Translations under genes and position numbers: made by a program | Shown here: positions 1 through 64,000 of the stretch, piece after piece | Layout of the letters: every line of letters begins with the position of its first letter | How positions within the stretch are numbered: the first letter of the stretch is position 1 | The notes under the pieces: model-generated | The model's input: the letters and a program-made list of their open reading frames with translations, nothing else | What the model was told of the DNA's origin: nothing | Database searches by the model: none | Source: Escherichia coli | GTDB lineage: Bacteria > Pseudomonadota > Gammaproteobacteria > Enterobacterales > Enterobacteriaceae | Assembly (NCBI RefSeq): GCF_003790525.1 | Contig: NZ_CP033635.1 | Length of the DNA stretch: 64,000 nt | Direction: 5' to 3' (one strand)

Positions 1-363
1 CTGTTTATCCTGCAACCCGCCTGGCAGCGCATTGATTCACGGTTAATTTTGATTGCGCAAACACTGGGCTGGTCGCGGTCCAAAATCTTCTTTTACGTGA
101 AATGTCCGCTTATGCTACGCCCTACGCTGATTGCCTTCGCGGTGGGATTTTCAGTCAGTATTGCGCAGTTTATGCCGACGCTGTGGCTGGGCGCGGGGCG
201 TTTTCCGACGCTCACCACTGAGGCGGTGGCATTAAGCAGCGGCGGCAGCAACGGTATTCTTGCCGCCCAGGCTTTATGGCAACTGCTATTACCGCTTATT
301 ATTTTTGCCCTGACCGCGTTAGTCGCAAAATGGGTAGGTTATGTCAGACAAGGACTCCGCTAA
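1..363 (+). CDS. ynjC: ABC transporter permease, 3' portion (gene continues upstream of window)
   Basis: Frame open from base 1 with no upstream stop; hydrophobic C-terminus; TAA stop shares a base with the ATG of the next gene (coupled ABC operon). Confidence 0.8.
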   Translation: MFILQPAWQRIDSRLILIAQTLGWSRSKIFFYVKCPLMLRPTLIAFAVGFSVSIAQFMPTLWLGAGRFPTLTTEAVALSSGGSNGILAAQALWQLLLPLIIFALTALVAKWVGYVRQGLR

Positions 364-1016
364 TGCTCTGCGTGAAAGATGTTTCGCTACGTTTACCAGA
401 AAGCCGCTTGCTGACAAACGTTAACTTTACGGTGGATAAAGGTGACATTGTCACGTTAATGGGGCCGTCTGGCTGTGGAAAATCCACTCTGTTTTCATGG
501 ATGATTGGTGCGCTGGCCGGACAGTTTTCTTGTACAGGGGAGCTATGGCTTAATGAGCAACGGATTGACATGCTACCCACCGCACAGCGTCAGATTGGCA
601 TTCTTTTCCAGGATGCACTGTTATTTGATCAGTTCAGCGTCGGGCAAAATTTACTGCTGGCGCTACCGGCGACACTTAAGGGTAATGCCCGACGTAATGC
701 CGTGAATGATGCACTTGAGCGTTCAGGCCTTGACGGAGCTTTCCATCAGGATCCTGCCACTTTGTCTGGCGGTCAGCGAGCGCGCGTTGCTCTGCTACGC
801 GCCCTTCTCGCTCAGCCAAAAGCGTTGCTACTGGATGAGCCATTCAGCCGTCTTGATGTGGCCCTGCGCGATAATTTTCGCCATTGGGTGTTCAGCGAAG
901 TTCGCGCCCAGGCGATCCCCGTCGTTCAGGTAACGCACGATCTCCAGGATGTTCCTGCTGATAGTTCTGTTCTGGATATGGCGCAGTGGTCAGAAAATTA
1001 CAACAAACTGCGATAA
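363..1016 (+). CDS. ynjD: ABC transporter ATP-binding protein
   Basis: 217 aa from ATG at 363; Walker A GPSGCGKST and ABC signature LSGGQRARVAL in translation; ORF-track N-terminal extension lies inside ynjC and is rejected. Confidence 0.88.
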   Translation: MLCVKDVSLRLPESRLLTNVNFTVDKGDIVTLMGPSGCGKSTLFSWMIGALAGQFSCTGELWLNEQRIDMLPTAQRQIGILFQDALLFDQFSVGQNLLLALPATLKGNARRNAVNDALERSGLDGAFHQDPATLSGGQRARVALLRALLAQPKALLLDEPFSRLDVALRDNFRHWVFSEVRAQAIPVVQVTHDLQDVPADSSVLDMAQWSENYNKLR

Positions 1017-1082
1017 CGCAAAGTTTTTCTCAATGCGTCAGTTCAGAATGGCGCACTCAAAACTACAATGTCGGGATTTTCG

Positions 1083-2390
1083 ATGAAACGTGTTTCTCAA
1101 ATGACCGCGCTGGCAATGGCTTTAGGGCTGGCTTGCGCTTCTTCGTGGGCCGCTGAACTGGCGAAGCCTCTTACACTTGACCAGCTTCAACAACAAAATG
1201 GCAAAGCGATAGATACTCGCCCCAGCGCGTTTTATAACGGCTGGCCACAAACCTTAAATGGCCCTTCTGGTCATGAACCTGCCGCCTTAAACCTCTCTGC
1301 CAGCTGGCTCGACAAAATGAGCACCGAACAGCTCAACGCGTGGATCAAGCAACATAACCTGAAAGCCGATGCTCCGGTGGCGCTGTACGGTAATGACAAA
1401 GATGTCGACGCCGTCAAAACGCGACTGCAAAAAGCAGGTTTTACGCATATCTCCATTCTGAGTGACGCGCTAAGCGAACCTTCCCGTCTGCAAAAACTGC
1501 CGCATTTTGAGCAGCTGGTTTATCCGCAATGGCTGCACGACCTGCAACAAGGTAAAGAGGTTACGGCGAAACCTGCCGGTGACTGGAAAGTCATTGAAGC
1601 GGCCTGGGGCGCTCCTAAGCTTTACCTTATCAGCCATATTCCCGGCGCTGACTACATCGATACCAACGAAGTGGAAAGCGAACCGCTGTGGAACAAAGTT
1701 TCTGATGAACAACTGAAAGCGATGCTGGCAAAACACGGCATTCGCCATGACACCACGGTCATTCTGTACGGGCGTGACGTATACGCTGCAGCGCGTGTGG
1801 CACAAATTATGCTCTACGCTGGCGTGAAAGATGTCCGCCTGCTGGACGGCGGCTGGCAAACCTGGTCCGACGCGGGACTGCCCGTTGAGCGCGGAACGCC
1901 ACCGAAAGTGAAAACGGAACCGGATTTCGGCGTGAAGATCCCGGCACAACCGCAACTGATGCTTGATATGGAACAGGCGCGTGGACTGCTGCATCGCCAG
2001 GACGCCTCGCTGGTGAGTATTCGTTCGTGGCCGGAGTTTATCGGTACGACCAGTGGTTACAGCTATATTAAACCAAAAGGTGAAATAGCCGGAGCACGTT
2101 GGGGACACGCTGGTAGCGACTCGACGCATATGGAAGATTTCCATAACCCGGATGGCACCATGCGCAGCGCCGATGATATTACGGCTATGTGGAAAGCATG
2201 GAATATCAGACCAGATCAGCAAGTTTCATTCTACTGCGGCACCGGCTGGCGCGCGTCCGAAACCTTTATGTACGCACGAGCAATGGGCTGGAATAACGTC
2301 TCCGTTTACGACGGCGGCTGGTACGAATGGAGCAGCGATCCAAAAAATCCGGTAGCAACCGGTGAACGCGGCCCGGACAGCAGCAAATAA
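1083..2390 (+). CDS. ynjE: periplasmic thiosulfate sulfurtransferase (tandem rhodanese domains)
   Basis: 435 aa from second in-frame ATG; signal peptide MKRVSQMTALAMALGLACASSWA; rhodanese Cys loop CGTGWRAS. Confidence 0.88.
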   Translation: MKRVSQMTALAMALGLACASSWAAELAKPLTLDQLQQQNGKAIDTRPSAFYNGWPQTLNGPSGHEPAALNLSASWLDKMSTEQLNAWIKQHNLKADAPVALYGNDKDVDAVKTRLQKAGFTHISILSDALSEPSRLQKLPHFEQLVYPQWLHDLQQGKEVTAKPAGDWKVIEAAWGAPKLYLISHIPGADYIDTNEVESEPLWNKVSDEQLKAMLAKHGIRHDTTVILYGRDVYAAARVAQIMLYAGVKDVRLLDGGWQTWSDAGLPVERGTPPKVKTEPDFGVKIPAQPQLMLDMEQARGLLHRQDASLVSIRSWPEFIGTTSGYSYIKPKGEIAGARWGHAGSDSTHMEDFHNPDGTMRSADDITAMWKAWNIRPDQQVSFYCGTGWRASETFMYARAMGWNNVSVYDGGWYEWSSDPKNPVATGERGPDSSK

Positions 2391-2398
2391 CATTGCAA

Positions 2399-3019
2399 TT
2401 ACTGACGCTGGAGCGACTTCAGCGTCAGATACCCACTCCACACCCGCGTAAAGGTCGTCATCCAGCACAACGCACCAAATACCCACGCAAACCACGGAAA
2501 ACAGGCCGGAAAGAGGCAACTCAGAACAAACAGCAAAATCGTCTCGCTGCCTTCGGTTAACCCGCCCAGATAATAAAACGATTTATGCGCATAACCAGGA
2601 TTATCAATCTGATGTTTCGCCGCCAGCGCAGCAAAAGCGAGAAAACTGCTGCCCGTGCCGATAAACGCAAACAGCAGCCAGCCGCCTGCCAGCGCATTTT
2701 GCTCCGGTGCAGCAAGAATAAAACCAAACGGCACCAGCGCGTAAAAGAGAAAATCGAGAGAAATATCGAGAAAGCCGCCCGCGTCGGTAAGCCCTCTGCG
2801 CCGCGCCAGCGCACCGTCCAGACCATCAAGCAGCCTGTTCAACAAAATGGCGACTAGCGCCGCCAGATACCAGCCCAGCGCCAGAAAAGGCAGTGCCAGC
2901 ACGCCGATGGCAAATCCCACTAATGTTAAACCATCTGGCGTAATGCCCGGTTTATCAAGAACCCGCACGCACTGATGCAACAACGGTTTAATCCGGGGAT
3001 GAAGATGGCGGTCTAGCAC
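2399..3019 (-). CDS. ynjF: CDP-alcohol phosphatidyltransferase family inner membrane protein
   Basis: Hydrophobic ORF; second in-frame GTG has AAGGAG 5 nt upstream, giving 206 aa; ORF track starts 2 codons earlier. Confidence 0.8.
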   Translation of the reverse strand: MLDRHLHPRIKPLLHQCVRVLDKPGITPDGLTLVGFAIGVLALPFLALGWYLAALVAILLNRLLDGLDGALARRRGLTDAGGFLDISLDFLFYALVPFGFILAAPEQNALAGGWLLFAFIGTGSSFLAFAALAAKHQIDNPGYAHKSFYYLGGLTEGSETILLFVLSCLFPACFPWFAWVFGALCWMTTFTRVWSGYLTLKSLQRQ

Positions 3020-3105
3020 AGGCACTCCTTAAATATAAAGCCTTTCTGATTGAGCAACAGTGCGGATATTATGGCATTTTTCGCTTATCTGCCCGTGTGT
3101 AATTT

Positions 3106-3513
3106 ATGAAAATGATTGAAGTTGTTGCCGCCATCATCGAACGTGATGGCAAAATTTTACTCGCGCAACGCCCCGCCCATAGCGATCAGGCGGGATTATG
3201 GGAGTTTGCCGGTGGTAAAGTCGAGCCGGATGAAAGCCAGCGGCAGGCGCTGGTGCGTGAGTTACGCGAAGAACTGGGCATCGAAGCAGCTGTGGGTGAA
3301 TATGTTGCCAGCCATCAGCGAGAAGTTTCGGGGCGGATTATCCATCTTCATGCCTGGCACGTACCCGACTTCCACGGGACGTTACAGGCACATGAACATC
3401 AGGCGCTGGTCTGGTGCTCACCTGAAGAGGCGCTGCAATATCCGCTGGCCCCTGCTGACATTCCACTATTAGAGGCGTTTATGGCTTTACGCGCCGCCAG
3501 ACCAGCGGATTAG
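3106..3513 (+). CDS. nudG: Nudix hydrolase (CTP/dCTP pyrophosphohydrolase)
   Basis: 135 aa; Nudix box GGKVEPDESQRQALVRELREELGIE. Confidence 0.9.
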   Translation: MKMIEVVAAIIERDGKILLAQRPAHSDQAGLWEFAGGKVEPDESQRQALVRELREELGIEAAVGEYVASHQREVSGRIIHLHAWHVPDFHGTLQAHEHQALVWCSPEEALQYPLAPADIPLLEAFMALRAARPAD

Positions 3514-3751
3514 TGCTAAGGGTTTTGTCATCACGCTGGCATTGCAGCAGTATTCCTTCGGCTTTAATTACCGCCCCTTCAGAATAATTTTGATCCTGAT
3601 AAACGCAGCACTGAGTACAGGGCTGCGCTGACTGCCCGCCTGAACTGAACACTTCTGGCGGTACGTTTACCTCCACGTCCGGATGATAATGCGGGTTAGC
3701 CAGTGCAATTAATGGAAATGCTAATACTACGGCGAACAATGCTCGACTCAC
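3479..3751 (-). CDS. ynjH: DUF1496 secreted protein
   Basis: 90 aa ORF with N-terminal signal peptide; 3' end overlaps nudG 3' end by 35 bp on the opposite strand. Confidence 0.8.
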   Translation of the reverse strand: MSRALFAVVLAFPLIALANPHYHPDVEVNVPPEVFSSGGQSAQPCTQCCVYQDQNYSEGAVIKAEGILLQCQRDDKTLSTNPLVWRRVKP

Positions 3752-3986
3752 AGGGAACTCCTTAACGTTATTGTCTCTGCTACTGATAACGGTAGCCGGG
3801 TGGCAAAACTTTAGCGTCTGAGTTATCGCATTTGGTTATGAGATTACTCTCGTTATTAATTTGCTTTCCTGGGTCATTTTTTTCTTGCTTACCGTCACAT
3901 TCTTGATGGTATAGTCGAAAACTGCAAAAGCACATGACATAAACAACATAAGCACAATCGTATTAATATATAAGGGTTTTATATCT

Positions 3987-5330
3987 ATGGATCAGACATA
4001 TTCTCTGGAGTCATTCCTCAACCATGTCCAAAAGCGCGACCCGAATCAAACCGAGTTCGCGCAAGCCGTTCGTGAAGTAATGACCACACTCTGGCCTTTT
4101 CTTGAACAAAATCCAAAATATCGCCAGATGTCATTACTGGAGCGTCTGGTTGAACCGGAGCGCGTGATCCAGTTTCGCGTGGTATGGGTTGATGATCGCA
4201 ACCAGGTACAGGTCAACCGTGCATGGCGTGTGCAGTTCAGTTCTGCCATCGGCCCGTACAAAGGCGGTATGCGCTTCCATCCGTCAGTTAACCTTTCCAT
4301 TCTCAAATTCCTCGGCTTCGAACAAACCTTCAAAAATGCCCTGACTACTCTGCCGATGGGCGGTGGTAAAGGCGGCAGCGATTTCGATCCGAAAGGAAAA
4401 AGCGAAGGTGAAGTGATGCGTTTTTGCCAGGCGCTGATGACTGAACTGTATCGCCACCTGGGCGCGGATACCGACGTTCCGGCAGGTGATATCGGGGTTG
4501 GTGGTCGTGAAGTCGGCTTTATGGCGGGGATGATGAAAAAGCTCTCCAACAATACCGCCTGCGTCTTCACCGGTAAGGGCCTTTCATTTGGCGGCAGTCT
4601 TATTCGCCCGGAAGCTACCGGATACGGTCTGGTTTATTTCACAGAAGCAATGCTAAAACGCCACGGTATGGGTTTTGAAGGAATGCGCGTTTCCGTTTCT
4701 GGCTCCGGCAACGTCGCCCAGTACGCTATCGAAAAAGCGATGGAATTTGGTGCTCGTGTGATCACTGCGTCAGACTCCAGTGGCACTGTAGTTGATGAAA
4801 GCGGATTCACGAAAGAGAAACTGGCACGTCTTATCGAAATCAAAGCCAGCCGCGATGGTCGAGTGGCAGATTACGCCAAAGAATTTGGTCTGGTCTATCT
4901 CGAAGGCCAACAACCGTGGTCTGTACCGGTTGATATCGCCCTGCCTTGCGCCACCCAGAACGAACTGGATGTTGACGCCGCGCATCAGCTTATCGCCAAT
5001 GGCGTTAAAGCCGTCGCCGAAGGGGCAAATATGCCGACCACCATCGAAGCGACTGAACTGTTCCAACAGGCAGGCGTACTGTTTGCACCGGGTAAAGCGG
5101 CTAATGCTGGCGGTGTAGCAACATCGGGCCTGGAAATGGCGCAAAACGCTGCGCGCCTGGGCTGGAAAGCCGAGAAAGTTGACGCACGTTTGCATCACAT
5201 CATGCTGGATATCCACCATGCCTGTGTTGAGCATGGTGGTGAAGGTGAGCAAACCAACTACGTGCAGGGCGCGAACATTGCCGGTTTTGTGAAGGTTGCG
5301 GATGCGATGTTAAGCCAGGGCGTGATTTAA
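3987..5330 (+). CDS. gdhA: NADP-specific glutamate dehydrogenase
   Basis: 447 aa; GGGKGGSDFDPKGKS nucleotide/active-site motif; strong codon bias. Confidence 0.95.
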   Translation: MDQTYSLESFLNHVQKRDPNQTEFAQAVREVMTTLWPFLEQNPKYRQMSLLERLVEPERVIQFRVVWVDDRNQVQVNRAWRVQFSSAIGPYKGGMRFHPSVNLSILKFLGFEQTFKNALTTLPMGGGKGGSDFDPKGKSEGEVMRFCQALMTELYRHLGADTDVPAGDIGVGGREVGFMAGMMKKLSNNTACVFTGKGLSFGGSLIRPEATGYGLVYFTEAMLKRHGMGFEGMRVSVSGSGNVAQYAIEKAMEFGARVITASDSSGTVVDESGFTKEKLARLIEIKASRDGRVADYAKEFGLVYLEGQQPWSVPVDIALPCATQNELDVDAAHQLIANGVKAVAEGANMPTTIEATELFQQAGVLFAPGKAANAGGVATSGLEMAQNAARLGWKAEKVDARLHHIMLDIHHACVEHGGEGEQTNYVQGANIAGFVKVADAMLSQGVI

Positions 5331-5338
5331 GACAATTG

Positions 5339-5372
5339 TGCCGGATACAGCGCAAACGCCTTATCCGGCCAT
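5339..5372. repeat. REP-like palindromic unit (CCGGATA...GCCTTATCCGGCC)
   Basis: Imperfect palindrome of the enterobacterial REP type located 10 bp after the gdhA stop. Confidence 0.6.
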
Positions 5373-5406
5373 AAAAATCTTCAGTATCAGATGGTTGAAA
5401 GAACCT

Positions 5407-7362
5407 TTATATTATCACTCCATTGCCCGCCTCTTCTGATGACGGGCTTTTTTTCGGCGCTCTCTTGCGTGGCGAATCCTTTTTCTTCCCTTCTCCACCG
5501 CCGGGAGCCATTATTCCCCGAAACTGCCTTACCGACGTGCGCTTTGCCTGATCAATCAACTGGTACAATGTCCCCACCAGCGGCTGCATAAAGTCCTGAT
5601 AGCGACACTGCTTTTCACTGATTTGCGTCAGCACCGATTCCCAGTGCGCGGTCATGTCCGGTCGCGTCGCCATTTCTGGCAGCGAATGGAATAGCGCTTT
5701 TCCGGCGTCGGTGGAGTGGATATAGCGCCCTTTTTTGGTCAGGAAACCACGCTTGAACAACAGTTCAATAATCCCGGCACGGGTTGCTTCTGTCCCCAGA
5801 CCATCGGTCGCACGAAGGATCTTTTTCAGATCTTTGTCCTGCACAAAGCGTGCGATCCCGGTCATCGCCGAAAGCAGTGTTGCATCGGTAAAATGGCGCG
5901 GCGGCTGGGTTTGCCGCTCTACCACTTCACCTTTTTCGCACAACAATTCATCGCCTTTCGCCACCACAGGCAGCGGCATGCCGTCGTTTTCTTCATCGCG
6001 CTCTTTGCTGCCTAACAGCGTGCGCCAGCCTGCTTCAGCAAGAAAACGGGCTTTAGCGACAAATTTGCCTTTGGCAATGTCCAGTTCGATAACACACTTG
6101 CGGAACACCGCATCCGGGCAGAACTGCATCAAGTACTGACGGGCAATCAGGTTATAGACCTTCGCTTCGTTCTCCGTCAGGTTGATCGCAGAACTCCGTG
6201 CGGTCGGAATGATGGCGTGGTGCGCATCGACCTTTTTGTCATCCCAACAGCGGTTGCGTATATCTGGATCTACCACTGGCTGCGGCAACAGATCCGGTGC
6301 ATGAACGCTGATAGCATTCATCACCGCGTGGCGTCCGGCAAAATGTTCTTCTGGCAAATAGCGGCAATCGGAACGCGGATAAGTGATTAGCTTGTGCGTT
6401 TCGTACAGCTTCTGGCAGATATCAAGCACGTTCTGCGCGCTCAGACCAAAACGTTTAGCCGCTTCAATCTGCAACGCCGAAAGCGAAAAAGGAAGCGGCG
6501 CGGATTCTGATTCCCGTTTATCGTTATAGCTGGTGACAATAGCTGGTTGACCACTAATGCGGTTAACCACATGCTCCGCCAGTGGACGATGTAACAAGCG
6601 CCCTTCTTCATCCTGGTACGGTTCACACGCTTCGCTCGGTTGCCAGATAGCGGTAAACCGCTCATCGGCAGGTGTCACGATATGTGCTTTGACTTCAAAG
6701 AAATCTTTCGCCACGAAGTTTTCAATCTCTTCGTCGCGGCGCACCACCAGTCCGAGTACGGGCGTCTGCACGCGTCCCACGGAAAGTACGCCCTGATAAC
6801 CGGCATTGCGACCGAGAATGGTGTAAGCGCGGGTCATATTGATGCCGTACAGCCAGTCAGCTCGGGCTCGCGCCAGTGCAGAAACGCACAGCGGTACAAA
6901 CTCGCTATTGGAGCGAAGACGATCGATCGCCCGCTCAACCGCCTGCGGGTTCAGGTCGTTTATCAAACAACGCTGTACCTGCTGGCGCTTTTCCGGTGCC
7001 AGTTGCAGGTAGTCCAGCACTTCATCCACCAGCAGTTGCCCTTCGCGATCCGGGTCTCCGGCGTGAACGATTTCGCTGGCTTCATGCAGGAAGCGTTTGA
7101 TGACATTAAGTTGTTTAGTCACGGAGGGTCGGGGCTGTAATTGCCACTTTTCCGGGACAATTGGCAAATCCGCAAGATTCCAGCGCGCATAGCGGCTGTC
7201 GTAGGCGTCTGGCTGCGCCTGCTCAAGCAGGTGACCGATACACCAGGTCACCACCTGACCATTACCGCACTCGATAAAGCCATCGCCTTTCCGGTGCGGT
7301 TTAGGCAGGACATCAGCAATGGCGCGCGCCAGACTCGGTTTTTCGGCAATAAACAACCGCAT
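5407..7362 (-). CDS. topB: DNA topoisomerase III
   Basis: Starts [19 protein letters not shown] (Toprim N-terminus); 651 aa from this ATG; ORF-track 19-codon extension would run into selD. Confidence 0.9.
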
Positions 7363-7366
7363 TGAA

Positions 7367-8410
7367 TTAACGGATCTCAACCATGGCACGACCGCCGCGC
7401 GCTGGCACCAGTTCGCCAATCGCCGTCAGTTCAATGCCAAACTCGGCGGCTGTAGCTTTGACCTCATTTTCTGCTTCCGGAATGACCGCCAGCAGCAAAC
7501 CGCCAGAAGTTTGCGGATCGCACAGCAGATCGCGCACTTCACGCGGCATTTCACCCATCAGATGACCGTAGCTGGCAAAGTTACGTTCGGTGCCGCCAGG
7601 CACTGCGCCCAACTTAATGTACTCTTCAACCCCAGGCAATTTCGGGATCGCGTCATAGTCGACGCGCGCCTGCACACCTGCGCCCTGACACATTTCGCTT
7701 AAATGCCCCAGCAAACCAAAACCCGTAACGTCTGTCATCGCTTTTACGCCTTCGATGTTGGCAAAGGACGCGCCTGCGATGTTCATCCGGCACATCACTT
7801 CCGTCGCCAATCCCTGATGTTCTGGTTTAAGCAGTGATTTTTTCTCAGCCGTGGTAAGAACGCCAATCCCCAGCGGTTTCGTCAGGAACAGTTTGCATCC
7901 GGCTTGTGCGGTACTGTTTTTCTTCACCCGCTCGGTCGGTACGATCCCCGTTACCGCCAGACCAAAAATCGGCTCCGGCGCATCGATGGAGTGACCGCCA
8001 GCCAGCGCAATACCCGCCTGACGGCATGCATAGCGTCCACCTTCGGTCACTTCGCGGGCAATTTCCGGGGAAAGTTTGTTAATCGGCCAGCCGAGGATCG
8101 CAATCGCCATAATCGGTTTGCCGCCCATTGCGAAGATATCGCTGATGGCGTTAGTCGCCGCAATGCGGCCAAAATCGAAAGGATTATCAACGATCGGCAT
8201 AAAGAAGTCGGTGGTACTGATAACGCTGGTGCCATTGCCCAGATCGTACACCGCCGCATCGTCGCGGGTTTCATTACCCACAAGCAAATTCGGATCAACA
8301 AACTTCGCCTGCTCACTGTGCAGGATGGTTTCCAACACTTTTGGGGAAATTTTACAGCCGCAACCAGCGCCGTGGCTGTATTGGGTCAAACGAATCGAGT
8401 TCTCGCTCAT
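7367..8410 (-). CDS. selD: selenide, water dikinase (selenophosphate synthetase)
   Basis: 347 aa starting [23 protein letters not shown]; stop lies 4 nt upstream of topB start (co-transcription likely). Confidence 0.92.
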
Positions 8411-8526
8411 GGACATCTCCTGTCAATGCAATCCGGGTATGGTAACCCTCATTCCATGAAGTGATAAGTGAGAGTGTCTGAATTCCTGCGCCTTTGCTCA
8501 CAATCCAGACAGTTTCGCGACAATTA

Positions 8527-9078
8527 TCAGAAATAAGTCACAAACGGCGTCGGGTCCGGGACGTTTATCGACGTAGATGCTTTCAACTGCGGCGTACCGA
8601 GGTAGAGAAAACCGACAATTTTATCCTGCTCACGGCAACCGAATGCTTCACGCACTACCGGACTTTCAGTTAATGCACCACTGCGCCAGATGCCGCCAAA
8701 CCCCTGGGCAACTGCTGCCATTTGCATCGCCATGACCGCGCATCCCGCAGACATTTCCTGTTCCCAGCGCGGGACTTTATGATTCTCTTCGCATTTTGCC
8801 ACCACCGTTATGATGAGCGGTGCGCGGAACGGCGCATTACGCGCTTTGTCGATGGCTTTGTTATCACTACCGGCAGCAATCGCCCCCTGCTCCAGTACGG
8901 CGCTGAAACGCTCGCGCCCTTCCCCTTCAATCACAAAGAAATGCCACGGTTGCATGGACTTATGGTCCGGCGCACGCATACCCGCACGCAGGATGTTTTG
9001 CAGTTGTTCACCCGTTGGCGCGGGTTCAGCCAGGCGGGAGGCGCTACGGCGATTGATCAATAGTTCGAGTGCATCCAT
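8527..9078 (-). CDS. ydjA: NAD(P)H nitroreductase family protein
   Basis: 183 aa from [14 protein letters not shown]; nitroreductase-like composition. Confidence 0.85.
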
Positions 9079-9238
9079 TTGATTAACTCCTGTCATGATA
9101 TTTATTCACAAAATTAACACGAGAGTGGATTTTGTTACAGCCCAGTCCGCAATTCCTGCTGACAAGTGCCGGTTGGGTCATTACGATAACCACATCTATT
9201 GCGCCTGAAAAAGGTGTGACCTTAAGTTGGGAGAATAC

Positions 9239-11095
9239 ATGCGAACCCTTTGGCGATTTATTGCCGGATTTTTTAAATGGACGTGGCGTCTGCTGAATTT
9301 CGTCCGTGAAATGGTACTTAACCTGTTCTTTATTTTTCTCGTGCTGGTTGGTGTGGGGATCTGGATGCAGGTCAGTGGTGGTGATTCGAAAGAAACGGCC
9401 AGTCGTGGCGCACTGCTGCTGGACATTTCTGGTGTGATCGTCGATAAACCCGACAGTTCTCAGCGGTTTAGTAAATTAAGCCGCCAGCTGCTTGGTGCCA
9501 GTTCCGATCGTCTGCAGGAAAACTCACTGTTTGATATCGTCAACACCATTCGCCAGGCGAAGGACGACCGCAATATCACCGGTATCGTGATGGATCTGAA
9601 AAACTTCGCAGGCGGCGACCAGCCGTCTATGCAGTACATCGGCAAAGCCCTGAAAGAGTTTCGTGACAGCGGGAAACCGGTTTATGCCGTTGGCGAGAAC
9701 TACAGCCAGGGGCAATATTATCTCGCCAGTTTCGCCAATAAAATTTGGCTGTCACCGCAAGGCGTGGTGGATCTGCACGGTTTTGCCACCAACGGTCTGT
9801 ACTACAAATCGTTACTGGATAAGCTGAAAGTTTCCACCCATGTGTTCCGCGTGGGTACGTATAAATCTGCCGTTGAACCGTTTATTCGTGATGATATGTC
9901 ACCGGCAGCCCGCGAAGCTGACAGCCGCTGGATTGGTGAGCTGTGGCAAAACTATCTGAATACTGTTGCCGCTAACCGGCAGATCCCTGCTCAGCAGGTA
10001 TTCCCTGGCGCGCAAGGGTTGCTTGAGGGTTTAACCAAAACCGGTGGCGATACCGCGAAATATGCGCTGGAAAACAAGCTGGTCGATGCACTGGCATCGA
10101 GTGCCGAAATCGAAAAAGCTCTGACCAAAGAGTTCGGCTGGAGTAAGACTGATAAAAATTATCGCGCCATCAGTTATTACGATTACGCATTGAAAACGCC
10201 GGCAGATACCGGTGACAGCATCGGAGTCGTCTTCGCTAATGGCGCAATTATGGATGGCGAGGAAACTCAGGGGAATGTTGGCGGTGATACCACTGCGGCA
10301 CAAATCCGCGACGCTCGCCTTGACCCGAAAGTGAAAGCGATTGTTCTGCGTGTTAATAGTCCCGGCGGCAGCGTTACTGCGTCTGAAGTGATTCGCGCTG
10401 AACTGGCAGCAGCCCGGGCAGCGGGTAAGCCTGTGGTTGTGTCGATGGGCGGTATGGCGGCATCTGGTGGTTACTGGATTTCCACACCAGCTAATTACAT
10501 TGTGGCTAACCCCAGCACCCTGACCGGTTCTATCGGTATCTTCGGCGTGATCACCACCGTAGAAAATAGTCTGGATTCGATTGGTGTTCATACTGATGGT
10601 GTCTCAACTTCACCGCTGGCGGATGTTTCTATCACCAGGGCACTGCCGCCGGAAGCACAGCAGATGATGCAGTTAAGCATTGAGAATGGCTATAAACGCT
10701 TTATCACGCTGGTTGCTGATGCGCGTCATTCAACGCCAGAGCAGATTGATAAAATCGCCCAGGGCCACGTCTGGACCGGCCAGGATGCAAAAGCTAACGG
10801 GCTGGTCGATAGTCTCGGGGATTTCGATGATGCGGTCGCCAAAGCAGCAGAGCTGGCAAAAGTGAAACAGTGGCATCTGGAATACTACGTTGATGAACCG
10901 ACCTTCTTCGACAAAGTGATGGACAACATGTCTGGTTCTGTCCGGGCAATGTTGCCAGATGCGTTCCAGGCCATGTTACCTGCACCGCTGGCCTCGGTAG
11001 CCTCTACCGTTAAAAGTGAAAACGACAAGCTGGCCGCGTTTAACGACCCACAAAACCGTTATGCGTTTTGCCTGACCTGCGCCAACGTGCGTTAA
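9239..11095 (+). CDS. sppA: signal peptide peptidase A (protease IV)
   Basis: 618 aa from [14 protein letters not shown]; N-terminal membrane anchor, duplicated peptidase S49 domains. Confidence 0.92.
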
Positions 11096-11107
11096 GTCAT
11101 GTACTAA

Positions 11108-11140
11108 GTGGCCGACAGATCGTCGGCCACATTACTTTTT
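11108..11140 (+). terminator. rho-independent terminator after sppA
   Basis: 9-bp stem GTGGCCGAC / GTCGGCCAC with 5-nt loop followed by a T-rich run. Confidence 0.7.
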
Positions 11141-11261
11141 ACGTCGACGAATCCTCTTCCCGCTGTCTCGCCCCATATTTCCTTATCCGCATAGTATCAG
11201 GTGCGCTCCCCCTGCCTCACGTATATACTTTTGCTCTTTCGATATCATTCATATCAATATC

Positions 11262-12278
11262 ATGCAAAAGAAATCAATTTACGTCGCCTACACGGGCGGG
11301 ACCATCGGGATGCAGCGTTCCGAGCAGGGTTATATTCCGGTGTCAGGTCATCTACAGCGCCAACTGGCGCTGATGCCGGAATTCCATCGCCCGGAGATGC
11401 CAGATTTCACCATTCATGAATATACGCCGCTGATGGACTCTTCAGATATGACGCCAGAAGACTGGCAGCATATTGCTGAAGATATTAAAGCGCATTATGA
11501 CGACTATGATGGTTTTGTCATTCTGCACGGCACCGACACGATGGCGTATACCGCCTCTGCACTGTCGTTCATGCTCGAGAATCTCGGTAAACCGGTTATT
11601 GTGACAGGGTCACAAATCCCGCTAGCTGAGTTACGCTCTGACGGACAAATTAATCTGCTGAATGCGTTGTACGTTGCGGCGAATTATCCTATCAACGAAG
11701 TAACTCTCTTTTTTAATAATCGACTTTATCGTGGCAACCGTACCACCAAAGCCCATGCCGATGGTTTTGATGCGTTTGCCTCTCCAAACCTTCCTCCGTT
11801 ACTGGAAGCAGGTATCCATATTCGTCGTTTGAATACGCCACCCGCCCCGCACGGTGAAGGGGAATTGATCGTTCATCCAATCACCCCACAACCGATTGGC
11901 GTAGTGACGATTTATCCGGGGATTTCTGCTGACGTCGTGCGCAATTTTCTGCGCCAACCGGTGAAAGCATTGATTCTGCGCTCATATGGCGTGGGTAATG
12001 CGCCACAAAACAAAGCCTTCCTGCAAGAATTACAAGAAGCCAGCGATCGCGGAATTGTGGTAGTCAACCTGACACAATGTATGTCCGGTAAAGTGAACAT
12101 GGGGGGTTATGCCACCGGTAACGCCCTCGCCCATGCCGGCGTCATTGGCGGTGCAGATATGACTGTAGAAGCCACACTAACCAAACTGCATTACCTGCTT
12201 AGCCAGGAACTGGATACTGAAACCATTCGCAAGGCCATGAGCCAAAACCTGCGTGGCGAACTGACGCCGGATGATTAA
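11262..12278 (+). CDS. ansA: cytoplasmic L-asparaginase I
   Basis: 338 aa; asparaginase N-terminal signature YTGGTIGM. Confidence 0.93.
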   Translation: MQKKSIYVAYTGGTIGMQRSEQGYIPVSGHLQRQLALMPEFHRPEMPDFTIHEYTPLMDSSDMTPEDWQHIAEDIKAHYDDYDGFVILHGTDTMAYTASALSFMLENLGKPVIVTGSQIPLAELRSDGQINLLNALYVAANYPINEVTLFFNNRLYRGNRTTKAHADGFDAFASPNLPPLLEAGIHIRRLNTPPAPHGEGELIVHPITPQPIGVVTIYPGISADVVRNFLRQPVKALILRSYGVGNAPQNKAFLQELQEASDRGIVVVNLTQCMSGKVNMGGYATGNALAHAGVIGGADMTVEATLTKLHYLLSQELDTETIRKAMSQNLRGELTPDD

Positions 12279-12288
12279 GGAGACTGCA

Positions 12289-12930
12289 ATGCCCCCTCGC
12301 GCCCTGTTACTGGTCGATTTACAAAATGATTTCTGTGCTGGTGGCGCGCTCGCCGTGCCGGAAGGTGACAGTACGGTGGATGTCGCTAACCGCCTGATTG
12401 ACTGGTGCCAGTCGCGCGGTGAAGCGGTTATCGCCAGTCAGGACTGGCATCCGGCGAATCACGGCAGTTTTGCCAGTCAGCACGGTGTAGAGCCTTATAC
12501 GCCAGGCCAACTCGACGGTTTGCCACAAACCTTCTGGCCCGATCACTGTGTGCAGAACAGTGAAGGTGCACAATTACATCCGTTACTGAAGCAAAAAGCG
12601 ATCGCAGCGGTGTTCCATAAAGGCGAAAATCCTTTAGTTGACAGTTACAGTGCCTTTTTTGATAACGGCCGTCGGCAGAAAACTGCGCTCGATGACTGGT
12701 TACGCGATCATGAAATCGATGAATTGATCATTATGGGCCTGGCTACTGACTATTGCGTGAAGTTTACCGTGCTGGACGCGTTACAGTTAGGCTATAAGGT
12801 GAACGTGATTACCGATGGTTGTCGTGGCGTAAATATCCAGCCACAGGACAGTGCGCACGCGTTTATGGAAATGTCAGCAGCTGGGGCAACGCTATATACG
12901 CTGGCAGACTGGGAAGAAACGCAGGAGTAA
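12289..12930 (+). CDS. pncA: nicotinamidase / pyrazinamidase
   Basis: 213 aa from MPPRALLLVDLQNDF; isochorismatase-fold protein; start 8 nt after ansA stop. Confidence 0.9.
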   Translation: MPPRALLLVDLQNDFCAGGALAVPEGDSTVDVANRLIDWCQSRGEAVIASQDWHPANHGSFASQHGVEPYTPGQLDGLPQTFWPDHCVQNSEGAQLHPLLKQKAIAAVFHKGENPLVDSYSAFFDNGRRQKTALDDWLRDHEIDELIIMGLATDYCVKFTVLDALQLGYKVNVITDGCRGVNIQPQDSAHAFMEMSAAGATLYTLADWEETQE

Positions 12931-12939
12931 TTTTACGCT

Positions 12940-12970
12940 GGCCTACAATTCTGTACTGGCATTGTAGGCC
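12940..12970. terminator. bidirectional hairpin between convergent pncA and ydjE
   Basis: Perfect 10-bp arms GGCCTACAAT / ATTGTAGGCC separated by 11 nt. Confidence 0.6.
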
Positions 12971-13022
12971 AGATAAAACACGTCAGTGGTACATCTGGCA
13001 ATTGATGCCATCAACGAAAGAT

Positions 13023-14381
13023 TTAATTCACCTCAGAAATCTCTTCCAGCGACACCTTCCGCGTTTCGATGCCAAAAATGGAGAGAACCAGCGCACAGAG
13101 CACTAACATGACACCAAGCACCATAAACACCGTAATCGACCCATAATGTGTTAATAATGCCGCAACGCCATAGGGCGTGAAGACTGCGACGATCCGTCCG
13201 ACGGCATTAACGAAACCCGAACCACGCAGGCGTAAATGCGTTGGCCAAAGTTCCGGGATATAAACCGCCGACGCGAAGCACACATACATGTATAAAAAGA
13301 AGATCATCACCAGGCCATAGATTAAAATCGCCCACTCTGTAGTTTGAATTGAATAGATATAGCCTAACACAGCAATAATAATAAGTAAGGCAGAGCCAAA
13401 TAATCGACGAGGAAAATGATCAATAATTAATGCCGCAATAAATATCCCTACCGGAGCGCCAATCATAATAACAGCGGTCATTAATATTGATTTATCAACA
13501 TCAATGCCGGAGTTAACAAATATGGTCGGTATCCATACGGTGATGGTATAAAGCGAAATGTTCATTGCAATTAACACAGTAATCGCGACTAATGTACGTC
13601 GTAACATTTCCCCTTTAAACAGGAGCCAGAAGGTACCCTTGATTACCTTAACCTTGCTGTTGCTCTGGTTCAAAGTAAGCGGGGGTAAACGAATACTCTT
13701 CTCTCTTTCAATTTGCTGCTCTACTTCACGAAGTTGGCTTTCTGCACCTGCGATTTGCCCTTTCCCTGCCAGCCATCGTGGCGACTCAATAAAGTATTTA
13801 CCTGAGAGAAACCAGGCTAACAGTATGCCAATACCGCCCAGCAGAAACATTATCCGCCAACTAAAAAAAGCGATAACCACCACGCCTATCGCCGCAGACA
13901 GCATGGGCGACCAGTTACCAACAAATGAGAGCCGCGCGGACCATTTTCCACGCACCGTCGCGGGGATAAACTCCGTAAATGAGGCATAGCCAACCATAAT
14001 CAGCGCCCCCATTCCTGTGCCCATCAGGAAGCGAAAGAAGATGAGCCAGTACATATCAGGGACAAAAGCGGCCCCTGTTGCCGCAATACCGACGATGAGA
14101 AGATTTATGCGAAAAGCCCTGCGCCGCCCAAAATAATCACCGATGAACCCACCGGTAAGAGAGCCGATGAAATAACCAAACATTAATGCCGAGGTAAAGG
14201 CGGCATTGAGGAAATTATTTGACCATCCATTGCTTACCAGCTTTGCTAAAACAACATTGCCTGAATAACTCAAAAAACCCGTTAATAACAGACTAAAGCT
14301 TATAATACCAAATATACGATAATGAAACCGGGCCAAAGGCAAGCGGTCCAGTCTTGCGCCAATTTGATCATATTGTTCCAT
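13023..14381 (-). CDS. ydjE: MFS transporter (sugar/metabolite porter type)
   Basis: 452 aa, multiple hydrophobic helices; ATG start verified. Confidence 0.88.
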   Translation of the reverse strand: MEQYDQIGARLDRLPLARFHYRIFGIISFSLLLTGFLSYSGNVVLAKLVSNGWSNNFLNAAFTSALMFGYFIGSLTGGFIGDYFGRRRAFRINLLIVGIAATGAAFVPDMYWLIFFRFLMGTGMGALIMVGYASFTEFIPATVRGKWSARLSFVGNWSPMLSAAIGVVVIAFFSWRIMFLLGGIGILLAWFLSGKYFIESPRWLAGKGQIAGAESQLREVEQQIEREKSIRLPPLTLNQSNSKVKVIKGTFWLLFKGEMLRRTLVAITVLIAMNISLYTITVWIPTIFVNSGIDVDKSILMTAVIMIGAPVGIFIAALIIDHFPRRLFGSALLIIIAVLGYIYSIQTTEWAILIYGLVMIFFLYMYVCFASAVYIPELWPTHLRLRGSGFVNAVGRIVAVFTPYGVAALLTHYGSITVFMVLGVMLVLCALVLSIFGIETRKVSLEEISEVN

Positions 14382-14497
14382 TAGGTGCCTCGGATTTGCT
14401 AAAAAGGTAGCAATTGCGGCAAATTCACTTGCCGCATCTTTATCATCATTTTATTTCCAGGCGCAGGAACAAATAATATTGACAACGTGTGCTAAAA

Positions 14498-15256
14498 TTA
14501 CCACACCAGCTGGATATTATTGTCTTTGCAAAATGCTATCCACTCTGCACCCGGTGATTTATCAGTTATTATGTAATTAATATGACTAAAGTCAGCTAAC
14601 TGGACAAAAGCTTTGCGATCAAACTTAGAGTGATCAACCAATAACGCAACTTCTGTCGCCTGACGGATCATTGTCTTTTTGATTTCAGCTTCCGCTTCGT
14701 TAGAGTCCAGCGCGCCGCTGTTAATATCAAGACCTTTACAACTCATTACCATGATATCGACATGGTAGCGGCTGATGATCTCTTTAGTAATTCTTCCTTG
14801 CAGGGAAAGTGTATTTTTGTTTAGTTCCCCACCCGTTGAAACGACTTTAATTTCTGACTGAGCCAGAACATGAATCGCTTCCGCCGAGTTGGTTAGCAAC
14901 GTCAGGTCACTACGGTCCTGTAACAATTTGAGCAATTCCATTACGGTACTACTGGAATCGGCTGCCATGGTGGTTTTATTGTCGACAAAGGGTAGTGCCT
15001 TGCGTGCAATAAGCTGCTTCTCTTCATAAAACGATGAAGCGCGCTTATAAAAATGGATATTCTCCGTCAACATCGCTGTATTTAAAACAGCACCACCATA
15101 GGTTCTGGTCAAAAAGCCTTCATCTTCCAGCTTCTCAAGATCGCGGCGAATGGTTTCTTCGGTTACCTGAAAAATCCCACTCAAATTTGAGACTGTCACC
15201 TTTTTATCGTTGGCAACCATTTGCTTAATTGCCTGAATCCTGTCTTTTGCCGCCAC
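14498..15256 (-). CDS. ydjF: DeoR-family transcriptional regulator
   Basis: 252 aa; N-terminal HTH and DeoR-type sugar-phosphate sensor domain; GTG start. Confidence 0.88.
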   Translation of the reverse strand: MAAKDRIQAIKQMVANDKKVTVSNLSGIFQVTEETIRRDLEKLEDEGFLTRTYGGAVLNTAMLTENIHFYKRASSFYEEKQLIARKALPFVDNKTTMAADSSSTVMELLKLLQDRSDLTLLTNSAEAIHVLAQSEIKVVSTGGELNKNTLSLQGRITKEIISRYHVDIMVMSCKGLDINSGALDSNEAEAEIKKTMIRQATEVALLVDHSKFDRKAFVQLADFSHINYIITDKSPGAEWIAFCKDNNIQLVW

Positions 15257-15392
15257 GATTACACCCCTGTATCTTTTTACATCACATTAGCGCGATTATC
15301 GCATAACCGATGTTTACTTTCAAAATAACCTGTTTGAATCACAGATTTTCATTACAGTTTTCACAGAAACAGAGGTGAATCGTGTTGAGTAT

Positions 15393-16373
15393 TTAACGCT
15401 CCAGGGCCTCTGCCATTTCCCTCATCAATGTTGCGTCTGCATCCGATAAGTTGATATTCAGTGCCGCGACATTTTCACGTACCTGTTCCGGTGCAGTAGC
15501 CCCACTAAGAATGGAGATTAAATCACTCTGTTTTAATATCCACGCCAGTGCCAGAGTGGGAATTGTGCACTGATAACGAGCACAGAGTGGCTGCCACTGT
15601 TCAAGCATATCAATCACTTTCAGCATGTTTTCACGCTGGAACCAGACTTTATTTGCCCGAGCGCCGCCCGGAACGTAATCACGCGTGATGGTACCGGTCA
15701 ACAATCCCTGCTCTAGCGGGGAATAAACCTGTACCACAATGCCATTATCACGACATAGCGGCAGCAGTTCGCTTTCCAATGCCCGGTCGAGGATACTGTA
15801 TTTCGCCTGAATAATATCCAGTTCACCATATTGCAGATACTCGCGGATATGGTCAGCATCGACGTTAGCAGCGCCTATAGCGCGAATTTTTCCTTCGGCC
15901 TTTAACTCATTGAGCACTGCGACAGTTTCAGCTATCGGCGTAAAAAATGGCGGCACCGACTGCCAGTGCGTCATGTAGATATCGATGTAATCAATATCCA
16001 GACGTTGCAAGCTGGCTTCTACCTCTTCGCGGATAGATTCCGGGGAAAGGTTTTTATACAACTGCCGATCGCCCACTTTGTTGAATAAACTCCCTTTTCG
16101 TTCCCAGACAATGCCGCATTTGGTTTCTACTACAACCTGTTCACGGGGCAGTTTTTTTAACGCCTGACCGACGATAACTTCACTATTGCCAAAGTTATAT
16201 CCTGGCGCAGTATCAATCAGATTAATGCCACAACGATGGGCTTCAAGAATCGTATCAATACATATTTGCCGATCGAGATCGCCATTCCATGCAGGACCGC
16301 CGCCAATGGCCCATGTCCCCAACCCCATTCGCGAAAGCGTAATATCCGTTGTGCCTAAAGGTATCTTTTTCAT
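15393..16373 (-). CDS. ydjG: aldo-keto reductase
   Basis: 326 aa AKR-family sequence. Confidence 0.88.
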   Translation of the reverse strand: MKKIPLGTTDITLSRMGLGTWAIGGGPAWNGDLDRQICIDTILEAHRCGINLIDTAPGYNFGNSEVIVGQALKKLPREQVVVETKCGIVWERKGSLFNKVGDRQLYKNLSPESIREEVEASLQRLDIDYIDIYMTHWQSVPPFFTPIAETVAVLNELKAEGKIRAIGAANVDADHIREYLQYGELDIIQAKYSILDRALESELLPLCRDNGIVVQVYSPLEQGLLTGTITRDYVPGGARANKVWFQRENMLKVIDMLEQWQPLCARYQCTIPTLALAWILKQSDLISILSGATAPEQVRENVAALNINLSDADATLMREMAEALER

Positions 16374-16382
16374 TTGCCTTCA

Positions 16383-17330
16383 TTATCCTTCGTATTCTTC
16401 CAGCAATTGTTCGACCAGTTTTCTGTTTTTTACACCGGTGGTGGCACCGACGCTCAAAACAGAGATAGCCGCCGTTGCATTGGCAAAGCGTGCGCATTCA
16501 CGCAGATTTTTGCCTTCTAACAGAGCCGCTATAAAGCCAGAAGCAAAGTTATCGCCTGCGCCAATAGTGTCGATGGCGGTTATTCCTGCGACCGCCGGCA
16601 CCTTCATCGTCATGTCACCACGCTTGATAAAGCAGCCGTCTTTACCCGTTTTAATCACCACCGTTTTTACGCCGCACGCAAGAAAGCAGTCAGCAATTTC
16701 ATCCAGTGTCTCTTTCCCGGTGAGTAATTTTGCCTCGGCAAAATTAGGAAACAGATAATCGACATAACTCAATGCTTCGCAAATATCATCCAGCGTTTCA
16801 TTCAACCGCGGTTTGATCATATCGGCACAGATAATCATCTGCCGGGCTTTAGCTTGCGTAAAAATTTCTGTTAGCGCTTTACCATCCAATAGAGGACTGT
16901 TGAAAATACTGGCCAGAGATAATAATTTCGCCTGAGAAAACCGCGAAAAATCAACATCGTCAATATTCAATTTCCACAGACTGCCGTTACGGTTTGTGAC
17001 AAACGTCCGCTCGCCATCCTCCGTCACCAGTCCAACGTTAATTGAGGTATCTATGCTGACGTCCTGCTTCAGGCTTTGAATATCAATATTCTCTTTGCGG
17101 CAATGGTCGAGAATAAATTGCCCGGCGGCATCTTTACCAATACGACTCATTAATGCTGTGCGATGGCCCAGACGAGAAATAATTGTTGCTTCATTTATTG
17201 CATCACCCCCGGTGGTCATTGCGATTCTTTCAAGAGGATAAGAATCCACATCAAAGATATTTTTACTGACCGGTTGCAATGGAATATCAACAATAGCGGC
17301 ACCTATACAAATAACGTCGAGATTATCCAT
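16383..17330 (-). CDS. ydjH: PfkB-family sugar (acid) kinase
   Basis: 315 aa from MDNLDVICIGAAIVD; PfkB signature DTIGAGDNFASGF; the ORF-track start would overlap ydjI. Confidence 0.85.
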   Translation of the reverse strand: MDNLDVICIGAAIVDIPLQPVSKNIFDVDSYPLERIAMTTGGDAINEATIISRLGHRTALMSRIGKDAAGQFILDHCRKENIDIQSLKQDVSIDTSINVGLVTEDGERTFVTNRNGSLWKLNIDDVDFSRFSQAKLLSLASIFNSPLLDGKALTEIFTQAKARQMIICADMIKPRLNETLDDICEALSYVDYLFPNFAEAKLLTGKETLDEIADCFLACGVKTVVIKTGKDGCFIKRGDMTMKVPAVAGITAIDTIGAGDNFASGFIAALLEGKNLRECARFANATAAISVLSVGATTGVKNRKLVEQLLEEYEG

Positions 17331-17334
17331 ATCA

Positions 17335-18171
17335 TTATTCCGCTTTGCCATCAGAACCGAACAGTTTAATTTTTTCCAATGCCCGTTCTTTTACAGCTTT
17401 ACGTACTTCACGTTCTAAATGCAGGAAAGGCTGATCCTGGTTTTCTTTCACTGCTACCATTGCGGCCTGACAGAGCTCCGTATGAATGTTGATTTTCGCA
17501 ATACCCAACGAAATTGCAGTTTTAATGTCGGCATCACTGATCCCCGATGCGCCGTGCAAAACCAGCGGAACAGAAACAGCATCGCGTACGCGTTTGACGA
17601 CCTCAAAGTTCAATTGTGGCTCTGACGTATAAACCCCATGCTGGTTGCCGATGGCGACAGCCAATGAGTCACAGCCCGTACGTTCAACAAATTCAGCCGC
17701 CTGGTCAGGATCGGTATAGTGATAGCCCGCCAGCGCTTCCTCATAAACGGTTTCATTACCGACATGCCCTAATTCCGCCTCTACCGGAATACCCAGCGGA
17801 TGGAAGAAATCAACAGCCTCTTTGGTTAAACGAATATTTTCTTCGAAATCAAATGCGGAAGCATCACGCATTAATGAATTCATACCATGAGTCCAGGCGT
17901 TATGAATAATTTCCATACTCCGACCATGATCCCAATGAGTTATTACCGGCACCGTTGCTTTTTTTGCCATTGATACCATCATGTGAGAGAAATCTTCAAA
18001 TGAGGTGTTCCCGACAAAACCTGTACCAAAAGAAATAATAACCGGTGATTTCGCTTCTTCGGCTGCGTCGATAACGCCCATCAACATTTCTGCATTCCAT
18101 ACGTTAAAATGGGCAATTGCATAATGTTTATTTGTGGCATCGTTTTCCCAATATCTGATATCTGCGAGCAT
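17335..18171 (-). CDS. ydjI: class II (metal-dependent) aldolase
   Basis: 278 aa; fructose/tagatose-bisphosphate aldolase class II-like sequence. Confidence 0.88.
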   Translation of the reverse strand: MLADIRYWENDATNKHYAIAHFNVWNAEMLMGVIDAAEEAKSPVIISFGTGFVGNTSFEDFSHMMVSMAKKATVPVITHWDHGRSMEIIHNAWTHGMNSLMRDASAFDFEENIRLTKEAVDFFHPLGIPVEAELGHVGNETVYEEALAGYHYTDPDQAAEFVERTGCDSLAVAIGNQHGVYTSEPQLNFEVVKRVRDAVSVPLVLHGASGISDADIKTAISLGIAKINIHTELCQAAMVAVKENQDQPFLHLEREVRKAVKERALEKIKLFGSDGKAE

Positions 18172-18191
18172 ATTCTGTTCTCCCGTATTAA

Positions 18192-19235
18192 TTAATCGCT
18201 AATTTTAATAACGCCTTTAATAATGTCGCGTTTGTTGTTAACTGACTCTTCAAATGCCTGTTGTACATCCCGATAATCGTAAATATGCGTCACCATCGAT
18301 TTCACATCGAATCGCCCTGAAGAAATAGCTTCAATCGTGACCGGATAACGATTGGCATAGCGGAATACCGTCTGGATAGTGACTTCGCGATTGATTTTGA
18401 GGAAATTGATTGCCGAATCGCCCGGTACAGTACCAACAATCATAATTTTACCGCCGCGCATTACCAGATAAGGTGCCTGTTTAACGGTGACCGCAGAACC
18501 TGCTGTTTCGAAAACAATATCTGCGCCCATTTCTTCGGTAAATTGCTGACAGCGTGCAATAGTGTCTTCTTTTGCGCCGTTAATAACCACTGTCGCGCCG
18601 AGCTGTTCCGCCATTGTCAGACGTTTTTCCAGCACATCAACGACGGCAATATCCGTAGCTCCCAGGCATTTGCACGCTTGCAACGTCATCAAACCAATAC
18701 AACCTGCTCCCAGAATAATTATCTTCTTACCCGGTTTAACATCTGCCAGCATCGCGGCATGCATCCCGACTGCGGCAGGCTCCACCAGCGCCCCTTCCAT
18801 CGTGTCCATATTGTCTGGCAGTTTGTAAGTAAAGCTCTCCGGATGACACAGATAGTGCGTTAATGCGCCGCGGTAGTTGGGTTGTGTCGCCATAAAATCA
18901 ACGTCCGGGCAAATGTTATATTTGCCTTCCAGACAGTAACGACAGTGACCGCAAGGAACGCCAGGTTCGATATTTACCCGATCCCCCGGTTTAAATTTGC
19001 GCACGCGGCTTCCCACAGCCACAACCGTCCCGGCGCATTCATGACCCAGGCCAATTTCTTGATTTGGGTCTTTAGGCGGAATAAACGGGCCTGATTCAAA
19101 ACCATGTACATCTGAACCACAAATACCGACATATTCTACTTTAATCAAAACTTCATCTTCTTTAGGCACAGGCATTTCTGCTGAAATAATTTTCATTGTG
19201 CCCGGCACCTGCAATATTGCTTTTGAATTTTTCAT
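18192..19235 (-). CDS. ydjJ: Zn-dependent polyol/alcohol dehydrogenase
   Basis: 347 aa; Zn-ADH motif GHECAG and Cys-rich structural zinc site. Confidence 0.88.
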   Translation of the reverse strand: MKNSKAILQVPGTMKIISAEMPVPKEDEVLIKVEYVGICGSDVHGFESGPFIPPKDPNQEIGLGHECAGTVVAVGSRVRKFKPGDRVNIEPGVPCGHCRYCLEGKYNICPDVDFMATQPNYRGALTHYLCHPESFTYKLPDNMDTMEGALVEPAAVGMHAAMLADVKPGKKIIILGAGCIGLMTLQACKCLGATDIAVVDVLEKRLTMAEQLGATVVINGAKEDTIARCQQFTEEMGADIVFETAGSAVTVKQAPYLVMRGGKIMIVGTVPGDSAINFLKINREVTIQTVFRYANRYPVTIEAISSGRFDVKSMVTHIYDYRDVQQAFEESVNNKRDIIKGVIKISD

Positions 19236-19251
19236 TTTGAATCCACCAGTA

Positions 19252-20631
19252 TTATTTATTGACTACTGCATCAATACTTAAACTTTCAACGGAGACACCT
19301 TTGGTTTCAATTCCAATGGTGGCGATAGCAATTGCGACAATAATTGAAACCGCCCCCAGAAGAATAAAGACTCCCGTTACGCCATAACTACTGAGCAGCA
19401 CTGCAACGGCATAAGGTGCGGCAATACCACTGATTCGCCCTACTGCATTCGCCAGACCGGAGCCACGTAATTTTGCCTCTGTCGGCCAGATCTCAGGGAC
19501 ATACACTGCCGAGGCATAGCAAACGTACATATAGACGAAAGTAATCAGGAAGAAACCAATCAGCGTTATGAGCAACATACTGGTTTGCAGTGAATAGATA
19601 TATCCGAGCACCGCAATCAGGATTAATAGCCCCACACCCATTGTTTTACGCGGAATTTTATCCATCACCAGCATGGCAATAAATATACCAAATGGCGCAC
19701 CAAACATACTCATGGTATTTAAAACAATCGAGTCTTTTAAATTAATCCCCTGGGTCATGAATATTGTTGGCAACCAGTTAATTAGTGTGTACTGCACAAC
19801 GTTCATGGCAATCAGCACACAAGAACCTAATATCACGCGTTTCAGTAATACTCCTGTCAGTAAGGCTGAATACGGCACCGCTTGTGGCGCTTTACCGTCA
19901 TCAGCAATAACCACGGGCGGCAAAGGTTTTCCCGTCTGGCGTATGACGCCTTCTTCTATACTCCGCATGACTTTCTCGGCTTCCTGATACCGTCCGCGCG
20001 ATTCCAGCCAGCGCGGGGATTCAGGAAAGTAGCGCCAGGCCAGCGCCGTAGCGATAAGCGACAATATTGCAGGGATAAGCAGTTGTACTCGCCAGTTCCA
20101 CTCTGCACTAATCAGCGGCGTGAGTCCCATCGCAATCAATGAACAGAGCGGATATGACCAGTTGCCAATAAAAGAAACCCGACTGGACCACGTTCCGCGA
20201 TTTCTACCGGGCATATATTCGGTGAAACCAGCAAACAGCGTCACCAGTAAAGCTCCCAGCCCAACGCCCATCACAAAACGGCAGGCAATAAGGAAATCCA
20301 TATTCGGTGAAAAAGCACCGACCACCATCGAGGCAATATGAATGGCCTCATAGAGGATGAACGCATTTCTGCGACCGGTTTTGTCACCGATGATGCCGCC
20401 AACCAGCGCACCGAGAAACATTCCGGCGGTCGTGATTGCTGAGAATGTGGCAGTGGTGGAATTATCTGTCCAGCCCAACGCTTTCAGCTGCGCGAGGATC
20501 AAGCCACCAACGGCATTACTCCAGCAGACAAGCAAGCCAAACGCGACGATAGCAAACATTGACGAATGCCAGCGGCAATCCGGTAAGCGATCCAGCCGAG
20601 CACCACAATGCGGTTTTGTTATCTGTTCCAT
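19252..20631 (-). CDS. ydjK: MFS transporter
   Basis: 459 aa polytopic membrane protein, paralogous to ydjE. Confidence 0.88.
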   Translation of the reverse strand: MEQITKPHCGARLDRLPDCRWHSSMFAIVAFGLLVCWSNAVGGLILAQLKALGWTDNSTTATFSAITTAGMFLGALVGGIIGDKTGRRNAFILYEAIHIASMVVGAFSPNMDFLIACRFVMGVGLGALLVTLFAGFTEYMPGRNRGTWSSRVSFIGNWSYPLCSLIAMGLTPLISAEWNWRVQLLIPAILSLIATALAWRYFPESPRWLESRGRYQEAEKVMRSIEEGVIRQTGKPLPPVVIADDGKAPQAVPYSALLTGVLLKRVILGSCVLIAMNVVQYTLINWLPTIFMTQGINLKDSIVLNTMSMFGAPFGIFIAMLVMDKIPRKTMGVGLLILIAVLGYIYSLQTSMLLITLIGFFLITFVYMYVCYASAVYVPEIWPTEAKLRGSGLANAVGRISGIAAPYAVAVLLSSYGVTGVFILLGAVSIIVAIAIATIGIETKGVSVESLSIDAVVNK

Positions 20632-20657
20632 GCGATAACGCTCCTTCAGGAGAGTAG

Positions 20658-21734
20658 TTATTCATCAAAGTCGTAAGTCATGATCACTTTGATTGCGGTT
20701 TTATCGACCATCGCATCAAACCCTTCGCGCCATTGCGACAGGCCGATACGATGCGTGATCATCGGTTTGACTTTGATAGCGCCGCTGGCTAATAGCCTGA
20801 TAGCGTTACGCCATGAGGTGGAGTCATAGGCCATATGCCCAATGATGCTTTTGTTCCAGGCGGTAATGTCATTAATCGAGAAATCAAGAGGTTTGAAGCC
20901 CATTCCAACGCGTACCACTTCCCCATTCGGGCGGAGCATTTCGATGGCTTGTTTCAATGCGATATTGGCACCGGAGCATTCAATCACCAGCCCCAGATTG
21001 TCTTTGCCACAAATTTGCTGGCAGCGTGCCACCACATCTTCGGTAGAACCATTTACTACTGCCGTCGCACCCAGTTCTTTTGCAACCGGGAAGCGGACCG
21101 CCACATCTTCTTGTAGACCAACGACGACGATATTTACCGCCCCCATAATCCGCGCCATTTGTACGGAGAACAGTCCGAGTGGGCCAGTGCCGATGACGAC
21201 TACATCCTGACCAGGGAGGAATTTCGATTGCTGCGCGATGGATTTGTAGGCATTGCAGATAGGGTCAAGTACGGCTGCGTCCTCATAATCAACACCATCA
21301 GGGATTTCCCACAACGCATGACGATGAATTTTGAGAATTTCACCAGGAACCAGACAATATTTGGAAAAACCACCGCCCCAGGTATTGTTATCCAGACCAA
21401 GGTTTACTTTTTCTGTACAACACAGAAAATCACCTTGTTCACAGGCCGGACAAACGCCGCAGACGTGACCGCTGTTATCTGACACGACGCGTTGCCCCAC
21501 TTTCCAGTCTTTGACTTTTTCACCAACCTGCGCAATACAACCTGCGAACTCATGGCCGCGGATAGAGTTAAACTCATCAGAACCGCTATCGACATTGTAG
21601 TGCTTCATGTCTGCGCCGCAGATTGCCGCGGCTTTAATTTCAATCACGACATCTTCCGGGCCACAAATGGGTTGTGGCACATCGATCATCTTGTAGCCGC
21701 CAAAGGCTTTGCCAAACCGAGCCAGTGCTTTCAT
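20658..21734 (-). CDS. ydjL: Zn-dependent dehydrogenase
   Basis: 358 aa; GHEFAG catalytic zinc motif and CxxCxxC structural zinc motif. Confidence 0.88.
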   Translation of the reverse strand: MKALARFGKAFGGYKMIDVPQPICGPEDVVIEIKAAAICGADMKHYNVDSGSDEFNSIRGHEFAGCIAQVGEKVKDWKVGQRVVSDNSGHVCGVCPACEQGDFLCCTEKVNLGLDNNTWGGGFSKYCLVPGEILKIHRHALWEIPDGVDYEDAAVLDPICNAYKSIAQQSKFLPGQDVVVIGTGPLGLFSVQMARIMGAVNIVVVGLQEDVAVRFPVAKELGATAVVNGSTEDVVARCQQICGKDNLGLVIECSGANIALKQAIEMLRPNGEVVRVGMGFKPLDFSINDITAWNKSIIGHMAYDSTSWRNAIRLLASGAIKVKPMITHRIGLSQWREGFDAMVDKTAIKVIMTYDFDE

Positions 21735-21805
21735 TGCGTCATCCTCTGTGTTTTGTTTTGCTTAGATGGTCATCATACTTACCCACATGATTTTTGAGGT
21801 CAACA

Positions 21806-21856
21806 TTAAATCTGTAAAACACAGATAATGATCTGCGTTTTACAACTCAGATCACA
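21806..21856 (-). promoter_or_regulatory. candidate operator cluster upstream of ydjL (repeated CAGAT/ATCTG inverted repeats)
   Basis: ATCTG at 21810 and 21831, CAGAT at 21822 and 21848, forming overlapping inverted repeats 70-120 bp upstream of the ydjL start. Confidence 0.35.
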
Positions 21857-22103
21857 ATTACGCAGAAAATGGCTGGAGCTGTTACAGGTTGATGGAAGGC
21901 GGAACGCAAAATGAGCAAATTTGAGAGGGATTACCGGCCAAATAGGTCTGAGACTTAAGTTCAGGAGAAGTCATTCAGGCGTGAACGCGACTGCAAGAGA
22001 CCGGACTGGGGCTTTGCCTGGTCGTGACGAGATAATTGAGATGAGTCGTGGGGTTATTGTTGGCTATCCCCTTTATAACCGCGGCAAAAAGGGGACAAAC
22101 CAC

Positions 22104-22376
22104 TTACTTAAACATGGCAATTGGCTTTGCTGAGATACCAAAATCTTCTTTTAACTGTTGTTTGCTCTTCATGACCATCTGACCATTTGTGTCAATTGTC
22201 ATATGCTGTGCTTCGGTATTATGGCGGGCTTGCCACAGCATCACCAGTTGCAGGCAGTTCTCTTTTTGTTCCTCGGTCAACGCAACGCCATCAGGCCATT
22301 TCCCCAATTCAACGGCGGTCGACAAACGCTGGTATACCTCAGGCGTCATGCTGTTGATAATGTCATCAAGATTCAT
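22104..22376 (-). CDS. yeaC: DUF1315 family protein
   Basis: 90 aa from MNLDDIINSMTPEVYQ; the ORF-track 15-codon extension would overlap msrB. Confidence 0.8.
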   Translation of the reverse strand: MNLDDIINSMTPEVYQRLSTAVELGKWPDGVALTEEQKENCLQLVMLWQARHNTEAQHMTIDTNGQMVMKSKQQLKEDFGISAKPIAMFK

Positions 22377-22417
22377 AATTTTTCCGCTCCTGTGGAATAA
22401 GTTGCTGAATCGTTTTT

Positions 22418-22831
22418 TCAACCGTTGATTTCTTCGCCGTTTTCGCCATCGGTAAAGCGTAAAGAGGCAGAGTTAACACAATAACGTTCGCCCGTTGGCT
22501 GCGGCCCGTCGGGGAAGACATGCCCCAGATGGGCATCACAGTTACCGCAACGAATTTCTATGCGCTGCATTCCATGTGACAAGTCTTTGATATAACGAAT
22601 GGATTCTTCACTCACCGGTTCGTAGAAACTGGGCCAGCCACAGCCGGAATCATACTTGGTTTGGGAATGAAACAGCGGGGCATCGCAGATCAAACAGTGA
22701 TATACGCCGTCACGCTTGTTATGCAGTAAACGACCCGTAAATGGCGGCTCTGTCCCATGATTCTGCGTCACGTAGAACTGCATCTCGGACAAATTTTTTT
22801 TCAGTTCTTCTGCCGAAGGTTTATTAGCCAT
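22418..22831 (-). CDS. msrB: peptide methionine-R-sulfoxide reductase
   Basis: 137 aa; two CxxC zinc pairs and catalytic region CGWPSF. Confidence 0.9.
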
Positions 22832-24168
<1,337 letters not shown>

Positions 24169-24190
24169 GTTGAGATGACACTGTGATCTA

Positions 24191-24220
24191 AAAAGAGCGA
24201 CTTCGGTCGCTCTTTTTTTT
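24191..24220 (+). terminator. rho-independent terminator after gapA
   Basis: Stem AAAAGAGCGAC / GTCGCTCTTTT with TTCG tetraloop followed by a T run. Confidence 0.85.
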
Positions 24221-24251
24221 ACCTGATAAAATGAAGTTAAAGGACTGCGTC

Positions 24252-25136
24252 ATGATTAAGAAAATTTTTGCCCTTCCGGTCATCGAACAAATCTCCCCTG
24301 TCCTCTCCCGTCGTAAACTGGATGAACTGGACCTCATTGTGGTCGATCATCCCCAGGTAAAAGCCTCTTTTGCATTACAGGGCGCACACCTTCTCTCATG
24401 GAAACCTGCGGGTGAAGAAGAAGTTCTGTGGTTGAGCAATAACACACCGTTCAAAAATGGCGTCGCTATTCGCGGTGGCGTACCGGTTTGCTGGCCGTGG
24501 TTTGGTCCGGCTGCACAACAAGGTCTGCCTGCGCACGGTTTTGCCCGCAACCTGCCGTGGACGCTGAAATCACATCGTGAAGATGCTGATGGCGTAGCGC
24601 TGACTTTTGAATTGACACAAAGCGAAGAGACGAAAAAATTCTGGCTACACGACTTTACGCTATTAGCGCATTTCCGCGTGGGTAAAGCCTGTGAAATCGA
24701 TCTTGAAGCACACGGCGAATTTGAAACCACCTCTGCCCTGCATACCTACTTTAACGTGGGTGATATCACTAAGGTAAGCGTCAGTGGACTGGGCGATCGC
24801 TTCATTGATAAAGTGAATGACGCGAAAGAAGATGTACTGACCGACGGTATTCAGACCTTCCCTGACCGTACCGATCGCGTGTATCTGAATCCGCAAGATT
24901 GCAGCGTAATTAATGACGAAGCGCTGAATCGTATTATCGCCGTAGGCCACCAGCATCATCTGAACGTTGTAGGCTGGAACCCAGGACCGGCGCTTTCAGT
25001 TAGCATGGGCGATATGCCGGATGATGGCTACAAGACCTTTGTTTGTGTAGAAACAGCTTACGCCTCAGAAACGCAAAAAGTCACCAAAGAGAAACCTGCA
25101 CATCTGGCGCAATCCATTCGCGTTGCGAAACGTTAA
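24252..25136 (+). CDS. yeaD: glucose-6-phosphate 1-epimerase (aldose 1-epimerase family)
   Basis: 294 aa from MIKKIFALPVIEQ. Confidence 0.88.
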   Translation: MIKKIFALPVIEQISPVLSRRKLDELDLIVVDHPQVKASFALQGAHLLSWKPAGEEEVLWLSNNTPFKNGVAIRGGVPVCWPWFGPAAQQGLPAHGFARNLPWTLKSHREDADGVALTFELTQSEETKKFWLHDFTLLAHFRVGKACEIDLEAHGEFETTSALHTYFNVGDITKVSVSGLGDRFIDKVNDAKEDVLTDGIQTFPDRTDRVYLNPQDCSVINDEALNRIIAVGHQHHLNVVGWNPGPALSVSMGDMPDDGYKTFVCVETAYASETQKVTKEKPAHLAQSIRVAKR

Positions 25137-25186
25137 TTTGCGTTAATGTTGTGTGCCGGGTGCGATGCATCCGGCACGTATCAACA

Positions 25187-26041
25187 TCACACCATATCCA
25201 GCGCAGTTTTTCCTTTTGGTGCCGGATATGCCTTATCCAGCATAGCTAATTCCGCTGATGAAAGTTCGACCTCAAGCACAGCCGCATTTTGTTGGACATG
25301 GGCAATCGTGGCCGCTTTTGGAATCGCCATCACACCCTGATGACTGATCACCCACGCCAACAATACTTGTGCCGCGCTGATATTGTGAGCATGTGCAATT
25401 TCGTTGACTACCGCGTTTTTTAACAGCCCATTGCGCAACCGCCCGGCCTGGGCTAACGGACTGTAAGCCATCACCGGCATCTGCTGTTGCTGGCACCAGG
25501 GAAGTAGATCGTACTCAATCCCTCGTGAACCGAGATGGTAAAGCACCTGATTAGTGGCACACTGATTCCCCCCCGGCAGCTGCCAGAGTTCCTGCATATC
25601 GGCATAATCAAGGTTAGAAACGCCCCAGCGGCGGATTTTTCCCTGGGCGATCAATTTTTCCATCGCTGCGACAGTCTCTTCAAAAGCGAAACTGCCAGAC
25701 CAGTGTAATAAGTAGAGATCGAGATAATCAGTATTGAGACGGCGTAAACTGGCTTCGCATGCATTTATCGCTTTTTGCCCGCCAGCATTCCACGGATAGA
25801 CTTTAGAGACGAGAAAGACGTTCTCACGCAGGCCGGTTAATGCTTCCCCAACCACCATTTCGGCACCGCCATCGGCATACATTTCGGCGGTATCAATGAG
25901 GGTTAAACCGAGTTCAATGCCCGCGCGTAGTGCAGCAACTTCTGTTTTACGCTGACTGGCATCTTCGCCCATATACCATGTTCCCTGCCCTATGGCTGGC
26001 AGTGAGACATCGCCACTAAATTGAATCATTTTTTGTTGCAT
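25187..26041 (-). CDS. yeaE: aldo-keto reductase (methylglyoxal reductase type)
   Basis: 284 aa from MQQKMIQF with GGGAGGAAG Shine-Dalgarno upstream; ORF-track extension rejected. Confidence 0.88.
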   Translation of the reverse strand: MQQKMIQFSGDVSLPAIGQGTWYMGEDASQRKTEVAALRAGIELGLTLIDTAEMYADGGAEMVVGEALTGLRENVFLVSKVYPWNAGGQKAINACEASLRRLNTDYLDLYLLHWSGSFAFEETVAAMEKLIAQGKIRRWGVSNLDYADMQELWQLPGGNQCATNQVLYHLGSRGIEYDLLPWCQQQQMPVMAYSPLAQAGRLRNGLLKNAVVNEIAHAHNISAAQVLLAWVISHQGVMAIPKAATIAHVQQNAAVLEVELSSAELAMLDKAYPAPKGKTALDMV

Positions 26042-26074
26042 TGCTTCCTCCCAGGTATTGCACCACCGTAATGC

Positions 26075-26099
26075 AAAACAGGGCATGACGCCCTGTTTT
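26075..26099 (-). terminator. hairpin terminator downstream of mipA
   Basis: Stem ACAGGGC / GCCCTGT flanked by A and T runs, between the mipA stop and the yeaE start region. Confidence 0.6.
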
Positions 26100-26130
26100 T
26101 ATGCACAAAATGCCCTGGAAAGATGCATTA

Positions 26131-26877
26131 TCAGAATTTGTAGGTGATCCCGGTAGAAATCAGGCCAGTCCAGGATTTATCCACCATTGGGCTGTCAGTA
26201 ACTTCATCAGACAGACGGGTGTAGCGCGCGGTACCGTAAACACTCCAGTCGCCGAGGAAGTTGTAGCTGGCGCTCAGCTCCAGGTAAGGGCTCCAGCTGT
26301 CGTTCGGGTTATAGCCACGCAGACCGCTGCGAGCGGACTCTTTGCGCGATACGCCATAATAGTATTCGTTCTGGTTTTCGCTGTTCCACTGCACACCAAT
26401 ACCCGGAGTCACGGTCAGGCCGCCGTTGGTGTAACGATACAACCAGGCCATATCCCAGACAATGCCGTTGCTGTTATCCAGGGTATCGCCAGCCAGGGTG
26501 GTACGCAGGTAACCGTACTGGGTAAAGTGAGCATAAGACAGACCAGCCATCATGGTGCTCTTACGGTCATCCAGGTGACGCATTTGGTGATCGCCACTGT
26601 CTTTAGCTTTGAAGTAAAGCGGCGACCAGTAAGCGGTAATTGAAAGTTTGTCCGTTGCGTCATTCCACAGGTAGTAACCACCACCTAAGCCACGGAACCA
26701 GAAGTTATCGCCTTCATAGTTGATTACCGGTACTGGGTAAACATCGGTATCGTAATCTTTATATGGGTGTTCAACGACACCTACGCCTGCGCCCAGGGAA
26801 AATTTACCTTCAGCGTGCGCTACGCCTGCAGACGTTGCGATAAGCACTCCAAGTGCCAGAAGTTTGAGTTTGGTCAC
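26131..26877 (-). CDS. mipA: MltA-interacting outer membrane protein (OmpV/MipA family)
   Basis: 248 aa; signal peptide ending AHA; beta-barrel-like composition with C-terminal aromatic residue; GTG start. Confidence 0.9.
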   Translation of the reverse strand: MTKLKLLALGVLIATSAGVAHAEGKFSLGAGVGVVEHPYKDYDTDVYPVPVINYEGDNFWFRGLGGGYYLWNDATDKLSITAYWSPLYFKAKDSGDHQMRHLDDRKSTMMAGLSYAHFTQYGYLRTTLAGDTLDNSNGIVWDMAWLYRYTNGGLTVTPGIGVQWNSENQNEYYYGVSRKESARSGLRGYNPNDSWSPYLELSASYNFLGDWSVYGTARYTRLSDEVTDSPMVDKSWTGLISTGITYKF

Positions 26878-27192
26878 AATTAATCATTCCTTAAACAAAT
26901 GTTTAGCGGGCGACAAAGTTTACCCGTCAATACATCGAAACCCAACCTTTTTACGTTTTCATTTTTTAAAGTAACTGTTTAATTTTCCTGACGCAGATGA
27001 CACCACGCTTACAGCCAAATGAATTTAGCGTTACCGGCAAGCCTGGTCTTTACATTAATTATGCAAAATTTATGGATGAGTTGTTGATATGCCATTGAAA
27101 TTAAGAAAGCCGTGCAGGCAAGTTTTCCATTTGCCATCTACGCTTAATTTTGAAGGTGTATCACCGGGCACGTTGTTCTCATCGTCGATAAA

Positions 27193-27209
27193 ATGGCATG
27201 AGAGTTGCT
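27193..27209 (+). promoter_or_regulatory. sigma-54 (-24/-12) promoter element for yeaG
   Basis: TGGCAT-N5-TTGCT with GG at 27195-27196 and GC at 27207-27208 (correct -24/-12 spacing), about 105 bp upstream of the yeaG ATG. Confidence 0.6.
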
Positions 27210-27312
27210 GTGTTTTAGCAAGAGACGTCGTTCAGTTTACCTCTTCCGGGAGCCTCTACTATTCATATGAACGGCTCTTAACCTGTGCTAAAAAACGAAA
27301 GGACGGCATACC

Positions 27313-29247
27313 ATGAATATATTCGATCACTATCGCCAGCGATATGAAGCTGCCAAGGACGAAGAGTTCACACTGCAGGAGTTTCTTACCACTTGTCGGC
27401 AAGATCGCAGTGCTTATGCCAACGCGGCTGAGCGGCTATTGATGGCTATTGGTGAGCCTGTCATGGTCGATACAGCCCAGGAACCCAGACTTTCTCGACT
27501 CTTTTCTAACCGGGTCATTGCACGTTATCCGGCGTTTGAAGAGTTTTACGGCATGGAAGACGCGATTGAACAGATTGTCTCTTATCTGAAACACGCGGCT
27601 CAGGGGCTGGAAGAGAAGAAACAAATCCTGTATCTGCTGGGGCCTGTGGGTGGGGGTAAATCATCGCTTGCTGAGCGACTGAAATCATTAATGCAGCTCG
27701 TGCCGATCTATGTATTAAGCGCTAACGGTGAGCGGAGCCCGGTCAACGATCATCCGTTCTGTCTTTTCAATCCGCAGGAAGATGCGCAGATTCTGGAAAA
27801 AGAGTATGGCATTCCTCGCCGTTATCTCGGCACCATCATGTCGCCGTGGGCGGCAAAACGCCTGCATGAATTTGGTGGCGATATCACTAAGTTCCGGGTA
27901 GTGAAGGTCTGGCCGTCAATTCTGCAACAAATTGCTATCGCCAAAACGGAACCCGGTGATGAGAACAACCAGGACATCTCCGCCCTGGTAGGGAAAGTCG
28001 ATATTCGTAAACTCGAACACTACGCGCAGAATGACCCGGACGCCTACGGCTATTCCGGTGCGCTGTGCCGCGCCAATCAGGGGATCATGGAATTTGTCGA
28101 GATGTTTAAAGCACCGATAAAAGTGCTGCATCCCTTGTTAACCGCCACCCAGGAAGGTAACTACAACGGGACGGAAGGTATCTCCGCCCTGCCGTTCAAC
28201 GGGATTATTCTCGCGCACTCGAACGAATCCGAATGGGTCACTTTCCGTAATAACAAAAACAACGAAGCCTTCCTCGACCGTGTTTACATCGTGAAGGTGC
28301 CGTATTGCTTGCGCATTTCCGAAGAGATCAAAATCTACGAGAAATTGCTTAATCACAGTGAATTGACTCACGCCCCCTGCGCCCCTGGCACGCTGGAAAC
28401 GCTGTCACGTTTTTCTATTCTTTCGCGTCTGAAAGAGCCAGAAAACTCCAGCATTTATTCAAAGATGCGGGTTTATGATGGTGAAAGTTTGAAAGACACT
28501 GATCCCAAAGCCAAGTCGTATCAGGAATATCGTGACTACGCCGGTGTCGATGAAGGGATGAACGGTCTGTCGACGCGTTTTGCGTTTAAGATCCTCTCCC
28601 GCGTGTTCAACTTCGATCATGTAGAAGTGGCGGCAAACCCGGTCCATCTGTTCTACGTCCTGGAACAGCAGATCGAGCGCGAGCAGTTCCCACAAGAGCA
28701 GGCAGAACGCTATCTGGAGTTCCTGAAAGGTTATCTGATCCCGAAATATGCCGAGTTTATCGGCAAAGAGATCCAGACGGCCTACCTTGAATCCTATTCC
28801 GAATATGGGCAAAACATTTTCGACCGTTATGTTACCTACGCGGATTTCTGGATTCAGGATCAGGAGTATCGCGATCCGGATACCGGGCAGTTGTTTGACC
28901 GCGAGTCTCTTAACGCCGAGCTGGAGAAAATCGAGAAACCGGCGGGGATCAGTAATCCAAAAGATTTCCGCAACGAGATTGTTAACTTCGTACTGCGCGC
29001 CAGAGCGAATAACAGCGGACGCAATCCGAACTGGACCAGCTATGAAAAACTGCGCACGGTTATTGAGAAGAAAATGTTCTCCAATACCGAGGAGCTGTTG
29101 CCGGTTATTTCGTTTAACGCCAAAACGTCAACCGACGAGCAGAAGAAACATGACGACTTTGTCGACCGTATGATGGAAAAAGGCTACACCCGTAAACAGG
29201 TGCGTTTACTGTGCGAATGGTATTTGCGCGTACGTAAATCGTCTTAA
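27313..29247 (+). CDS. yeaG: PrkA-family serine protein kinase
   Basis: 644 aa; Walker A GPVGGGKSS; PrkA-like domain organisation. Confidence 0.92.
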   Translation: MNIFDHYRQRYEAAKDEEFTLQEFLTTCRQDRSAYANAAERLLMAIGEPVMVDTAQEPRLSRLFSNRVIARYPAFEEFYGMEDAIEQIVSYLKHAAQGLEEKKQILYLLGPVGGGKSSLAERLKSLMQLVPIYVLSANGERSPVNDHPFCLFNPQEDAQILEKEYGIPRRYLGTIMSPWAAKRLHEFGGDITKFRVVKVWPSILQQIAIAKTEPGDENNQDISALVGKVDIRKLEHYAQNDPDAYGYSGALCRANQGIMEFVEMFKAPIKVLHPLLTATQEGNYNGTEGISALPFNGIILAHSNESEWVTFRNNKNNEAFLDRVYIVKVPYCLRISEEIKIYEKLLNHSELTHAPCAPGTLETLSRFSILSRLKEPENSSIYSKMRVYDGESLKDTDPKAKSYQEYRDYAGVDEGMNGLSTRFAFKILSRVFNFDHVEVAANPVHLFYVLEQQIEREQFPQEQAERYLEFLKGYLIPKYAEFIGKEIQTAYLESYSEYGQNIFDRYVTYADFWIQDQEYRDPDTGQLFDRESLNAELEKIEKPAGISNPKDFRNEIVNFVLRARANNSGRNPNWTSYEKLRTVIEKKMFSNTEELLPVISFNAKTSTDEQKKHDDFVDRMMEKGYTRKQVRLLCEWYLRVRKSS

Positions 29248-29254
29248 CAACCCT

Positions 29255-29279
29255 GGCCCGGTACACATGCTACCGGGCC
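29255..29279 (+). other. stable hairpin in the yeaG-yeaH spacer
   Basis: 9-bp stem GGCCCGGTA / TACCGGGCC with 7-nt loop, no trailing U run. Confidence 0.5.
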
Positions 29280-29347
29280 TACAACGACAGCGAACCGTGG
29301 GCCAGAGAAGCGGCAACACAGGCGTAGCATACCGTTGGCAAATGTAG

Positions 29348-30643
<1,296 letters not shown>

Positions 30644-30789
30644 AACTGTCAGCCGGGTCATTATCGCCTGGCTGATTTTTAGCTCACTGTAAATTATCTC
30701 ATTTATTACATACATTAGCTTACAATCGCTTTAAATATGACAGCATAACCTTTACACAATTTAGTTCCAGAAAACAATCATTCGGAAAA

Positions 30790-32265
30790 ATGATTCGGTC
30801 AACACGTATTTCCCTGGGGTTATTCTTTAATTATTTTTTATCGTCAACGAAAATTGATCCTGGTCAAAACTATATATCTCTGCCATCAATAAAATCCAGC
30901 ACTCACATTGCTCTCCTTTTTATGGCTTCTATGGGTACACAAAAATTAAAAGCTCAAGGCTTTTTTGTTTTCAGCTTATTGCTGACGTTAATTTTATTTT
31001 GCATTACTACTTTATATAACGAAAACACGAATGTAAAACTCATCCCACAGATGAATTACCTGATGGTTGTTGTGGCTTTGTTTTTCCTTAACGCCGTCAT
31101 TTTTCTTTTCATGTTAATGAAGTATTTCACTAACAAACAAATTTTACCAACACTCATTTTAAGCCTTGCATTTTTAAGTGGCCTTATCTATTTAGTTGAA
31201 ACCATTGTAATTATCCATAAACCAATCAACGGCAGTACACTGATCCAGACAAAGTCGAATGATGTTTCTATTTTCTATATTTTCCGCCAACTCAGTTTCA
31301 TTTGTTTAACCTCGCTGGCGCTCTTTTGTTATGGGAAAGACAACATCCTTGACAACAATAAGAAAAAAACTGGCATTCTGTTGCTGGCGCTGATTCCTTT
31401 TTTAGTTTTTCCCCTTCTGGCACACAATCTGAGTAGTTATAACGCTGACTATTCTTTGTATGTCGTCGATTACTGTCCGGACAACCATACTGCGACCTGG
31501 GGAATCAACTATACAAAAATATTGGTTTGTTTGTGGGCATTTTTACTGTTCTTTATTATCATGCGTACACGATTAGCCAGCGAACTATGGCCGTTAATAG
31601 CATTATTATGTCTGGCATCGCTATGCTGCAACTTACTTCTACTGACTCTGGATGAGTATAATTACACCATCTGGTATATCAGTCGCGGGATTGAAGTTTC
31701 CAGTAAACTGTTTGTTGTGTCTTTTCTGATTTATAACATTTTTCAGGAACTGCAACTCTCCAGCAAACTGGCAGTTCATGATGTGCTGACCAATATTTAT
31801 AATCGGCGCTACTTTTTCAACAGCGTAGAGTCATTATTGTCGCGACCTGTTGTTAAGGACTTTTGTGTCATGCTGGTTGATATTAATCAGTTCAAACGCA
31901 TCAATGCCCAATGGGGACATCGTGTGGGTGATAAAGTGCTGGTATCAATTGTCGATATTATCCAGCAAAGCATCCGCCCCGATGATATTTTAGCGCGACT
32001 GGAGGGTGAGGTGTTTGGCTTGCTATTTACCGAACTCAATAGTGCCCAGGCAAAAATCATTGCGGAACGTATGCGTAAAAATGTCGAACTCCTGACCGGC
32101 TTTAGTAACAGATATGATGTTCCTGAACAAATGACCATCAGTATTGGCACGGTTTTTTCAACGGGTGACACGCATAATATCTCGCTTGTCATGACGGAAG
32201 CAGATAAAGCCTTACGCGAAGCGAAAAGCGAGGGGGGCAACAAAGTGATTATTCATCATATTTAA
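30790..32265 (+). CDS. cdgI: membrane protein with degenerate GGDEF domain (c-di-GMP binding, probably non-catalytic)
   Basis: 491 aa; multi-helix N-terminal membrane domain; GGDEF position reads EGEVF (K-12 yeaI). Confidence 0.85.
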   Translation: MIRSTRISLGLFFNYFLSSTKIDPGQNYISLPSIKSSTHIALLFMASMGTQKLKAQGFFVFSLLLTLILFCITTLYNENTNVKLIPQMNYLMVVVALFFLNAVIFLFMLMKYFTNKQILPTLILSLAFLSGLIYLVETIVIIHKPINGSTLIQTKSNDVSIFYIFRQLSFICLTSLALFCYGKDNILDNNKKKTGILLLALIPFLVFPLLAHNLSSYNADYSLYVVDYCPDNHTATWGINYTKILVCLWAFLLFFIIMRTRLASELWPLIALLCLASLCCNLLLLTLDEYNYTIWYISRGIEVSSKLFVVSFLIYNIFQELQLSSKLAVHDVLTNIYNRRYFFNSVESLLSRPVVKDFCVMLVDINQFKRINAQWGHRVGDKVLVSIVDIIQQSIRPDDILARLEGEVFGLLFTELNSAQAKIIAERMRKNVELLTGFSNRYDVPEQMTISIGTVFSTGDTHNISLVMTEADKALREAKSEGGNKVIIHHI

Positions 32266-32445
32266 GTGCAAAAATATTCAGAGCCATGCTTTTTGCGTGG
32301 CTTTTGCATACAATTTATTACTATTACCCCTAAATTTCCCCTCCCCAGCGGCGCAGAGATGAGTATAATTAGCGCCCCTGTGCCAGGCCGCAATCGAACT
32401 TTATCTGGTTTTCTCGTTTCACTAACCGAAGGAGTGCCATTTATC

Positions 32446-33936
32446 ATGAAATTGCACCATAGAATGCTCCGGCATTTTATCGCCGCAAGTGTCATTGTGC
32501 TGACATCTTCCTTCCTTATTTTTGAACTTGTCGCCAGTGACAGAGCAATGAGTGCCTATCTGCGCTATATCGTGCAGAGAGCAGACTCCTCCTTTCTTTA
32601 TGATAAGTATCAGAATCAGAGTATTGCCGCGCATGTGATGCGCGCTCTCGCTGCTGAGCAGTCGGAAGTGTCGCCAGAACAGCGGCGAGCCATCTGCGAG
32701 GCTTTTGAGTCTGCCAATAATACCCATGGCTTAAACCTGACTGCCCATAAATACCCTGGCTTACGCGGCACACTACAAACCGCATCCACTGACTGCGACA
32801 CAATTGTGGAAGCTGCTGCACTATTACCCGCTTTTGATCAGGCAGTGGAAGGCAACCGCCACCAGGATGATTACGGTTCAGGTCTTGGGATGGCCGAAGA
32901 GAAATTTCACTATTATCTCGATCTCAATGACCGCTATGTCTATTTTTATGAGCCGGTTAATGTTGAGTACTTTGCGATGAATAACTGGTCCTTCCTGCAG
33001 TCAGGAAGTATTGGCATCGATCGCAAAGATATTGAAAAGGTATTTACCGGGCGTACCGTATTATCGAGCATTTACCAGGATCAGCGTACTAAACAGAACG
33101 TGATGAGTTTGCTGACGCCGGTATATGTCGCAGGGCAGCTAAAAGGGATTGTGCTGCTGGATATTAACAAAAACAATCTGCGGAATATCTTTTACACTCA
33201 TGACCGCCCTCTCCTCTGGCGTTTTCTCAATGTCACGCTAACTGATACCGATTCGGGGCGCGACATTATCATCAACCAGAGCGAAGATAATCTGTTCCAG
33301 TATGTCAGTTACGTCCATGACTTACCGGGCGGCATTCGTGTCTCGTTATCCATTGATATTCTTTACTTTATCACGTCTTCGTGGAAAAGCGTTCTGTTCT
33401 GGATTTTGACGGCGTTAATTTTGCTGAATATGGTGCGGATGCACTTCCGTTTATACCAAAATGTGTCGCGAGAAAATATTAGTGATGCGATGACTGGACT
33501 CTATAATCGCAAAATTTTAACCCCTGAACTGGAGCAGCGGTTGCAGAAACTGGTGCAATCCGGTTCTTCGGTGATGTTTATTGCAATTGACATGGACAAG
33601 TTAAAGCAAATAAATGACACCCTTGGTCATCAGGAGGGGGATTTAGCGATTACGTTATTAGCTCAGGCGATTAAACAATCGATTCGTAAAAGTGATTATG
33701 CCATCCGACTCGGTGGCGATGAATTCTGCATCATTCTTGTCGATTCGACACCGCAAATTGCAGCACAACTGCCTGAACGTATCGAAAAACGTCTGCAACA
33801 TATCGCGCCGCAGAAAGAGATCGGCTTCTCTTCCGGTATTTACGCGATGAAAGAAAACGATACGTTACATGATGCGTATAAAGCTTCCGATGAGCGTTTA
33901 TATGTCAATAAGCAGAACAAAAACAGCCGTTCATGA
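32446..33936 (+). CDS. dgcJ: diguanylate cyclase with periplasmic sensor domain
   Basis: 496 aa from MKLHHRMLRHF with GGAG Shine-Dalgarno; canonical RLGGDEF (K-12 yeaJ); ORF-track 60-codon extension rejected. Confidence 0.88.
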   Translation: MKLHHRMLRHFIAASVIVLTSSFLIFELVASDRAMSAYLRYIVQRADSSFLYDKYQNQSIAAHVMRALAAEQSEVSPEQRRAICEAFESANNTHGLNLTAHKYPGLRGTLQTASTDCDTIVEAAALLPAFDQAVEGNRHQDDYGSGLGMAEEKFHYYLDLNDRYVYFYEPVNVEYFAMNNWSFLQSGSIGIDRKDIEKVFTGRTVLSSIYQDQRTKQNVMSLLTPVYVAGQLKGIVLLDINKNNLRNIFYTHDRPLLWRFLNVTLTDTDSGRDIIINQSEDNLFQYVSYVHDLPGGIRVSLSIDILYFITSSWKSVLFWILTALILLNMVRMHFRLYQNVSRENISDAMTGLYNRKILTPELEQRLQKLVQSGSSVMFIAIDMDKLKQINDTLGHQEGDLAITLLAQAIKQSIRKSDYAIRLGGDEFCIILVDSTPQIAAQLPERIEKRLQHIAPQKEIGFSSGIYAMKENDTLHDAYKASDERLYVNKQNKNSRS

Positions 33937-33978
33937 TAACCTTCTGTAGTTGTTTGCTTGTAATCTCAGGAGCATGAA

Positions 33979-34482
33979 ATGACTGAAATGGCTAAAGGAA
34001 GCGTGACGCATCAGCGGTTAATCGCTTTATTATCGCAAGAAGGTGCTAACTTCCGCGTCGTTACCCATGAAGCGGTAGGTAAATGTGAAGCGGTGTCAGA
34101 AATTCGTGGCACCGCTTTAGGCCAGGGGGCTAAGGCACTGGTATGTAAAGTCAAAGGCAATGGCGTAAATCAACATGTTCTGGCGATCCTCGCTGCCGAT
34201 CAACAGGCCGATCTGAGCCAACTCGCCAGCCATATAGGCGGATTACGCGCTTCGTTGGCCAGCCCAGCGGAAGTCGATGAACTCACAGGCTGTGTCTTCG
34301 GCGCGATCCCCCCTTTCAGCTTCCATCCAAAACTCAAACTGGTTGCCGACCCCCTACTCTTCGAACGATTTGATGAAATCGCCTTCAATGCAGGCATGCT
34401 GGATAAATCCGTTATTTTGAAAACCGCGGATTATTTGCGTATTGCGCAACCAGAACTGGTCAATTTCCGCCGCACTGCGTAA
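33979..34482 (+). CDS. yeaK: YbaK/ProX-type aminoacyl-tRNA deacylase
   Basis: 167 aa. Confidence 0.85.
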   Translation: MTEMAKGSVTHQRLIALLSQEGANFRVVTHEAVGKCEAVSEIRGTALGQGAKALVCKVKGNGVNQHVLAILAADQQADLSQLASHIGGLRASLASPAEVDELTGCVFGAIPPFSFHPKLKLVADPLLFERFDEIAFNAGMLDKSVILKTADYLRIAQPELVNFRRTA

Positions 34483-34587
34483 CTAGCCTGTCCGTTCAAT
34501 AAGCAGAACGGACAAAACCAGCACAGCAGCAATGGCAAAAAACGATGACGTGATAATCAGTGTCTCGACGAACATTTGATCGTTCAT
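34483..34587 (-). CDS. yoaI: small membrane protein (34 aa)
   Basis: Read by hand on the minus strand: [34 protein letters not shown]; below the ORF-track size cutoff; stop abuts the yeaK stop. Confidence 0.6.
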
Positions 34588-34756
34588 AGTATGCCCCCGG
34601 GAGATAGCTGTTTTCACGTTATTGTTAACGTACACAAATGGCAGTTTGATGACAGTTCGTCTGATTTTTTATGCAAAAAACGTAAAGATTTTCTACTTCC
34701 TGCCTGCAGCAAGCGTAAAGTAAGCAGGCTTATTATTTTTTGGCAAGGAAACCACG

Positions 34757-35203
34757 ATGTTTGATGTCACTTTGCTGATCCTGCTCGGGTTAGCTGCGCT
34801 GGGCTTTATCAGTCATAACACCACTGTCGCCGTTTCAATTCTGGTGTTGATCATTGTCCGCGTCACACCGTTAAGCACCTTTTTCCCGTGGATTGAAAAA
34901 CAGGGGCTAAGTATCGGGATAATCATTCTGACGATTGGCGTTATGGCTCCCATCGCCAGCGGGACGCTACCGCCCTCAACCCTGATTCACTCATTTCTGA
35001 ACTGGAAATCGCTGGTGGCAATTGCAGTCGGCGTTATTGTCTCCTGGCTGGGGGGGCGCGGCGTGACGTTAATGGGCAGCCAGCCGCAACTGGTCGCCGG
35101 GCTGCTGGTGGGCACTGTTTTAGGCGTGGCGCTGTTTCGCGGCGTACCGGTTGGCCCGCTTATTGCCGCGGGTCTGGTTTCGCTGATTGTGGGGAAACAG
35201 TAG
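34757..35203 (+). CDS. yeaL: UPF0756 inner membrane protein
   Basis: 148 aa, four predicted helices. Confidence 0.85.
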
Positions 35204-35981
35204 TTAATCCCGCAATATATCGGCCTGGCGTTTGCCCCAGGCCTTTCTTAAACATAGTAATAAAGGCCGTTGTTGAATCATACCCCAGCGTATGAGCAAC
35301 TTTCTGTACAGTATCGCCTTTCACTAATCCCTGAAGCGCCATAATCAGCTGTAACTGCTGACGCCACTGGCGAAAACTCAACCCCGTCTCTTTCACTATC
35401 AGCCGGGCAAGATTGCGTTCACTCATCGCAAAAAAGCCAGCCCATTGCCCCAATGAGCCCCACTCGACGGGCTCTTTCGCCATCATCTCCACCATCGTGC
35501 GGATTTTAGGATGAGAAGAAACGGGCAGGTGCAGCTGTTGTTGTGGCTGCTGAGGGAGTTCATCAAACAGGACCTGAATTAATCTGCGGGTCATCGGCTC
35601 AGCACGCTGAGTCGTCGTCCTGTTTGCCAGGGTTAAAATTAATTCCCGGCATAAGGGCGATATTTTCAATGTGCAACATGTTGTCGGCATTGTCACTGCG
35701 CTGGGCTCGATAAACAGAAAACAGAGTTCAGCGTTAGCTGTCACTTGATTGCTATGTTTCACCCCGCCCGGTATCCAAACCGCATATTGTGGCGGCACCA
35801 TCCACAAAGCATTTTCCACCGTACAGGTAATTGCACCATGTAGCGCCAGTATCAACTGCCCTTTGCGGTGCTGATGTACAGGACTGGTTAACTCATCCGT
35901 TCCGGCGTGAATACAAAATGCGACCGCGGCCTCATGGTGTCGGTCGGGTTCATAGCCATTGAGATTCAACCTGTGCATCAT
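35160..35981 (-). CDS. yeaM: AraC-family transcriptional regulator
   Basis: 273 aa; cupin-like N-terminus and C-terminal AraC HTH; 3' end overlaps yeaL by 44 bp. Confidence 0.85.
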
Positions 35982-36077
35982 TTTGTCCGAATTTAGCGAT
36001 AATTTGTCATTTTAGCTTGATTCAACATAACAATAAAAACGGTAAGGTACAGCCTCGTTTGTAACAATGAGAAGCAT

Positions 36078-37259
36078 ATGACCTGTTCAACTTCATTAAG
36101 CGGCAAAAACAGGATTGTCCTTATCGCTGGTATTCTGATGATTGCCACAACATTACGCGTCACCTTTACCGGCGCAGCACCGTTACTGGATACGATTCGT
36201 TCCGCTTACTCGCTGACGACAGCGCAAACCGGCTTATTGACCACCCTGCCATTATTGGCCTTTGCGCTAATCTCACCTTTGGCCGCCCCGGTGGCGCGAC
36301 GTTTTGGTATGGAACGTAGCCTGTTTGCCGCGTTACTTTTGATCTGTGCAGGTATCGCAATTCGCTCTCTCCCTTCGCCTTACTTATTATTTGGCGGTAC
36401 AGCGGTCATTGGCGGTGGGATTGCATTAGGTAATGTCTTACTGCCAGGATTAATTAAACGCGATTTCCCTCATTCCGTCGCCAGACTTACCGGCGCATAT
36501 TCCCTGACAATGGGAGCTGCGGCGGCACTGGGATCGGCTATGGTAGTGCCGCTGGCTTTGAACGGTTTTGGCTGGCGAGGCGCGTTGCTCATGCTGATGT
36601 GTTTTCCTCTGCTGGCTCTTTTTTTATGGCTGCCACAGTGGCGAAGTCAACAACATGCAAATTTGAGTACCTCACGCGCCTTACATACTCGGGGTATCTG
36701 GCGTTCGCCGCTTGCCTGGCAGGTAACATTGTTTCTTGGGATCAACTCACTCGTCTATTACGTGATTATTGGCTGGCTTCCGGCGATCCTCATCAGTCAC
36801 GGCTATAGCGAAGCACAGGCGGGTTCACTGCATGGTTTGCTGCAACTAGCCACAGCAGCTCCCGGTTTGCTGATCCCACTTTTCTTACATCATGTGAAAG
36901 ATCAGCGTGGTATTGCAGCGTTCGTTGCCTTGATGTGCGCAGTGGGCGCGGTTGGGCTCTGCTTTATGCCAGCACACGCGATCACCTGGACTCTGCTTTT
37001 CGGTTTTGGTTCCGGCGCAACAATGATACTGGGGTTGACGTTCATTGGTCTGCGGGCAAGTTCTGCGCATCAGGCGGCGGCACTCTCGGGGATGGCACAA
37101 TCCGTCGGGTATTTGCTGGCAGCCTGTGGGCCGCCGCTGATGGGTAAAATACACGATGCTAACGGTGACTGGTCCGTACCACTGATGGGTGTTGCAATAC
37201 TTTCACTACTGATGGCGATTTTCGGACTTTGCGCCGGGAGAGACAAAGAAATTCGCTAA
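36078..37259 (+). CDS. yeaN: MFS transporter (cyanate-permease-like efflux protein)
   Basis: 393 aa, 12 predicted helices. Confidence 0.85.
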   Translation: MTCSTSLSGKNRIVLIAGILMIATTLRVTFTGAAPLLDTIRSAYSLTTAQTGLLTTLPLLAFALISPLAAPVARRFGMERSLFAALLLICAGIAIRSLPSPYLLFGGTAVIGGGIALGNVLLPGLIKRDFPHSVARLTGAYSLTMGAAAALGSAMVVPLALNGFGWRGALLMLMCFPLLALFLWLPQWRSQQHANLSTSRALHTRGIWRSPLAWQVTLFLGINSLVYYVIIGWLPAILISHGYSEAQAGSLHGLLQLATAAPGLLIPLFLHHVKDQRGIAAFVALMCAVGAVGLCFMPAHAITWTLLFGFGSGATMILGLTFIGLRASSAHQAAALSGMAQSVGYLLAACGPPLMGKIHDANGDWSVPLMGVAILSLLMAIFGLCAGRDKEIR

Positions 37260-37313
37260 TATCCGGTGCTATAGTGACGTGACAAATCATGCGTGAAAGG
37301 GAGAACAAACACG

Positions 37314-37661
37314 ATGAATATTCAGTGCAAACGCGTTTATGATCCGGCTGAACAGAGCGATGGTTATCGCGTACTGGTCGACCGCCTCTGGCCGCGCGGT
37401 ATCAAAAAAACCGATTTAGCCCTTGATGAGTGGGATAAAGAAATCACGCCGTCAACGGAACTGCGCAAAGCCTTTCACGGCGAAGTCGTCGATTTTGCAA
37501 CCTTTCGCGAGCAATATCTTGCAGAACTGGCGCAACACGAGCAAGAAGGAAAGCGGCTGGCAAACATCGCCAAAAAACAGCCGCTGACCCTGCTCTACTC
37601 AGCAAAAAACACCACGCAGAACCATGCGCTGGTGCTGGCCGACTGGCTACGTAGCTTATGA
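37314..37661 (+). CDS. yeaO: DUF488 family protein
   Basis: 115 aa from MNIQCKRVYDP. Confidence 0.82.
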   Translation: MNIQCKRVYDPAEQSDGYRVLVDRLWPRGIKKTDLALDEWDKEITPSTELRKAFHGEVVDFATFREQYLAELAQHEQEGKRLANIAKKQPLTLLYSAKNTTQNHALVLADWLRSL

Positions 37662-37682
37662 TTTTAGTACAGCATCCGGCGG

Positions 37683-37937
37683 TTATTTTTCACCAGCCGG
37701 ATGATCCCGTCGCCACAATGCCCATTCATCAATCGTTTCACCGCCCGGTAATTTGCAATTGTTGCTGACCCCTTGCGCTGTCTGCACTGGAATGAGCGTC
37801 CCGCCCTTCTGCTGGCAATAGACCGACGCCGGATTTGCCATACCAATCTGCGGCGGTTTAGGTGCTTCTGGCTGAGAAGAGGTTGAACAACCAGCCAGAA
37901 CCAGCAAGCAAGGCAGAACAAAACTGATAATTTTCAT
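37683..37937 (-). CDS. yoaF: DUF333 lipoprotein
   Basis: 84 aa; lipobox LAGC at the signal peptide end. Confidence 0.82.
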   Translation of the reverse strand: MKIISFVLPCLLVLAGCSTSSQPEAPKPPQIGMANPASVYCQQKGGTLIPVQTAQGVSNNCKLPGGETIDEWALWRRDHPAGEK

Positions 37938-38119
37938 TTATTGATCTCACATATTTATCCAGGCTTAGAGTATCGCGGTATCGTTTTGTTTTGCAGCACT
38001 ATTTTTATTACATTCACTCAAATCATATTACGCCTTGTTTCATCTTTGTTGATGATGTTTTATCATGCCTGCAAAGATTAAATAATCAGCATTTACCCGC
38101 CGTATCCTGGAGTTGTTTC

Positions 38120-39145
38120 GTGTCAGATCAGATTATCGCCCGCGTCTCGCAATCCCTTGCCAAAGAACAGTCACTGGAAAGCCTGGTCCGACAGCTTCTG
38201 GAGATGCTGGAAATGGTCACTGATATGGAATCAACCTACCTGACCAAAGTGGATGTCGAAGCGCGCCTGCAGCATATAATGTTTGCCCGTAACAGCCAGA
38301 AAATGCACATCCCGGAGAATTTTACCGTCTCGTGGGATTATTCGTTATGCAAACGCGCCATTGATGAAAACTGCTTTTTCAGCGATGAAGTCCCCGACCG
38401 TTGGGGCGACTGTATTGCGGCACGCAATCTTGGCATCACCACATTTCTGAGCACGCCAATTCACTTACCGGATGGATCATTCTATGGCACGCTTTGCGCC
38501 GCCAGCAGTGAGAAGCGCCAGTGGAGTGAACGCGCGGAACAGGTTTTGCAGTTATTCGCCGGACTGATTGCACAATATATTCAAAAAGAGGCGCTGGTAG
38601 AACAGCTGCGCGAAGCCAATGCCGCACTGATAGCGCAATCGTATACCGACTCGTTAACCGGGCTACCGAATCGGCGGGCGATTTTTGAAAATCTGACGAC
38701 GCTGTTTTCTCTCGCCCGGCATCTTAACCATAAGATAATGATCGCGTTTATCGACCTGGATAACTTCAAATTAATCAACGATCGTTTTGGTCATAATAGT
38801 GGCGATCTGTTTCTCATTCAGGTTGGCGAGCGCCTTAATACGCTCCAGCAAAATGGCGAAGTTATTGGTCGTCTCGGCGGTGATGAGTTTTTGGTTGTTT
38901 CACTGAACAACGAGAATACGGATATTTCGTCGCTGCGAGAACGTATTCAACAGCAAATACGTGGAGAATATCACTTAGGTGATGTTGATTTGTATTATCC
39001 CGGTGCCAGTCTTGGCATAGTAGAAGTCGATCCTGAAACGACCGATGCAGACAGTGCCCTGCATGCTGCCGATATCGCGATGTATCAGGAGAAAAAACAC
39101 AAACAGAAAACACCTTTTGTCGCGCATCCAGCGCTACATTCCTGA
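38120..39145 (+). CDS. dgcP: GAF-domain diguanylate cyclase
   Basis: 341 aa from GTG (VSDQIIARV) with GGAG 7 nt upstream; canonical RLGGDEF (K-12 yeaP); the ORF-track extension has no support. Confidence 0.85.
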   Translation: MSDQIIARVSQSLAKEQSLESLVRQLLEMLEMVTDMESTYLTKVDVEARLQHIMFARNSQKMHIPENFTVSWDYSLCKRAIDENCFFSDEVPDRWGDCIAARNLGITTFLSTPIHLPDGSFYGTLCAASSEKRQWSERAEQVLQLFAGLIAQYIQKEALVEQLREANAALIAQSYTDSLTGLPNRRAIFENLTTLFSLARHLNHKIMIAFIDLDNFKLINDRFGHNSGDLFLIQVGERLNTLQQNGEVIGRLGGDEFLVVSLNNENTDISSLRERIQQQIRGEYHLGDVDLYYPGASLGIVEVDPETTDADSALHAADIAMYQEKKHKQKTPFVAHPALHS

Positions 39146-39177
39146 GGCGTATTCACATCCTTTTGATTGGTGATAAC

Positions 39178-39276
39178 ATGCGAATCGGTATTATTTTTCC
39201 GGTTGTAATCTTTATTACAGCGGTCGTATTTTTAGCATGGTTTTTTATTGGCGGCTATGCTGCCCCGGGAGCATAA
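39178..39276 (+). CDS. yoaK: small membrane protein (32 aa)
   Basis: Hand translation MRIGIIFPVVIFITAVVFLAWFFIGGYAAPGA; below ORF-track cutoff. Confidence 0.6.
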   Translation: MRIGIIFPVVIFITAVVFLAWFFIGGYAAPGA

Positions 39277-39278
39277 AG

Positions 39279-39353
39279 ATGAAAAAAACAACGATTATTA
39301 TGATGGGTGTGGCGATTATTGTCGTACTCGGCACTGAGCTGGGATGGTGGTAA
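39279..39353 (+). CDS. yoaJ: small membrane protein (24 aa)
   Basis: Hand translation MKKTTIIMMGVAIIVVLGTELGWW, starting 2 nt after the yoaK stop. Confidence 0.55.
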   Translation: MKKTTIIMMGVAIIVVLGTELGWW

Positions 39354-39411
39354 CGTCACATCTAGAAAATAGCAAAGGCTGCCTGTGTGCAGCCTTTGTG
39401 CAATTTACGCG

Positions 39412-39660
39412 TTAACTTTTAATCTTTCTGTAGATAAACAGCACGACAATCGCGCCAATAACGGCAACCACGAAGCTGCCAAAATTGAAGCCATCGACTT
39501 TACCAAAGCCAAACAGCGTGCTGATCCATCCGCCGACTACGGCACCGACTATCCCCAGCAGGATAGTCATAAAGAATCCACCACCATCTTTACCTGGCAT
39601 GATCCACTTCGCCAGAATACCGGCAATAAGCCCAAAAATAATCCATGACAGAATGCCCAT
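39412..39660 (-). CDS. yeaQ: GlsB/YeaQ/YmgE family stress-response membrane protein
   Basis: 82 aa, Gly-rich transmembrane helices. Confidence 0.85.
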   Translation of the reverse strand: MGILSWIIFGLIAGILAKWIMPGKDGGGFFMTILLGIVGAVVGGWISTLFGFGKVDGFNFGSFVVAVIGAIVVLFIYRKIKS

Positions 39661-39807
39661 TGTTTCCTCACTTATCTGTTTTGCATTAGCGGGTTAGTCG
39701 CTGATAAAAAGCATAGCACAACATCGGGAGGGCAAGATTTGTGACGAGCATCACGGAGGATTTTTTTGCGATGGCGCAGAAATTGCGCCATCAACGATCA
39801 GTGATAA

Positions 39808-39990
39808 TTACCAACCACAAACATCATGTTCGTTTTCCGTGTCATAAGAACGCACGGTATTCACCAGATCTTTTATCACTTCAGCCGCCACTTCTGGCAC
39901 CAGCAAAGTCATCGGCGTCTCTGTTTCATAATCGACAGAAACGCCATTGCTGTTATTGGTGACGGTCACGGTATACGTTGCTTTGCCCAT
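39808..39990 (-). CDS. yoaG: DUF1869 family protein
   Basis: 60 aa; directly downstream of yeaR (4-bp gap), same strand. Confidence 0.8.
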   Translation of the reverse strand: MGKATYTVTVTNNSNGVSVDYETETPMTLLVPEVAAEVIKDLVNTVRSYDTENEHDVCGW

Positions 39991-39993
39991 GAT

Positions 39994-40353
39994 TCATTTC
40001 CCGTTATGAATGACTTTCCGTTGTTGCGCACCTTCCATCAGGACTTCAGGGGCAACGAAGAAGTCAATGTTGAAATAAGTATCGTCAGTCATGGCTTCAA
40101 TGTTGTGCCACTTTTCTGGAGGGAACACCGCAAACTGCCCCGCTTCGATAAGGATCACTTGATCAGGCTCTGTACTGTGTTCATCAGCGTAGCCGAGATA
40201 TTTGACCGCCCCATGCATAACGGAAAGGCGTGGGTAAACCCCCGGGCGCGTTCCTTTATCAAGATGACGTTCGAATATTCCGGCAGGCGCAGTTTGTTTA
40301 TTCCAGAAAGGCGTTGAGCGCGTATGAATATAATTCTGTGGGATTTGCAGCAT
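39994..40353 (-). CDS. yeaR: DUF1971 family protein
   Basis: 119 aa. Confidence 0.85.
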   Translation of the reverse strand: MLQIPQNYIHTRSTPFWNKQTAPAGIFERHLDKGTRPGVYPRLSVMHGAVKYLGYADEHSTEPDQVILIEAGQFAVFPPEKWHNIEAMTDDTYFNIDFFVAPEVLMEGAQQRKVIHNGK

Positions 40354-40419
40354 CCTTTTCCCTCCTTCGGTGAATGCGCTGAAAACGGTTTATTTCAGCC
40401 GTTTCAGGGTACGCCTGAT

Positions 40420-40442
40420 AATTTGCATTTTAAATACCATTT
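40420..40442. promoter_or_regulatory. NsrR-like 11-1-11 inverted repeat upstream of yeaR
   Basis: AATTTGCATTT-T-AAATACCATTT resembles the NsrR consensus AAGATGCATTT-N-AAATGCATCTT (9 of 11 and 7 of 11 matches); 67-89 bp upstream of the yeaR start. Confidence 0.35.
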
Positions 40443-40525
40443 ATTGGTTACTATTTAGCACCGTATCAGAGAAAAATCAGGGAGGATTACAGATGGGAAG
40501 CCCGCGACAACGCGGGCTGAAAGCA

Positions 40526-41233
<708 letters not shown>

Positions 41234-41290
41234 TTAGAAAGGAGAAAATCAGGTTTTAACCCGATATCAACGCGATAATTGAATCATTAA

Positions 41291-42214
41291 TCAGGCATGC
41301 TCCAGTGAAAAATTCGGGTAGTGCTCGGCAAAATACTGGCGTAAAAATTCTACCGTTATCCGCACTTTCGCTGACGTCGCCAGCCTTGAAACATAAACGG
41401 CCCAGACGTTCGCTGGCTGGTAATATTCCGGTAGCACTTGCACTAAATGACCACTGGCAATGTTTTCGCTAACATCCCACCAGGAGCGCAGAGCAATCCC
41501 CTGCCCATCGAGACACCACTGATGGACAATTTCTCCATGATTAGACGACAGTGGGCCGGTAACTTTAATCGCATGGTGGCCTTCTTTATTGCGTAATTGC
41601 CAGACACCAAAAGGATGATCGCGCTCTTTAATGACCAGGCACGGCAATGCAGAAAGATCGGTTAAATGTTTCGGCGCGCCATGTTGCGCAATAAATTCCG
41701 GTGACGCGCAGAGAATGCGATAATTGGTCGCCAGTTTGCGGGCGATTAAATTAGGGGCGATATCATCGCCAATGCGAATATCGAGATCGACACCTTCATT
41801 GACCAAATCGACCAACCGGTCTTCCACATCAAAACGTAATTCCAGTTGCGGATACGCCTTCGCCAGCGCTGATAACGCCGGAGCCACCACCTGTCGTCCA
41901 AAACCAAAGCTGCTGATAATACGCAGCATCCCCTGTGGCACCTGACGCACGTCAGAAAGTTCGTCCATCATCTGACCGACATCCTGCAAAATCCGCTGCG
42001 CCCATTCATAAATCCGCTCTCCTTCTTCGGTAATGGTGACGCGGCGGGTGGTGCGGTGTAACAACACCACGTTTAGCGTTTGCTCCAGCAAGGCGATGCG
42101 CTTGCTGACGAACGCCGGAGAAACGCCCAATTCTTCTGCCACGGCGGCAAAACCAGCCCGGCGAGCCACCAGCATAAAGACGCGCAAATCGTTCAGCAGC
42201 GGTAAATTATTCAT
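41291..42214 (-). CDS. dmlR: LysR-family transcriptional regulator
   Basis: 307 aa from MNNLPLLNDLRVF; N-terminal HTH; divergent from dmlA. Confidence 0.88.
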   Translation of the reverse strand: MNNLPLLNDLRVFMLVARRAGFAAVAEELGVSPAFVSKRIALLEQTLNVVLLHRTTRRVTITEEGERIYEWAQRILQDVGQMMDELSDVRQVPQGMLRIISSFGFGRQVVAPALSALAKAYPQLELRFDVEDRLVDLVNEGVDLDIRIGDDIAPNLIARKLATNYRILCASPEFIAQHGAPKHLTDLSALPCLVIKERDHPFGVWQLRNKEGHHAIKVTGPLSSNHGEIVHQWCLDGQGIALRSWWDVSENIASGHLVQVLPEYYQPANVWAVYVSRLATSAKVRITVEFLRQYFAEHYPNFSLEHA

Positions 42215-42316
42215 GATTCGTGTTTTATGTTTCACCAGTTACAGGGATTAATTCCTTTTCAGTCAATTATAGGATGGTGATGTTGTCAATTTTGATGGTC
42301 AGGAAGTGAGAACCCA

Positions 42317-43402
42317 ATGATGAAAACGATCCGTATTGCTGCGATCCCGGGAGACGGGATTGGCAAAGAAGTCCTTCCTGAAGGGATTCGCGTGTTAAAG
42401 GCTGCCGCTGAGCGCTGGGGCTTCGCCTTGAGTTTTGAGCAAATGGAGTGGGCGAGCTGCGAGTATTACAGCCATCACGGTAAAATGATGCCGGACGACT
42501 GGCATGAGCAACTTAGCCGTTTCGACGCCATCTATTTTGGTGCCGTCGGCTGGCCGGATACCGTTCCGGACCATATTTCGTTGTGGGGTTCGCTGCTGAA
42601 ATTTCGTCGTGAGTTCGACCAGTACGTCAACCTGCGCCCGGTTCGTCTCTTTCCTGGCGTTCCCTGCCCGCTGGCGGGAAAACAGCCTGGCGACATCGAT
42701 TTTTACGTGGTCAGGGAAAACACCGAAGGAGAATATTCCTCGCTCGGCGGTAGAGTGAATGAAGGTACAGAGCATGAAGTCGTCATTCAGGAATCGGTAT
42801 TTACGCGTCGTGGTGTCGATCGCATTTTGCGTTATGCCTTTGAACTTGCACAAAGCCGCCCACGTAAGACGCTAACTTCTGCAACTAAATCGAACGGTTT
42901 AGCCATCAGCATGCCGTACTGGGATGAGCGAGTGGAAGCAATGGCCGAGAATTACCCGGAGATCTGCTGGGACAAGCAGCATATTGATATTCTCTGCGCG
43001 CGTTTTGTGATGCAGCCGGAACGCTTCGATGTGGTGGTGGCGTCCAATTTGTTTGGCGATATCCTTTCCGATCTTGGCCCGGCCTGCACCGGCACCATTG
43101 GCATTGCCCCATCCGCCAACCTGAATCCGGAACGCACTTTCCCGTCGCTCTTCGAGCCAGTCCACGGTTCCGCGCCGGATATCTACGGGAAAAACATTGC
43201 TAACCCTATCGCCACAATTTGGGCCGGTGCAATGATGCTCGATTTTCTCGGCAATGGCGATGAGCGTTTCCAGCAAGCGCATAACGGTATTCTGGCCGCG
43301 ATTGAAGAAGTGATTGCTCACGGGCCGAAAACACCTGATATGAAAGGCAATGCCACCACGCCACAGGTTGCCGACGCGATTTGCAAAATTATTTTGCGTT
43401 AA
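42317..43402 (+). CDS. dmlA: D-malate / tartrate dehydrogenase (decarboxylating), isocitrate-isopropylmalate dehydrogenase family
   Basis: 361 aa. Confidence 0.9.
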   Translation: MMKTIRIAAIPGDGIGKEVLPEGIRVLKAAAERWGFALSFEQMEWASCEYYSHHGKMMPDDWHEQLSRFDAIYFGAVGWPDTVPDHISLWGSLLKFRREFDQYVNLRPVRLFPGVPCPLAGKQPGDIDFYVVRENTEGEYSSLGGRVNEGTEHEVVIQESVFTRRGVDRILRYAFELAQSRPRKTLTSATKSNGLAISMPYWDERVEAMAENYPEICWDKQHIDILCARFVMQPERFDVVVASNLFGDILSDLGPACTGTIGIAPSANLNPERTFPSLFEPVHGSAPDIYGKNIANPIATIWAGAMMLDFLGNGDERFQQAHNGILAAIEEVIAHGPKTPDMKGNATTPQVADAICKIILR

Positions 43403-43421
43403 GGTCAAACCAGTTTATTTG

Positions 43422-43448
43422 AACCGCGTCACTGACGCGGTTTTTTTA
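43422..43448 (+). terminator. rho-independent terminator after dmlA
   Basis: Stem CCGCGT / ACGCGG followed by TTTTTTT. Confidence 0.7.
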
Positions 43449-43652
43449 TTCGTTCTTTGCAGTAAATAACCTGCGTCATTTCACCTTTTATTGTTTCCGT
43501 TTCGTGTTTTATGGCTTTCCGTATTCTTAATTGTTTAATTTATGTAACATGCAAATAATCAATTTGTTAATCACGACATACAACTCATTACCCTGCAAAT
43601 AATTACAACTGGCAAAAGCCAGAGACGGGCTTTTATGCCCAGGAGATGACTC

Positions 43653-45263
43653 ATGATGAGCAATGTTAAGAAAAAAGATGTGCCGCTGATAAGCATCAGT
43701 CTGGTGGCCATTCTTTTCATCGCAGCTGCATTAAGCCTTTTCCCACAACAATCGGCCGACGCGGCCAACGCTATATACACTTTTGTTACGCGTACGTTAG
43801 GTTCCGCCGTACAGGTATTGGTTTTGCTGGCAATGGGACTGGTGATTTATTTAGCCACCAGTAAATACGGCAATATTCGTCTTGGCGAAGGAAAACCGGA
43901 ATACAGCACGCTCTCCTGGCTGTTTATGTTTATTTGTGCCGGTTTAGGTTCTTCTACGCTTTATTGGGGGGTTGCTGAATGGGCCTATTATTATCAAACA
44001 CCTGGATTAAATATCGCACCGCGTTCACAACAGGCACTCGAATTTAGCGTCCCTTACTCCTTCTTCCACTGGGGCATCAGCGCCTGGGCAACTTATACGC
44101 TGGCCTCATTAATCATGGCTTATCACTTTCATGTGCGGAAAAACAAAGGTCTGAGTCTTTCCGGCATTATTGCCGCGATTACCGGCGTTCGCCCGCAAGG
44201 CCCGTGGGGAAAACTGGTCGATTTGATGTTCCTGATCGCCACTGTCGGCGCACTGACCATTTCCCTTGTTGTCACCGCAGCAACCTTTACCCGTGGGCTT
44301 TCCGCGCTGACCGGTTTACCCGATAATTTCACCGTGCAGGCATTTGTGATCCTGCTTTCCGGCGGCATTTTTTGCCTAAGCTCATGGATTGGTATCAACA
44401 ACGGTTTGCAACGTCTGAGCAAAATGGTTGGCTGGGGCGCGTTCCTGCTGCCATTACTGGTGCTCATTGTCGGCCCAACCGAATTTATTACCAACAGCAT
44501 CATCAATGCCATCGGCCTGACCACGCAAAACTTCCTGCAAATGAGCTTATTCACCGATCCGCTTGGCGATGGTTCATTTACCCGCAACTGGACCGTTTTC
44601 TACTGGCTGTGGTGGATCTCATACACCCCTGGCGTAGCAATGTTTGTCACCCGCGTTTCCCGCGGTCGTAAGATTAAAGAAGTTATCTGGGGACTGATCC
44701 TCGGCAGCACCGTCGGTTGCTGGTTCTTCTTCGGCGTAATGGAAAGCTATGCCATTCACCAGTTTATCAATGGCGTAATCAACGTCCCACAGGTGCTGGA
44801 AACACTGGGCGGCGAGACAGCTGTGCAGCAAGTTCTGATGTCGTTGCCAGCCGGTAAATTGTTCCTCGCCGCATACCTGGGCGTGATGATTATTTTCCTT
44901 GCCTCGCATATGGATGCAGTGGCCTACACCATGGCGGCGACCAGTACGCGTAATCTCCAGGAAGGTGACGATCCTGACCGTGGGCTGCGTCTTTTCTGGT
45001 GCGTGGTAATTACCCTGATCCCGCTTTCAATTCTTTTCACTGGCGCGTCGCTGGAAACGATGAAAACCACCGTCGTACTCACAGCCCTTCCGTTCCTCGT
45101 CATTTTACTGGTGAAAGTCGGCGGATTTATTCGCTGGCTGAAACAGGATTACGCCGACATTCCGGCTCATCAAGTTGAATATTATCTCCCGCAGACACCG
45201 GTTGAAGCCCTGGAAAAAACACCAGTGCTCCCTGCGGGAACCGTATTCAAAGGCGACAACTGA
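43653..45263 (+). CDS. yeaV: BCCT-family transporter (betaine/carnitine/choline type)
   Basis: ATG at 43653 preceded by AGGAG at 7-nt spacing; polytopic membrane protein; I recall the reference protein as shorter, so the start is uncertain. Confidence 0.8.
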
Positions 45264-45294
45264 GCGCCATCATCCTAACGATAAAGGTATCCCT

Positions 45295-46419
45295 ATGAGC
45301 AATCTGAGCCCTGACTTTGTACTACCCGAAAATTTTTGCGCTAACCCGCAAGAGGCGTGGACCATTCCTGCCCGTTTTTATACCGATCAGAACGCCTTTG
45401 AACACGAAAAAGAGAGCGTCTTCGCCAAAAGCTGGATTTGCGTCGCTCACAGCAGCGAACTGGCGAATGCCAATGATTATGTGACGCGTGAGATCATTGG
45501 CGAAAGCATTGTGCTGGTACGCGGTCGTGATAAGGTTTTGCGCGCGTTCTATAACGTGTGTCCGCACCGTGGTCATCAGTTGTTGAGCGGTGAAGGAAAA
45601 GCGAAAAATGTGATTACCTGCCCATATCACGCATGGGCATTCAAACTCGATGGCAACCTGGCCCATGCACGTAACTGCGAAAACGTCGCCAATTTCGATA
45701 GCGACAAAGCGCAACTGGTTCCGGTGCGTCTGGAAGAATATGCCGGATTCGTCTTCATCAACATGGACCCTAACGCCACCAGCGTAGAAGATCAGTTACC
45801 CGGTCTGGGGGCGAAAGTGCTGGAAGCCTGCCCGGAAGTCCACGACCTGAAACTGGCGGCCCGCTTTACCACCCGCACGCCTGCCAACTGGAAGAACATT
45901 GTCGATAACTATCTCGAGTGCTATCACTGTGGTCCGGCGCATCCAGGTTTCTCCGACTCCGTACAGGTTGATCGTTACTGGCACACCATGCACGGTAACT
46001 GGACGCTGCAATACGGTTTCGCCAAACCGTCCGAACAGTCTTTCAAATTCGAAGAGGGCACGGATGCGGCATTCCACGGTTTCTGGCTGTGGCCGTGCAC
46101 GATGCTGAACGTCACCCCAATCAAAGGGATGATGACGGCCATTTATGAATTCCCAGTGGATTCTGAAACTACCCTGCAAAACTACGATATTTACTTCACC
46201 AATGAAGAGTTAACCGACGAGCAAAAATCGCTGATTGAGTGGTATCGCGATGTGTTCCGTCCGGAAGATTTACGTCTGGTTGAAAGCGTACAGAAAGGGC
46301 TGAAATCGCGTGGCTATCGTGGTCAGGGGCGCATCATGGCCGACAGTAGCGGTAGCGGAATTTCCGAACATGGTATCGCCCATTTCCATAATCTGCTGGC
46401 GCAGGTGTTTAAGGACTAA
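45295..46419 (+). CDS. yeaW: Rieske-type [2Fe-2S] oxygenase subunit (carnitine monooxygenase type)
   Basis: 374 aa from MSNLSPDFVLPENF; Rieske motif CPHRGH...CPYHAW. Confidence 0.9.
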   Translation: MSNLSPDFVLPENFCANPQEAWTIPARFYTDQNAFEHEKESVFAKSWICVAHSSELANANDYVTREIIGESIVLVRGRDKVLRAFYNVCPHRGHQLLSGEGKAKNVITCPYHAWAFKLDGNLAHARNCENVANFDSDKAQLVPVRLEEYAGFVFINMDPNATSVEDQLPGLGAKVLEACPEVHDLKLAARFTTRTPANWKNIVDNYLECYHCGPAHPGFSDSVQVDRYWHTMHGNWTLQYGFAKPSEQSFKFEEGTDAAFHGFWLWPCTMLNVTPIKGMMTAIYEFPVDSETTLQNYDIYFTNEELTDEQKSLIEWYRDVFRPEDLRLVESVQKGLKSRGYRGQGRIMADSSGSGISEHGIAHFHNLLAQVFKD

Positions 46420-46474
46420 TGACATCAGCGGCGGTATTTTCCGCCGCTGGGCTGATTTTTGATGGAGTACAGCA

Positions 46475-47440
46475 ATGTCAGACTATCAAATGTTTGAAGT
46501 ACAGGTGAACCAAATTGAACCGCTTACCGAACAGGTGAAACGCTTCACGCTGGTGGCAACCGATGGCAAACCATTACCTGCGTTTACCGGAGGAAGTCAC
46601 GTCATTGTGCAGATGAGCGATGGTGATAACGAGTACAGCAATGCGTATTCACTACTGAGTTCGCCGCATGACACCTCTTGTTATCAGATTGCCGTTCGGC
46701 TGGAGGAAAACTCGCGCGGCGGTTCCCGCTTTTTGCATCAGCAGGTAAAAGTGGGCGATCGGTTAACGATTTCAACGCCTAATAACCTGTTTGCGCTAAT
46801 TCCCTCGGCCAGAAAGCATCTGTTTATCGCGGGAGGCATTGGTATCACCCCTTTCCTGTCGCACCTGGCAGAGATGCAATACAGCGACGTCGACTGGCAG
46901 TTACATTACTGCTCACGAAATCCAGAAAGTTGCGCATTTCGTGATGAGCTAGTCCAGCATCCGCAGGCTGAGAAAGTTCATTTTCATCACTCATCAACCG
47001 GAACACGACTGGAATTAGCGCGATTATTGACGGATATCGAACCTGGCACACATGTTTATACCTGTGGCCCCGAGGCGCTAAATGAGGCGGTAAGAAGTGA
47101 AGCTGCGCGTCTGGACATCGCCGTCGATACGATGCACTTTGAACAATTTGCGATTGAAGACAAAACCGGCGATGCATTTACCCTGGTGCTTGCCCGTTCC
47201 GGTAAAGAGTTTGTGGTGCCGGAAGAGATGACTATTTTGCAGGTTATTGAAAATAATAAAGCAGCGAAAGTGGAATGTTTATGTCGTGAAGGGGTATGCG
47301 GAACCTGCGAAACGGCAATACTGGAAGGTGAAGCTGACCATCGGGATCAGTATTTTAGCGATGAAGAGCGTGCCAGCCAGCAAAGTATGTTGATCTGTTG
47401 TTCGCGCGCGAAGGGTAAACGCCTGGTGTTGGATTTGTAG
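46475..47440 (+). CDS. yeaX: oxygenase reductase subunit (flavin/NAD-binding domain plus plant-type 2Fe-2S ferredoxin)
   Basis: 321 aa; C-terminal CREGVCGTCE ferredoxin motif. Confidence 0.9.
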   Translation: MSDYQMFEVQVNQIEPLTEQVKRFTLVATDGKPLPAFTGGSHVIVQMSDGDNEYSNAYSLLSSPHDTSCYQIAVRLEENSRGGSRFLHQQVKVGDRLTISTPNNLFALIPSARKHLFIAGGIGITPFLSHLAEMQYSDVDWQLHYCSRNPESCAFRDELVQHPQAEKVHFHHSSTGTRLELARLLTDIEPGTHVYTCGPEALNEAVRSEAARLDIAVDTMHFEQFAIEDKTGDAFTLVLARSGKEFVVPEEMTILQVIENNKAAKVECLCREGVCGTCETAILEGEADHRDQYFSDEERASQQSMLICCSRAKGKRLVLDL

Positions 47441-47444
47441 TTTG

Positions 47445-47480
47445 CCGAAGCCGGACTGAGCGCGCTCAGTCCGGCTTCGG
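47445..47480. terminator. perfect 16-bp-stem hairpin between convergent yeaX and rnd
   Basis: CCGAAGCCGGACTGAG-CGCG-CTCAGTCCGGCTTCGG, perfectly complementary arms. Confidence 0.65.
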
Positions 47481-47486
47481 AAGATT

Positions 47487-48614
47487 TTACTGCGGATATT
47501 CCTGCAATAAATTGTGTAATGCTTCCGCCATCAGCTCACCACGCCAGCCGGAAATCAGCTCCGGCAAATTGTTCTGCGGTTTCAGTTTCCAGTGCCAGTT
47601 CAGCAGTTGGTTGATTTGCCGACGCGATGCCAGCAATTCGGCGCTGATCTTGTGCGTTTCGCTCACGTCAGTAATCAGCGACTTAATCGCTTTAAACGCT
47701 TTACGATAACCCGGCATGTCCATCAGGTTAAGCATCGGCTGCGGTAAGGCCTCTTCCGGCAATGTCTGCGCTTTTTCCACCAGCGCCAGCAGCGTTTTAC
47801 CGTGAAAGCGGATTTCGCTACCGGATAAACCCAGGCTGTCCAGTTCGCCTAAACTTCCCGGCATATAACGCGCTACAGACCACAAATGCTCTTCACGCAC
47901 GACAAAGTTCACTGCCAGATCGCGCTCCCGCGCCTTGCGCAGTCGCCAATCGGCTAACAGTTGCAGACAGGCCAGTTGGCGTGTGCGTAACTGCCAGGCA
48001 TTGGTGATATCACGCCAGGCATCTTCCGGCGCAACGACTTCCTGACGACGCATTTGCATCAGGCGGCATTCATCCAGCGCCGCAGGTAGCCAGCCGGAGG
48101 CCTCCGTTTCTACCATAAGCTTGGCGGTGATCGGTAACAAATACCAGACATCCGCCGCTGCGTATTCACACTGACGTTCGGTCAGCGGTCTGGCCAGCCA
48201 GTCGGTGCGCGATTCACTCTTGTCCAGCGTAACGCCGGAATACTCTTCCACCATGGAAGCAAAACCCCATGACATCGGGCGTCCGCAGAAGGCAGCAAGG
48301 ATTTGCGTGTCAATCAGGGGTTGTGGTAATTCGCCAAAGACATTGAGGAACACTTCCAGATCTTCACTGCCCGCATGGAGAAATTTTGTGATGGACGGAT
48401 CGCGCAGGATCGCTTTCAGTGGTGACCAGTCGGAGATCCCGAGAGGATCAATTAGCGCCAGATGCTCACCATCAAAAAGTTGAATTAGACCTAGCTGCGG
48501 GTAATAGGTGCGCGTACGAACAAATTCAGTATCCAGGGCTATCGCCGGAAAGGCACGGACGGCTTCACACAAAGAAGCCAGCGCATCGTCCGTGGTAATC
48601 ATTTGGTAATTCAA
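47487..48614 (-). CDS. rnd: ribonuclease D
   Basis: 375 aa; DEDD exonuclease motif ALDTEF; initiates at UUG (CAA on plus strand at 48612-48614). Confidence 0.9.
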   Translation of the reverse strand: MNYQMITTDDALASLCEAVRAFPAIALDTEFVRTRTYYPQLGLIQLFDGEHLALIDPLGISDWSPLKAILRDPSITKFLHAGSEDLEVFLNVFGELPQPLIDTQILAAFCGRPMSWGFASMVEEYSGVTLDKSESRTDWLARPLTERQCEYAAADVWYLLPITAKLMVETEASGWLPAALDECRLMQMRRQEVVAPEDAWRDITNAWQLRTRQLACLQLLADWRLRKARERDLAVNFVVREEHLWSVARYMPGSLGELDSLGLSGSEIRFHGKTLLALVEKAQTLPEEALPQPMLNLMDMPGYRKAFKAIKSLITDVSETHKISAELLASRRQINQLLNWHWKLKPQNNLPELISGWRGELMAEALHNLLQEYPQ

Positions 48615-48638
48615 ATTGTATTCTCTTTAGTGGGCGTC

Positions 48639-48664
48639 AAAAAAAACGCCGGATTAACCGGCGT
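48639..48664 (-). terminator. fadD terminator hairpin plus U8, also the element upstream of the rnd UUG start
   Basis: Stem ACGCCGG / CCGGCGT with 5-nt loop followed on the minus strand by eight U, 24 nt before the rnd UUG. Confidence 0.8.
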
Positions 48665-48683
48665 CTGACGACTGACTTAACGC

Positions 48684-50369
48684 TCAGGCTTTATTGTCCA
48701 CTTTGCCGCGCGCTTCGTCACGTAATTCTCGTCGCAAAATTTTTCCGACGTTAGATTTCGGTAACTCATCACGAAACTCCACCAGCTTCGGTACTTTGTA
48801 GCCCGTGAGCTGACGGCGGCAAAAAGTCACCAGTGACTCTTCGGTAAGCGATGGATCTTTTTTCACAACGAAGATTTTCACCGCTTCACCACTAGAGCCG
48901 GAAGGTACGCCAACAGCCGCGACTTCCTGTACGCCAGGATGCTGCATGACGACATCTTCAATCTCGTTGGGATAGACGTTAAAACCGGAAACCAGAATCA
49001 TGTCTTTTTTACGATCGACAATGCGCAGGAATCCTTCTTCATCCATCACCGCGATGTCGCCGGTGTGTAACCAGCCATTTTTGATGATTTCATCGGTAGC
49101 ATCCGGACGCTGCCAGTAACCCAGCATCACCTGCGGTCCTTTGACACAAAGCTCACCTGGTTGACCAGGTGGTACTTCATTATCATCATCATCCACCAGT
49201 TTGGCTTCCGTCGACGGCACCGGCAAACCGATGCTACCACTATGATAATCAATATCATACGGGTTAACGCTCACCAGCGGCGCACACTCGGTCAGGCCAT
49301 AACCTTCCAGCAGATACTGTCCAGTCAGTTTCACCCAACGTTCTGCCACCACTTGCTGAACAGGCATCCCTCCGCCTGCGGAAAGATGCAGACTGGAGAA
49401 ATCCAGCTGCTGGAACTCTTTATTGTTCAGCAACGCATTGAACAAGGTGTTAACGCCAGTGATAGCGGTAAACGGATATTTCGCTAACTCTTTTACCAAC
49501 CCTGGAATATCGCGCGGGTTAGTGATAAGCAGGTTCTGCCCCCCCAGTTCGATAAACAGCAGGCAGTTAATGGTCAGTGCAAAAATGTGATACAGCGGCA
49601 GCGCCGTCACCACCAGCTCTTTGCCCGGATGCAACAGCGGACCATAGGTCGCGTTAACCTGTTCCAGGTTCGCCAGCATATTGCGGTGAGTCAGCATCGC
49701 GCCTTTCGCCACACCAGTGGTACCGCCGGTGTATTGCAGGAAAGCTAAATCTTCCGGCACCAGTTCGGGTTTGACGTACTGCATCCGGTAGCCGTTGTGC
49801 AGGGCGCTACGAAATGAAATGGCATCTGGCAGATGGTATTTCGGCACCAGACGCTTGATGTATTTAACAACGAAATTGACTACCGTGCCTTTTGCCGTAG
49901 ATAGCTGATCGCCCATACGGGTCAGAATTACGTGCTGAACGGCGGTTTTATCAACCACTTTTTCCAGAGTGTGGGCAAAGTTAGACACGATAACAATCGC
50001 CGATGCGCCGCTATCGTTAAGCTGATGCTCAAGTTCACGCGGGGTATACAACGGGTTAACGTTTACGACAATCATCCCGGCACGCAAAATGCCAAACAGC
50101 GCCACCGGATATTGCAATAAATTAGGCATCATCAACGCAACGCGATCGCCTTTCTTCAGTCCCAACCCTTGTTGCAAATAAGCGGCAAACGCGCGACTGC
50201 GTTCTTCCAGTTTGCGGAAGGTCATCACCTCCCCCATATTCACAAACGCGGGTTGATCGGCGTAGCGCGCGACCGACTGCTCAAACATATCTACCAGAGA
50301 TTGATAACGGTCAGGGTTGATCTCCGTCGGAACGTCCGCGGGATAACGGTTAAGCCAAACCTTCTTCAA
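48684..50369 (-). CDS. fadD: long-chain-fatty-acid--CoA ligase
   Basis: 561 aa from TTG ([10 protein letters not shown] read as MKKVW) with GAGGTG Shine-Dalgarno; AMP-binding signature [18 protein letters not shown]. Confidence 0.9.
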
Positions 50370-50441
50370 TTCTTCACCTCTAAAATGCGTGTTCGTCGTC
50401 ATCGCAACCCCAAATGATATACATGCCGTTAACATAATATT

Positions 50442-50458
50442 AACTCATCATACCAGCT
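50442..50458 (-). promoter_or_regulatory. FadR-type operator 1 of fadD
   Basis: Minus-strand AGCTGGTATGATGAGTT versus consensus AACTGGTCNGACCTGTT; 73-89 nt upstream of the fadD start. Confidence 0.55.
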
Positions 50459-50527
50459 TGATAATTACCCAACGAAAAGGTTGCGAAGCGCGTCACTATT
50501 TATTTTTATCTTTACCGTAAGAATGCA

Positions 50528-50544
50528 GAAACAGCGGACCAGCC
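50528..50544 (-). promoter_or_regulatory. FadR-type operator 2 of fadD
   Basis: Minus-strand GGCTGGTCCGCTGTTTC, 86 bp upstream of operator 1. Confidence 0.5.
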
Positions 50545-50573
50545 GCTGTTTCTTTTTCTTTAAAAACAAGCAA

Positions 50574-51155
50574 TTATTCAGTTACAACAGTTTGTACTCT
50601 CGCGGGGCCGGGATTATACCAGCCCCATCCACCGTAGCCATAGGGCCAGCCACGACCGCCATAAAACCATGGATCAATCGGCTGAGGCGGCATAATCACC
50701 TGCTGGGTTAAATGCCAACGTTTGTAACCTGTTGCCTGCATCACCATAAATTTATAGGGCGTGTTGCCGATTTTTCCGTCAACCGTACCGGTGATTGGCC
50801 CGACAACTGTCACCAGCTGCCCACGGAAATCGACCGGATCAAGAAAACCATTCACATCGGCATAAATGCGACCGCGAGAAGGTTCTCCCAGCGTCGGTCT
50901 GGCTCCGCTGTCCAGTGGTACGGTGGCAATTTCCAGGCGGGTTTTCCCTTGCTGGTTTTGTACCGCAACCACTTTGCCACCAAAGCGTGCCTCCTGACCA
51001 ACGTACAGCTGCGGCGCACTCATCACCCGAACTAAATCTTGTTGCGGCGTGGGACTGCTGCCTTTAATGGCGTCCGGCACAGTAACACAACCGCTGAGCA
51101 TTAGCGCAAACGTACCTGCCAGTATGCCTTTGATAACTTTCTTTTGAACCGCCAT
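50574..51155 (-). CDS. yeaY: Slp-family outer membrane lipoprotein
   Basis: 193 aa; lipobox LSGC. Confidence 0.85.
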
Positions 51156-51193
51156 GATGCGACTCCTTTTTTCTCAGGGCATACTCTTAAGAT

Positions 51194-51889
51194 TCATTCT
51201 TTGCCCGGAAGTTTCTTCCATGCGACGTTGTTACGTAAATAAACCGGTTCGGCATGTTCCACCGCCACCGTTTTACCCTCGGCAAACATCTGACACGCAA
51301 TCGGCAGCATATCTTCGGCGGCAGGCAGTAACACATCGCCATCGCGCAGGGCCAACCCGCTCTCTTTACCGAGATCCGGCCAGGCTTGCCAGCCCGTACC
51401 CACGGTTACCCATTCGCCGGAAAGCTGTTGCAACCGTTCATGAACGAGTCCTGGTTTCAGTACGGCTTCTGTTTCTTCGCCGTGCCAGACGCCGTTTTCA
51501 TCGCGCTGATATTCGGCCCAGTAAACTTCCCCCATTCGCGCGTCAATGGCTGCCAGCACGCGGGTTGCGCCGTTTTTGCGCCACGCCCCTTGCGCCATGG
51601 TCATGAGCGTGGAAACGCCAATCATGGGCAGATCCGCGCCAAGCGCCAGCCCCTGCGCAATACCAATACCAATGCGCACGCCGGTAAAGCTACCGGGGCC
51701 GCGCCCGTATGCCAGAGCATTTATGTCAGTCAGGGAAGTTCCGCTGGTGGTCAGGATATCCTGCACCATCGGTAAAATTCGTTGAGTATGTTCACGAGGG
51801 CAAAGCTCAAAATGAGCGTTGACAGTACCGTCGTTCCACAGGGCGACAGAGCAGGCCTCTGTCGCGGTATCGATAGCCAGAATTCGCAT
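51194..51889 (-). CDS. tsaB: tRNA threonylcarbamoyladenosine biosynthesis protein TsaB
   Basis: 231 aa starting [17 protein letters not shown]. Confidence 0.9.
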
Positions 51890-51946
51890 GGGTCTTCGTG
51901 CTTAGATCAATAAAAAGGCGCGCATCATACCATACTCCGTAACAAA

Positions 51947-53857
51947 TTACCTGGAGGATGGTATCGCAAGGAAGCGAACCGCACGGGCAATGTCACGGGT
52001 GCGCGGCGCGGGCGGCAGACTGGCGAGAAACGTCGCGCCGTAAGGGCGCATCACCAGCCGATTGTCACAAATCACCAAAACCCCGCGATCGTCGGCGTCG
52101 CGAATCAGTCGCCCTACTCCCTGCTTGAGAGTAATCACCGCATCCGGTAGTTGTACTTCATCGAACGGGTCACCACCACGCAAACGGCAATCTTCCATGC
52201 GCGCTTTTAATAGTGGATCATCCGGTGAGGTAAACGGCAACTTGTCGATAATCACCAATGACAATGTATCGCCACGCACATCCACCCCTTCCCAGAAGCT
52301 GCTGGTTGCCACAAGAAGCGCGTTACCGGCGCTGACAAATTGCTGCAACAGTTGCCCTTTGCTGGTTTCCCCCTGCAACAAAACGGGAAGCGTCATGGTA
52401 GCGCGGAACTGCTCAGCCAGATCGCGCATCATGGCGTGCGAGGTACAAAGCATAAAACAACGACCGTTGTTAGCTTCGATGATCGGTCGCAACATTGCCG
52501 CCAGTTGCCGTGCGGAGCCCGGTTGATTGGTTTGCGGCAGGTTGCGCGGCACACAGAGTAACGCCTGGCGGCTGTAATCAAACGGGCTGGGTAACAGCAA
52601 CGACTCCGCCTGTTCGATGCCAAGCCGCGAGGTGAAATGATGCAGATCGTCGTTCACCGACAGCGTTGCTGAGGTAAAGATCCAGCTACCGGGTTTTTGC
52701 GCCATTAACTCTTTGAATTTATCCGCCACGCTGAGCGGCGTGAGTGCCAGAGTAAAATGGCGCGAAGTGCATTCGTACCAGTAGCTGTAGCCCGGCTGAT
52801 TGATCTCTTTTAGCCGTTTCAGCCGCGTGCGATACAACGTGGCGCGCTCAAATGCCGCATCCAGCAAAGCGGAACGCCCCAGCGACAGTTTCGCCACGTC
52901 ATAACAAAGTTCCAGGGTGTCATCGAGCAGTAAAAACGCCCGTTGAATTTGCGGATTAGCTAACAGTTCGCGCAGGTTGCCACGATAACCAGGCTCACCG
53001 AGTTGCAGACGAAAATCCTGCGCGCTCTGGGCAAGGCGGTCGGCGCACTTTTGTAACTGCTGGGTGTCTTTTAATTCGGTGCGGTAGGCGATGGTGATGT
53101 CTTTTGCCAGGTCGAGCAGTTGTCGACTGGAGAGTGACTGACCAAAATACTGGCTGGCAATGTCGGGCAGTTGGTGGGCTTCGTCGAAGATCATGACGTC
53201 AGCTTCCGGGATCAGTTCGCCAAATCCACTCTCTTTCACCACCATATCCGCCAGAAAGAGATGATGGTTTACCACCACCACATCGGCGTCCATCGCTTTT
53301 TTGCGTGCTTTGACCACAAAGCAATCTTTATACATCGGGCAGTCGCTGCCAAGGCAGTTATCGTTGGTGCTGGTGACCAGCGGCCACGCCTGTGAATCTT
53401 CCGCCACGCTGACGCAGGTGCTGATATCACCATCGACTGTTTGATTAGACCAGGAGCGCAGCAGGATCACATCGCTTAAGATTTGTACCGGCAGATCGCC
53501 CCCCGCCAGCGCCTGCTGTTCGAGACGTTCGAGGCAGAGGTAGTTTGAGCGCCCTTTCAGCAACGCCAGGTTGCCCGTGTATTTCAATGCCTTTGAGACC
53601 GTTGGCAAATCGCGGCTGTAGAGCTGATCCTGCAACGCTTTTGAACCGGTCGAGATAATGACTTTCTTTTTCGCCCGCAGCGCAGGGGCCAGGTAAGCGT
53701 AGGTTTTGCCCGTACCGGTTCCGGCTTCCACCACCAGCGGCTGGCCTTTTTCTATCGCCTGGGTGACGGCTACCGCCATCTGTCGCTGTGGTTCTCGCGG
53801 CTTAAAGCCTGGTATCGCTTTCGCCAGCTGACCGTCTGGTGCAAAATCGTCCGTCAC
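51947..53857 (-). CDS. yoaA: DinG-family ATP-dependent DNA helicase
   Basis: 636 aa; Walker A AGTGTGKT and DEAH box (FDEAHQL); GTG start with G-rich Shine-Dalgarno. Confidence 0.9.
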   Translation of the reverse strand: MTDDFAPDGQLAKAIPGFKPREPQRQMAVAVTQAIEKGQPLVVEAGTGTGKTYAYLAPALRAKKKVIISTGSKALQDQLYSRDLPTVSKALKYTGNLALLKGRSNYLCLERLEQQALAGGDLPVQILSDVILLRSWSNQTVDGDISTCVSVAEDSQAWPLVTSTNDNCLGSDCPMYKDCFVVKARKKAMDADVVVVNHHLFLADMVVKESGFGELIPEADVMIFDEAHQLPDIASQYFGQSLSSRQLLDLAKDITIAYRTELKDTQQLQKCADRLAQSAQDFRLQLGEPGYRGNLRELLANPQIQRAFLLLDDTLELCYDVAKLSLGRSALLDAAFERATLYRTRLKRLKEINQPGYSYWYECTSRHFTLALTPLSVADKFKELMAQKPGSWIFTSATLSVNDDLHHFTSRLGIEQAESLLLPSPFDYSRQALLCVPRNLPQTNQPGSARQLAAMLRPIIEANNGRCFMLCTSHAMMRDLAEQFRATMTLPVLLQGETSKGQLLQQFVSAGNALLVATSSFWEGVDVRGDTLSLVIIDKLPFTSPDDPLLKARMEDCRLRGGDPFDEVQLPDAVITLKQGVGRLIRDADDRGVLVICDNRLVMRPYGATFLASLPPAPRTRDIARAVRFLAIPSSR

Positions 53858-53988
53858 ACTACCCCCTGTTGATTTGAACAGGGATTATGTCAGGATGAGG
53901 GCGCTTTCGCCAGTTGAAGTGGTGACGGCGACCTCACATTGTGGCAGTCTTTGCAGCACGAAAATGGAAGGATAATGAGGACAAAATG

Positions 53989-54333
53989 ATGACTATCGTT
54001 CGTATCGATGCTGAAGCCCGCTGGTCTGATGTGGTGATCCACAACAACACGCTATACTACACTGGTGTACCGGAAAACCTCGACGCCGATGCTTTTGAGC
54101 AAACCGCCAACACGCTGGCGCAGATTGACGCCGTGCTGGAAAAACAGGGCAGCAATAAATCGAGCATTCTGGATGCCACCATTTTCCTGGCTGATAAAAA
54201 CGACTTCGCGGCGATGAATAAAGCGTGGGATGCCTGGGTTGTCGCTGGTCATGCGCCGGTGCGCTGCACGGTACAAGCGGGTTTGATGAACCCGAAGTAT
54301 AAAGTTGAAATTAAGATTGTGGCTGCAGTGTAA
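53989..54333 (+). CDS. yoaB: RidA/YjgF-family protein
   Basis: 114 aa from MTIVRIDAEARW. Confidence 0.82.
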   Translation: MTIVRIDAEARWSDVVIHNNTLYYTGVPENLDADAFEQTANTLAQIDAVLEKQGSNKSSILDATIFLADKNDFAAMNKAWDAWVVAGHAPVRCTVQAGLMNPKYKVEIKIVAAV

Positions 54334-54754
54334 GCTTTATCGAAGCATAATAAGTCAGACGATAATTTATCGATAATACTGGTCGGTTTTGCATAAATCG
54401 ACCAGAGATTAAGTTATTACTGTTGATGCTCCTGCTAATTCATTATTTATTTTTATAATTTCAATTTCATCTATAAAACTGGCTATATAAATAAACATAA
54501 CCATGCCGTTGTGTTCGCCCTCTGATTAGCAACTCTGGTTTTCTTTCTTAGCTGAACAATCTGGTTATAGCGTGAGAACTGACCGTTAATTTTCTCCCTC
54601 TTACTGGATAACACACCATGAGCTGCTACCTTTAAAACACCTGAATGTCAACAGGTTAACTCGTGCCATATCGTTATAATCCCTTTGATATTAGATGCAA
54701 ATTAAGGTCATATATAGCCTTATCGATAACATGGTTAATTTTAAGGATAAGAAT

Positions 54755-55054
54755 ATGCCTGCTGTAATAGATAAAGCCCTGGATTTCATTGGTGCCATGG
54801 ATGTATCAGCACCAACACCAAGTTCGATGAATGAAAGCACGGCGAAGGGAATCTTTAAATATTTGAAAGAACTGGGAGTACCCGCGAGTGCCGCTGATAT
54901 TACGGCGCGAGCTGACCAGGAAGGCTGGAACCCGGGGTTCACGGAAAAAATGGTTGGATGGGCAAAAAAAATGGAGTCTGGTGAACGCATTGTGATTAAA
55001 AATCCTGAATACTTTTCAACATATATGCAGGAAGAACTAAAAGCACTGGTCTAA
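54755..55054 (+). CDS. yoaC: DUF1889 family protein
   Basis: 99 aa from MPAVIDKALDFIG. Confidence 0.8.
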   Translation: MPAVIDKALDFIGAMDVSAPTPSSMNESTAKGIFKYLKELGVPASAADITARADQEGWNPGFTEKMVGWAKKMESGERIVIKNPEYFSTYMQEELKALV

Positions 55055-55083
55055 GTTAAATTTACATCAGCATAAATGGGTCA

Positions 55084-55119
55084 GGACGCTTTTAATCACA
55101 TATGAAAAGCGTCCTTTTT
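55084..55119. terminator. bidirectional terminator between convergent yoaC and yoaH
   Basis: 10-bp stem AGGACGCTTT / AAAGCGTCCT with 12-nt loop, followed by a T run. Confidence 0.7.
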
Positions 55120-55173
55120 CTCACAATCAAATAATCATCGGCTTCTATAACGAAAGCGATACGGGTTAGTGTG

Positions 55174-55353
55174 TTACTCGTCTTCATCCTCAAAACGCGC
55201 CACGATTCGCTCGCCGGAATGGTTGGCACGCAGCTCTTCTGCCATCAACGCGATTGCCTGGCCGCTGCTCATCCCTTGAGCCATCAGTTCCTGGATCCGC
55301 TCGACAGCTTTTTGCTGCTGTTCATGGGTGAGTGAAGGTAAACCTGCAAACAT
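55174..55353 (-). CDS. yoaH: UPF0181 small protein (59 aa)
   Basis: Hand translation [59 protein letters not shown]; below ORF-track cutoff. Confidence 0.7.
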
Positions 55354-55426
55354 TGTTAACTCCTGCTAAATTGTTGGCGCTAATTATTTCATGCTACCCG
55401 GCACATAGCCAGTAGAGTCAGGACTG

Positions 55427-56788
55427 ATGAAGACGTTATCTCCCGCTGTGATTACTTTACCCTGGCGTCAGGACGCCGCTGAATTTTATTTCTCACGCTT
55501 AAGCCACCTGCCGTGGGCGATGCTTTTACACTCCGGCTATGCCGATCATCCGTATAGCCGCTTTGATATTGTGGTCGCCGAGCCAATTTGCACTTTAACT
55601 ACTTTCGGTAAAGAAACCGTTATTAGTGAAAGCGATAAACGTACAACGACCACTGATGACCCGCTACAGGTGCTCCAGCAGGTGCTGGATCGCGCAGACA
55701 TTCACCCAACGCATAACGAAGATTTGCCATTTCAGGGCGGCGCGCTGGGGTTGTTTGGCTACGATCTGGGCCGCCGTTTTGAGTCACTGCCAGAAATTGC
55801 GCAGCAAGATATCGTTCTGCCGGATATGGCAGTGGGTATCTACGACTGGGCGCTGGTTGTTGACCACCAGCGTCAAACAGTTTCTTTGCTGAGTCATAAT
55901 GATGTCAATGCTCGTCGGGCCTGGCTGGAAAGCCAGCAATTCTCGCCGCAGGAAGATTTCACGCTCACTTCCGACTGGCAATCCAATATGACCCGCGAAC
56001 TGTACGGCGAAAAATTTCGCCAGGTACAGGAATATCTGCACAGCGGTGATTGCTATCAGGTGAATCTCGCCCAGCGTTTTCATGCGACCTATTCTGGCGA
56101 TGAATGGCAGGCATTCCTTCAGCTTAATCAGGCCAACCGCGCGCCGTTTAGCGCTTTTTTACGCCTTGAACAAGGCACGATTTTAAGCCTTTCGCCAGAG
56201 CGGTTTATCCTTTGTGATAACAGTGAAATCCAGACCCGCCCGATTAAAGGCACGCTACCACGCCTGCCCGATCCTCAGGAAGATAGCAAACAAGCAGAGA
56301 AACTGGCGAACTCAGCGAAAGATCGTGCCGAAAATCTGATGATTGTCGATTTAATGCGTAATGATATCGGTCGTGTTGCCGTAGCAGGTTCGGTAAAAGT
56401 ACCAGAGCTGTTCGTGGTGGAACCCTTCCCTGCCGTGCATCATCTGGTCAGCACCATAACGGCGCAACTACCAGAACAGTTACACGCCAGCGATCTGCTG
56501 CGCGCGGCTTTTCCTGGTGGCTCAATAACTGGGGCTCCGAAAGTACGGGCTATGGAAATTATCGACGAACTGGAACCGCAGCGACGCAATGCCTGGTGCG
56601 GCAGCATTGGCTATTTGAGCTTTTGCGGCAACATGGACACCAGCATTACTATCCGCACGCTGACTGCCATTAACGGACAAATTTACTGCTCTGCGGGGGG
56701 TGGAATTGTCGCCGATAGCCAGGAAGAAGCGGAATATCAGGAAACTTTTGATAAAGTTAATAAGATATTACGCCAACTGGAGAAGTAA
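55427..56788 (+). CDS. pabB: aminodeoxychorismate synthase component I
   Basis: 453 aa; chorismate-binding enzyme family. Confidence 0.92.
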   Translation: MKTLSPAVITLPWRQDAAEFYFSRLSHLPWAMLLHSGYADHPYSRFDIVVAEPICTLTTFGKETVISESDKRTTTTDDPLQVLQQVLDRADIHPTHNEDLPFQGGALGLFGYDLGRRFESLPEIAQQDIVLPDMAVGIYDWALVVDHQRQTVSLLSHNDVNARRAWLESQQFSPQEDFTLTSDWQSNMTRELYGEKFRQVQEYLHSGDCYQVNLAQRFHATYSGDEWQAFLQLNQANRAPFSAFLRLEQGTILSLSPERFILCDNSEIQTRPIKGTLPRLPDPQEDSKQAEKLANSAKDRAENLMIVDLMRNDIGRVAVAGSVKVPELFVVEPFPAVHHLVSTITAQLPEQLHASDLLRAAFPGGSITGAPKVRAMEIIDELEPQRRNAWCGSIGYLSFCGNMDTSITIRTLTAINGQIYCSAGGGIVADSQEEAEYQETFDKVNKILRQLEK

Positions 56789-56791
56789 GAC

Positions 56792-57370
56792 GTGGAATAC
56801 CGTAGCCTGACGCTTGATGATTTTTTATCGCGCTTTCAACTTTTGCGCCCGCAAATTAACCGGGAAACCCTAAATCATCGTCAGGCTGCCGTGTTAATCC
56901 CCATCGTCCGTCGACCGCAACCGGGGTTGTTGCTGACTCAGCGTTCGATTCATCTGCGCAAACACGCTGGACAAGTGGCATTCCCTGGAGGCGCAGTCGA
57001 TGACACGGACGCATCCGTTATCGCCGCTGCGCTGCGCGAAGCTGAAGAAGAGGTCGCTATACCGCCTTCCACCGTTGAAGTTATCGGCGTGCTGCCGCCC
57101 GTCGATAGCGTCACTGGCTACCAGGTAACCCCAGTGGTCGGCATTATCCCGCCCGATCTGCCGTATCGCGCCAGTGAAGATGAAGTCTCGGCGGTGTTTG
57201 AAATGCCGCTCGCCCAGGCATTACATCTGGGTCGTTATCATCCTTTAGATATCTACCGCCGTGGCGATTCACATCGGGTATGGCTGTCCTGGTACGAACA
57301 GTATTTTGTATGGGGAATGACCGCAGGCATAATTCGTGAACTGGCGCTGCAAATTGGTGTGAAACCCTGA
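56792..57370 (+). CDS. nudL: Nudix CoA pyrophosphatase
   Basis: 192 aa; Nudix box [25 protein letters not shown]; start 4 nt after pabB stop. Confidence 0.88.
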
Positions 57371-57553
57371 CTATACTTATCTTTACATCTACAAAACACT
57401 ACTTGAGACAATCATCGCAATATTAGTTAAATCGCGGTTTTTGATTAGTTTAATTCATGTGAATAGTTAAGCCAGTCGCCGCGTTCCCTCTTACACTATG
57501 CGCTGTTATTAGTTCGTTACTGGAAGTCCAGTCACCTTGTCAGGAGTATTATC

Positions 57554-58918
57554 GTGATTAGTCTATTCGACATGTTTAAGGTGGGGATTGGTCCCTCATC
57601 TTCCCATACCGTAGGGCCTATGAAGGCGGGTAAACAGTTCGTCGATGACCTGGTCGAAAAAGGCTTACTGGATAGCGTTACTCGCGTTGCCGTGGACGTT
57701 TATGGTTCACTGTCGCTGACGGGTAAAGGCCACCACACCGATATCGCCATTATTATGGGTCTTGCAGGTAACGAACCTGCCACCGTGGATATCGACAGTA
57801 TTCCCGGTTTTATTCGCGACGTAGAAGAGCGCGAACGTCTGCTGCTGGCACAGGGACGGCATGAAGTGGATTTCCCGCGCGACAACGGGATGCGTTTTCA
57901 TAACGGTAACCTGCCGCTGCATGAAAACGGTATGCAAATCCACGCCTATAACGGCGATGAAGTCGTCTACAGCAAAACTTATTATTCCATCGGCGGCGGT
58001 TTTATCGTCGATGAAGAACACTTTGGTCAGGATGCCGCCAACGAAGTGAGCGTGCCGTATCCGTTCAAATCTGCCACCGAACTGCTCGCGTACTGCAATG
58101 AAACCGGCTATTCGCTGTCTGGTCTCGCTATGCAGAATGAACTGGCGCTGCACAGCAAGAAAGAGATCGACGAGTATTTCGCGCATGTCTGGCAAACCAT
58201 GCAGGCATGTATCGATCGCGGGATGAACACCGAAGGCGTACTGCCAGGCCCGCTGCGCGTGCCGCGTCGTGCGTCTGCCCTGCGCCGGATGCTGGTTTCC
58301 AGCGATAAACTGTCTAACGATCCGATGAATGTCATTGACTGGGTAAACATGTTTGCGCTGGCAGTTAACGAAGAGAACGCCGCCGGTGGTCGCGTGGTAA
58401 CTGCGCCAACCAACGGTGCTTGTGGCATTGTTCCGGCAGTGCTGGCTTACTATGACCACTTTATTGAGTCCGTCAGCCCGGACATCTATACCCGCTACTT
58501 TATGGCAGCGGGTGCGATTGGTGCACTGTATAAAATGAACGCCTCTATTTCCGGTGCGGAAGTCGGTTGCCAGGGCGAAGTGGGTGTTGCCTGTTCAATG
58601 GCTGCTGCGGGCCTTGCCGAGCTGTTGGGCGGTAGCCCGGAACAGGTTTGTGTGGCGGCGGAAATTGGCATGGAGCACAACCTCGGTCTGACCTGCGACC
58701 CGGTTGCAGGGCAGGTTCAGGTGCCGTGCATTGAGCGTAATGCTATTGCCTCTGTGAAGGCGATTAACGCCGCACGGATGGCTCTGCGCCGCACCAGCGC
58801 ACCGCGCGTCTCGCTGGATAAGGTCATCGAAACGATGTACGAAACCGGTAAGGACATGAACGCCAAATACCGCGAAACCTCACGCGGTGGTCTGGCAATC
58901 AAAGTCCAGTGTGACTAA
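57554..58918 (+). CDS. sdaA: L-serine dehydratase 1 (Fe-S dependent)
   Basis: 454 aa starting [23 protein letters not shown]. Confidence 0.93.
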
Positions 58919-58929
58919 TACTTCTTACT

Positions 58930-58952
58930 CGCCCATCTGCAACGGATGGGCG
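58930..58952 (+). terminator. hairpin downstream of sdaA (weak terminator candidate)
   Basis: 8-bp stem CGCCCATC / GATGGGCG with 7-nt loop; no clear U run. Confidence 0.4.
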
Positions 58953-59048
58953 AATTTATCCCCGCTTTCTCGTCTGCTGTAATATTCCCCACTACACTTC
59001 CACTGTTGCGTCAGGCGTTTGTCGCCATACGCTTACAGGGTGGCCCGC

Positions 59049-60647
59049 ATGCAAAAAGCACAACGGATCATTAAAACCTATCGCCGTAATCGAATGATTG
59101 TTTGTACGATTTGCGCCCTCGTTACGCTCGCTTCGACCCTGAGCGTGCGATTTATTTCACAGCGTAACTTAAATCAACAACGGGTAGTACAATTCGCCAA
59201 TCACGCTGTAGAGGAATTAGATAAAGTACTGCTTCCCCTACAGGCAGGTAGCGAAGTCTTGCTTCCGCTGATTGGTCTGCCCTGCTCTGTCGCCCATTTG
59301 CCATTACGTAAACAGGCGGCAAAACTCCAAACTGTGCGATCCATTGGCCTGGTGCAAGACGGCACACTTTATTGCTCCAGCATTTTTGGTTATCGCAATG
59401 TGCCCGTCGTGGACATTCTGGCTGAACTTCCTGCACCGCAACCACTTTTACGCCTGACGATCGACCGTGCCCTGATTAAAGGCAGTCCGGTTTTGATTCA
59501 GTGGACGCCAGCAGCGGGCAGTAGCAAAGCTGGGGTCATGGAGATGATTAACATCGACTTACTGGCGGCAATGCTGCTTGAGCCACAACTGCCGCAAATC
59601 AGTAGCGCCAGCCTGACGGTGGACGATCGGCATTTGCTCTATGGTAATGGGCTGGTAGATTCCCTTCCGCAACCTGAAAACAATGAAAACTACCAGGTTT
59701 CTTCGCAACGCTTTCCTTTTACCATTAACGTTAATGGTCCGGGGGCTACGGCGCTGGCATGGCACTATCTTCCAACACAATTACCGCTGGCGGTGCTGCT
59801 AAGTTTACTGGTGGGCTACATCGCCTGGCTGGCGACCGCTTACCGGATGAGCTTTTCCCGCGAAATCAATCTGGGCCTGGCGCAACATGAGTTCGAATTG
59901 TTCTGTCAGCCTTTGCTTAATGCGCGCAGCCAGCAATGTATTGGTGTAGAGATTTTGCTTCGCTGGAACAATCCGCGTCAGGGCTGGATTTCACCGGATG
60001 TGTTTATTCCTATCGCGGAAGAACATCATTTAATTGTGCCACTGACCCGCTATGTGATGGCAGAAACCATTCGTCAGCGCCATGTTTTCCCGATGAGTAG
60101 TCAGTTTCATGTTGGCATTAACGTCGCACCCAGCCATTTTCGCCGTGGTGTGCTGATAAAAGATCTCAATCAGTACTGGTTTAGCGCTCACCCGATTCAG
60201 CAACTGATCCTCGAAATCACCGAACGCGATGCCTTACTGGATGTTGATTATCGGATTGCCCGCGAGCTACATCGTAAAAACGTCAAACTGGCGATTGATG
60301 ACTTCGGCACCGGCAACAGTTCATTTTCCTGGCTTGAAACATTACGTCCTGACGTGCTGAAAATTGATAAGTCATTTACCGCAGCTATAGGTTCTGACGC
60401 GGTTAACTCGACGGTGACCGATATCATCATCGCTCTGGGGCAAAGACTGAATATTGAACTGGTGGCGGAGGGTGTGGAAACACAAGAACAGGCGAAGTAT
60501 TTGCGCCGTCATGGGGTGCATATTTTGCAAGGGTATTTGTACGCACAGCCGATGCCGCTACGTGATTTTCCCAAATGGCTGGCGGGCAGCCAACCGCCGC
60601 CCGCCCGGCATAATGGACATATCACGCCCGTTATGCCGTTACGTTAA
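59049..60647 (+). CDS. pdeD: c-di-GMP phosphodiesterase (membrane sensor domain plus EAL domain)
   Basis: 532 aa from MQKAQRIIKTYRRN; EAL-domain motifs (EIL variant, DDFGTG) (K-12 yoaD). Confidence 0.88.
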   Translation: MQKAQRIIKTYRRNRMIVCTICALVTLASTLSVRFISQRNLNQQRVVQFANHAVEELDKVLLPLQAGSEVLLPLIGLPCSVAHLPLRKQAAKLQTVRSIGLVQDGTLYCSSIFGYRNVPVVDILAELPAPQPLLRLTIDRALIKGSPVLIQWTPAAGSSKAGVMEMINIDLLAAMLLEPQLPQISSASLTVDDRHLLYGNGLVDSLPQPENNENYQVSSQRFPFTINVNGPGATALAWHYLPTQLPLAVLLSLLVGYIAWLATAYRMSFSREINLGLAQHEFELFCQPLLNARSQQCIGVEILLRWNNPRQGWISPDVFIPIAEEHHLIVPLTRYVMAETIRQRHVFPMSSQFHVGINVAPSHFRRGVLIKDLNQYWFSAHPIQQLILEITERDALLDVDYRIARELHRKNVKLAIDDFGTGNSSFSWLETLRPDVLKIDKSFTAAIGSDAVNSTVTDIIIALGQRLNIELVAEGVETQEQAKYLRRHGVHILQGYLYAQPMPLRDFPKWLAGSQPPPARHNGHITPVMPLR

Positions 60648-60650
60648 CAC

Positions 60651-62207
60651 TTACTCATCTTCATCGTGCGCCGGTTGCTCTTTAACAATGCGAACCAGAT
60701 CAACACGATAATCATTGGCTTCAATGATGGTGATATGCAGTGGCCCTACATCAATCACATCGCCCACACGGGGAATGTGACCATTTGCCGAGATCACGAG
60801 GCCCGCGACCGTCGCGATATCATCGTCATCGGCAAGGTGCTCAACATCAAGCGCCTGCTGCAAGGCATGCAAATCTGTACCGCCTTTTACCAGCCAGCCG
60901 TCACCGTCGGTAATGATTTCCGGCGTTTCGTCAGCGTCCGGGAATTCACCCGCAATGGCTTCCAGCACATCCAGCGGCGTGACCAGACCTTGTACCACAC
61001 CAAACTCGTTGGTCACGATAACAAAGCTCCCGCGAGCACGACGCAGTACGCCCAGCAGGTTGATCGGATCGAGGGTTTCCGGGACGATAATCGCCGGAGA
61101 CGCCGAAGCAATCGCCGCCACATCAACGCCCTCTTCCAGCGCCACCAGCAGTTCTTTAGCACGTACGATACCGATGATTTCATCCAGTTCACCGCGACAT
61201 ACCGGGAACAGACTGTGCGGTGAAGAGAGCAGTTGCTCGCGGATTTCATCGACCCCGAGATTAGCGTCAACCCAGCTTATTTCACCGCGCGGCGTCATGA
61301 TCCCGCGCAGAGAACGCGACGCCAGCGTCAGTACGCCGTTAATCATGTAACGTTCTTCTTCGGCAAATGCACCTTCCGGGATCGGCATCGGCATCGGGTT
61401 ATCGGCATCGTGCTGGACATTGGCCTGACGTTTCCCGCCCATCAAACGCAGGATGGCATCGGCAGTACGCGCTCGCAGCGGCAAAGTCGACTGGTGACGA
61501 ATAAAGTTGCGACGCGCAATTTGGTTAAACACTTCGATGATGATCGAGAAGCCAATCGCGGCATACAGGTAACCTTTCGGAATGTGGAAACCGAAACCTT
61601 CTGCCACCAGACTCAGACCTATCATTAACAGGAAGCTCAGACAGAGCACCACCACCGTTGGATGCTGGTTAACAAATCGCGTCAGCGGTTTCGATGCCAG
61701 CAGCATAACCGCCATCGCAATCACTACCGCCGCCATCATCACTGGCAGATGGTTAACCATCCCTACTGCCGTAATTACCGCATCCAACGAGAAGACGGCG
61801 TCAAGGATGACGATCTGTGTGACGACCACCCAGAAACTGGCGTAGCCTTTACCGTGGCCGGAATCATGATCGCGGTTTTCCAGCCGTTCATGCAGTTCGG
61901 TTGTTGCTTTGAACAGCAAGAATATCCCCCCGAACAACATAATCAGGTCGCGTCCGGAGAAGGAGAAATCCATGACGGTAAATAGCGGTTTGGTCAGCGT
62001 GACCATCCATGAAATCAGCGACAGCAGCCCCAGACGCATAATCAGCGCCAGTGATAATCCCAGCAAACGCGCTTTATCGCGTTGTTTTGGCGGCAGTTTG
62101 TCAGCAAGAATGGCGATGAAGACCAGGTTATCGATACCCAGCACAATTTCGAGAACAACAAGCGTGAGTAGCCCCGCCCAAATCGAGGGGTCCATTAAGA
62201 ATTCCAT
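60651..62207 (-). CDS. yoaE: TerC-family membrane protein with CBS pair and CorC domains
   Basis: 518 aa; N-terminal TerC helices, C-terminal CBS/CorC region. Confidence 0.9.
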
Positions 62208-62399
62208 GACAAGCTCCTGCTTAAGGAATAGCTATTCGACGCCAGAAATAATGCAGGCGTAACGACAAAATGCAAACGAAAGGTGCGGCATAAAGTGCCA
62301 GAAAGGCAGGCGTTAAAAGGCCTGATGCTGAAATGACGTCGGTGACGATCCATACTGCGGGCTACTGCCCTATACTCCATGGTTGTTAAACAGGAGTTA

Positions 62400-62669
62400 A
62401 ACATATCAGAGACACATCTGATTTGGCAAAGATTTACCTTCCTTTGCAAACGAATGTGACAAGGATATTTTACCTTTCGAAATTTCTGCTAATCGAAAGT
62501 TAAATTACGGATCTTCATCACATAAAATAATTTTTTCGATATCTAAAATAAATCGCGAAACGCAGGGGTTTTTGGTTGTAGCCCTTATCTGAATCGATTC
62601 GATTGTGGACGACGATTCAAAAATACATCTGGCACGTTGAGGTGTTAACGATAATAAAGGAGGTAGCAA
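62400..62669 (+). promoter_or_regulatory. manXYZ promoter/operator region (candidate CRP and Mlc-type sites)
   Basis: TGTGA half-site at 62455; inverted repeats ATCAGA-N6-TCTGAT (62405-62422) and CTTTCGA-N12-TCGAAAG (62474-62499); AAGGAGG Shine-Dalgarno before the GTG start. Confidence 0.5.
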
Positions 62670-63641
62670 GTGACCATTGCTATTGTTATAGGCACACATG
62701 GTTGGGCTGCAGAGCAGTTGCTTAAAACCGCAGAAATGCTGTTAGGCGAGCAGGAAAACGTCGGCTGGATCGATTTCGTTCCAGGTGAAAATGCCGAAAC
62801 GCTGATTGAAAAGTACAACGCTCAGTTGGCAAAACTCGACACCACTAAAGGCGTGCTGTTTCTCGTTGATACATGGGGAGGCAGCCCATTCAATGCTGCC
62901 AGCCGCATTGTCGTCGACAAAGAGCATTATGAAGTCATTGCAGGCGTTAACATTCCAATGCTCGTGGAAACGTTAATGGCCCGTGATGATGACCCAAGCT
63001 TTGATGAACTGGTTGCGCTGGCAGTAGAAACAGGCCGTGAAGGCGTGAAAGCTCTGAAAGCCAAACCGGTTGAAAAAGCCGCGCCAGCACCCGCTGCCGC
63101 AGCACCAAAAGCGGCTCCAACTCCGGCAAAACCAATGGGACCAAACGACTACATGGTTATTGGCCTTGCGCGTATCGACGACCGTCTGATTCACGGTCAG
63201 GTCGCCACCCGCTGGACCAAAGAAACCAATGTCTCCCGTATTATTGTTGTTAGTGATGAAGTGGCTGCGGATACCGTTCGTAAGACACTGCTCACCCAGG
63301 TTGCACCTCCGGGCGTAACAGCACACGTAGTTGATGTTGCCAAAATGATTCGCGTCTACAACAACCCGAAATATGCTGGCGAACGCGTAATGCTGTTATT
63401 TACCAACCCAACAGATGTAGAGCGTCTCGTTGAAGGCGGCGTGAAAATCACCTCTGTTAACGTCGGTGGTATGGCATTCCGTCAGGGTAAAACCCAGGTG
63501 AATAACGCGGTTTCGGTTGATGAAAAAGATATCGAGGCGTTCAAGAAACTGAATGCGCGCGGTATTGAGCTGGAAGTCCGTAAGGTTTCCACCGATCCGA
63601 AACTGAAAATGATGGATCTGATCAGCAAAATCGATAAGTAA
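62670..63641 (+). CDS. manX: PTS mannose-specific EIIAB component
   Basis: 323 aa; GTG start; Ala/Pro-rich interdomain linker. Confidence 0.93.
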   Translation: MTIAIVIGTHGWAAEQLLKTAEMLLGEQENVGWIDFVPGENAETLIEKYNAQLAKLDTTKGVLFLVDTWGGSPFNAASRIVVDKEHYEVIAGVNIPMLVETLMARDDDPSFDELVALAVETGREGVKALKAKPVEKAAPAPAAAAPKAAPTPAKPMGPNDYMVIGLARIDDRLIHGQVATRWTKETNVSRIIVVSDEVAADTVRKTLLTQVAPPGVTAHVVDVAKMIRVYNNPKYAGERVMLLFTNPTDVERLVEGGVKITSVNVGGMAFRQGKTQVNNAVSVDEKDIEAFKKLNARGIELEVRKVSTDPKLKMMDLISKIDK

Positions 63642-63703
63642 CGTATTGTGTTGATTATCACTCAGTTTTCACACTTAAGTCTTACGTAAACAGGAGAAGT
63701 ACA

Positions 63704-64000
63704 ATGGAGATTACCACTCTTCAAATTGTGCTGGTATTTATCGTAGCCTGTATCGCAGGTATGGGATCAATCCTCGATGAATTTCAGTTTCACCGTCCGC
63801 TAATCGCGTGTACCCTGGTGGGTATCGTTCTTGGGGATATGAAAACCGGTATTATTATCGGTGGTACGCTGGAAATGATCGCGCTGGGCTGGATGAACAT
63901 CGGTGCTGCAGTTGCGCCTGACGCCGCTCTGGCTTCCATCATTTCTACTATTCTGGTTATCGCAGGTCATCAGAGCATTGGTGCAGGTATCGCACTGGCA
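63704..64000 (+). CDS. manY: PTS mannose-specific EIIC component, 5' portion (continues past window end)
   Basis: ATG at 63704 with GGAG upstream; hydrophobic MEITTLQIVLVFIVACIAG. Confidence 0.88.
   Translation, partial: MEITTLQIVLVFIVACIAGMGSILDEFQFHRPLIACTLVGIVLGDMKTGIIIGGTLEMIALGWMNIGAAVAPDAALASIISTILVIAGHQSIGAGIALA

Follow-up and report, generated by a model that had tools for sequence, protein, structure and literature searches.

The stretch of Escherichia coli DNA analysed here (the window, 64 kb) contains five adjacent genes, dmlR, dmlA, yeaV, yeaW and yeaX, which raise the question of whether a carnitine-cleaving oxygenase and the neighbouring D-malate dehydrogenase belong to one pathway and one regulon. 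No experiment on the five genes as one regulon was found in the searchable literature. Judged by its sequence, this is the known E. coli dmlR-dmlA-yeaV-yeaW-yeaX locus: the window is 100% identical to the chromosome of E. coli SMS-3-5, whose RefSeq annotation, together with an open reading frame (ORF) listing of the window, provided the gene names and starts (Table 1). Both sources contain the five genes that an earlier note had placed at 41291-47440, with the LysR regulator indeed divergent from dmlA. Two starts differ between them: the dmlR ORF is listed from GTG 42235 and annotated from ATG 42214, and that of yeaW is listed from TTG 45175 and annotated from ATG 45295.

Table 1 Features of the dmlR-yeaX locus (window coordinates)
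Feature	Position	Strand	Basis
dmlR, LysR-type regulator	41291..42214	-	RefSeq annotation of identical genome; NCBIfam LysR-family matches
Divergent dmlR/dmlA control region	42215..42316	.	Sequence, pattern search, Enterobacterales conservation
dmlA, decarboxylating D-malate / tartrate / 3-isopropylmalate dehydrogenase	42317..43402	+	TIGR02089, annotation
Intrinsic-terminator-like hairpin, 10-bp stem and T7 run	43421..43450	+	Terminator scan; directly 3' of dmlA
Candidate yeaVWX promoter region	43501..43559	+	Sequence, pattern search; putative promoter
225-bp segment missing in K-12-like genomes	43556..43780	.	Alignment with K-12-like genome; MG1655 and BLK16 coordinates
yeaV, BCCT transporter, full-length (536 aa)	43653..45263	+	NF007412, annotation
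yeaW, oxygenase subunit of carnitine monooxygenase (CntA orthologue)	45295..46419	+	PDB 6Y8J match, motifs, PMC9508527
Hairpin in 55-bp yeaW-yeaX spacer	46425..46450	+	Terminator scan, spacer comparison
yeaX, reductase subunit of carnitine monooxygenase (CntB orthologue)	46475..47440	+	Pfam, cysteine motif, annotation
Perfect palindrome, 36 bp	47445..47480	.	Self-BLAST; between convergent yeaX and rnd

The encoded proteins

YeaW matches the crystal structure of CntA (6Y8J) over residues 4-371 (E = 1.2e-196; next family, E = 6e-33). Its Rieske motif C-x-H-x17-C-x2-H (CPHRGHQLLSGEGKAKNVITCPYH), which starts at residue 89 and provides the ligands C89, H91, C109 and H112, aligns with the same motif in 6Y8J. 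The mononuclear iron motif E208-x2-H211-x4-H216 (ECYHCGPAH, residues 208-216; E208 being the bridging Glu) and D325 in RPED lie in segments that are identical in the aligned CntA, whose iron-site residues we take to be E205, H208, H213 and D323. YeaX, the gene of which begins 55 bp after the end of yeaW, carries the Pfam domains FAD_binding_6 (residues 9-103), NAD_binding_1 (117-207) and Fer2 (240-313), the last being a C-terminal plant-type [2Fe-2S] domain, with GGIGITP at residue 120 and C-x4-C-x2-C-x29-C from residue 270. The latter contains CREGVCGTCE, a motif that the earlier note had quoted along with CPHRGH...CPYHAW of YeaW and that, like it, was recovered by motif search. The family assignments made there are upheld by profile scores, the CntA structure match and the Pfam domains: DmlA passes the cut-off of TIGR02089 (tartrate dehydrogenase, equivalog; 563.4 bits against 470.4), and YeaV those of NF007412 (BCCT; 1030.8 bits against 647, residues 1-536) and TIGR00842 (548 bits against 408). 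The closest NCBIfam model to DmlR is TtdR, with a score below its cut-off.

Purified E. coli YeaW/YeaX, cloned from strain KO11FL, is a carnitine monooxygenase, fully active in vitro, that converts L-carnitine into trimethylamine (TMA) and malic semialdehyde (Piskol et al. 2022, PMC9508527), as had been suggested for this Rieske oxygenase/reductase pair. The same paper describes the YeaW/YeaX and CntA/CntB subunits as interchangeable. GbcAB and other group V Rieske quaternary-amine oxygenases likewise pair an oxygenase that has Rieske and mononuclear-iron centres with a flavin/[2Fe-2S] reductase, and break C-N bonds in quaternary amines. YeaW as GbcA (glycine betaine monooxygenase) was rejected (154 bits against a model cut-off of 670), and the two differ in substrate, that of YeaW being carnitine or gamma-butyrobetaine.

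A reduced form of a carnitine operon

The locus is a reduced form of the bacterial operon for cleaving carnitine to trimethylamine and a four-carbon acid. Piskol et al. (2024) equated the E. coli genes with carR-mdh-bcct-cntA-cntB of Acinetobacter baumannii (PMC11353897), with identities of 45, 72, 56, 72 and 52% for the five genes in order (sections 3.13, 4). Our tblastn values (45, 72, 54, 73 and 50%) match these, DmlR being the orthologue of carR (~45%), DmlA of mdh (72%) and YeaV of the carnitine transporter Aci01347 (54%). The A. baumannii operon (carR / mdh-bcct(aci01347)-hyd-cntA-msadh-cntB; Zhu 2014; Breisch 2019, 2022; Piskol 2024) has the five shared genes in the same order and orientation, and its CntA/CntB performs the same oxygenase chemistry, but it also includes hyd and msadh. 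E. coli thus has the divergent LysR gene and mdh-bcct-cntA...cntB, with no hyd in the cluster and no msadh between cntA and cntB. In A. baumannii carnitine is converted to TMA and malic semialdehyde, the latter to D-malate, and D-malate to pyruvate and CO2 (PMC11353897). Literature cited in that paper attributes D-malate dehydrogenase activity to DmlA, and section 3.12 describes the protein as a generalist D-malate/tartrate/isopropylmalate dehydrogenase. The idea that the malate-type dehydrogenase handles the carbon product of the oxygenase is therefore supported, and already published, by this route and by the naming of the E. coli cluster as its orthologue. The present analysis adds the conservation of gene order, the non-island status of the block, the loss of msadh and the selection on the remaining genes, a 13-mer box shared by two control regions, a deletion in yeaV and the loss of the block from some genomes.

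Of 74 loci from other species, 56 preserve the order dmlR(-)/dmlA-yeaV-yeaW. The loci compared come from Escherichia, Citrobacter, Yersinia, Serratia, Xenorhabdus, Pseudomonas, Acinetobacter and Neisseriales, and this conservation may be counted as evidence of functional linkage. The dmlR-dmlA D-malate system of E. coli K-12 (Lukas et al. 2010; Vorobieva et al. 2014) consists of the same genes (99% identical). A further close counterpart is the six-gene dmlR / dmlA-yeaV-yeaW-msadh-yeaX form of Citrobacter, next to rnd-fadD, with the same rnd-side neighbourhood, the same control boxes and 90-94% identity to E. coli in DmlR, DmlA, YeaV and YeaW, which retains msadh, unlike E. coli. Overall, 60 of the 78 loci have msadh between cntA and cntB, whereas all four from Escherichia lack it there, and no msadh orthologue was found in 5426 E. 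coli genomes, where the best DNA match is gabD (~70% identity). The Escherichia pathway is thus without an in-cluster malic semialdehyde dehydrogenase. The hairpin in the yeaW-yeaX spacer is homologous to that of the msadh-cntB spacer in msadh-bearing Citrobacter species and marks the site from which msadh was lost. Eight of 13 Citrobacter/Enterobacteriaceae loci keep msadh; in the msadh-less Citrobacter loci its last ~10 nt are left as a scar.

Control regions and the yeaV deletion

The dmlR/dmlA control region contains the 13-mer TTCGTGTTTTATG (42217-42229) and a -10-like TAGGAT (42270-42275), which lies about 50 nt beyond the start of GTGTTTTAT and is followed by GTCAAT repeats; this hexamer may serve as a promoter element of dmlA. 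The 13-mer recurs before yeaV (43501-43513), together with a TTAATTG block and a -35-like TTGTTT (43531-43536) separated by a 17-nt spacer from a -10-like AATAAT (43554-43559). TTCGTGTTTTATG occurs exactly twice in the 64 kb, in the same orientation and once per control region (0.15 occurrences expected by chance), and at both the dmlA and yeaV sites the box starts about 50 nt before the -10-like hexamer. The core 9-mer GTGTTTTAT is found in the dmlA-yeaV spacer of all 23 Enterobacterales loci, 15 of which also have it between dmlR and dmlA, with only two matches outside those spacers in 476 kb. The boxes are not uniform: in the right half of the box before yeaV, Escherichia has TTTCC where most other Enterobacterales have TTCAC, and the GTG-to-CAC spacing differs by one base between the dmlA and yeaV sites. 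This comparison of cis elements favours, though it does not prove, the membership of dmlA and yeaVWX in one regulon, and the shared box could belong to a factor other than DmlR. Lukas et al. 2010 reportedly found dmlA activated by DmlR in response to D-malate, and the K-12 work (Lukas et al. 2010; Vorobieva et al. 2014) reportedly treats dmlRA alone. The spacing of the genes differs between lineages: the mdh-bcct spacer is ~57 bp in Acinetobacter, consistent with one operon, and 250-620 bp in Enterobacterales, which also differ by the second control box (23/23 loci) and by the terminator-like hairpin after dmlA, kept in the dmlA-yeaV spacers of Escherichia and Citrobacter.

The window carries the intact form of yeaV, unlike K-12 and a BL21(DE3) derivative. 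The segment missing from those genomes comprises the 97 bp that precede yeaV, with its ribosome-binding site, and yeaV codons 1-43, so that the deletion takes out the start codon and part of the candidate yeaVWX promoter. It occurs in ~1436 of 5426 complete E. coli genomes (~26%), K-12 (MG1655) and the BL21(DE3) derivative BLK16 among them; 2930 (54%) have kept this segment in full. Growth on carnitine has been shown for A. baumannii but for no E. coli tested: K-12, B and BL21 did not grow on it, and Piskol et al. reported no cntA expression in public data sets and no activity in BL21 extracts (PMC11353897 section 3.14). These negative results are weakened by the finding that the 5' end of yeaV is deleted in K-12 and in a BL21(DE3) derivative. 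As K-12 has lost the yeaV start and part of the upstream region, a link between dmlRA and yeaVWX would also be hard to see there.

Taken together, we consider it probable that the locus is a reduced, vertically inherited carR-mdh-bcct-(hyd)-cntA-msadh-cntB operon that leads from carnitine to pyruvate as one DmlR regulon. YeaV would import L-carnitine or gamma-butyrobetaine, as its orthology to the carnitine transporter of A. baumannii suggests. Electrons from NADH would pass through the flavin and [2Fe-2S] centre of YeaX to the Rieske oxygenase YeaW, which would hydroxylate carnitine and release trimethylamine and malic semialdehyde, a biochemistry shown for the E. coli proteins. An unlinked aldehyde dehydrogenase (the nearest paralogue is GabD) would convert the semialdehyde to D-malate, and DmlA would turn this into pyruvate and CO2. 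The hairpin after dmlA would be a terminator, and yeaVWX would have its own activator-type promoter, built like that of dmlA, with the same 13-mer at the same distance (about 50 nt) before a -10-like hexamer. Given this common promoter plan, dmlA and yeaVWX would be transcription units of a single DmlR regulon, for which the intermediate D-malate is a likely inducer.

Alternative readings

Several observations were counted against this main reading: the absence of msadh and hyd in cis, the strong terminator-like hairpin after dmlA, the differences between the boxes and, for K-12, B and BL21, the lack of growth on carnitine together with the missing cntA expression and extract activity reported by Piskol et al. 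Several other scenarios may be considered. One is that two independent modules happen to be neighbours, and no carbon passes from YeaW to DmlA: dmlR-dmlA would serve external D-malate or tartrate and back up LeuB, and the separately controlled yeaVWX would only trim intracellular pools of carnitine as a compatible solute. The terminator-like hairpin, the absence of msadh from all 5426 E. coli genomes and the growth tests would agree with it, as would the proposal of Piskol et al. that the main role of clusters without msadh and/or mdh is to adjust the level of carnitine (PMC11353897 sections 3.14, 4). Yet E. coli retains mdh (dmlA) and so falls outside the fully "devoid" class, and the strains that failed to grow on carnitine carry the yeaV 5' deletion, as shown here for K-12 and for one BL21(DE3) derivative. 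The conserved box common to the dmlA and yeaV upstream regions also speaks against independence, as does the LysR-mdh-bcct-cntA order, which extends over several proteobacterial orders and includes species with a demonstrated D-malate pathway. We thus regard two independent modules as unlikely.

Alternatively, the loss of msadh could have made the pathway useless, the remaining genes now becoming pseudogenes. Nearly the whole block has been lost in ~1059 of 5426 E. coli genomes (~20%), where only scars are left, and E. whittamii yeaV has an 89-bp frameshifting deletion; both would fit such a decay, as would the missing msadh and the frequency of the 225-bp deletion. Nevertheless, the five genes are under strong purifying selection, with dN/dS values of 0.015-0.087 between this strain (= SMS-3-5) and E. 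albertii (dS about 0.7-0.95), against 0.008-0.019 for flanking housekeeping genes in the same comparison. Selection has thus acted for a long time since msadh was lost, because all four Escherichia loci are without it. Since more than half of the genomes also keep the full yeaV 5' segment and the E. coli enzyme shows full activity in vitro (PMC9508527), a decaying remnant appears very improbable.

The earlier note had called the block island-like, a description that was not borne out: although presence varies among E. coli genomes, a horizontally acquired metabolic island is contradicted by a GC content of 0.47-0.53 that closely resembles that of the flanks and is lowest (0.47) from the dmlA-yeaV spacer into the beginning of yeaV, by the lack of mobility genes around the block in the RefSeq annotation of SMS-3-5, by conserved neighbours (rnd-fadD in Citrobacter too, leuE...rnd in all Escherichia species sampled) and by block-less genomes that show no empty site but fragments of dmlR, dmlA and yeaX, i.e. 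deletion scars, so that we give this scenario almost no credence. The block is ancestral and vertically inherited, and it is eroding in some lineages. At its far end, the palindrome between yeaX and rnd is probably a bidirectional terminator.

The locus and its published chemistry

The earlier note had read the locus as a LysR regulator divergent from a D-malate dehydrogenase, followed by a BCCT transporter and a Rieske oxygenase with its reductase, and the five genes with these identities are present as dmlR, dmlA, yeaV, yeaW and yeaX, with leuE as the left-hand neighbour and rnd-fadD following to the right. Family, motif and annotation tests bear this description out throughout; the one word that does not stand is island. 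DmlA scores 563 bits against the tartrate/D-malate dehydrogenase equivalog TIGR02089, whose cut-off is 470; YeaV reaches 1031 bits against the BCCT model NF007412, for which 647 are required; and DmlR is a LysR regulator nearest to TtdR, with a score under the TtdR cut-off. YeaW matches the A. baumannii CntA crystal structure 6Y8J over residues 4-371 (E = 1e-196) and carries a Rieske motif at residue 89, the iron motif E208-x2-H211-x4-H216 and D325; YeaX combines flavin, NAD and plant-type ferredoxin domains with a C-x4-C-x2-C-x29-C motif. The open reading frames match the annotation except for longer mechanical starts of dmlR (GTG 42235, which precedes the annotated ATG at 42214 by 21 nt) and yeaW (TTG 45175). 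The perfect palindrome between yeaX and rnd is probably a bidirectional terminator. An Rfam scan of 40500-48800 (E <= 1) gave only sub-threshold chance matches within the block.

Features of the block, its surroundings and its deletion scars (window positions)
Feature	Position	Strand	Remarks
dmlR	41291-42214	minus	RefSeq annotation
dmlA	42317-43402		RefSeq annotation
yeaV	43653-45263		RefSeq annotation
yeaW	45295-46419		RefSeq annotation
yeaX	46475-47440		RefSeq annotation
TTCGTGTTTTATG, copy 1	42217-42229		dmlR/dmlA divergent region
TTCGTGTTTTATG, copy 2	43501-43513		upstream of yeaV
Terminator-like hairpin with T7 run	43421-43450		after dmlA
36-bp perfect palindrome	47445-47480		between convergent stop codons of yeaX and rnd
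sroD small RNA	48640-48725	minus	Rfam RF00370, 115 bits, E = 2e-23; between rnd and fadD, just outside the block
Scar 1	41100-41458		leuE end and dmlR 3' end (dmlR part 41291-41458)
Scar 2	42665-42837		dmlA fragment, 92% identity
Scar 3	43391-43427		dmlA end
Scar 4	47417-47579		yeaX end (47417-47440), terminator, rnd

Gut Enterobacteriaceae make trimethylamine (TMA) from dietary carnitine, a product that the literature links with cardiovascular risk; the TMA potential of a microbiome is estimated from its cntA/yeaW gene counts. The locus is real and was correctly read, but it is already known. The resemblance of the Rieske pair to carnitine monooxygenases is borne out by the activity published for purified E. 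coli YeaW/YeaX (Piskol et al. 2022, PMC9508527), a work in which the assay of TMA formation from carnitine proposed in the earlier note had already been carried out and the subunits were also shown to be interchangeable with CntA/CntB. Rath et al. (2017, PMC5433236) had argued that yeaW is simply cntA. The suggestion that the malate-type dehydrogenase handles the carbon product likewise coincides with a published role: in the A. baumannii pathway reconstituted by Piskol et al. (2024, PMC11353897), L-carnitine is converted to TMA and malic semialdehyde by CntA/CntB, malic semialdehyde to D-malate by MSA-DH, and D-malate to pyruvate and CO2 by a decarboxylating MDH. The same authors describe the E. 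coli cluster as devoid of hyd and of the malic semialdehyde dehydrogenase gene msadh, and name GabD as a distant candidate substitute (PMC11353897). With the locus and the reasoning behind it already known, they bring nothing new to the link between TMA and cardiovascular risk; the survey of alleles and the shared box described below are useful footnotes for TMA work and no discovery of a new kind.

Gene order, loss of msadh and selection

YeaW was scanned against one genome per species (GTDB) and the best 80 loci were kept. Upstream DNA is sufficient in 74 of these, and 56 of the 74 have the order divergent dmlR, dmlA, yeaV, yeaW, across Escherichia, Citrobacter, Yersinia, Serratia, Xenorhabdus, Pseudomonas, Acinetobacter and Neisseriales; the main exception is Paraburkholderia, where dmlA is often nearby on the opposite strand. 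The tblastn identities to the Acinetobacter loci are 45-49% for DmlR, 70-72% for DmlA, 53-54% for YeaV, 71-74% for YeaW and 48-51% for YeaX. In 60 of 78 loci from the same set msadh sits between cntA and cntB. None of the four Escherichia loci has it there, 5 of 13 Citrobacter/Enterobacteriaceae loci lack it, and so do some loci of Xenorhabdus, Yersinia, Serratia, Pseudomonas and Neisseriales. No msadh orthologue is present in any of the 5426 complete E. coli genomes, the best DNA hit there for the Citrobacter gene being gabD (~70%). The hairpin of the E. coli yeaW-yeaX spacer (46425-46450) is homologous to that of the msadh-cntB spacer in msadh-carrying Citrobacter, and the Citrobacter without msadh retain the last ~10 nt of the gene. 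Together, the gene order, the distribution of msadh and the homology of the spacer hairpins show that Escherichia inherited the operon and lost msadh.

The description as an island does not hold: the GC content of the block (0.47-0.53) is much like that of its surroundings, the leuE...rnd frame is common to all Escherichia species sampled, the rnd-fadD flank is found in Citrobacter too, and the absent state consists of scars. When this strain is compared with E. albertii (dS of the five genes 0.7-0.95), dN/dS is 0.016 for dmlR, 0.029 for dmlA, 0.035 for yeaV, 0.015 for yeaW and 0.087 for yeaX, and 0.008-0.019 for the flanking leuE, rnd and fadD. The low values of all five genes indicate that the five-gene form was kept by selection long after the loss of msadh.

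A box shared by the dmlA and yeaV upstream regions

The earlier note left undecided whether all five genes belong to a single regulon, and no E. coli regulon data for dmlR/dmlA and yeaVWX were found in the literature searched. The terminator-like hairpin after dmlA makes it unlikely that read-through alone drives yeaVWX. The 13-mer TTCGTGTTTTATG has exactly two copies in the window, in the same orientation, one before dmlA and the other before yeaV (chance expectation with one mismatch allowed, 0.15 matches). Its core GTGTTTTAT is present in the dmlA-yeaV spacer of all 23 Enterobacterales loci and in the dmlR-dmlA spacer of 15 of them, Xenorhabdus carrying GTAAATTAT at the latter place, and has only two matches outside both spacers in the 476 kb of these loci. 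The first copy falls within the 21 nt (42215-42235) ahead of the dmlR ATG, a position that agrees with these nucleotides being non-coding leader or operator sequence. At both sites a -10-like hexamer lies 50 nt downstream of the core start (TAGGAT at 42270, AATAAT at 43554), with a TTAATT block between core and hexamer; TTGTTT lies 17 nt upstream of AATAAT. The consensus promoter scan returned no sigma-70 site before dmlA or yeaV, and the promoters that we propose there, purely from conservation, would have a weak -35 element.

We read this arrangement as two activator-dependent promoters that follow one plan, one before dmlA and the other before yeaV, and the sequence evidence leans towards the five genes probably being one DmlR regulon, for which D-malate, an intermediate of the pathway, would be a plausible inducer. 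Lukas et al. reportedly found in 2010 that DmlR activates dmlA with D-malate. CarR, the A. baumannii orthologue of DmlR, binds the corresponding A. baumannii region, as cited in PMC11353897. Alternatively, a factor other than DmlR could own the box. The right half of the Escherichia yeaV-side box is degenerate, and the dmlA-side and yeaV-side boxes are not spaced alike, their half-sites being one base further apart in one than in the other; given these two features and the possible other owner, the single DmlR regulon is something that we infer. The box before both dmlA and yeaV offers a direct and cheap handle on the question.

The one-base difference in spacing also explains why, with a rigid 24-nt weight matrix derived from the boxes on the dmlR side, the yeaV-side box comes only among the top 2-4 hits in ~11 of 16 loci; the count of the 9-mer GTGTTTTAT is a cleaner test. 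A CRP site (GTG-N10-CAC) was rejected as the common explanation, the yeaV-side copies having N11 and the Escherichia copy no CAC half. The ttdR-ttdA control region of TtdR, the nearest paralogue, contains no GTGTTTTAT box, only a vague TGTTAAT/TTCAC similarity.

Two further observations concern the yeaV upstream region. Downstream of its box (43525-43575), phased TGTTAA-like repeats (TGTTTAA, TGTAAC, TGTTAAT), 11 bp apart, resemble in sequence ArcA direct repeats, and two or three GTTAAC-like copies occur at the corresponding place in the dmlA-yeaV spacers of three Pseudomonas loci (L031, L038 and L041, three copies in the last); oxygen control would suit an O2-dependent enzyme. Directly upstream of the yeaV Shine-Dalgarno (43609-43640) there are two short GC hairpins, GGC-N4-GCC and GGGC-N6-GCCC, whose stems are invariant and loops variable in Escherichia and Citrobacter; the covariation test yielded zero compensatory changes.

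Three alleles in E. coli and the choice of strains

The 7-kb stretch 41000-48000 is identical (100%) to the E. coli SMS-3-5 chromosome and is found at least in part in all but one of the 5426 complete E. coli genomes, at least 80% of it being covered in 4366. Only scars remain in ~1059 genomes (~20%; for instance E. coli S21EC, locus L002, 3292-3707), in which almost the whole block is gone through at least three deletions that left fragments of dmlR, dmlA and yeaX between leuE and rnd, labelled as pseudogenes by PGAP; the palindrome is still present. Of the genomes, 2930 (~54%, the intact allele, which includes the SMS-3-5 window) contain a 225-bp segment (43556-43780), leaving ~1436 otherwise complete clusters (~26%) without it. 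The carriers of this deletion include K-12 MG1655 (L085), a K-12-like genome (L003) and the BL21(DE3) derivative BLK16 (L084), which confirms the decapitated yeaV in K-12 and in a BL21(DE3) derivative. It takes away the 97 bp before yeaV, together with the ribosome-binding site and codons 1-43, and in K-12 starts within the proposed yeaV -10 hexamer; yeaV as annotated in K-12 resumes only at residue 56 of the complete protein, within the second hydrophobic segment. PGAP flags yeaV as incomplete in L003 and BLK16, and the MG1655 reference record has a shortened 481-aa yeaV named putative transporter. No mention of the K-12 truncation was found in the literature searched. Within the cluster, repeated damage seems to fall on the transporter gene.

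An E. coli counted as cntA-positive can thus have an intact cluster, a decapitated transporter gene or almost nothing, and never msadh. The three alleles should be kept in mind when interpreting surveys of gene presence, and likewise when K-12 or B strains give negative results. It appears that K-12 or B strains served in the published yeaV knockout and overexpression work and in the tests of growth on carnitine; strain identity was confirmed for only some of the papers. MKH13 is presumably a K-12 derivative. E. coli MKH13 showed no carnitine uptake (PMC6562126), and Piskol et al. (PMC11353897) report no growth of K-12, B and BL21 on carnitine and no activity in BL21 extracts. One tentative scenario, which we consider rather unlikely, is that in the intact-allele strains a single DmlR regulon with two parallel promoters and a recruited unlinked aldehyde dehydrogenase allows carnitine or gamma-butyrobetaine to be converted aerobically into TMA and pyruvate by a functional pathway. 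In that case, the choice of strains would partly account for the textbook view of E. coli as unable to grow on carnitine and not expressing cntA.

In SMS-3-5-like genomes, including NC_010498.1, part of the 7-kb query has a second megablast place elsewhere in the chromosome, and none within the 64-kb window. Plasmid places across the collection number two for the 7-kb query and one for the 225-bp segment. In Escherichia whittamii Sa2BVA5 (L005, 8996-9003), yeaV has an independent frameshifting deletion of 89 bp, corresponding to about 44209-44297 of the window, with an 8-bp overlap at the junction.

Follow-up and report, generated by a model that had tools for sequence, protein, structure and literature searches.

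A perfect 36-bp palindrome between convergent yeaX and rnd of Escherichia coli: a probable REP descendant and candidate 3'-terminal stem-loop of both transcripts

The elements closest to the hairpin analyzed here are the bidirectional terminators catalogued in Escherichia coli K-12, whose list (Table 16, cited in full below) we take to be the SEnd-seq list of Ju, Li & Liu 2019. The K-12 ortholog of the hairpin is entry 155 among the 306 bidirectional terminators of that list (Table 16, supplement of bioRxiv 10.64898/2026.03.23.713779). Entry 155 is given with an overlap at 1886809-1886861, in both log and stationary phase, and with the genes yeaX:rnd:fadD; it carries the exact K-12 hairpin sequence at -35.5 kcal/mol, with one A as 5' flank and four U as 3' flank, its + strand RNA ends in ...GGAAGA, ahead of the U-run, and its REP column is blank (bioRxiv 10.64898/2026.03.23.713779). 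The authors of this class state that it does not depend on Rho. Another kind of transcript end was described by Dar & Sorek 2018, in whose data Rho-dependent transcripts end at stable stem-loops without U-tracts, which shield them from PNPase and RNase II (PMC6061677). For REP elements, the GTAG tag and the stem mismatch are required for binding and cleavage by TnpAREP (PMC3333891), and REP325 was demonstrated both to stabilize mRNA and to terminate transcription in a partly Rho-dependent manner. Finally, the quasi-palindrome template-switch mechanism is documented in E. coli, and template switching has been proposed as a genome-wide corrector of imperfect inverted repeats. The function of the yeaX/rnd hairpin is already known: K-12 catalogues list it both among the bidirectional terminators and as the 3' terminus of rnd.

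The palindrome and its surroundings

We analyzed a 64-kb stretch of E. coli DNA (hereafter, the window), the sequence of which is 100% identical to that of E. coli SMS-3-5. Positions 47445-47480 read CCGAAGCCGGACTGAGCGCGCTCAGTCCGGCTTCGG, a 36-bp palindrome with 100% self-complementarity. At the DNA level, it consists of 18+18 bp arms without any spacer; as RNA, it folds in the same way from both strands into a 16-bp stem closed by a CGCG loop, with an energy of -32.3 kcal/mol (z = -7.7; 0 of 200 dinucleotide shuffles folded equally well). The palindrome exceeds chance expectation; it is the longest perfect inverted repeat of the window, the runner-up having arms of 12 bp, and the longest perfect arm obtained in 40 first-order Markov simulations of the window measured 9-13 bp. 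Convergent yeaX and rnd are separated by a gap of 46 bp, and the hairpin lies within this gap, 4 nt after the TAG stop codon of yeaX (it begins at the 5th nt) and 6 nt after the stop codon of rnd on the minus strand. A preliminary description of this DNA had named the two genes correctly, since the RefSeq annotation of SMS-3-5 places both around the hairpin; the perfect arms, 16-bp stem and CGCG loop that it reported were borne out by the self-complementarity and the fold, and its distances of 5 nt and 7 nt from the stop codons are right when counted inclusively.

The same description had proposed searching the genome for further copies as a check for a repeat family. That search was done and returned one copy per genome, and hence no family. 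Indeed, 5,425 of the 5,426 complete E. coli genomes carry the element, each of them once, and no further copy was found inside the 64-kb window when up to 3 mismatches were allowed; a repeat family was rejected on these grounds. Among the matches listed, the exact-match genomes showed 2 places and the 98.4% (one-mismatch) matches 1, the exact genomes and the surplus places both totaling 24; the second place in the exact-match genomes, SMS-3-5 included, most likely reflects a match of the palindrome to its own opposite strand. Of the 5,425 matches to the yeaX-rnd region, one falls on a record labeled as a plasmid, and one genome of the 5,426 was without any match. A search of the hairpin against Rfam at a permissive threshold gave solely microRNA-precursor matches (E 0.3-9), far under the gathering scores. 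The coordinates of the features are collected in Table 1.

Table 1. Features of the yeaX-rnd region, in window coordinates
Feature	Position	Strand	Remarks
yeaX, carnitine monooxygenase reductase subunit	46475..47440	+	Stop TAG 47438-47440; from the ORF list and RefSeq SMS-3-5
rnd (RNase D)	47487..48614	-	TTG start as in K-12; stop TAA 47489-47487
Perfect 36-bp palindrome	47445..47480	.	Stem 47445-47460 with 47465-47480, CGCG loop; K-12 ortholog 1886815-1886857
7-bp deletion junction relative to the majority allele	47455..47456	.	TGTGGCG on +, CGCCACA on rnd strand; flanking microhomology absent
T versus C of the other aligned E. coli alleles	47469	.	Clears the last mismatch (A.C on +, G.U on rnd strand), giving the perfect palindrome
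+ strand tail AAGATTTTA	47481..47489	+	Weak 4-U run from 5 nt past the stem; no call in the terminator scan
Predicted + strand 3' end	47484	+	Transferred from K-12 1886861
Predicted steady-state rnd mRNA 3' end	47437..47439	-	6-8 nt past the hairpin foot; transferred from K-12 1886807, 1886809
Untranslated antisense-yeaX RNA, putative Rho loading/termination zone	47207..47444	-	C-rich, G-poor; downstream of the hairpin in the rnd direction

Several other elements were noticed in the window. Perfect hairpins with 10-12-bp arms occur at 24190-24217, 50527-50553, 39373-39398 and 26075-26099; the first reads AAAAAGAGCGAC-TTCG-GTCGCTCTTTTT and shows the symmetric A-tract and T-tract expected of a true bidirectional intrinsic terminator, and the one at 39373-39398 corresponds to entry 154 of the K-12 bidirectional terminators (yoaJ/yeaQ). 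A terminator-like hairpin followed by a T-run (TCAGCGGCGGTATTTTCCGCCGCTGG GCTGATTTTT) lies at 46425-46450 on the + strand, in the short yeaW/yeaX spacer and inside a presumed single operon. In the fadD-rnd spacer, we found a full-length Rfam match to the sRNA sroD (48640-48725, minus strand; 115 bits, E = 7e-24), which is unrelated to the hairpin; it overlaps a terminator-like hairpin with a T-run at 48666-48644, and K-12 Term-seq ends 1888018/1888020 fall at the equivalent place. With respect to the start of rnd, the K-12 annotation has a 375-codon frame opened by TTG, and the RefSeq SMS-3-5 start lies 12 nt further in (1,116 versus 1,128 nt; 48603-48614, minus strand). TTG opens rnd in 8 of the 8 loci compared (all the Escherichia loci of this set and its one Citrobacter locus; position 2803 in locus L001).

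Alleles of the hairpin and its probable REP ancestry

The perfect palindrome is a rare allele of a nearly ubiquitous element, being found in exact form in 24 of the 5,426 complete E. coli genomes. About 75% of the genomes carry a K-12-type long form (1,978 exact and 2,092 near matches), an imperfect hairpin that is 7 bp longer (TGTGGCG after GCCGGA, + strand) and has a C at the position of 47469; a form lacking these 7 bp accounts for about 25%. All E. coli alleles fold strongly on both strands. Two further variants, which likewise bring the sequence closer to a perfect palindrome, arose independently in other Escherichia lineages: R32_14_1F has a 12-nt deletion resulting in GCCGGACA-GGGTG-TGTCCGGC, and in SCPM-O-B-8794 an A-to-G change has removed the REP mismatch. 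In B2-type strains, a deletion runs from dmlR' through yeaX, and the last ~24 nt of yeaX and the hairpin are retained beside rnd. As side observations on these strains (L003, L004 1150-1500), the lost block comprises dmlR-dmlA-yeaV-yeaW-yeaX, pseudogene stubs of a LysR regulator and a tartrate dehydrogenase remain, and both long and 7-bp-deleted hairpin alleles are present within B2.

We then looked pair by pair for compensatory changes in the stem of 10 Escherichia alleles and found none; 7 of the 11 outer-stem pairs were invariant in these alleles, and the foot differences between Escherichia lineages correspond to a register shift that is not countable as covariation. Since no compensatory change was detected, we do not claim any evolutionary proof of selection on the RNA structure.

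The preliminary description had also stated that the hairpin does not have the REP signature. This holds for the allele of the window, which gives no match to a REP profile; by descent, however, the element is most likely a decayed REP. We built a Y-REP profile from 13 distinct Y REPs of K-12 and SMS-3-5 and ran it with nhmmer over 299 kb. The SMS-3-5 allele had no match at E <= 1000, and the K-12 allele matched with its right half alone, at a nonsignificant E = 34. The ortholog of strain E69 matched over its full length with 12.1 bits and a borderline E = 0.056, ranking just after bona fide diverged REPs. Indeed, sister Escherichia lineages have a near-canonical Y-type REP at the yeaX/rnd site (GTAAGCCGGACAAGGCG...GCCGCATCCGGC). 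Compared to the Y-type consensus GTAGGCCGGATAAGGCGTTCACGCCGCATCCGGCA, which we confirmed on many K-12 copies, the E69 element is nearly canonical. E. albertii and E69 read GTAAGCCGGAC..GGCGCAAC.AGC....CATCCGGCTT; E69 keeps GTAAG, AAGGCG and GCCGCATCCGGC, and E. albertii keeps GTAAG and CGCATCCGGC.

The hallmarks of a REP are missing from SMS-3-5. The GTAG tetranucleotide 5' of the foot is absent (the rnd-strand foot reads CCGAAG), GTAAG being found in the E69 and E. albertii orthologs only. The stem mismatch typical of REPs is likewise absent from SMS-3-5, and the K-12 allele retains a bulged, mismatched REP-type interior. Nor does the element show the high copy number of a REP, occupying one place per genome in 5,425 genomes. 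With both the tag and the mismatch lost, the two requirements of the REP transposase are gone by the published criteria. The nucleotide identity of rnd to that of SMS-3-5 rises from 89% in E. albertii to 94% (93.7%) in E69, 96% in MOD1 and 98% in K-12, and this gradient polarizes the allele series from REP-like to palindrome-like. A megablast search with the E69 allele gave no match in E. coli genomes; together with the 93.7% identity of rnd, this indicates that the E69 allele belongs to a different Escherichia lineage.

Taken as a comparison of sequences, these results suggest that the element most probably descends from a single REP inserted before Escherichia diversified, so that a K-12 bidirectional terminator with a blank REP entry is probably a decayed REP. 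The probable REP descent of entry 155 suggests that the published figure of 78 REPs in 306 terminators understates REP ancestry. For this point we used the REP column of Table 16, since the K-12 RefSeq feature table contains zero REP features anywhere, even at malE-malF, and their absence at yeaX/rnd is thus uninformative. Elsewhere in the window, the REP searches turned up a degenerate Y-type REP at 5339-5370 (GGCCGGATAAGGCGTTTGCGCTGTATCCGGCA, minus strand) and, at 12964-12999, a weak Z1-like one (GTAGGCCAGATAAAACACGTCAGTGGTACATCTGGCA).

Four derived steps separate the REP-like alleles from the palindrome, and self-complementarity rises with each derived change. Two adjacent substitutions turn the foot GTAAG into CGAAG and extend the stem by CCGAAG/CTTCGG. 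A cluster of changes makes the interior CTGGGCGCGCTCAG quasi-palindromic and gives rise to a second inner helix; the loss of 7 bp (CGCCACA on the rnd strand) fuses the interior to the outer stem; and a last G-to-A change on the rnd strand eliminates the final wobble. The 7-bp deletion is not flanked by a direct repeat, and simple slippage therefore fails to account for it. If the nascent strand folded back on the alternative inner helix and copied the left arm, exactly this deletion would result. The GTAG tag and the stem mismatch would have been lost through palindrome-perfecting mutations, probably quasi-palindrome template switches. The allele series offers a natural example of palindrome "perfecting," consistent with template-switch mutagenesis. 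We put forward only tentatively, as a rather doubtful proposal, that the locus may record, allele by allele, how a REP derived from a mobile element turned into a fixed 3'-end hairpin with the form of a perfect palindrome. If true, the perfect allele might differ measurably in rnd 3'-end formation; if general, quasi-palindrome template switching could be a route by which REPs escape TnpAREP and become dedicated terminators or stabilizers. The REP ancestry and the stepwise perfecting are modest additions to a known element.

To place the hairpin in a wider context, the rnd loci of 80 enterobacterial species (L006-L085) were inspected by eye over the 70 nt past the rnd stop codon. Some stem-loop was seen within these 70 nt in 80 of 80 species, with sequences unrelated between genera: REP-type hairpins of different types follow rnd in Citrobacter, Enterobacter and Kluyvera, and canonical A/U-flanked terminators follow it in Klebsiella, Kosakonia and Raoultella, those of Klebsiella and Kosakonia being bidirectional intrinsic terminators with an A-tract and a U-tract. 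The median fold energy of the 70 nt past rnd was -26.3 kcal/mol versus -20.5 kcal/mol for windows of rnd coding sequence, a comparison of qualitative use only, and 37.5% of the loci fell below the 5th percentile of this control. Between genera, one hairpin has been replaced by another in the rnd 3' flank. According to a crude nearest-ORF search, the downstream neighbor of rnd is convergent in 56 loci and codirectional in 24. In one species of the set, Escherichia sp. MOD1-EC7003 (L053 3625-3660), the rnd stop codon TAA is changed to TAC, the frame is thereby lengthened by 24 nt, reaches the left arm of the hairpin and ends at a TGA inside GGACTGAGC, and yeaX is absent downstream of the hairpin.

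Transcript ends and the proposed role of the hairpin

Two independent K-12 data sets put transcript ends at the foot of the hairpin. In addition to entry 155, a TRS study reported the primary rnd 3' terminus at 1886807, within a peak at 1886805-1886814 that was significant in three libraries (adjusted p 4e-21 to 3e-28), with a longest U-run of 3 and a 3' UTR of 58 nt (PMC10687069). The K-12 hairpin occupies 1886815-1886857, which puts the rnd-strand ends of the two data sets 6-8 nt beyond its foot and the + strand end 4 nt beyond it. No 3' end at 18868xx appears on either strand in the Term-seq list curated by Adams et al. 2021, and entries for rnd, yeaX or 18868xx were not found in the TERMITe supplements. 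The flanks of the hairpin are identical in K-12 and SMS-3-5, and the K-12 end coordinates can thus reasonably be transferred to the window as presumptive ends.

We next considered the signals next to the stem. The hairpin provides the GC-rich stem-loop of a canonical intrinsic terminator (16 bp, -32.3 kcal/mol). It is followed by the tail AAGAUUUUA on the + strand and by CAAACUAC on the minus strand; neither tail has a U-tract, taken as some 5 or more U within the first 8 nt past the stem. A scan for consensus intrinsic terminators made no call for the hairpin at 47445-47480 on either strand. In the rnd direction, the C/G ratio ranges from 1.4 to 3.8 over the 300 nt past the hairpin, with a peak of 3.8 at 47207-47304 (~140-240 nt). 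Adams et al. 2021 (supplementary file 2) listed a Rho termination region on the minus strand, antisense to yeaX, with a peak at 1886672. This region, identified with bicyclomycin, has a Rho score of 5.03 (p = 9e-8) and, in the rnd direction, lies 143 nt beyond the hairpin; its position is approximate, since the score is computed over 800-nt windows and from few reads (56/22 versus 45/89). The peak corresponds to about position 47302 of the window. The bicyclomycin-sensitive region at yeaX/rnd thus conflicts with the statement that the class is independent of Rho. Taken together, the locus has two features of a protective 3' stem-loop, namely, a stable stem without a U-rich tail and a Rho/rut-like region just downstream, the position of the end being that of K-12.

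Our main reading, to which we assign a probability of about 0.6, is that the single-copy hairpin forms the 3'-terminal stem-loop of both transcripts, the rnd end being produced by read-through, Rho-dependent termination and trimming, and that by descent it is a REP fossil. Whichever strand is transcribed, the hairpin would end up as the 3'-terminal stem-loop of the RNA. For rnd, RNA polymerase would mostly read through it, since the hairpin is without a U-tract; the untranslated C-rich, G-poor antisense-yeaX RNA would then recruit Rho, with termination ~150-250 nt further on, and 3'-to-5' exonucleases would trim the tail until blocked by the stem, leaving an end that is sharp and stable, 6-8 nt beyond the foot. 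For yeaX, the stem-loop and the weak U-run would place the end ~4 nt beyond the stem, either through the same pathway or through weak intrinsic termination, and the hairpin would serve yeaX transcripts whenever that operon is on. The lack of a U-tract, the downstream Rho signal and the sharp end at the foot together favor read-through, Rho and trimming for rnd. We infer both the trimming by exonucleases at the hairpin and the validity of the K-12 3' ends and Rho signal for the SMS-3-5 allele.

The preliminary description had regarded the hairpin as probably a bidirectional terminator or RNA 3'-end stabilizer. The ends mapped at its foot in K-12 agree with such a role, and this functional reading is supported, though for the K-12 allele only, whose flanks and basal 11-bp stem are identical to those of SMS-3-5. 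A terminator in the strict sense is doubtful on the rnd strand, given the missing U-tract and a Rho region ~140 nt further on, and the stabilizing or end-defining half of the claim fits better.

The strict version of the claim would be a genuine factor-independent bidirectional terminator, in which the nascent hairpin alone pauses and releases RNA polymerase and the mapped ends are points of termination. Its place in the list of 306 bidirectional terminators, where the ends of both strands are sharp, and the description of that class as not Rho dependent are consistent with this view, as are the very stable stem (-32 to -40 kcal/mol) and the 4 U that occur within 8 nt of the stem on the + strand. 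However, the U-tract needed for release is absent on both strands, the longest U-run on the rnd strand being 3, the + strand RNA stops at ...GGAAGA before reaching the U-run, and bicyclomycin raises read-through past the hairpin in the rnd direction. We thus consider a purely intrinsic bidirectional terminator unlikely, and less likely than the combination of read-through, Rho and trimming. Termination could also be driven by collision: the hairpin would pause the yeaX and rnd RNA polymerases, which would be dislodged by head-on and trailing collisions. This mechanism was proposed for the class, the stem-loop being required to fix the positions at which collisions happen, and the site lies exactly in the gap of convergent genes. 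The model is hard to apply here, since its efficiency rises with two-sided traffic, whereas yeaX is barely expressed compared to rnd (RNA-seq base means of 65 versus 1,883, i.e., ~30-fold lower), and since the hairpin is kept in strains without yeaX (~1,050 B2-type genomes). Ordinary LB cultures nonetheless yield a sharp 3' end for rnd. We therefore hold collision-driven termination to be improbable.

It could also be argued that the hairpin has no selected role at all, being a dead and harmless REP whose 3' ends are the by-product of any stable hairpin. The absence of covariation in the stem would fit such a relic, as would the tolerance of polymorphic indels and substitutions; perfect pairing brings no gain in stability over the K-12 form (-32.8 versus -34.4 kcal/mol on the rnd strand), and the mutational bias of template switching alone can perfect palindromes. 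Conversely, the element persists in 5,425 of 5,426 genomes and has survived a large deletion next to it, every genus that we inspected has some strong hairpin in the 70 nt past rnd, albeit of unrelated sequence, and in K-12 the rnd 3' end is measurably defined by the hairpin. A passive relic thus has a low probability in our view. An active role at the DNA level, either as a substrate of TnpAREP or as a binding or cruciform site on the chromosome, is highly improbable: the REP ancestry speaks for it, and a perfect 36-bp palindrome could extrude as a cruciform, but the GTAG tag and the stem mismatch that TnpAREP requires are both missing (foot CCGAAG, perfect stem), no REP-profile match is obtained, and each genome has one copy.

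According to the reading that we prefer, namely, a 3'-terminal stem-loop reached by read-through, Rho and trimming in the case of rnd, the hairpin would set the 3' end of the RNase D mRNA and shield yeaVWX (carnitine oxidation) and rnd from mutual read-through. Its significance beyond annotation is small, the K-12 3'-end catalogues already covering the yeaX/rnd hairpin.

Comparison with known systems

As in a canonical intrinsic terminator, a GC-rich hairpin directly follows the stop codon; unlike in such a terminator, it comes without a U-tract on both strands, and the A-tract/U-tract symmetry of the bidirectional ones is missing as well. Symmetric bidirectional intrinsic terminators of that kind are present downstream of rnd in Klebsiella and Kosakonia.

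With the class of bidirectional terminators, the hairpin shares its K-12 ortholog (entry 155), the gap between convergent genes, the GC-rich stem-loop and the ends on both strands that flank it. It differs in that the allele of SMS-3-5 lacks 7 bp and pairs perfectly, the ends having been mapped on the K-12 allele, and in that a local downstream signal is Rho dependent, in contrast to the Rho independence stated for the class.

Compared to Y-type REPs, the yeaX/rnd element lacks GTAG, the mismatch and a profile match, has one copy and is omitted from K-12 REP catalogues; its foot is 6 bp longer (CCGAAG/CTTCGG), and its fold energy is -32 kcal/mol versus ~-21 kcal/mol for a consensus REP. Similarly to ~60% of REPs, it is extragenic and lies between convergent genes, and the GCCGGA...TCCGGC core is common to both. 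The role proposed here, that of a Rho-assisted terminator and block to decay, would be analogous to the one shown for REP325.

The protective stem-loops of Dar & Sorek (PMC6061677) differ from the present case in that here one hairpin would serve two convergent transcripts, protection from PNPase and RNase II being putative. The stem without a U-tract, the precise end just downstream of it and the adjoining Rho zone with C-rich RNA are common to both.

Follow-up and report, generated by a model that had tools for sequence, protein, structure and literature searches.

A short RNA element at the fadD–rnd junction of Escherichia coli very probably works for both of its neighbours: it is the intrinsic terminator of fadD and of the small RNA SroD, and its U-tail, in the transcripts that read through it, acts as a U-rich enhancer for initiation of rnd translation at an AAGAGA/UUG start region. 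Spelled out as a mechanism, (i) the segment 48666-48639 would act as a Rho-independent terminator of fadD, (ii) the same hairpin and U-run would form the 3′ end of SroD, an sRNA derived from the 3′ end of fadD, (iii) every rnd mRNA, whether its start lies in the last ~40 nt of fadD or farther upstream, would carry hairpin and U-run in its 5′ leader, (iv) the U-run, lying upstream of the weak AAGAGA, would serve as a U-rich translational enhancer and (v) this run, to which S1 (a ribosomal protein) or the 30S subunit probably binds, would be needed for initiation at the inefficient UUG at 48614. The story of the fadD terminator and the rnd enhancer is already known, from work published between 1988 and 2021; the points added here are minor, namely frozen fadD sites that overlie a sigma70-like match, a tentative outer helix around the hairpin and a hairpin that generally goes with fadD in distant lineages. 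The window is the whole 64,000-nucleotide stretch of E. coli DNA that was analysed, and all positions refer to its minus strand. The features on which the argument rests are as follows.

48684..50369, minus strand: fadD coding sequence, 561 codons, TTG start, stop codon TGA at 48686-48684 (K-12 and RefSeq annotation)
48693..48721, minus strand: inferred rnd promoter, with −35 GTGACG at 48721-48716, a 17-nt spacer and −10 GACAAT at 48698-48693
48640..48725, minus strand: SroD sRNA (Rfam RF00370), 115.2 bits, E 1.5e-24, model positions 1-86 of 86
48635..48670, minus strand: tentative outer helix, CGUC 48670-48667 with GACG 48638-48635, bracketing hairpin and U-run
48644..48666, minus strand: GC-rich terminator hairpin, ACGCCGG 48664-48658 with CCGGCGT 48652-48646, loop TTAAT 48657-48653
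48639..48646, minus strand: T8 run, the terminator U-tract and the published U-rich translational enhancer of rnd
48622..48627, minus strand: Shine-Dalgarno-like AAGAGA, 7 nt before the start codon, anti-SD duplex of −2.9 kcal/mol
48612..48614, minus strand: rnd start codon TTG (K-12 annotation, PDB 1YT3, comparative alignment)
48600..48602, minus strand: in-frame ATG, rnd codon 5, the PGAP start in strain SMS-3-5 and probably not the main start
47487..48614, minus strand: rnd (RNase D) coding sequence of 375 codons and a stop codon, the same length as PDB 1YT3

The junction, its terminator and SroD

The locus is the fadD–rnd junction of E. coli, with a spacer of 69 nt that is equal in K-12 and in the window. 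Over 501 nt around the site, identity to E. coli SMS-3-5 is 100%; this segment occurs in single copy, with annotated fadD and rnd, in 5425 of 5426 complete E. coli genomes, and 5418 of the 5426 carry the 94-nt junction at an identity of 95% or more (query cover is at least 80% in 5410). This is the same locus as the E. coli K-12 rnd 5′ leader, with its UUG start, GC-rich stem-loop and U8 enhancer: hairpin, U8 and flank are identical when compared with the K-12 sequence given in a Term-seq table, the strain is a different one and there is no difference of substance.

The hairpin begins 17 nt past the fadD stop codon. Its core stem is a perfect 7 bp, which a scan extends to nine pairs (AGACGCCGG/CCGGCGTTT), six of them GC, enclosing a 5-nt loop and followed by T8. 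The first T of the run (48646) doubles as the last stem base, and seven unpaired U are left if the A–U closing pair forms. Folded in isolation the hairpin has an energy of −14.4 kcal/mol, and a folding z-score of −2.2 was obtained for the 106-nt region that contains it. Counted over both strands, the 64-kb window holds no more than three sites at which six or more T follow a perfect stem of 7 bp or longer, against a mean of 0.03 sites in 100 dinucleotide shuffles, which argues that the combination of hairpin and T-run is not due to chance. From the end of the U-run to the TTG there are exactly 24 nt (48638-48615), and these contain the AAGAGA. A first-pass annotation had already placed the ACGCCGG/CCGGCGT hairpin, the eight U and the TTG at 48614-48612, all of which are exact in the sequence; it also set the hairpin 24 nt from the start codon, a distance that holds when counted from the end of the U-run and not when counted from the hairpin.

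A GC-rich stem-loop that directly adjoins a U-run is what is expected of an intrinsic terminator, and published in vivo data agree. Term-seq (Adams et al., 2021, eLife, PMC7815308, supplementary file 1) lists strong 3′ ends at MG1655 positions 1888017, 1888018 and 1888020 on the minus strand, which map to 48640, 48641 and 48643 in the window, that is, to the seventh, sixth and fourth U of the run. The first of these ends comes from LB at OD 0.4, the second from M63 glucose and the third from LB at OD 2.0, and all are classified as 'primary' for fadD and for sroD (PMC7815308). Two of them, 1888018 and 1888020, reappear in supplementary file 3 of the same study, listed at distances of 27 and 29 nt before the rnd ORF. 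Its Rho-termination table contains no entry for fadD or rnd, an indirect indication that termination here does not need Rho, and its main text does not discuss the site (PMC7815308). In vivo 3′ ends that fall inside the U-run support the reading of the element as the Rho-independent terminator of fadD, as the first-pass annotation had proposed, and the check by Term-seq that it had suggested for fadD 3′ ends is thereby answered from published data, with dominant ends at 48640-48643. The element resembles canonical Rho-independent terminators in its GC-rich stem of 7-9 bp, its 5-nt loop, its U8 tail and the position of the 3′ ends within the U-run. Unlike them, it sits only 24 nt before the next start codon, and its U-tail is therefore re-used in the downstream initiation region.

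The terminator belongs to a third transcript as well. The Rfam model of SroD (RF00370) matches the window over its full length, well above its gathering score of 50 bits, and it matches 12 of 16 related loci. The sRNA shares its 5′ 42 nt with the 3′ end of fadD (the last 13 sense codons and the stop codon) and finishes with the hairpin and U-run; the 3′ hairpin of the RF00370 model is the terminator hairpin itself. SroD was first reported by Vogel et al. (2003), as cited in a later paper. The present finding shares with SroD this full-length model match and differs in that it concerns the cis roles of the sRNA's terminator. A further Rfam match in the same search space, to snoR9 (16 bits, E 0.3), was rejected as chance. 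The earlier proposal that one RNA element does two jobs was right as far as it went, and what it overlooked is this third job, the 3′ end of SroD.

The UUG start of rnd and its U-rich enhancer

The start of rnd has been annotated in two ways, at the TTG (375 aa) and at the in-frame ATG 48602-48600, which would give a protein of 371 aa and turn the TTG into untranslated leader. The shorter form is the choice of the RefSeq PGAP pipeline, in which rnd of SMS-3-5 is 1116 nt long with an ATG start, and the largest E. coli protein clusters are likewise of 371 aa (P0001 with 4349 members, P0002 with 1000). Against it stand the curated K-12 annotation (1128 nt in MG1655, which corresponds to the TTG start) and PDB 1YT3, in which RNase D was crystallised as the 375-aa form. 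Starts farther upstream are excluded by an in-frame TAA (48629-48627) five codons before the TTG.

Comparative data speak for the longer form. Eighty Enterobacteriaceae loci and two Salmonella loci were fetched, yielding 69 distinct sequences for an alignment of the start region, in which the start column is TTG in 65 and GTG in the other four, with no other codon in these Enterobacteriaceae. Immediately downstream the sequence behaves as coding: the third position differs in 20 of the 69 sequences at codon 2, in 27 at codon 3 and in 21 at codon 4, and the first and second positions of these codons are invariant bar one Asn/Thr change. Upstream it does not, since positions −1 to −7 are all variable, and the AGAGA at −12 to −8 is essentially invariant. 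Pairing with the anti-SD sequence is worth −2.9 kcal/mol before the TTG and +0.4 kcal/mol before the ATG, and codon 5 itself is ATT in one Enterobacter genome (L049). Eight distant homologues (42-54% identity) extend the pattern: five have a GTG start at the position aligned with the E. coli TTG, one has TTG and two have ATG, and each of the eight encodes Leu or Phe at codon 5 (CTG, TTG or TTT). For one homologue of the GTG type (L089) the gene caller had picked an upstream ATG. The aligned starts, together with Leu or Phe at codon 5, identify the TTG as the real start. The ATG was therefore rejected as the start of rnd, because it has no SD pairing, because codon periodicity begins at codon 2 and because codon 5 is not universally ATG; that it should nevertheless be the true start is extremely improbable. 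On this comparative evidence rnd has UUG as its first codon and uses no better in-frame start, so that the UUG start put forward in the first-pass annotation is upheld jointly by K-12 annotation, the length of 1YT3, the TTG/GTG column and periodicity. To judge from the aligned sequences, a weak non-AUG start appears to be an old feature of rnd, kept well beyond E. coli. In the supplements of a start-site ribosome profiling study (TetRP), fadD is listed and rnd is absent.

That the U-run promotes initiation at this start is known from the literature. Three later papers cite Zhang & Deutscher (1992, PNAS, pmid 1372983) for a U-rich tract that enhances translation of the UUG-initiated rnd mRNA, and the deletion work is cited as showing that this tract is needed for rnd translation and 30S binding (pmid 1372983). 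These later citations are consistent with one another and bear out the statement, made in the first-pass annotation, that a U-tract is needed for efficient rnd translation. An earlier paper by the same authors carries the words "Evidence for translational regulation" in its title (Zhang & Deutscher, 1989, J Biol Chem, pmid 2681190). The window has the layout of such an rnd-type U-rich enhancer, the U8 ending 11 nt before AAGAGA and 12 nt before AGAGA. The 1989 work is said to have located the rnd start site on the upstream side of the hairpin; changes in the leader reportedly cut RNase D without cutting the mRNA, and the stem-loop itself, not just the U-run, was reportedly required for rnd translation.

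Other systems show how such a tract may work. In synthetic terminator riboswitches, a U8 next to the ribosome-binding site raised expression about 3-fold (100 against 31 Miller units; Wachsmuth et al., 2013, PMC3575828). As in rnd, it is the U8 of a terminator, lying upstream of a ribosome-binding site, that boosts read-through expression; these constructs are artificial, and they provide an independent illustration of the mechanism, not a homologue of the rnd leader. Known S1-dependent enhancers (the manY leader, the fepB leader and those of the rrnB boxA type) likewise have a weak initiation region preceded by a pyrimidine- or A/U-rich tract, and fepB (GUG) shares with rnd a non-AUG start. 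The rnd tract, unlike the manY, fepB and rrnB enhancers, doubles as the U-tail of a terminator, and S1 is its putative partner. A complication comes from the Citrobacter freundii group, in whose read-through RNA the U-run is predicted to base-pair with an A-run farther upstream, which would fit poorly with a permanently single-stranded platform for S1.

Conservation, read-through and rival readings

The consensus fold of 67 distinct leaders contains the terminator hairpin only, and the stem is supported by compensatory changes at three pairs: a GC to AU change in six sequences (Kluyvera group), a CG to UA change in two (Cedecea group) and, at the loop-closing pair, mixed pair types across genera. 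With the tested structure taken as a whole, the paired fraction of cells is 92.9%, compared with 32-59% for slid controls. Conservation of the U8 is not strict: Escherichia, Citrobacter and Salmonella have T8 at this place, and most other genera have TTTTTTAT, or UUUUUUAU as RNA.

On the question of which neighbour the element serves, loci in which the junction has been rearranged and lineages in which the gene order differs point in both directions. The rearranged loci speak for rnd, beside which the element remains when the spacer is enlarged. In Dryocola (L082), fadD is directly followed by a terminator of its own and then by ~130 nt, and a hairpin with a U-run is still found 24 nt from the TTG. 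Two Citrobacter loci (L012 and L019) carry a ~165-nt insertion and a duplicated hairpin, of which the copy on the fadD side is without a U-run and the copy on the rnd side keeps its T8. In E. coli strain E04, an IS200C lies within the T-run and leaves T6 on the fadD side, and the end of the IS contributes its own hairpin and AUUUAUUUUU at the same distance from rnd. Farther away, the hairpin is present in two lineages with fadD upstream (L087 and L094), the second with an unrelated hairpin sequence, U6 and a GTG start. No GC hairpin with a U-run precedes rnd in L088, L090 and L093, where fadD is not the upstream neighbour, nor in L091, where the upstream gene is fadD-like, or L092, where a small ORF lies between fadD and rnd. 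Its lack before rnd in L088, L090, L091, L092 and L093 argues that it is not a general requirement of rnd translation. In these distant lineages the hairpin thus seems mostly to track fadD, not rnd, and our reading is that the element is primarily a terminator on which rnd translation became dependent in the Escherichia lineage.

How rnd is transcribed follows in part from the geometry of the junction. With only 24 nt between the U-run and the TTG there is no room for a promoter between them, and every rnd mRNA should therefore be a product of terminator read-through. A sigma-E array study describes yeaZ-yeaY-fadD-rnd as one unit, with induction of 2.8 for yeaY, 2.2 for fadD and 1.5 for rnd, a fall that is consistent with partial read-through. 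A closer promoter is suggested by the 3′ end of fadD, in which, across 71 distinct sequences, the third positions of codons −15, −14, −12, −11, −10 and −3 (CGA GAA ... CGT GAC GAA ... AAT) are frozen and that of codon −4 (GAC) is nearly so; almost all of the 35 codons upstream of these blocks vary freely in the same 71 sequences. The frozen blocks overlie GTGACG-17-GACAAT, which scores highest among the sigma70-like matches in the 160 nt before the U-run (8/12 in a relaxed scan; a scan at the 9/12 threshold gave nothing near the site). This match is probably the rnd promoter, an SroD seed being the alternative, and transcription is predicted to start near 48685/48684, 70 nt before the TTG. A promoter placed inside the 3′ end of fadD would again mean that rnd transcripts must read through the terminator. 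The supplements of Cappable-seq, Kim et al. (2012), Conway et al. (2014) and Thomason et al. (2015), searched with both MG1655 coordinate versions, did not yield an rnd transcription start.

Sequences beyond the U-run suggest a further structure. The block that follows it, which reads GACGC in E. coli and GGCGC or GGGCGC elsewhere, could form an outer helix with bases immediately before the hairpin. The share of paired cells in this helix is 83%, compared with 24-53% for slid controls, and 10 cells show double changes, against 2.4 +/- 1.3 in shuffles. In single-sequence folds it appears in 47 of the 67 native leaders, in 26 of 67 when the block is reversed and in 18 of 67 when it is complemented. 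These figures come from a helix derived post hoc from the same sequences that were used to test it. It is absent in Salmonella, in part of Citrobacter and in L087, and the E. coli sequence offers another possible 5′ partner at 48683-48676. For these reasons (its post hoc origin, the failing lineages and the ambiguous 5′ partner in E. coli) the outer helix, which could form only in read-through RNA, is tentative and no more than suggestive.

Three other readings of the element have to be weighed against that of a terminator with a re-used U-tail. The simplest would see in the hairpin and U-run the fadD/SroD terminator and nothing else, the closeness of rnd reflecting tight gene packing and the effect of the U-run on rnd the mere absence of inhibitory structure. 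The distribution in distant lineages suits this reading, with the hairpin where fadD is upstream (L087, L094) and none otherwise (L088, L090, L093), as does the degradation of U8 to U6AU in most genera. It is difficult to reconcile with the cited deletion work, in which the U-rich tract was necessary for both rnd translation and 30S binding (pmid 1372983), with Dryocola, where hairpin and U-run are retained beside rnd despite a separate fadD terminator, and with the two Citrobacter loci, in which it is on the rnd side of the insertion that the U8 copy is retained. We therefore hold it to be improbable. A second reading gives priority to SroD, the main selected function being that of an Hfq/ProQ-type 3′ handle of a trans-acting sRNA, to which the roles for fadD and rnd would be secondary. 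Besides the full-length RF00370 match and its occurrence in 12 of 16 loci, it could draw on the frozen synonymous sites, which fall at SroD positions 3-11 (CGUGACGAA) and in the first loop (GACAAU) and might mark a seed region. The same blocks are equally compatible with sigma70 −35 and −10 elements and a 17-nt spacer; the papers found name neither a target nor a phenotype for SroD, one study ruled out a role of SroD in the phenotype it addressed, and in L082 the hairpin is retained beside rnd though the SroD model no longer matches. This priority of the sRNA has little likelihood.

The third reading makes the leader a regulated attenuator, in which read-through, and hence the level of RNase D, would be modulated by a factor or by an alternative RNA structure. 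In its favour, the putative promoter lies ~19 nt upstream of a strong terminator, the helix specific to read-through RNA shows some covariation, and Term-seq lists 3′ ends 27-29 nt upstream of the ORF (PMC7815308, supplementary file 3). Set against this, neither the consensus fold of the 67 leaders nor the Rfam structure contains an antiterminator or any other helix competing with the terminator hairpin (the added helix brackets the hairpin), no condition-dependent data on read-through were found, and the outer helix is missing in Salmonella and L087. Regulated attenuation is accordingly an improbable account of the leader. Weighed together, these points leave the reading of a terminator for fadD and SroD whose U-tail serves as the rnd enhancer as the preferred one.

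RNase D expression and the meaning of the junction

That preferred reading can be extended, tentatively and with a good deal of doubt, into a model in which rnd expression is hard-wired to read-through. The promoter would lie in the last ~40 nt of fadD, with the terminator ~19 nt after the transcription start, and a helix that forms only upon read-through (between the 5′ flank and GACGC/GGCGC) would change the way in which the ribosome meets the U-run. The output of RNase D would then equal read-through frequency multiplied by U-run-dependent initiation at UUG, with read-through a limiting step, and could perhaps be tuned. We regard this extended model as rather unlikely in its entirety.

The practical value of these findings is modest, and they leave the current understanding of the locus unchanged. 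They do bear on annotation, since the automatic NCBI pipeline puts the start of rnd four codons late in most E. coli genomes, an error that comparative data of the kind used here can correct. For the biology of E. coli, the junction shows how one short RNA element can be shared by three transcripts – as terminator of fadD, as 3′ handle of SroD and as translational enhancer of rnd – and the locus illustrates why RNase D stays scarce.

The hairpin and T-run between fadD and rnd

Only two further sites in the window combine a perfect stem of 7 bp or more with a following run of six or more T; both are presumably additional intrinsic terminators.

24193-24220, plus strand: perfect stem (≥7 bp), then T-run (≥6)
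43422-43447, plus strand: perfect stem (≥7 bp), then T-run (≥6)

The fadD-rnd junction is split in two places in at most 8 of 5418 genomes. In E. coli strain E04 (locus L083:2540-3270), the T8 run is interrupted by an IS200C element, with the hairpin and T6 retained on the fadD side and, on the rnd side, a new hairpin plus AUUUAUUUUU supplied by the IS end, again 24 nt from the rnd TTG. Two Citrobacter loci (L012:2267-2500 and L019:2268-2500) carry an insertion of ~165 nt between the genes, bordered by two copies of the 20-nt hairpin (ACGCCGGGTGAATCCGGCGT), with T8 retained only in the copy on the rnd side; this insertion, an apparent remnant of which is seen in L010, looks like a small mobile element with the terminator as its target. 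In Dryocola (L082, 2252-2500), fadD has a separate terminator of its own (AAAGCCGGTACTACCGGCTTTTTAT) and, ~130 nt further on, the hairpin close to rnd persists together with TTTTTTAT. Finally, loci of the Citrobacter freundii group (e.g. L009:2440-2480) have an A-run (AGAAAA) immediately 5' of the hairpin, which can pair with the entire U-run in read-through RNA and would thereby mask the proposed rnd enhancer in these species.

Both ends of fadD

Among 71 distinct Enterobacteriaceae sequences, third positions in the last 15 codons of fadD (48693-48733, minus strand) are fully invariant in CGA GAA, CGT GAC GAA and AAT, while the adjoining codons vary freely. These invariant blocks match a sigma70-like sequence, GTGACG-17-GACAAT, but may just as well be functional elements of SroD, the small RNA that overlaps the fadD 3' end. 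At the other end of the gene, the annotated start is also a TTG (50369-50367, minus strand; region 50367-50402), and a new alternative start 33 nt upstream of it, ATG 50402-50400, appears in a published table of tetracycline ribosome-profiling data.

The rnd leader and start codon

An ACA triplet at 48617-48619 (minus strand) begins 5 nt upstream of the rnd TTG and agrees with 'rnd 5', an entry in a published list of transcripts processed by MazF; MazF cleavage here would give a near-leaderless rnd mRNA. The Term-seq table (PMC7815308) adds a 3' end seen in minimal medium, MG1655 1887883(-), ~108 nt inside rnd.

48506, minus strand: ORF-internal rnd 3' end, Term-seq table (PMC7815308)

In strain SMS-3-5, RefSeq/PGAP starts rnd at ATG 48602 (window 48600-48614, minus strand), giving 371 aa, the length also found in the largest E. 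coli clusters of the protein, while the 375-aa product from TTG is that of K-12, PDB 1YT3 and Salmonella and Citrobacter entries. Comparative data favour TTG over ATG 48602, and most automatic E. coli annotations therefore appear to place the start four codons late. Among distant rnd homologues, a non-AUG start (GTG or TTG) aligns with the E. coli TTG in six of eight lineages (L087, L088, L089, L090, L092 and L094), and this recurrence suggests that weak initiation of RNase D has long been under selection.

Follow-up and report, generated by a model that had tools for sequence, protein, structure and literature searches.

A weak FadR site upstream of Escherichia coli fadD appears to lie within the yeaY terminator

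The region upstream of fadD in this DNA is very probably (about 0.9) the canonical E. coli fadD regulatory region: a promoter, FadR sites, a TTG start codon, and, at the distal FadR site, a probable terminator hairpin. The start codon, the transcription start site (TSS), the two FadR sites, and the CRP site of fadD were already established in 1992, and work from 2012 validated them again. The sole new point is that the weaker, distal FadR site seems to sit inside the apparent terminator of the upstream gene, yeaY. Our literature search found no prior link between the yeaY terminator and the distal FadR site.

The yeaY/fadD locus of the 64-kb window (the whole stretch of DNA that we analyzed) is 100% identical to E. 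coli genomes, SMS-3-5 among them, and its yeaY-fadD intergenic region is base-for-base that of K-12 MG1655. Because the sequences are identical, published data on binding, the TSS, and CRP carry over to the window. A sequence-only reading had described several motifs in this region, and every sequence it gave was found where it had placed it, on the minus strand. The gene order is common: yeaY, which is reported to belong to the sigma-E regulon, is upstream of fadD in 75 of 80 loci. The two genes are:

48684..50369, minus strand: fadD coding sequence, long-chain-fatty-acid--CoA ligase, 561 codons plus stop (ORF list, RefSeq boundaries, NCBIfam NF006523)
50574..51155, minus strand: yeaY, Slp-family lipoprotein, co-directional with and upstream of fadD (ORF list, RefSeq)

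Between them, the promoter of fadD and the proximal FadR operator are arranged as follows:

50429, minus strand: published TSS of fadD (A), 60 nt upstream of the TTG (literature; the base there is A, and the flanking GTTAAC is conserved)
50437..50442, minus strand: putative -10 hexamer TAATAT (from its distance to the published TSS; invariant in a 19-genus Enterobacteriaceae alignment)
50428..50444, minus strand: direct repeat GTTAATATTATGTTAAC (GTTAA-N6-GTTAA), spanning the -10 and +1 (invariant in the same alignment)
50442..50458, minus strand: proximal FadR operator AGCTGGTATGATGAGTT, -13 to -29, high-affinity, occupying the spacer of the promoter and reaching the -10 (published EMSA probe, matrix, conservation)
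50482..50497, minus strand: core of the CRP-cAMP site, AGTGACGCGCTTCGCA, class I, with its center near -60.5 (covered by the published EMSA probe for CRP)

The TSS was placed experimentally, 60 bp upstream of the start (PMC3460868). Transcription of fadD begins at the A at 50429; the putative -10 (TAATAT) is usable, and the -35 region (ATTATC, 50465-50460) is poor. Because the -35 is poor, the promoter probably depends on CRP-cAMP at the class I site near -60.5. The evidence for CRP is also experimental, and the published EMSA probe matches the window exactly at 50468-50515; Feng & Cronan classed the site as class I (PMC3460868). Its core, AGTGA-CGCGCT-TCGCA, resembles the class I model (TGTGA-N6-TCACA-like, near -61.5), with its center at -60.5 from the published TSS, and it is near-invariant, with 2 of 16 positions varying across 19 genera. 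The direct repeat is a putative match to the consensus of the ArcA-P box. An ArcA site that overlaps one of the fadD FadR sites by 1 bp has been described (PMC3460868). A promoter scan had a single match, TTAATA-18-TATCAT (50443-50414), which we rejected because it does not fit the published TSS and has a -10 that lacks conservation.

The sequence-only reading had proposed two FadR operators upstream of fadD, and published probes for both sites match the window exactly. (The distal site is listed below.) FadR binding has been shown experimentally: both sites bind FadR and both are freed by oleoyl-CoA (Feng & Cronan 2012, PMC3460868), this is in line with earlier DNase I footprints (Black et al. 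1992, as cited in PMC3460868), and binding to the fadD probes was repeated in another study (PMC4259882). The spacing of 86 bp that had been proposed is right if counted from start to start, which leaves a gap of 69 bp; the published gap is 68 bp (PMC3460868).

The sequence-only reading had also claimed that both sites approximate the FadR consensus. This is true of the proximal site but not of the distal one. With the consensus that it used, AACTGGTCNGACCTGTT, the window has no matches at 3 or fewer mismatches. The proximal site has 5 mismatches to this consensus and the distal site has 7. Neither count is significant, because 45 positions in the window (on both strands) match as well as or better than the proximal site, and 965 do so for the distal site. 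Since this consensus lacks discriminating power, we used instead a matrix built from five independent validated FadR sites, and scored 127,968 positions on both strands. The proximal site ranks 2nd. The distal site ranks 112th, which is at background level. (The top match, at 20147-20163, lies inside the coding sequence of ydjK, and we treated it as chance.)

The proximal site (50458-50442) has other evidence as well. The published EMSA probe maps with 0 mismatches onto 50433-50468, and this probe was independently named the high-affinity one (PMC4259882). The FadR operator is described as a 17-bp pseudo-palindrome resembling aaCTGGTCnGACC(T/A)Gtt (PMC9329746), and the proximal site has 4 mismatches to this variant. 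Among 59 Enterobacterales loci, 51 have a site with at most 5 mismatches, whose distance upstream of the start is 80-97 nt except in one locus, where it is 128 nt, and the columns that FadR contacts (A.CTGGTA...T.AGTT) are invariant in the 19-genus Enterobacteriaceae alignment. In other words, this site both looks like a FadR operator and is conserved as one. Because it fills the spacer and touches the -10, a FadR dimer on the proximal operator would exclude RNA polymerase. Long-chain acyl-CoA, which is FadD's own product, frees FadR from the operator.

The distal site overlaps a hairpin:

50528..50544, minus strand: distal FadR site GGCTGGTCCGCTGTTTC, -99 to -115, weak in vitro (published EMSA probe, exact match)
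50527..50553, minus strand: hairpin AGAAACAGCGG-CTGGT-CCGCTGTTTCT, beginning 21 nt past the stop codon of yeaY and probably the intrinsic terminator of that gene

The distal site (50544-50528) was identified by its exact match to the published probe (0 mismatches, 50520-50552), since its resemblance to other FadR sites is at background. Its left half, CTGGTC, is the only half that matches, with the right half agreeing at 2 of 6 positions. It is not conserved either: no column of the CTGGT core is constant across the 19 genera, the only invariant columns are those of the stem, and the core is kept only in Escherichia and Pluralibacter. The footprints that Black and colleagues obtained in 1992 are said to span -13 to -29 and -99 to -115, which is consistent with the account of Feng & Cronan. 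Binding to the distal site is more than 10-fold weaker than to the other sites (PMC3460868), where the assignment of the weaker site rests on primer names, because the numbering of the sites is swapped between the primer tables of the two papers. A 2022 review finds it "surprising" that a repressor such as FadR should have a site at about -100, and remarks that in vivo tests of it are lacking.

As the sequence-only reading had noticed, the distal site is part of a hairpin: it forms the loop and the 3' arm of a perfect hairpin at 50553-50527. That reading had dismissed its first impression of a terminator as a mistake. On the contrary, covariation and the terminators at the same position in other bacteria suggest that the hairpin is most likely the yeaY terminator. 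The stem has 11 bp, of which 6 are GC pairs, and the 81-nt context folds at -24.4 kcal/mol (z = -4.25). Across 19 genera, both bases have changed in 3 of the 11 pairs, 98.1% of the cells are paired (as compared to 41-68% in slid controls), and none of 500 shuffles reached the covariation score. The loop, which contains the FadR CTGGT core, varies freely; for example, it reads CTAAG in Enterobacter sp. Bisph1, and the corresponding sites have CTCGT in Citrobacter, CTTAG in Enterobacter, and ACTAT in 'Escherichia' sp. ESNIH1. Seven of the cells are G-U wobbles on the sense strand; read from the opposite strand, they would become A-C mismatches. So the yeaY stop codon is followed by a stable, GC-rich stem-loop with compensatory changes, as expected for a terminator. 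The tail is less typical. In E. coli, the sense strand continues with GCATTCTTACGG, which is a poor U-tract, and a terminator scan makes a call on the plus strand only. Among the other Enterobacteriaceae genera in the alignment, about half carry a T-rich sense-strand tail, and more distant families have unrelated hairpins with clear T-runs at the same position. If the hairpin is the terminator, then the conservation of the distal stretch would be due to termination and not to FadR. This would be a simple explanation for the odd position of the distal site: the stretch is conserved as the stem of the yeaY terminator, and the bases that FadR contacts are in the free loop. Overall, the distal site looks like an Escherichia-specific weak site that is laid over a terminator.

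This raises the question of whether FadR binding at the distal site matters. We give slightly less than even odds to the reading that it has no regulatory role, so that the loop of the yeaY terminator merely happens to read CTGGT in Escherichia and has an incidental weak affinity for FadR. This fits with stems that covary around a loop that is free to vary, with the non-homologous terminators (a hairpin and a T-run) at the same position in Yersinia, Serratia, Pectobacterium, Proteus, and Erwinia, and with the site's background score, its weak affinity, and the absence of in vivo support from the literature. However, the site was seen by DNase I footprinting and also by EMSA with ligand-specific release, and a perfect CTGGTC in a 5-nt loop and the adjacent base is not trivially likely. 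Also, the one Term-seq dataset for K-12 that we searched, from conditions in which yeaY may not have been expressed, has no entry for yeaY and lists no RNA 3' ends on this strand between yeaY and fadD (1888020-1893787; Adams et al. 2021). It seems somewhat unlikely that the distal site is instead a real auxiliary operator that is under selection, whether to cooperate with the proximal site, to raise the local concentration of FadR, or to act as a roadblock to read-through from yeaY. FadR does bind this exact sequence in vitro and is released by oleoyl-CoA, the left half-site is perfect in Escherichia, and read-through is plausible, since the tail of the terminator is weak in E. coli. Both sites are on roughly the same face of the DNA, because 86 bp from center to center is about 8.2 helical turns, but FadR is not known to tetramerize in a way that could loop DNA. 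The weak binding, the rank in the matrix, the variable CTGGT columns beside an invariant stem, and the reviewers' surprise at the position all argue against an auxiliary operator, and despite the two sites, FadR represses fadD only 2-3 fold (PMC3460868). We predict that the distal site is dispensable for control by FadR outside of Escherichia, and possibly within Escherichia as well.

Besides the FadR sites, we examined the start of translation:

50367..50369, minus strand: TTG initiation codon of fadD (RefSeq, survey of codon 1, periodicity)
50374..50380, minus strand: Shine-Dalgarno sequence GAGGTGA, 4 nt upstream of the TTG (sequence; AGAGGTG is invariant in 19 Enterobacteriaceae genera)
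50398..50411, minus strand: conserved leader block GGGGTTGCGATGAC (offsets from -42 to -29, near-invariant across 26 Enterobacteriaceae loci)

The evidence for the TTG start, which the sequence-only reading had also proposed, comes from annotation and comparative analysis. RefSeq, the family model, and codon periodicity agree on it. In both SMS-3-5 and K-12, the RefSeq start corresponds to 50369 in the window (561 amino acids), and residues 1-560 align to positions 1-560 of the 561 in NCBIfam's equivalog model for FadD (NF006523; 1172.4 bits, versus a cutoff of 884). Strict 3-nt periodicity begins exactly at the TTG: the entropies at codon positions 1/2/3 are 0.10/0.04/0.97 downstream, as compared to 0.47/0.58/0.95 in the 11 codons upstream. 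The N-terminal peptide that had been given for FadD arises only from the TTG; the longest reading frame begins at an ATG at 50435 and encodes 583 amino acids. The proposed GAGGTG (50380-50375) extends to GAGGTGA, which is complementary to the 3' end of 16S rRNA (UCACCUC), and its spacing of 4-5 nt to the TTG is proper. Across 80 species, codon 1 of fadD is TTG in 56, GTG in 23, CTG in 1, and never ATG, and 23 of the 80 have no alternative in-frame start codon upstream. In short, fadD has the features of a UUG-initiated gene: Shine-Dalgarno spacing, no better start, and constraint from that codon onwards. We found no entry for fadD in the N-terminomics and Ribo-RET supplements that we searched, full-text searches of the literature for fadD with TTG or initiation codon gave nothing relevant, and we did not find a solved structure of E. 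coli FadD that shows the N-terminus.

Translation would begin at the UUG at 50369, served by GAGGUGA 4 nt upstream and by an unstructured 60-nt leader. The leader is less structured than shuffled controls (z = +2.16), so we ruled out a riboswitch or attenuator, and the only Rfam match in 47-52 kb is sroD. The conserved leader block contains an in-frame ATG (50402-50400), 11 codons or 33 nt before the TTG, along with a Shine-Dalgarno-like GGGG (50411-50408). An ATG at -33 nt after GRGG recurs in Erwiniaceae, Serratia, and Pectobacteriaceae, but in other lineages it is missing or interrupted by a stop.

Could FadD be translated mainly from an upstream ATG, either at 50402 (572 amino acids) or at 50435 (583 amino acids), rather than from the TTG? 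Both are in frame, and the ATG at 50402 lies within the mRNA, has the GGGG 5 nt before it, and is at exactly -33 nt in several families. Nevertheless, this seems highly improbable. The ATG at 50435 precedes the published TSS at 50429, and protein-level constraint sets in abruptly at the TTG. In Photorhabdus, Xenorhabdus, Rahnella, Erwinia endophytica, and Vibrionales, the extension has stop codons or lacks a start, while the KVWL N-terminus is kept. The family model begins at the TTG residue, and the curated annotation uses the TTG. Also, the N-terminal sequence of the purified enzyme, as determined by Black and colleagues in 1992, is reportedly Met-Lys-Lys-Val-Trp..., which would put the Met at the UUG codon. 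The conserved ATG and its Shine-Dalgarno-like motif do leave room for a longer FadD as a minor proteoform.

A broader reading, which we consider rather unlikely, is that both the non-AUG codon 1 and the upstream AUG are selected. Codon 1 has switched among UUG, GUG, and CUG several times in the 80 species, but never to AUG. Enterobacteriaceae, Erwiniaceae, Serratia, and Pectobacteriaceae have an in-frame AUG, along with a Shine-Dalgarno-like motif of its own, at exactly -33 nt. As far as we found, these features of fadD have not been described before. There might be dual initiation with a minor 572-amino-acid proteoform, or the AUG might be a standby or loading site that feeds a weak UUG, which would cap the level of FadD. 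Separately, the broader reading takes the distal FadR site to be an Escherichia-specific by-product of the terminator or else a roadblock on a leaky terminator. We view the avoidance of ATG at codon 1 throughout the order and the conserved upstream ATG as small leads on translational control, which is of interest because FadD makes FadR's own inducer.

Compared to the fadD promoter of E. coli K-12 (operators OD1 and OD2; Black et al. 1992, JBC 267:25513; Feng & Cronan 2012, PMC3460868), the window has the same intergenic bases, exact matches to the FadR and CRP probes, the same TTG start, and the same 561-amino-acid product. There is no difference in the fadD region, and the strain in the window has just one substitution in the coding sequence of yeaY. 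The gene immediately downstream, rnd (RNase D), is also UUG-initiated: the curated K-12 protein of 375 amino acids requires a TTG at 48614 in the window, while in SMS-3-5, PGAP picks an ATG that lies four codons further downstream. As a separate gene, rnd is regulated differently from fadD, and it is preceded by the U-run of the fadD/sroD terminator.

The hairpin shares several features with Rho-independent terminators in short co-directional intergenic regions: a GC-rich covarying stem, a start 21 nt past the stop codon, and an A-rich 5' flank. What sets it apart from them is a 3' T-run that is degenerate in E. coli, and a loop that also serves a transcription factor as a weak binding site. 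The other promoter of the fad regulon with two FadR sites is that of fadL, which likewise has inputs from CRP and ArcA, and its repression by FadR is modest, at 2-2.5 fold (PMC3460868). But in fadL, just 8 bp separate two sites of equal affinity that are both at the promoter, whereas in fadD, the gap is 68-69 bp, the affinities are unequal, and the distal site, at about -107, is inside an apparent terminator hairpin.

Between the end of yeaY and the fadD start, the window has the same sequence as E. coli K-12 MG1655 at every base (the one substitution lies within the yeaY coding sequence), so experiments with K-12 apply directly. Many E. coli chromosomes match the stretch at 100% identity, with yeaY and fadD annotated there, and 5,425 of 5,426 complete genomes contain it. 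The genes yoaA, tsaB, yeaY, fadD, and rnd follow one another in that order on the minus strand. The features of interest are:

50369-50367, minus strand: start codon of fadD, TTG, as read from the sequence
50380-50375, minus strand: Shine-Dalgarno sequence GAGGTG, which extends to GAGGTGA, 4 nt from the TTG
50402-50400, minus strand: in-frame ATG located 33 nt before the TTG (27 nt into the mRNA), with GGGG 5 nt ahead of the ATG
50458-50442, minus strand: proximal FadR site, AGCTGGTATGATGAGTT, at -13 to -29 from +1 at 50429
50544-50528, minus strand: distal FadR site, GGCTGGTCCGCTGTTTC, at -99 to -115 from +1 at 50429
50553-50527, minus strand: perfect hairpin, AGAAACAGCGG-CTGGT-CCGCTGTTTCT, whose loop and 3' arm are the distal FadR site

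The sequence-only reading had placed the TTG, the GAGGTG, and the two 17-mers (86 bp apart, start to start) on the minus strand, and all of these sequences and coordinates are borne out.

It had also proposed that fadD starts at the TTG at 50369, with a properly spaced GAGGTG. This is the start of fadD, given published experiments on the identical sequence and several analyses that agree. The N-terminal peptide that had been proposed is obtained only with this start. RefSeq's start for fadD in SMS-3-5 corresponds to 50369, and the K-12 product has 561 amino acids. Residues 1-560 align to positions 1-560 of the 561 in NCBIfam's equivalog for FadD (NF006523; 1172 bits, with a cutoff of 884). We compared fadD from Enterobacterales and Vibrionales at 80 species-level loci, of which 56 have TTG as codon 1, 23 have GTG, 1 has CTG, and 0 have ATG. 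In 23 of the 80, no ATG, GTG, or TTG occurs from the nearest upstream in-frame stop codon to codon 1, which leaves codon 1 as the sole possible start. Strong protein-level constraint starts at the TTG as well: across 26 loci from Enterobacteriaceae, the codons from the second onward have column entropies of 0.10/0.04/0.97 at positions 1/2/3, vs. 0.47/0.58/0.95 for the 11 codons before the TTG. Black et al. reportedly sequenced the N-terminus of purified FadD in 1992, and the peptide is said to agree with the TTG start. The longest open reading frame for fadD (583 amino acids) begins at an ATG at 50435, which is upstream of the published transcription start (PMC3460868) and hence unusable.

The Shine-Dalgarno sequence, as AGAGGTG, is invariant in an alignment of 19 genera. 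Compared with shuffled controls, the 60-nt leader has less structure (z = +2.16), which fits an open initiation region where a strong Shine-Dalgarno sequence makes up for a weak codon. Across the 80 species, codon 1 switched several times among non-ATG codons, though ATG is one substitution away; the absence of ATG suggests that a weak start codon is selected for. The next gene, rnd, has a TTG start at 48614 (minus strand) in the curated annotation of K-12 (375 amino acids), but in SMS-3-5, PGAP picks the ATG four codons downstream (48602) instead. The TTG of rnd closely follows the U-run of the fadD/sroD terminator, which corresponds to Term-seq 3' ends at K-12 1888017-1888020. The sRNA sroD (Rfam RF00370, 115 bits; 48640-48725, minus strand) overlaps the 3' end of fadD and this terminator.

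The ATG 33 nt upstream of the TTG, along with its Shine-Dalgarno-like GGGG, lies in a leader block, GGGGTTGYGATGAC (50398-50411, minus strand), that is nearly invariant in Enterobacteriaceae. Erwiniaceae, Serratia, and Pectobacteriaceae also have an ATG preceded by GRGG at exactly -33 nt. For the 11 codons from this ATG to the start, Pectobacterium, Dickeya, and Brenneria show synonymous differences only. Within the 80 loci, the -33 ATG is missing or cut off by stop codons in Photorhabdus, Xenorhabdus, Rahnella, most Yersinia, and Vibrionales. This ATG might serve as a second initiation site or as a ribosome standby site, or it might be part of a nucleic-acid element that contains ATG by chance. 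None of the initiation-site datasets that we searched were found to cover fadD.

Both FadR operators that the sequence-only reading identified are supported by published binding. Feng & Cronan 2012 (PMC3460868) describe two experimentally validated FadR sites in the fadD promoter, 68 bp apart (we count 69 bp), and their EMSA probes for FadR site 1, FadR site 2, and the CRP site match the window with zero mismatches at 50433-50468, 50520-50552, and 50468-50515. The two 17-mers are the centres of the FadR probes. On this identical sequence, FadR was shown to bind both sites in vitro and to be released from both by acyl-CoA (oleoyl-CoA), consistent with the DNase I footprints of Black et al. 1992, and repression of fadD by FadR was just 2-3 fold (PMC3460868). 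The numbering of the sites is reversed between two papers from the same group: site 1 is proximal in PMC3460868 (2012) and FadR1 is distal in PMC4259882 (2014), so statements about "site 2" are ambiguous unless compared with the primer sequences. By primer sequence, the high-affinity site is the proximal one in both papers.

The published transcription start (PMC3460868) falls on an A at 50429, and CRP-cAMP was shown, again with identical sequence, to bind a site centred at -60.5. The core of the CRP site is nearly invariant across the 19 genera. The coordinates of OD1 and OD2 from Black et al. 1992 reportedly agree with -13 to -29 and -99 to -115. The predicted -10 element is TAATAT (50442-50437) and the -35 element appears to be poor, so the promoter probably depends on CRP; FadR at -13 to -29 would occlude RNA polymerase. 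Spanning -10 and +1 and abutting the proximal FadR site is GTTAATATTATGTTAAC (GTTAA-N6-GTTAA; 50428-50444, minus strand), which is invariant in the 19 genera and which we take to resemble an ArcA-P direct-repeat box.

The claim that both sites approximate the FadR consensus held for the proximal site only. The consensus that had been used agrees with that of a 2022 review, aaCTGGTCnGACC(T/A)Gtt, and searching the window for it with up to 3 mismatches gave no matches. The proximal site has 5 mismatches and the distal site has 7; 45 and 965 positions in the window, respectively, match equally well or better. When scored with a FadR matrix from five independent validated sites (fadL1, fadL2, fadBA, fabA, and fabB), the proximal site ranks 2nd among 127,968 positions and the distal site ranks 112th, so sequence is enough to recognise the proximal operator but not the distal one. 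The window's top match to the matrix, AACTGGTCATATCCGCT (20147-20163, minus strand), lies inside the coding sequence of ydjK (an MFS transporter) and is probably due to chance.

The two sites also differ in what is conserved. The proximal operator, whose common form is AACTGGTACGCTGAGTT, occurs in 51 of the 59 loci in Enterobacterales, ranging from Escherichia to Yersinia, Serratia, Photorhabdus, Proteus, and Erwinia, at 80-97 nt upstream of the start (128 nt in one). Its invariant columns across 19 genera, A.CTGGTA...T.AGTT, are the half-site bases for FadR. The invariant columns of the distal site, G......CGCTGT, are stem bases of the hairpin, and all columns of its CTGGT core vary (CTTGT, CTCGT, CCGGT, CTAAG, ACTAT, CTTAG, and others). 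PMC3460868 described both FadR sites as "largely conserved" in Citrobacter, Klebsiella, and Enterobacter; for the distal site, we attribute this to the conservation of terminator stems. In Vibrionales, Photobacterium alginatilyticum has a strong FadR-like site (AACTGGTCCAATCAGTT, 2 mismatches) 131 nt upstream of fadD, and no FadR-like site with up to 5 mismatches was found in the 320 nt before fadD at the other loci. FadR's control of fadD may differ in this group.

The sequence-only reading took the hairpin to have been mistaken for a terminator, which is probably its sole error: comparative evidence indicates that the hairpin is most likely the terminator of yeaY. It begins 21 nt past the stop codon of yeaY, which is the co-directional upstream gene in 75 of the 80 loci. 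Across 19 genera, 98.1% of cells maintain pairing, vs. 41-68% if the partners are slid by 1-3 columns. Both sides changed in 3 of the 11 pairs, and the observed covariation score was reached in 0 of 500 shuffles. Seven cells have G-U wobbles on the sense strand, which are A-C mismatches on the other strand, and this asymmetry suggests that selection acts on the yeaY-sense RNA. A T-rich tail follows the stem in about half of the other genera, and at the equivalent position (roughly 145-210 nt before fadD), Yersinia, Serratia, Pectobacterium, Proteus, Rahnella, and Erwinia have unrelated GC-rich hairpins and then T-runs. The tail on the sense strand in E. coli (GCATTCTTACGG) is weak; a pattern scan called a terminator on the opposite strand only, where the A-rich 5' flank reads as a T-run; and the one Term-seq table that we searched has no 3' end at the hairpin.

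With conserved stems and a variable FadR core, we favor the reading that the distal site is an incidental weak FadR site on the terminator (a probability of roughly 45%). FadR does bind there in vitro, and the site might instead be an auxiliary operator or a roadblock, which we consider doubtful; the 2022 review finds it surprising that a repressor should sit at about -100, and no in vivo test was reported.

Overall, the observation is confirmed and its headline interpretation is supported, and that headline is long-established K-12 biology that was already known. Our additions to it are modest: ATG is avoided at codon 1 of fadD order-wide; an in-frame ATG is conserved upstream of the start; and the distal FadR site falls on a covarying hairpin, the probable yeaY terminator, in which the FadR core is not conserved.

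What the first reader, a model, noticed from the sequence alone, without database searches (positions are those of the whole stretch)
62400..62669. Multiple inverted repeats in the manX control region divergent from yoaE
The 462-bp yoaE-manX spacer contains a TGTGA half-site (62455), ATCAGA-N6-TCTGAT (62405-62422), CTTTCGA-N12-TCGAAAG (62474-62499) and a T/A-rich near-palindrome around CGATATC (62531-62553). These are consistent with the CRP and Mlc control known for the mannose PTS operon, but I cannot assign each site with certainty. The yoaE leader is transcribed from the same spacer in the opposite direction.
Basis: partly seen in the sequence, partly recalled or inferred. Interest (0 to 1): 0.3.

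Follow-up and report, generated by a model that had tools for sequence, protein, structure and literature searches.

The report
Known E. coli manX/yoaE control region
This is the well-studied switch region between the E. coli mannose-transporter operon (manXYZ) and the magnesium-protection gene yoaE; the repeats are really there, but only about half of them coincide with the true regulator binding sites, so the finding is ordinary.

Summary
All four motifs are in the sequence at the stated coordinates. The window is E. coli yoaE–yoaL / manX, with a 462-bp spacer.

Their assignment to CRP and Mlc is only partly right.
- The T/A-rich near-palindrome (62531-62553) is the promoter-proximal Mlc/NagC-type operator (62530-62552). 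It overlaps the manX -10.
- CTTTCGA (62474-80) lies inside the published "man distal" NagC operator (62464-86). Its partner TCGAAAG is not conserved, so that inverted repeat is not a unit.
- TGTGA at 62455 is not the CRP site and is not conserved. It overlaps the stretch that aligns with the CpxR footprint for yoaE in Salmonella. The best CRP match is at 62504-62525, 40.5 bp upstream of the start site implied by the 115-nt leader, and is near-invariant in 79 species.
- ATCAGA-N6-TCTGAT lies in the spacer of the divergent yoaL-yoaE promoter, next to a PhoP box. It is found only in Escherichia.

Everything of substance is already published. The one small extra is a covarying RNA hairpin in the manX leader. 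Interest is low.

The parts
62464..62486 (.). Distal NagC/Mlc operator ('man distal'), centre 62475, about -80 from the manX start site. G and C at +/-11, the high-affinity NagC type.
   Evidence: Exact match to GATATTTTACCTTTCGAAATTTC in Table 1 of PMC3098098. A weight matrix built from the other 9 NagC sites scores it 15.66, second best in the 64-kb window. A strong site is found at the same offset in about 55-60 of 79 species, as 37 distinct sequences.
62504..62525 (.). CRP (CAP) site, ATTACGGATCTTCATCACATAA. Perfect right half TCACA (62518-22), weak left half. Centre 62514.5 = -40.5 (class II position).
   Evidence: Best match to the CRP consensus in the spacer, 7/10 core positions. Its position follows from the 115-nt leader. 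Near-invariant in 79 species, including the non-consensus left half. manX is a known CRP target. The published figure of -40.5 is from my memory of Plumbridge 1998 and was not checked here.
62530..62552 (.). Proximal Mlc/NagC-type operator ATTTTTTCGATATCTAAAATAAA, centre 62541, about -14. A/T at +/-11 (Mlc type). Overlaps the -10.
   Evidence: TT at -6/-5 and AA at +5/+6, as defined in PMC4288165. Weight-matrix score 11.75. TT/AA kept in 76/79 species and A/T at +/-11 in 75/79. Centre-to-centre distance to the distal site is 65-66 bp in 50 of the 55 species with a strong distal site (65-68 bp in all 55).
62544..62549 (+). manX -10 hexamer TAAAAT. Transcription start at about 62555.
   Evidence: 115-nt 5' UTR (PMC3089445). 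Invariant in 79 species.
62588..62603 (.). Cra (FruR) box. Core TGAATCGATTCG at 62590-62601, centre about +41.5 in the manX leader.
   Evidence: 11/12 match to the known Cra core TGAATCGATTCA. It is the only such match in the 64-kb window, where 0.2 are expected. CTGAATCGATT is invariant in nearly all 79 species. Cra binds PmanX and represses it in Salmonella. E. coli manXYZ is described as regulated by Mlc and FruR.
62590..62619 (+). Possible RNA hairpin in the manX leader: UGAAUCG (62590-96) paired with CGAUUCA (62613-19), 16-nt loop. Its 5' arm is the left half of the Cra box.
   Evidence: 65 of 69 distinct leaders keep at least 6 of 7 pairs; none of 200 permuted arms reaches that. 88.9% of cells are paired, and the changes are mostly G-C to G.U or U-A to U.G. 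There are no two-sided compensatory changes, because the 5' arm is invariant.
62624..62644 (+). Conserved RNA stem-loop in the manX leader, 26-46 nt upstream of the start codon (62624-29 paired with 62639-44).
   Evidence: RNAalifold consensus with compensatory changes in all 6 pairs. 90.8% of cells paired, against 18-38% paired for the two-helix structure as a whole when the partners are slid.
62657..62672 (+). manX Shine-Dalgarno AAGGAGG (62657-63) and GTG start (62670).
   Evidence: Invariant in 79 species.
62455..62459 (.). Not a conserved CRP element.
   Evidence: 10-60% conserved per base. Its 22-mer matches 6/10 of the CRP core. Salmonella has TGTAA here, inside the 12-nt CpxR footprint GCAAAGAGATGT, which aligns to window 62445-56.
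62405..62422 (.). It lies in the spacer of the predicted yoaL-yoaE promoter. In K-12 it reads ATCAGAG-ACGC-CTCTGAT.
   Evidence: The left arm is conserved because it overlaps the extended -10 (TGaTATGTT on the - strand). The right arm is 10-30% conserved, apart from its last base (80%). The inverted repeat is present only in Escherichia.
62493..62499 (.). No assigned function.
   Evidence: 40-70% conserved per base. No strong weight-matrix hit is centred here.
62387..62403 (-). PhoP box TGTTTA-ACTCC-TGTTTA for yoaL-yoaE. Overlaps the predicted extended -10.
   Evidence: The only exact match to (T/G)GTTTA-N5-(T/G)GTTTA in the window, where 0.05 are expected. Both half-sites are conserved. PhoP-P gave a gel shift and a DNase I footprint on the Shigella yoaE promoter, and yoaE rose 7-fold in a phoPQ deletion.
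62400..62429 (-). Predicted sigma-70 promoter of yoaL-yoaE: -35 TTGCCA (62429-24), 18-bp spacer, TG-extended -10 TATGTT (62405-00).
   Evidence: Consensus scan. The TGnTATGTT motif is conserved across genera. The start site was not verified.
62433..62456 (-). CpxR region for yoaE: GCAAA-N5-GTAAA on the - strand (62447-33), plus the stretch that aligns with the Salmonella CpxR footprint (62445-56).
   Evidence: Both pentamers are invariant and the N5 between them varies. The CpxR-P footprint GCAAAGAGATGT in Salmonella was located in loci L007 and L025 and aligned to the window.
62195..62353 (-). yoaL, the leader small ORF. It overlaps the yoaE start (62207) by 13 nt.
   Evidence: RefSeq annotation. 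A stop codon in yoaL strongly lowers yoaE-lacZ expression.

Best explanation
The 462-bp spacer is the known divergent control region of E. coli manXYZ (+ strand) and yoaL-yoaE/mgpA (- strand).

On the manX side, transcription starts at about 62555 from a promoter with a good -10 (TAAAAT) that depends on cAMP-CRP bound at 62504-25, centred at -40.5 (class II activation). Two ROK-family operators flank the CRP site. The distal one (62464-86, about -80) has G/C at +/-11, the NagC type. The proximal one (62530-52, about -14) has A/T at +/-11, the Mlc type, and overlaps the -10. Mlc, and to a lesser extent NagC, bound at the proximal operator blocks RNA polymerase. The constant 65-66-bp spacing around the CRP-bent DNA suggests the two operators cooperate, probably through a loop as at nagE-nagB. 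Repression is relieved when glucose transport lets dephosphorylated PtsG sequester Mlc, or when GlcNAc-6-P releases NagC. A Cra/FruR box at about +41 adds repression from within the leader, relieved by fructose phosphates.

On the yoaE side there is a TG-extended -10 promoter overlapped by a PhoP box, which would give repression at low Mg2+. A CpxR site lies just upstream, and the yoaL leader ORF follows.

Shown here:
- the sequence matches;
- exact identity of the distal site to the published operator;
- the positions of all sites relative to the published leader length;
- conservation of sequence and spacing in 79 species.

Taken from the literature:
- binding of NagC, Cra, PhoP and CpxR;
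- regulation by CRP, Mlc and Cra.

Inferred:
- looping between the two operators;
- PhoP acting by occluding the promoter;
- identity of the proximal site with the published Mlc footprint.
For: - Identity of the locus: 100% match to E. coli yoaE/yoaL/manX in 5423 of 5426 complete genomes.
- 115-nt manX leader.
- The distal operator sequence is listed verbatim as a NagC site.
- Operator definition: TT/AA at +/-5,6, and A/T versus C/G at +/-11.
- A leave-one-out NagC weight matrix ranks 62464-86 and 62530-52 first and second in the spacer. The two best hits fall at the same two places in most of 79 species, 65-66 bp apart.
- The CRP consensus scan puts the best site at 62504-25.
- The block 62501-62555 is almost invariant.
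- Cra box: 11/12 match, unique in the window, invariant, with a Cra gel shift and repression in Salmonella.
- yoaE side: PhoP box and footprint, and 7-fold derepression in a phoPQ deletion; CpxR footprint; yoaL; mgpA induced by high Mg2+.
Against: - The CRP site matches only 7/10 core positions. A consensus scan alone is not significant: shuffled spacers reach a comparable match 12% of the time.
- I could not read Plumbridge & Kolb 1991 or Plumbridge 1998. The footprint coordinates of the CRP and proximal Mlc sites therefore rest on position arithmetic, motif rules and my recollection.
- The proximal box overlaps the -10 and the A/T-rich spacer, so promoter function alone could explain part of its conservation.
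- The distal operator is weak or absent in about 20 of 79 species, so the two-operator mechanism is not universal.
- 66 bp is not a whole number of helical turns.
- The mSphere paper describes PhoP as up-regulating yoaE in Shigella, whereas the table in the source paper shows higher expression in the phoPQ deletion.
Confidence: 0.88

Rival explanations
1. One reading: TGTGA at 62455 is a half-site of the CRP site that activates manX, or of a second CRP site serving yoaE.
For: TGTGA is the canonical CRP half-site. Its 22-mer (62452-73) matches 6/10 core and 10/18 positions.
Against: There is no TCACA-like partner. The pentamer is 10-60% conserved, and Salmonella has TGTAA. It would be centred near -92.5, not at the class II position. 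It overlaps the stretch aligned to the CpxR footprint. A better and invariant CRP site exists at 62504-25.
Confidence: 0.05
2. CTTTCGA-N12-TCGAAAG (62474-99) is itself a 26-bp palindromic operator for a separate, unidentified regulator.
For: Perfect 7-nt arms. The repeat finder extends it to 15-nt arms at 87% complementarity (pair I2).
Against: 7-nt inverted repeats are not enriched in the spacer (2 observed, 0.7 expected, p = 0.19). The right arm is 40-70% conserved. The left arm is fully accounted for by the published distal NagC operator. The extended complementarity is expected because A/T-rich quasi-palindromic operators resemble each other's reverse complements (compare pair I1).
Confidence: 0.04
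3. The near-palindrome 62531-53 is conserved only as promoter DNA (-10 hexamer plus A/T-rich spacer) and is not a repressor operator.
For: It overlaps the invariant -10. Its weight-matrix score of 11.75 is only ninth in the 64-kb window.
Against: It meets every sequence rule for an Mlc operator. TT/AA are kept in 76/79 species, while the central bases (CGATATC, CACTATC, CACTGTC) vary as operator centres do. It keeps a fixed 65-66-bp distance from the distal operator in most species. 'man distal' in the published list implies a proximal partner. Mlc repression of manXYZ is established.
Confidence: 0.07
4. ATCAGA(G)-N-(C)TCTGAT (62405-22) is an Escherichia-specific operator, or a hairpin, that regulates the yoaL-yoaE promoter.
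For: It sits exactly in the -35/-10 spacer of the predicted promoter. K-12 carries two substitutions that lengthen the arms to 7 nt (ATCAGAG/CTCTGAT), so the symmetry survives sequence change within Escherichia.
Against: It is absent outside Escherichia. About three 6-nt inverted repeats are expected by chance in this spacer. The left arm is conserved for another reason, the extended -10 and, by inference, the PhoP footprint.
Confidence: 0.08

Closest known systems
manXYZ promoter of E. coli K-12 as described by Plumbridge & Kolb 1991 and Plumbridge 1998 (CAP site plus two NagC/Mlc operators)
   Same: It is the same locus. In the 801 bases compared with K-12 (window 62122-62922) there are 7 substitutions; 4 of them fall in the 462-bp spacer, and none touches the manX-side sites. 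The distal operator is identical to the published sequence.
   Different: Nothing of substance. In this strain the PhoP box on the yoaE side is a perfect consensus (TGTTTA, where K-12 has CGTTTA), and the ATCAGA repeat has a different loop.
nagE-nagBACD divergent control region (two NagC operators flanking a CAP site, repression by DNA looping)
   Same: Two ROK-family operators lie either side of a CRP site in a divergent spacer. The operator rules are the same.
   Different: Here the operators are 65-66 bp apart. Mlc is the main repressor. The CRP site is at a class II position for only one of the two promoters. The divergent gene, yoaE, belongs to a different regulon (PhoP, CpxR).
ptsG promoter (Mlc, CRP and Cra control; SgrS post-transcriptional control)
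   Same: The same set of regulators act: Mlc, CRP, Cra and SgrS.
   Different: Site layout differs. manX also carries a NagC-type distal operator.
PhoP-repressed promoters in which the PhoP box overlaps the -10 or start site
   Same: The exact PhoP box overlaps the predicted extended -10 of yoaL-yoaE. yoaE is derepressed in a phoPQ deletion in Shigella.
   Different: Most characterised PhoP boxes replace the -35 and activate. The promoter geometry here is predicted, not mapped.

Membership tests
Mlc/NagC (ROK family) operator | 23-bp quasi-palindrome with invariant TT at -6,-5 and AA at +5,+6 (PMC4288165) | tested here: met
   Met by both 62464-86 and 62530-52. Kept in 76/79 species for the proximal site and 56/79 for the distal site.
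Mlc/NagC (ROK family) operator | Base at +/-11: A/T for Mlc sites, C/G for high-affinity NagC sites | tested here: met
   Proximal site has A...A (Mlc type). Distal site has G...C (NagC type). Across species the proximal site has A/T at both ends in 75/79. The distal site has G or C at one or both ends in 44 of 55.
Mlc/NagC (ROK family) operator | Experimentally shown to bind the protein | not testable with these tools
   The distal site is listed as a known NagC operator. The proximal site's footprint is in Plumbridge 1991 and 1998, which could not be read.
CRP (CAP) site, class II | 22-bp site resembling AAATGTGATCTAGATCACATTT, with TGTGA-N6-TCACA cores | tested here: inconclusive
   62504-25 has a perfect TCACA but only 2/5 in the left core, 7/10 overall. 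It is the best match in the spacer but not significant by itself.
CRP (CAP) site, class II | Centred near -41.5/-40.5 from the transcription start | tested here: met
   The centre at 62514.5 is -40.5 from 62555, the start implied by the 115-nt leader.
   6/10 core match, no right half-site, not conserved. It aligns with the edge of the CpxR footprint in Salmonella.
Cra (FruR) operator | Match to gcTGAAtCGaTTCAgc / RSTGAAWCSNTHHW | tested here: met
   TGAATCGATTCG matches 11/12. It is the only match in the window, against 0.2 expected. Invariant across species.
Cra (FruR) operator | Cra binding and Cra-dependent repression | not testable with these tools
   Gel shift on PmanX and derepression in a cra deletion were reported for Salmonella. 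The sequence of the predicted box appears only in a figure, which is not held.
PhoP box | (T/G)GTTTA-N5-(T/G)GTTTA direct repeat | tested here: met
   Exact match at 62403-62387 on the - strand, unique in the window. PhoP-P footprint in Shigella.
CpxR box | GTAAA-N5-GTAAA direct repeat upstream of the promoter | tested here: inconclusive
   GCAAA-GGAAG-GTAAA at 62447-33 has one mismatch; both pentamers are invariant. The published Salmonella footprint aligns to the adjacent and overlapping stretch 62445-56.

The most novel reading that the evidence does not exclude
The manX leader may carry RNA elements that have not been described. The first is a stem-loop at 62624-44 with compensatory changes in all six pairs. 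The second is a hairpin at 62590-62619 whose 5' arm is the same DNA as the left half of the Cra box, so one invariant sequence would serve as a DNA operator and as an RNA stem. Either could affect leader stability or translation, or the known access of SgrS, DicF and Hfq.
Probability: 0.25. Interest if true: 0.3.

Novelty: already known. Interest (0 to 1): 0.1.

Why it matters
It matters little as a discovery. manXYZ control by CRP, Mlc, NagC and Cra, and yoaE control by PhoP, CpxR and the yoaL leader ORF, are all published.

The useful outcome is a corrected map of the sites in window coordinates. It also shows that short inverted repeats picked by eye in an A/T-rich promoter are a poor guide: two of the four were chance or lineage-specific, and the real CRP and Cra sites were missed.

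One practical link is worth stating. The PhoP box overlapping the predicted yoaL-yoaE -10, together with the 7-fold derepression in a Shigella phoPQ mutant, offers a simple explanation for the high-Mg2+ induction of mgpA (yoaE). A 2025 paper describes the mechanism of that induction as unclear.

Tried and rejected
- Rfam scan of 61900-64000 at E-value up to 10: only chance-level hits, no riboswitch or sRNA in either leader.
- Terminator scan: none found.
- Folding the whole manX leader: not more stable than shuffles, z = -0.37. I therefore make no claim of a globally structured leader. Only the two local stems are supported, by comparative evidence.
- CRP consensus scan as stand-alone evidence: not significant. 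The assignment rests on position and conservation.
- Reading the primary footprint papers (Plumbridge & Kolb 1991; Plumbridge 1998 and 2001; El Qaidi & Plumbridge 2008; Deutscher 2006): none is held.
- Supplement of the ROK operator paper: not held.
- Supplement of the Cra paper: the Cra box is given only as an image.
- Azam & Vanderpool 2018: paper cap reached.
- Reconciling 'yoaL starts 13 codons downstream of the original annotation' with the 52-codon RefSeq ORF: no ATG, GTG or TTG falls at the expected codon. Left unresolved.
- In one search the anchor ATCACA occurs twice in six loci (L008, L012, L013, L016, L054, L064). Five of them (all but L054) were wrongly scored as lacking a strong distal site there; one search shows they have strong ones. 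I therefore give the distal count as about 55-60 of 79.

Full report
**Locus.** The 3' end of the window is E. coli DNA. yoaE runs on the - strand (60651-62207) and manX on the + strand, with a GTG start at 62670. The spacer between them is 462 bp. A 571-base query covering the spacer matches 5423 of 5426 complete E. coli genomes, and RefSeq annotates yoaE, the small ORF yoaL (62195-62353, - strand) and manX there. The conversion is window coordinate = K-12 (NC_000913.3) coordinate - 1,839,378. In the 801 bases compared, the window differs from K-12 at seven positions. Three of them are 62392, 62414 and 62416.

**Checking the observation.** As statistics they are weak:
- Perfect 6-nt inverted repeats with loops up to 20 nt occur 9 times, against 3.2 in dinucleotide-preserving shuffles (p about 0.02).
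- 7-nt repeats occur twice, against 0.7 expected (p = 0.19).
- TGTGA/TCACA occurs twice, against 0.7 expected.

The region is therefore mildly palindrome-rich, as a regulatory spacer should be. No single repeat stands out by chance arguments alone.

**Anchoring the manX promoter.** Rice & Vanderpool give a 115-nt manX 5' UTR (PMC3089445). That puts the start site at about 62555, with TAAAAT (62544-49) as the -10. A scan with the CRP consensus finds its best match in the whole spacer at 62504-25 (ATTACGGATCTTCATCACATAA). The right half TCACA is perfect and the left half is weak, giving 7/10 core positions. The centre at 62514.5 is exactly -40.5. From memory this is the position Plumbridge 1998 reports, but I could not open that paper.

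**Mlc/NagC operators.** PMC4288165 defines these as 23-bp quasi-palindromes. Only TT at -6/-5 and AA at +5/+6 are invariant. Mlc sites have A/T at +/-11 and high-affinity NagC sites have C/G. The FITBAR paper (PMC3098098, Table 1) lists ten E. coli NagC operators, including 'man distal' GATATTTTACCTTTCGAAATTTC. That sequence is window 62464-86.

I built a symmetrised weight matrix from the other nine sites. It scores 62464-86 at 15.66, second best in the 64-kb window. It scores 62530-52 (ATTTTTTCGATATCTAAAATAAA) at 11.75, the second-best hit in the spacer. Both have the TT/AA signature. The distal site has G and C at +/-11 (NagC type). The proximal site has A and A (Mlc type) and overlaps the -10.

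The near-palindrome around CGATATC is the proximal operator, offset by one base. CTTTCGA is merely the right half of the distal operator. The long complementarities reported by the repeat finder (pairs I1 and I2) reflect two quasi-palindromic operators of the same family.

**Comparative test.** I fetched the manX locus from 80 species-level genomes of Enterobacteriaceae. In 79 of them yoaE lies divergently upstream, with a spacer of 437-485 bp. A MAFFT alignment gave three groups.
- Almost invariant on the manX side: 62501-62555 (CRP site including its non-consensus left half, the proximal operator, the -10); 62589-62599 (CTGAATCGATT); and the Shine-Dalgarno and start region.
- Conserved on the yoaE side: 62334-62378, both PhoP half-sites, the extended -10, and two pentamers at 62433-37 and 62443-47.
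- Not conserved: TGTGA 62455-59 (10-60% per base), the TCTGAT arm 62417-22 (10-30%, except its last base at 80%) and the TCGAAAG arm 62493-99 (40-70%).

Scanning each orthologous spacer with the weight matrix shows that the two best hits fall at the same two places in most species. Among the 55 species with a strong distal site, the centre-to-centre distance is 65-66 bp in 50. The proximal site keeps TT/AA in 76/79 species and A/T at +/-11 in 75/79. A strong distal site is present in about 55-60 of 79, as 37 distinct sequences. This is the pattern of a maintained binding site rather than frozen sequence. The chance of a score of at least 9 in such a search window is about 0.02. The distal site is weak or absent in the Enterobacter cloacae complex, Lelliottia, Cedecea, Buttiauxella, Shimwellia and two Escherichia species.

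The invariant block in the leader is TGAATCGATTCG (62590-62601). It matches 11 of 12 positions of the Cra/FruR core TGAATCGATTCA (motif from bioRxiv 10.1101/080929; consensus RSTGAAWCSNTHHW). It is the only such match in the window, where 0.2 are expected. It is centred at about +41.5. Cra binds PmanX in vitro and represses manXYZ in Salmonella (PMC10100716). E. coli manXYZ is described as regulated by Mlc and FruR (PMC9392796).

The promoter scan finds TTGCCA-18-TATGTT with an upstream TG on the - strand (62429-62400). The TGnTATGTT motif is conserved. Its left arm is conserved only because it overlaps the extended -10. The repeat as such exists only in Escherichia. In K-12 two substitutions make it ATCAGAG-ACGC-CTCTGAT.

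Immediately downstream lies TGTTTA-ACTCC-TGTTTA (62403-62387, - strand), an exact PhoP box and the only one in the window. In Shigella flexneri, PhoP-P shifts and footprints the yoaE promoter. Their box is aTGTTTAactccCGTTTAa, the K-12 allele. yoaE is 7-fold higher in a phoPQ deletion (PMC5775216). Their probe primers map to 62300-20 and 62493-62513. Their footprint of -107 to -83 maps to about 62386-62410 if counted from an in-frame upstream start at 62303. That mapping is my inference.

In Salmonella, CpxR-P footprints GCAAAGAGATGT (PMC6952189). I located this in the Salmonella loci, and it aligns to window 62445-56, GCAAACGAATGT. Next to it is GCAAA-N5-GTAAA (62447-33, - strand), with invariant pentamers. 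yoaL is a leader ORF, and its translation is needed for full yoaE expression. mgpA (yoaE) is induced by high Mg2+.

**Mechanism.** manX is a class II CRP-dependent promoter. It is bracketed by a NagC-type distal operator and an Mlc-type proximal operator, the latter over the -10. A Cra box in the leader acts as a downstream repressor site.
- Established in the literature: CRP activation, Mlc and NagC repression, and Cra binding and repression.
- Shown here: the coordinates, the fit to the motif rules, identity of the distal site with the published operator, and deep conservation of sequence and spacing.
- Inferred: cooperation or looping between the operators, and PhoP repressing yoaL-yoaE by occluding the extended -10.

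**Leader RNA.** The whole manX leader does not fold better than shuffles (z = -0.37), and Rfam finds nothing. Comparative analysis of 48 distinct leaders gives two local stems.
- A stem-loop at 62624-29 with 62639-44 has compensatory changes in all six pairs and 90.8% of cells paired. When the partners are slid, the two-helix structure as a whole is only 18-38% paired.
- A second stem pairs UGAAUCG (62590-96, the left half of the Cra box) with CGAUUCA (62613-19). It is kept in 65 of 69 distinct leaders, mostly through G.U-compatible single changes.

**Verdict.** Two real sites, CRP and Cra, were missed. The feature is already known and the interest is low.

Noticed in passing
window 62387-62403 (- strand), with 62400-62408: An exact PhoP box (TGTTTA-N5-TGTTTA) overlaps the predicted TG-extended -10 of the yoaL-yoaE promoter. 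In this strain it is a perfect consensus; K-12 and Shigella have CGTTTA (62392 is A here and G in K-12). Shigella yoaE is derepressed 7-fold in a phoPQ deletion. Together these give a simple explanation for the high-Mg2+ induction of mgpA/yoaE, whose mechanism a 2025 paper calls unclear.
   Followed up: partly
window 62624-62644 (+ strand RNA): Conserved stem-loop in the manX 5' UTR, 26-46 nt upstream of the start codon. Compensatory changes occur in all six pairs across 48 distinct enterobacterial leaders.
   Followed up: partly
window 62590-62619 (+ strand RNA): The left half of the Cra box (UGAAUCG) is complementary to CGAUUCA 16 nt downstream. The pairing is kept in 65 of 69 distinct leaders, mostly through G.U-compatible changes. 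One sequence may serve both as a DNA operator and as an RNA stem, or the second arm may be an extra Cra half-site.
   Followed up: partly
window 62334-62378 (- strand): The start of yoaL (MDRHRRH...) and the 25 nt upstream are almost invariant at all three codon positions in 79 species. This includes GGGC-N4-GCCC (62359-62370), with invariant arms and a variable loop, just 5' of the yoaL ATG. That suggests an RNA or translation-level signal in the yoaL-yoaE leader.
   Followed up: no
window 62195-62353: Weaver et al. say yoaL probably starts 13 codons downstream of its original annotation. The 52-codon RefSeq ORF has no ATG, GTG or TTG at codon 14, and no Met lies 13 codons upstream. The true yoaL start remains unclear from sequence alone.
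   Followed up: partly
loci L008, L012-L014, L016, L020-L022, L046, L048, L052, L057, L063, L073 (Klebsiella, Raoultella, Kluyvera, some Enterobacter): distal operator about 190-192 bp upstream of manX: In these genera the distal operator has T or A at both +/-11 positions (for example TATTTTTTGCGCTGCAAAATAAT), which is the Mlc type. Escherichia, Citrobacter and Salmonella have the NagC-type G...C. In the Enterobacter cloacae complex, Lelliottia, Cedecea and Buttiauxella no strong distal site is found. The NagC input to manX may be lineage-specific.
   Followed up: partly
window 48721-48743 and 48857-48879: The best NagC/Mlc weight-matrix hit in the whole window (CGTAATTCTCGTCGCAAAATTTT, score 17.9) and a second hit 136 bp away both lie inside the 3' end of the fadD coding sequence (K-12 coordinates about 1,888,099 and 1,888,235). 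No known NagC target is there. They may be chance matches.
   Followed up: partly
window 62504-62513: The non-consensus left half of the CRP site (ATTACGGATC) is as invariant across 79 species as the perfect right half. That points to selection for a deliberately weak half-site, or to an overlapping signal that has not been identified.
   Followed up: no
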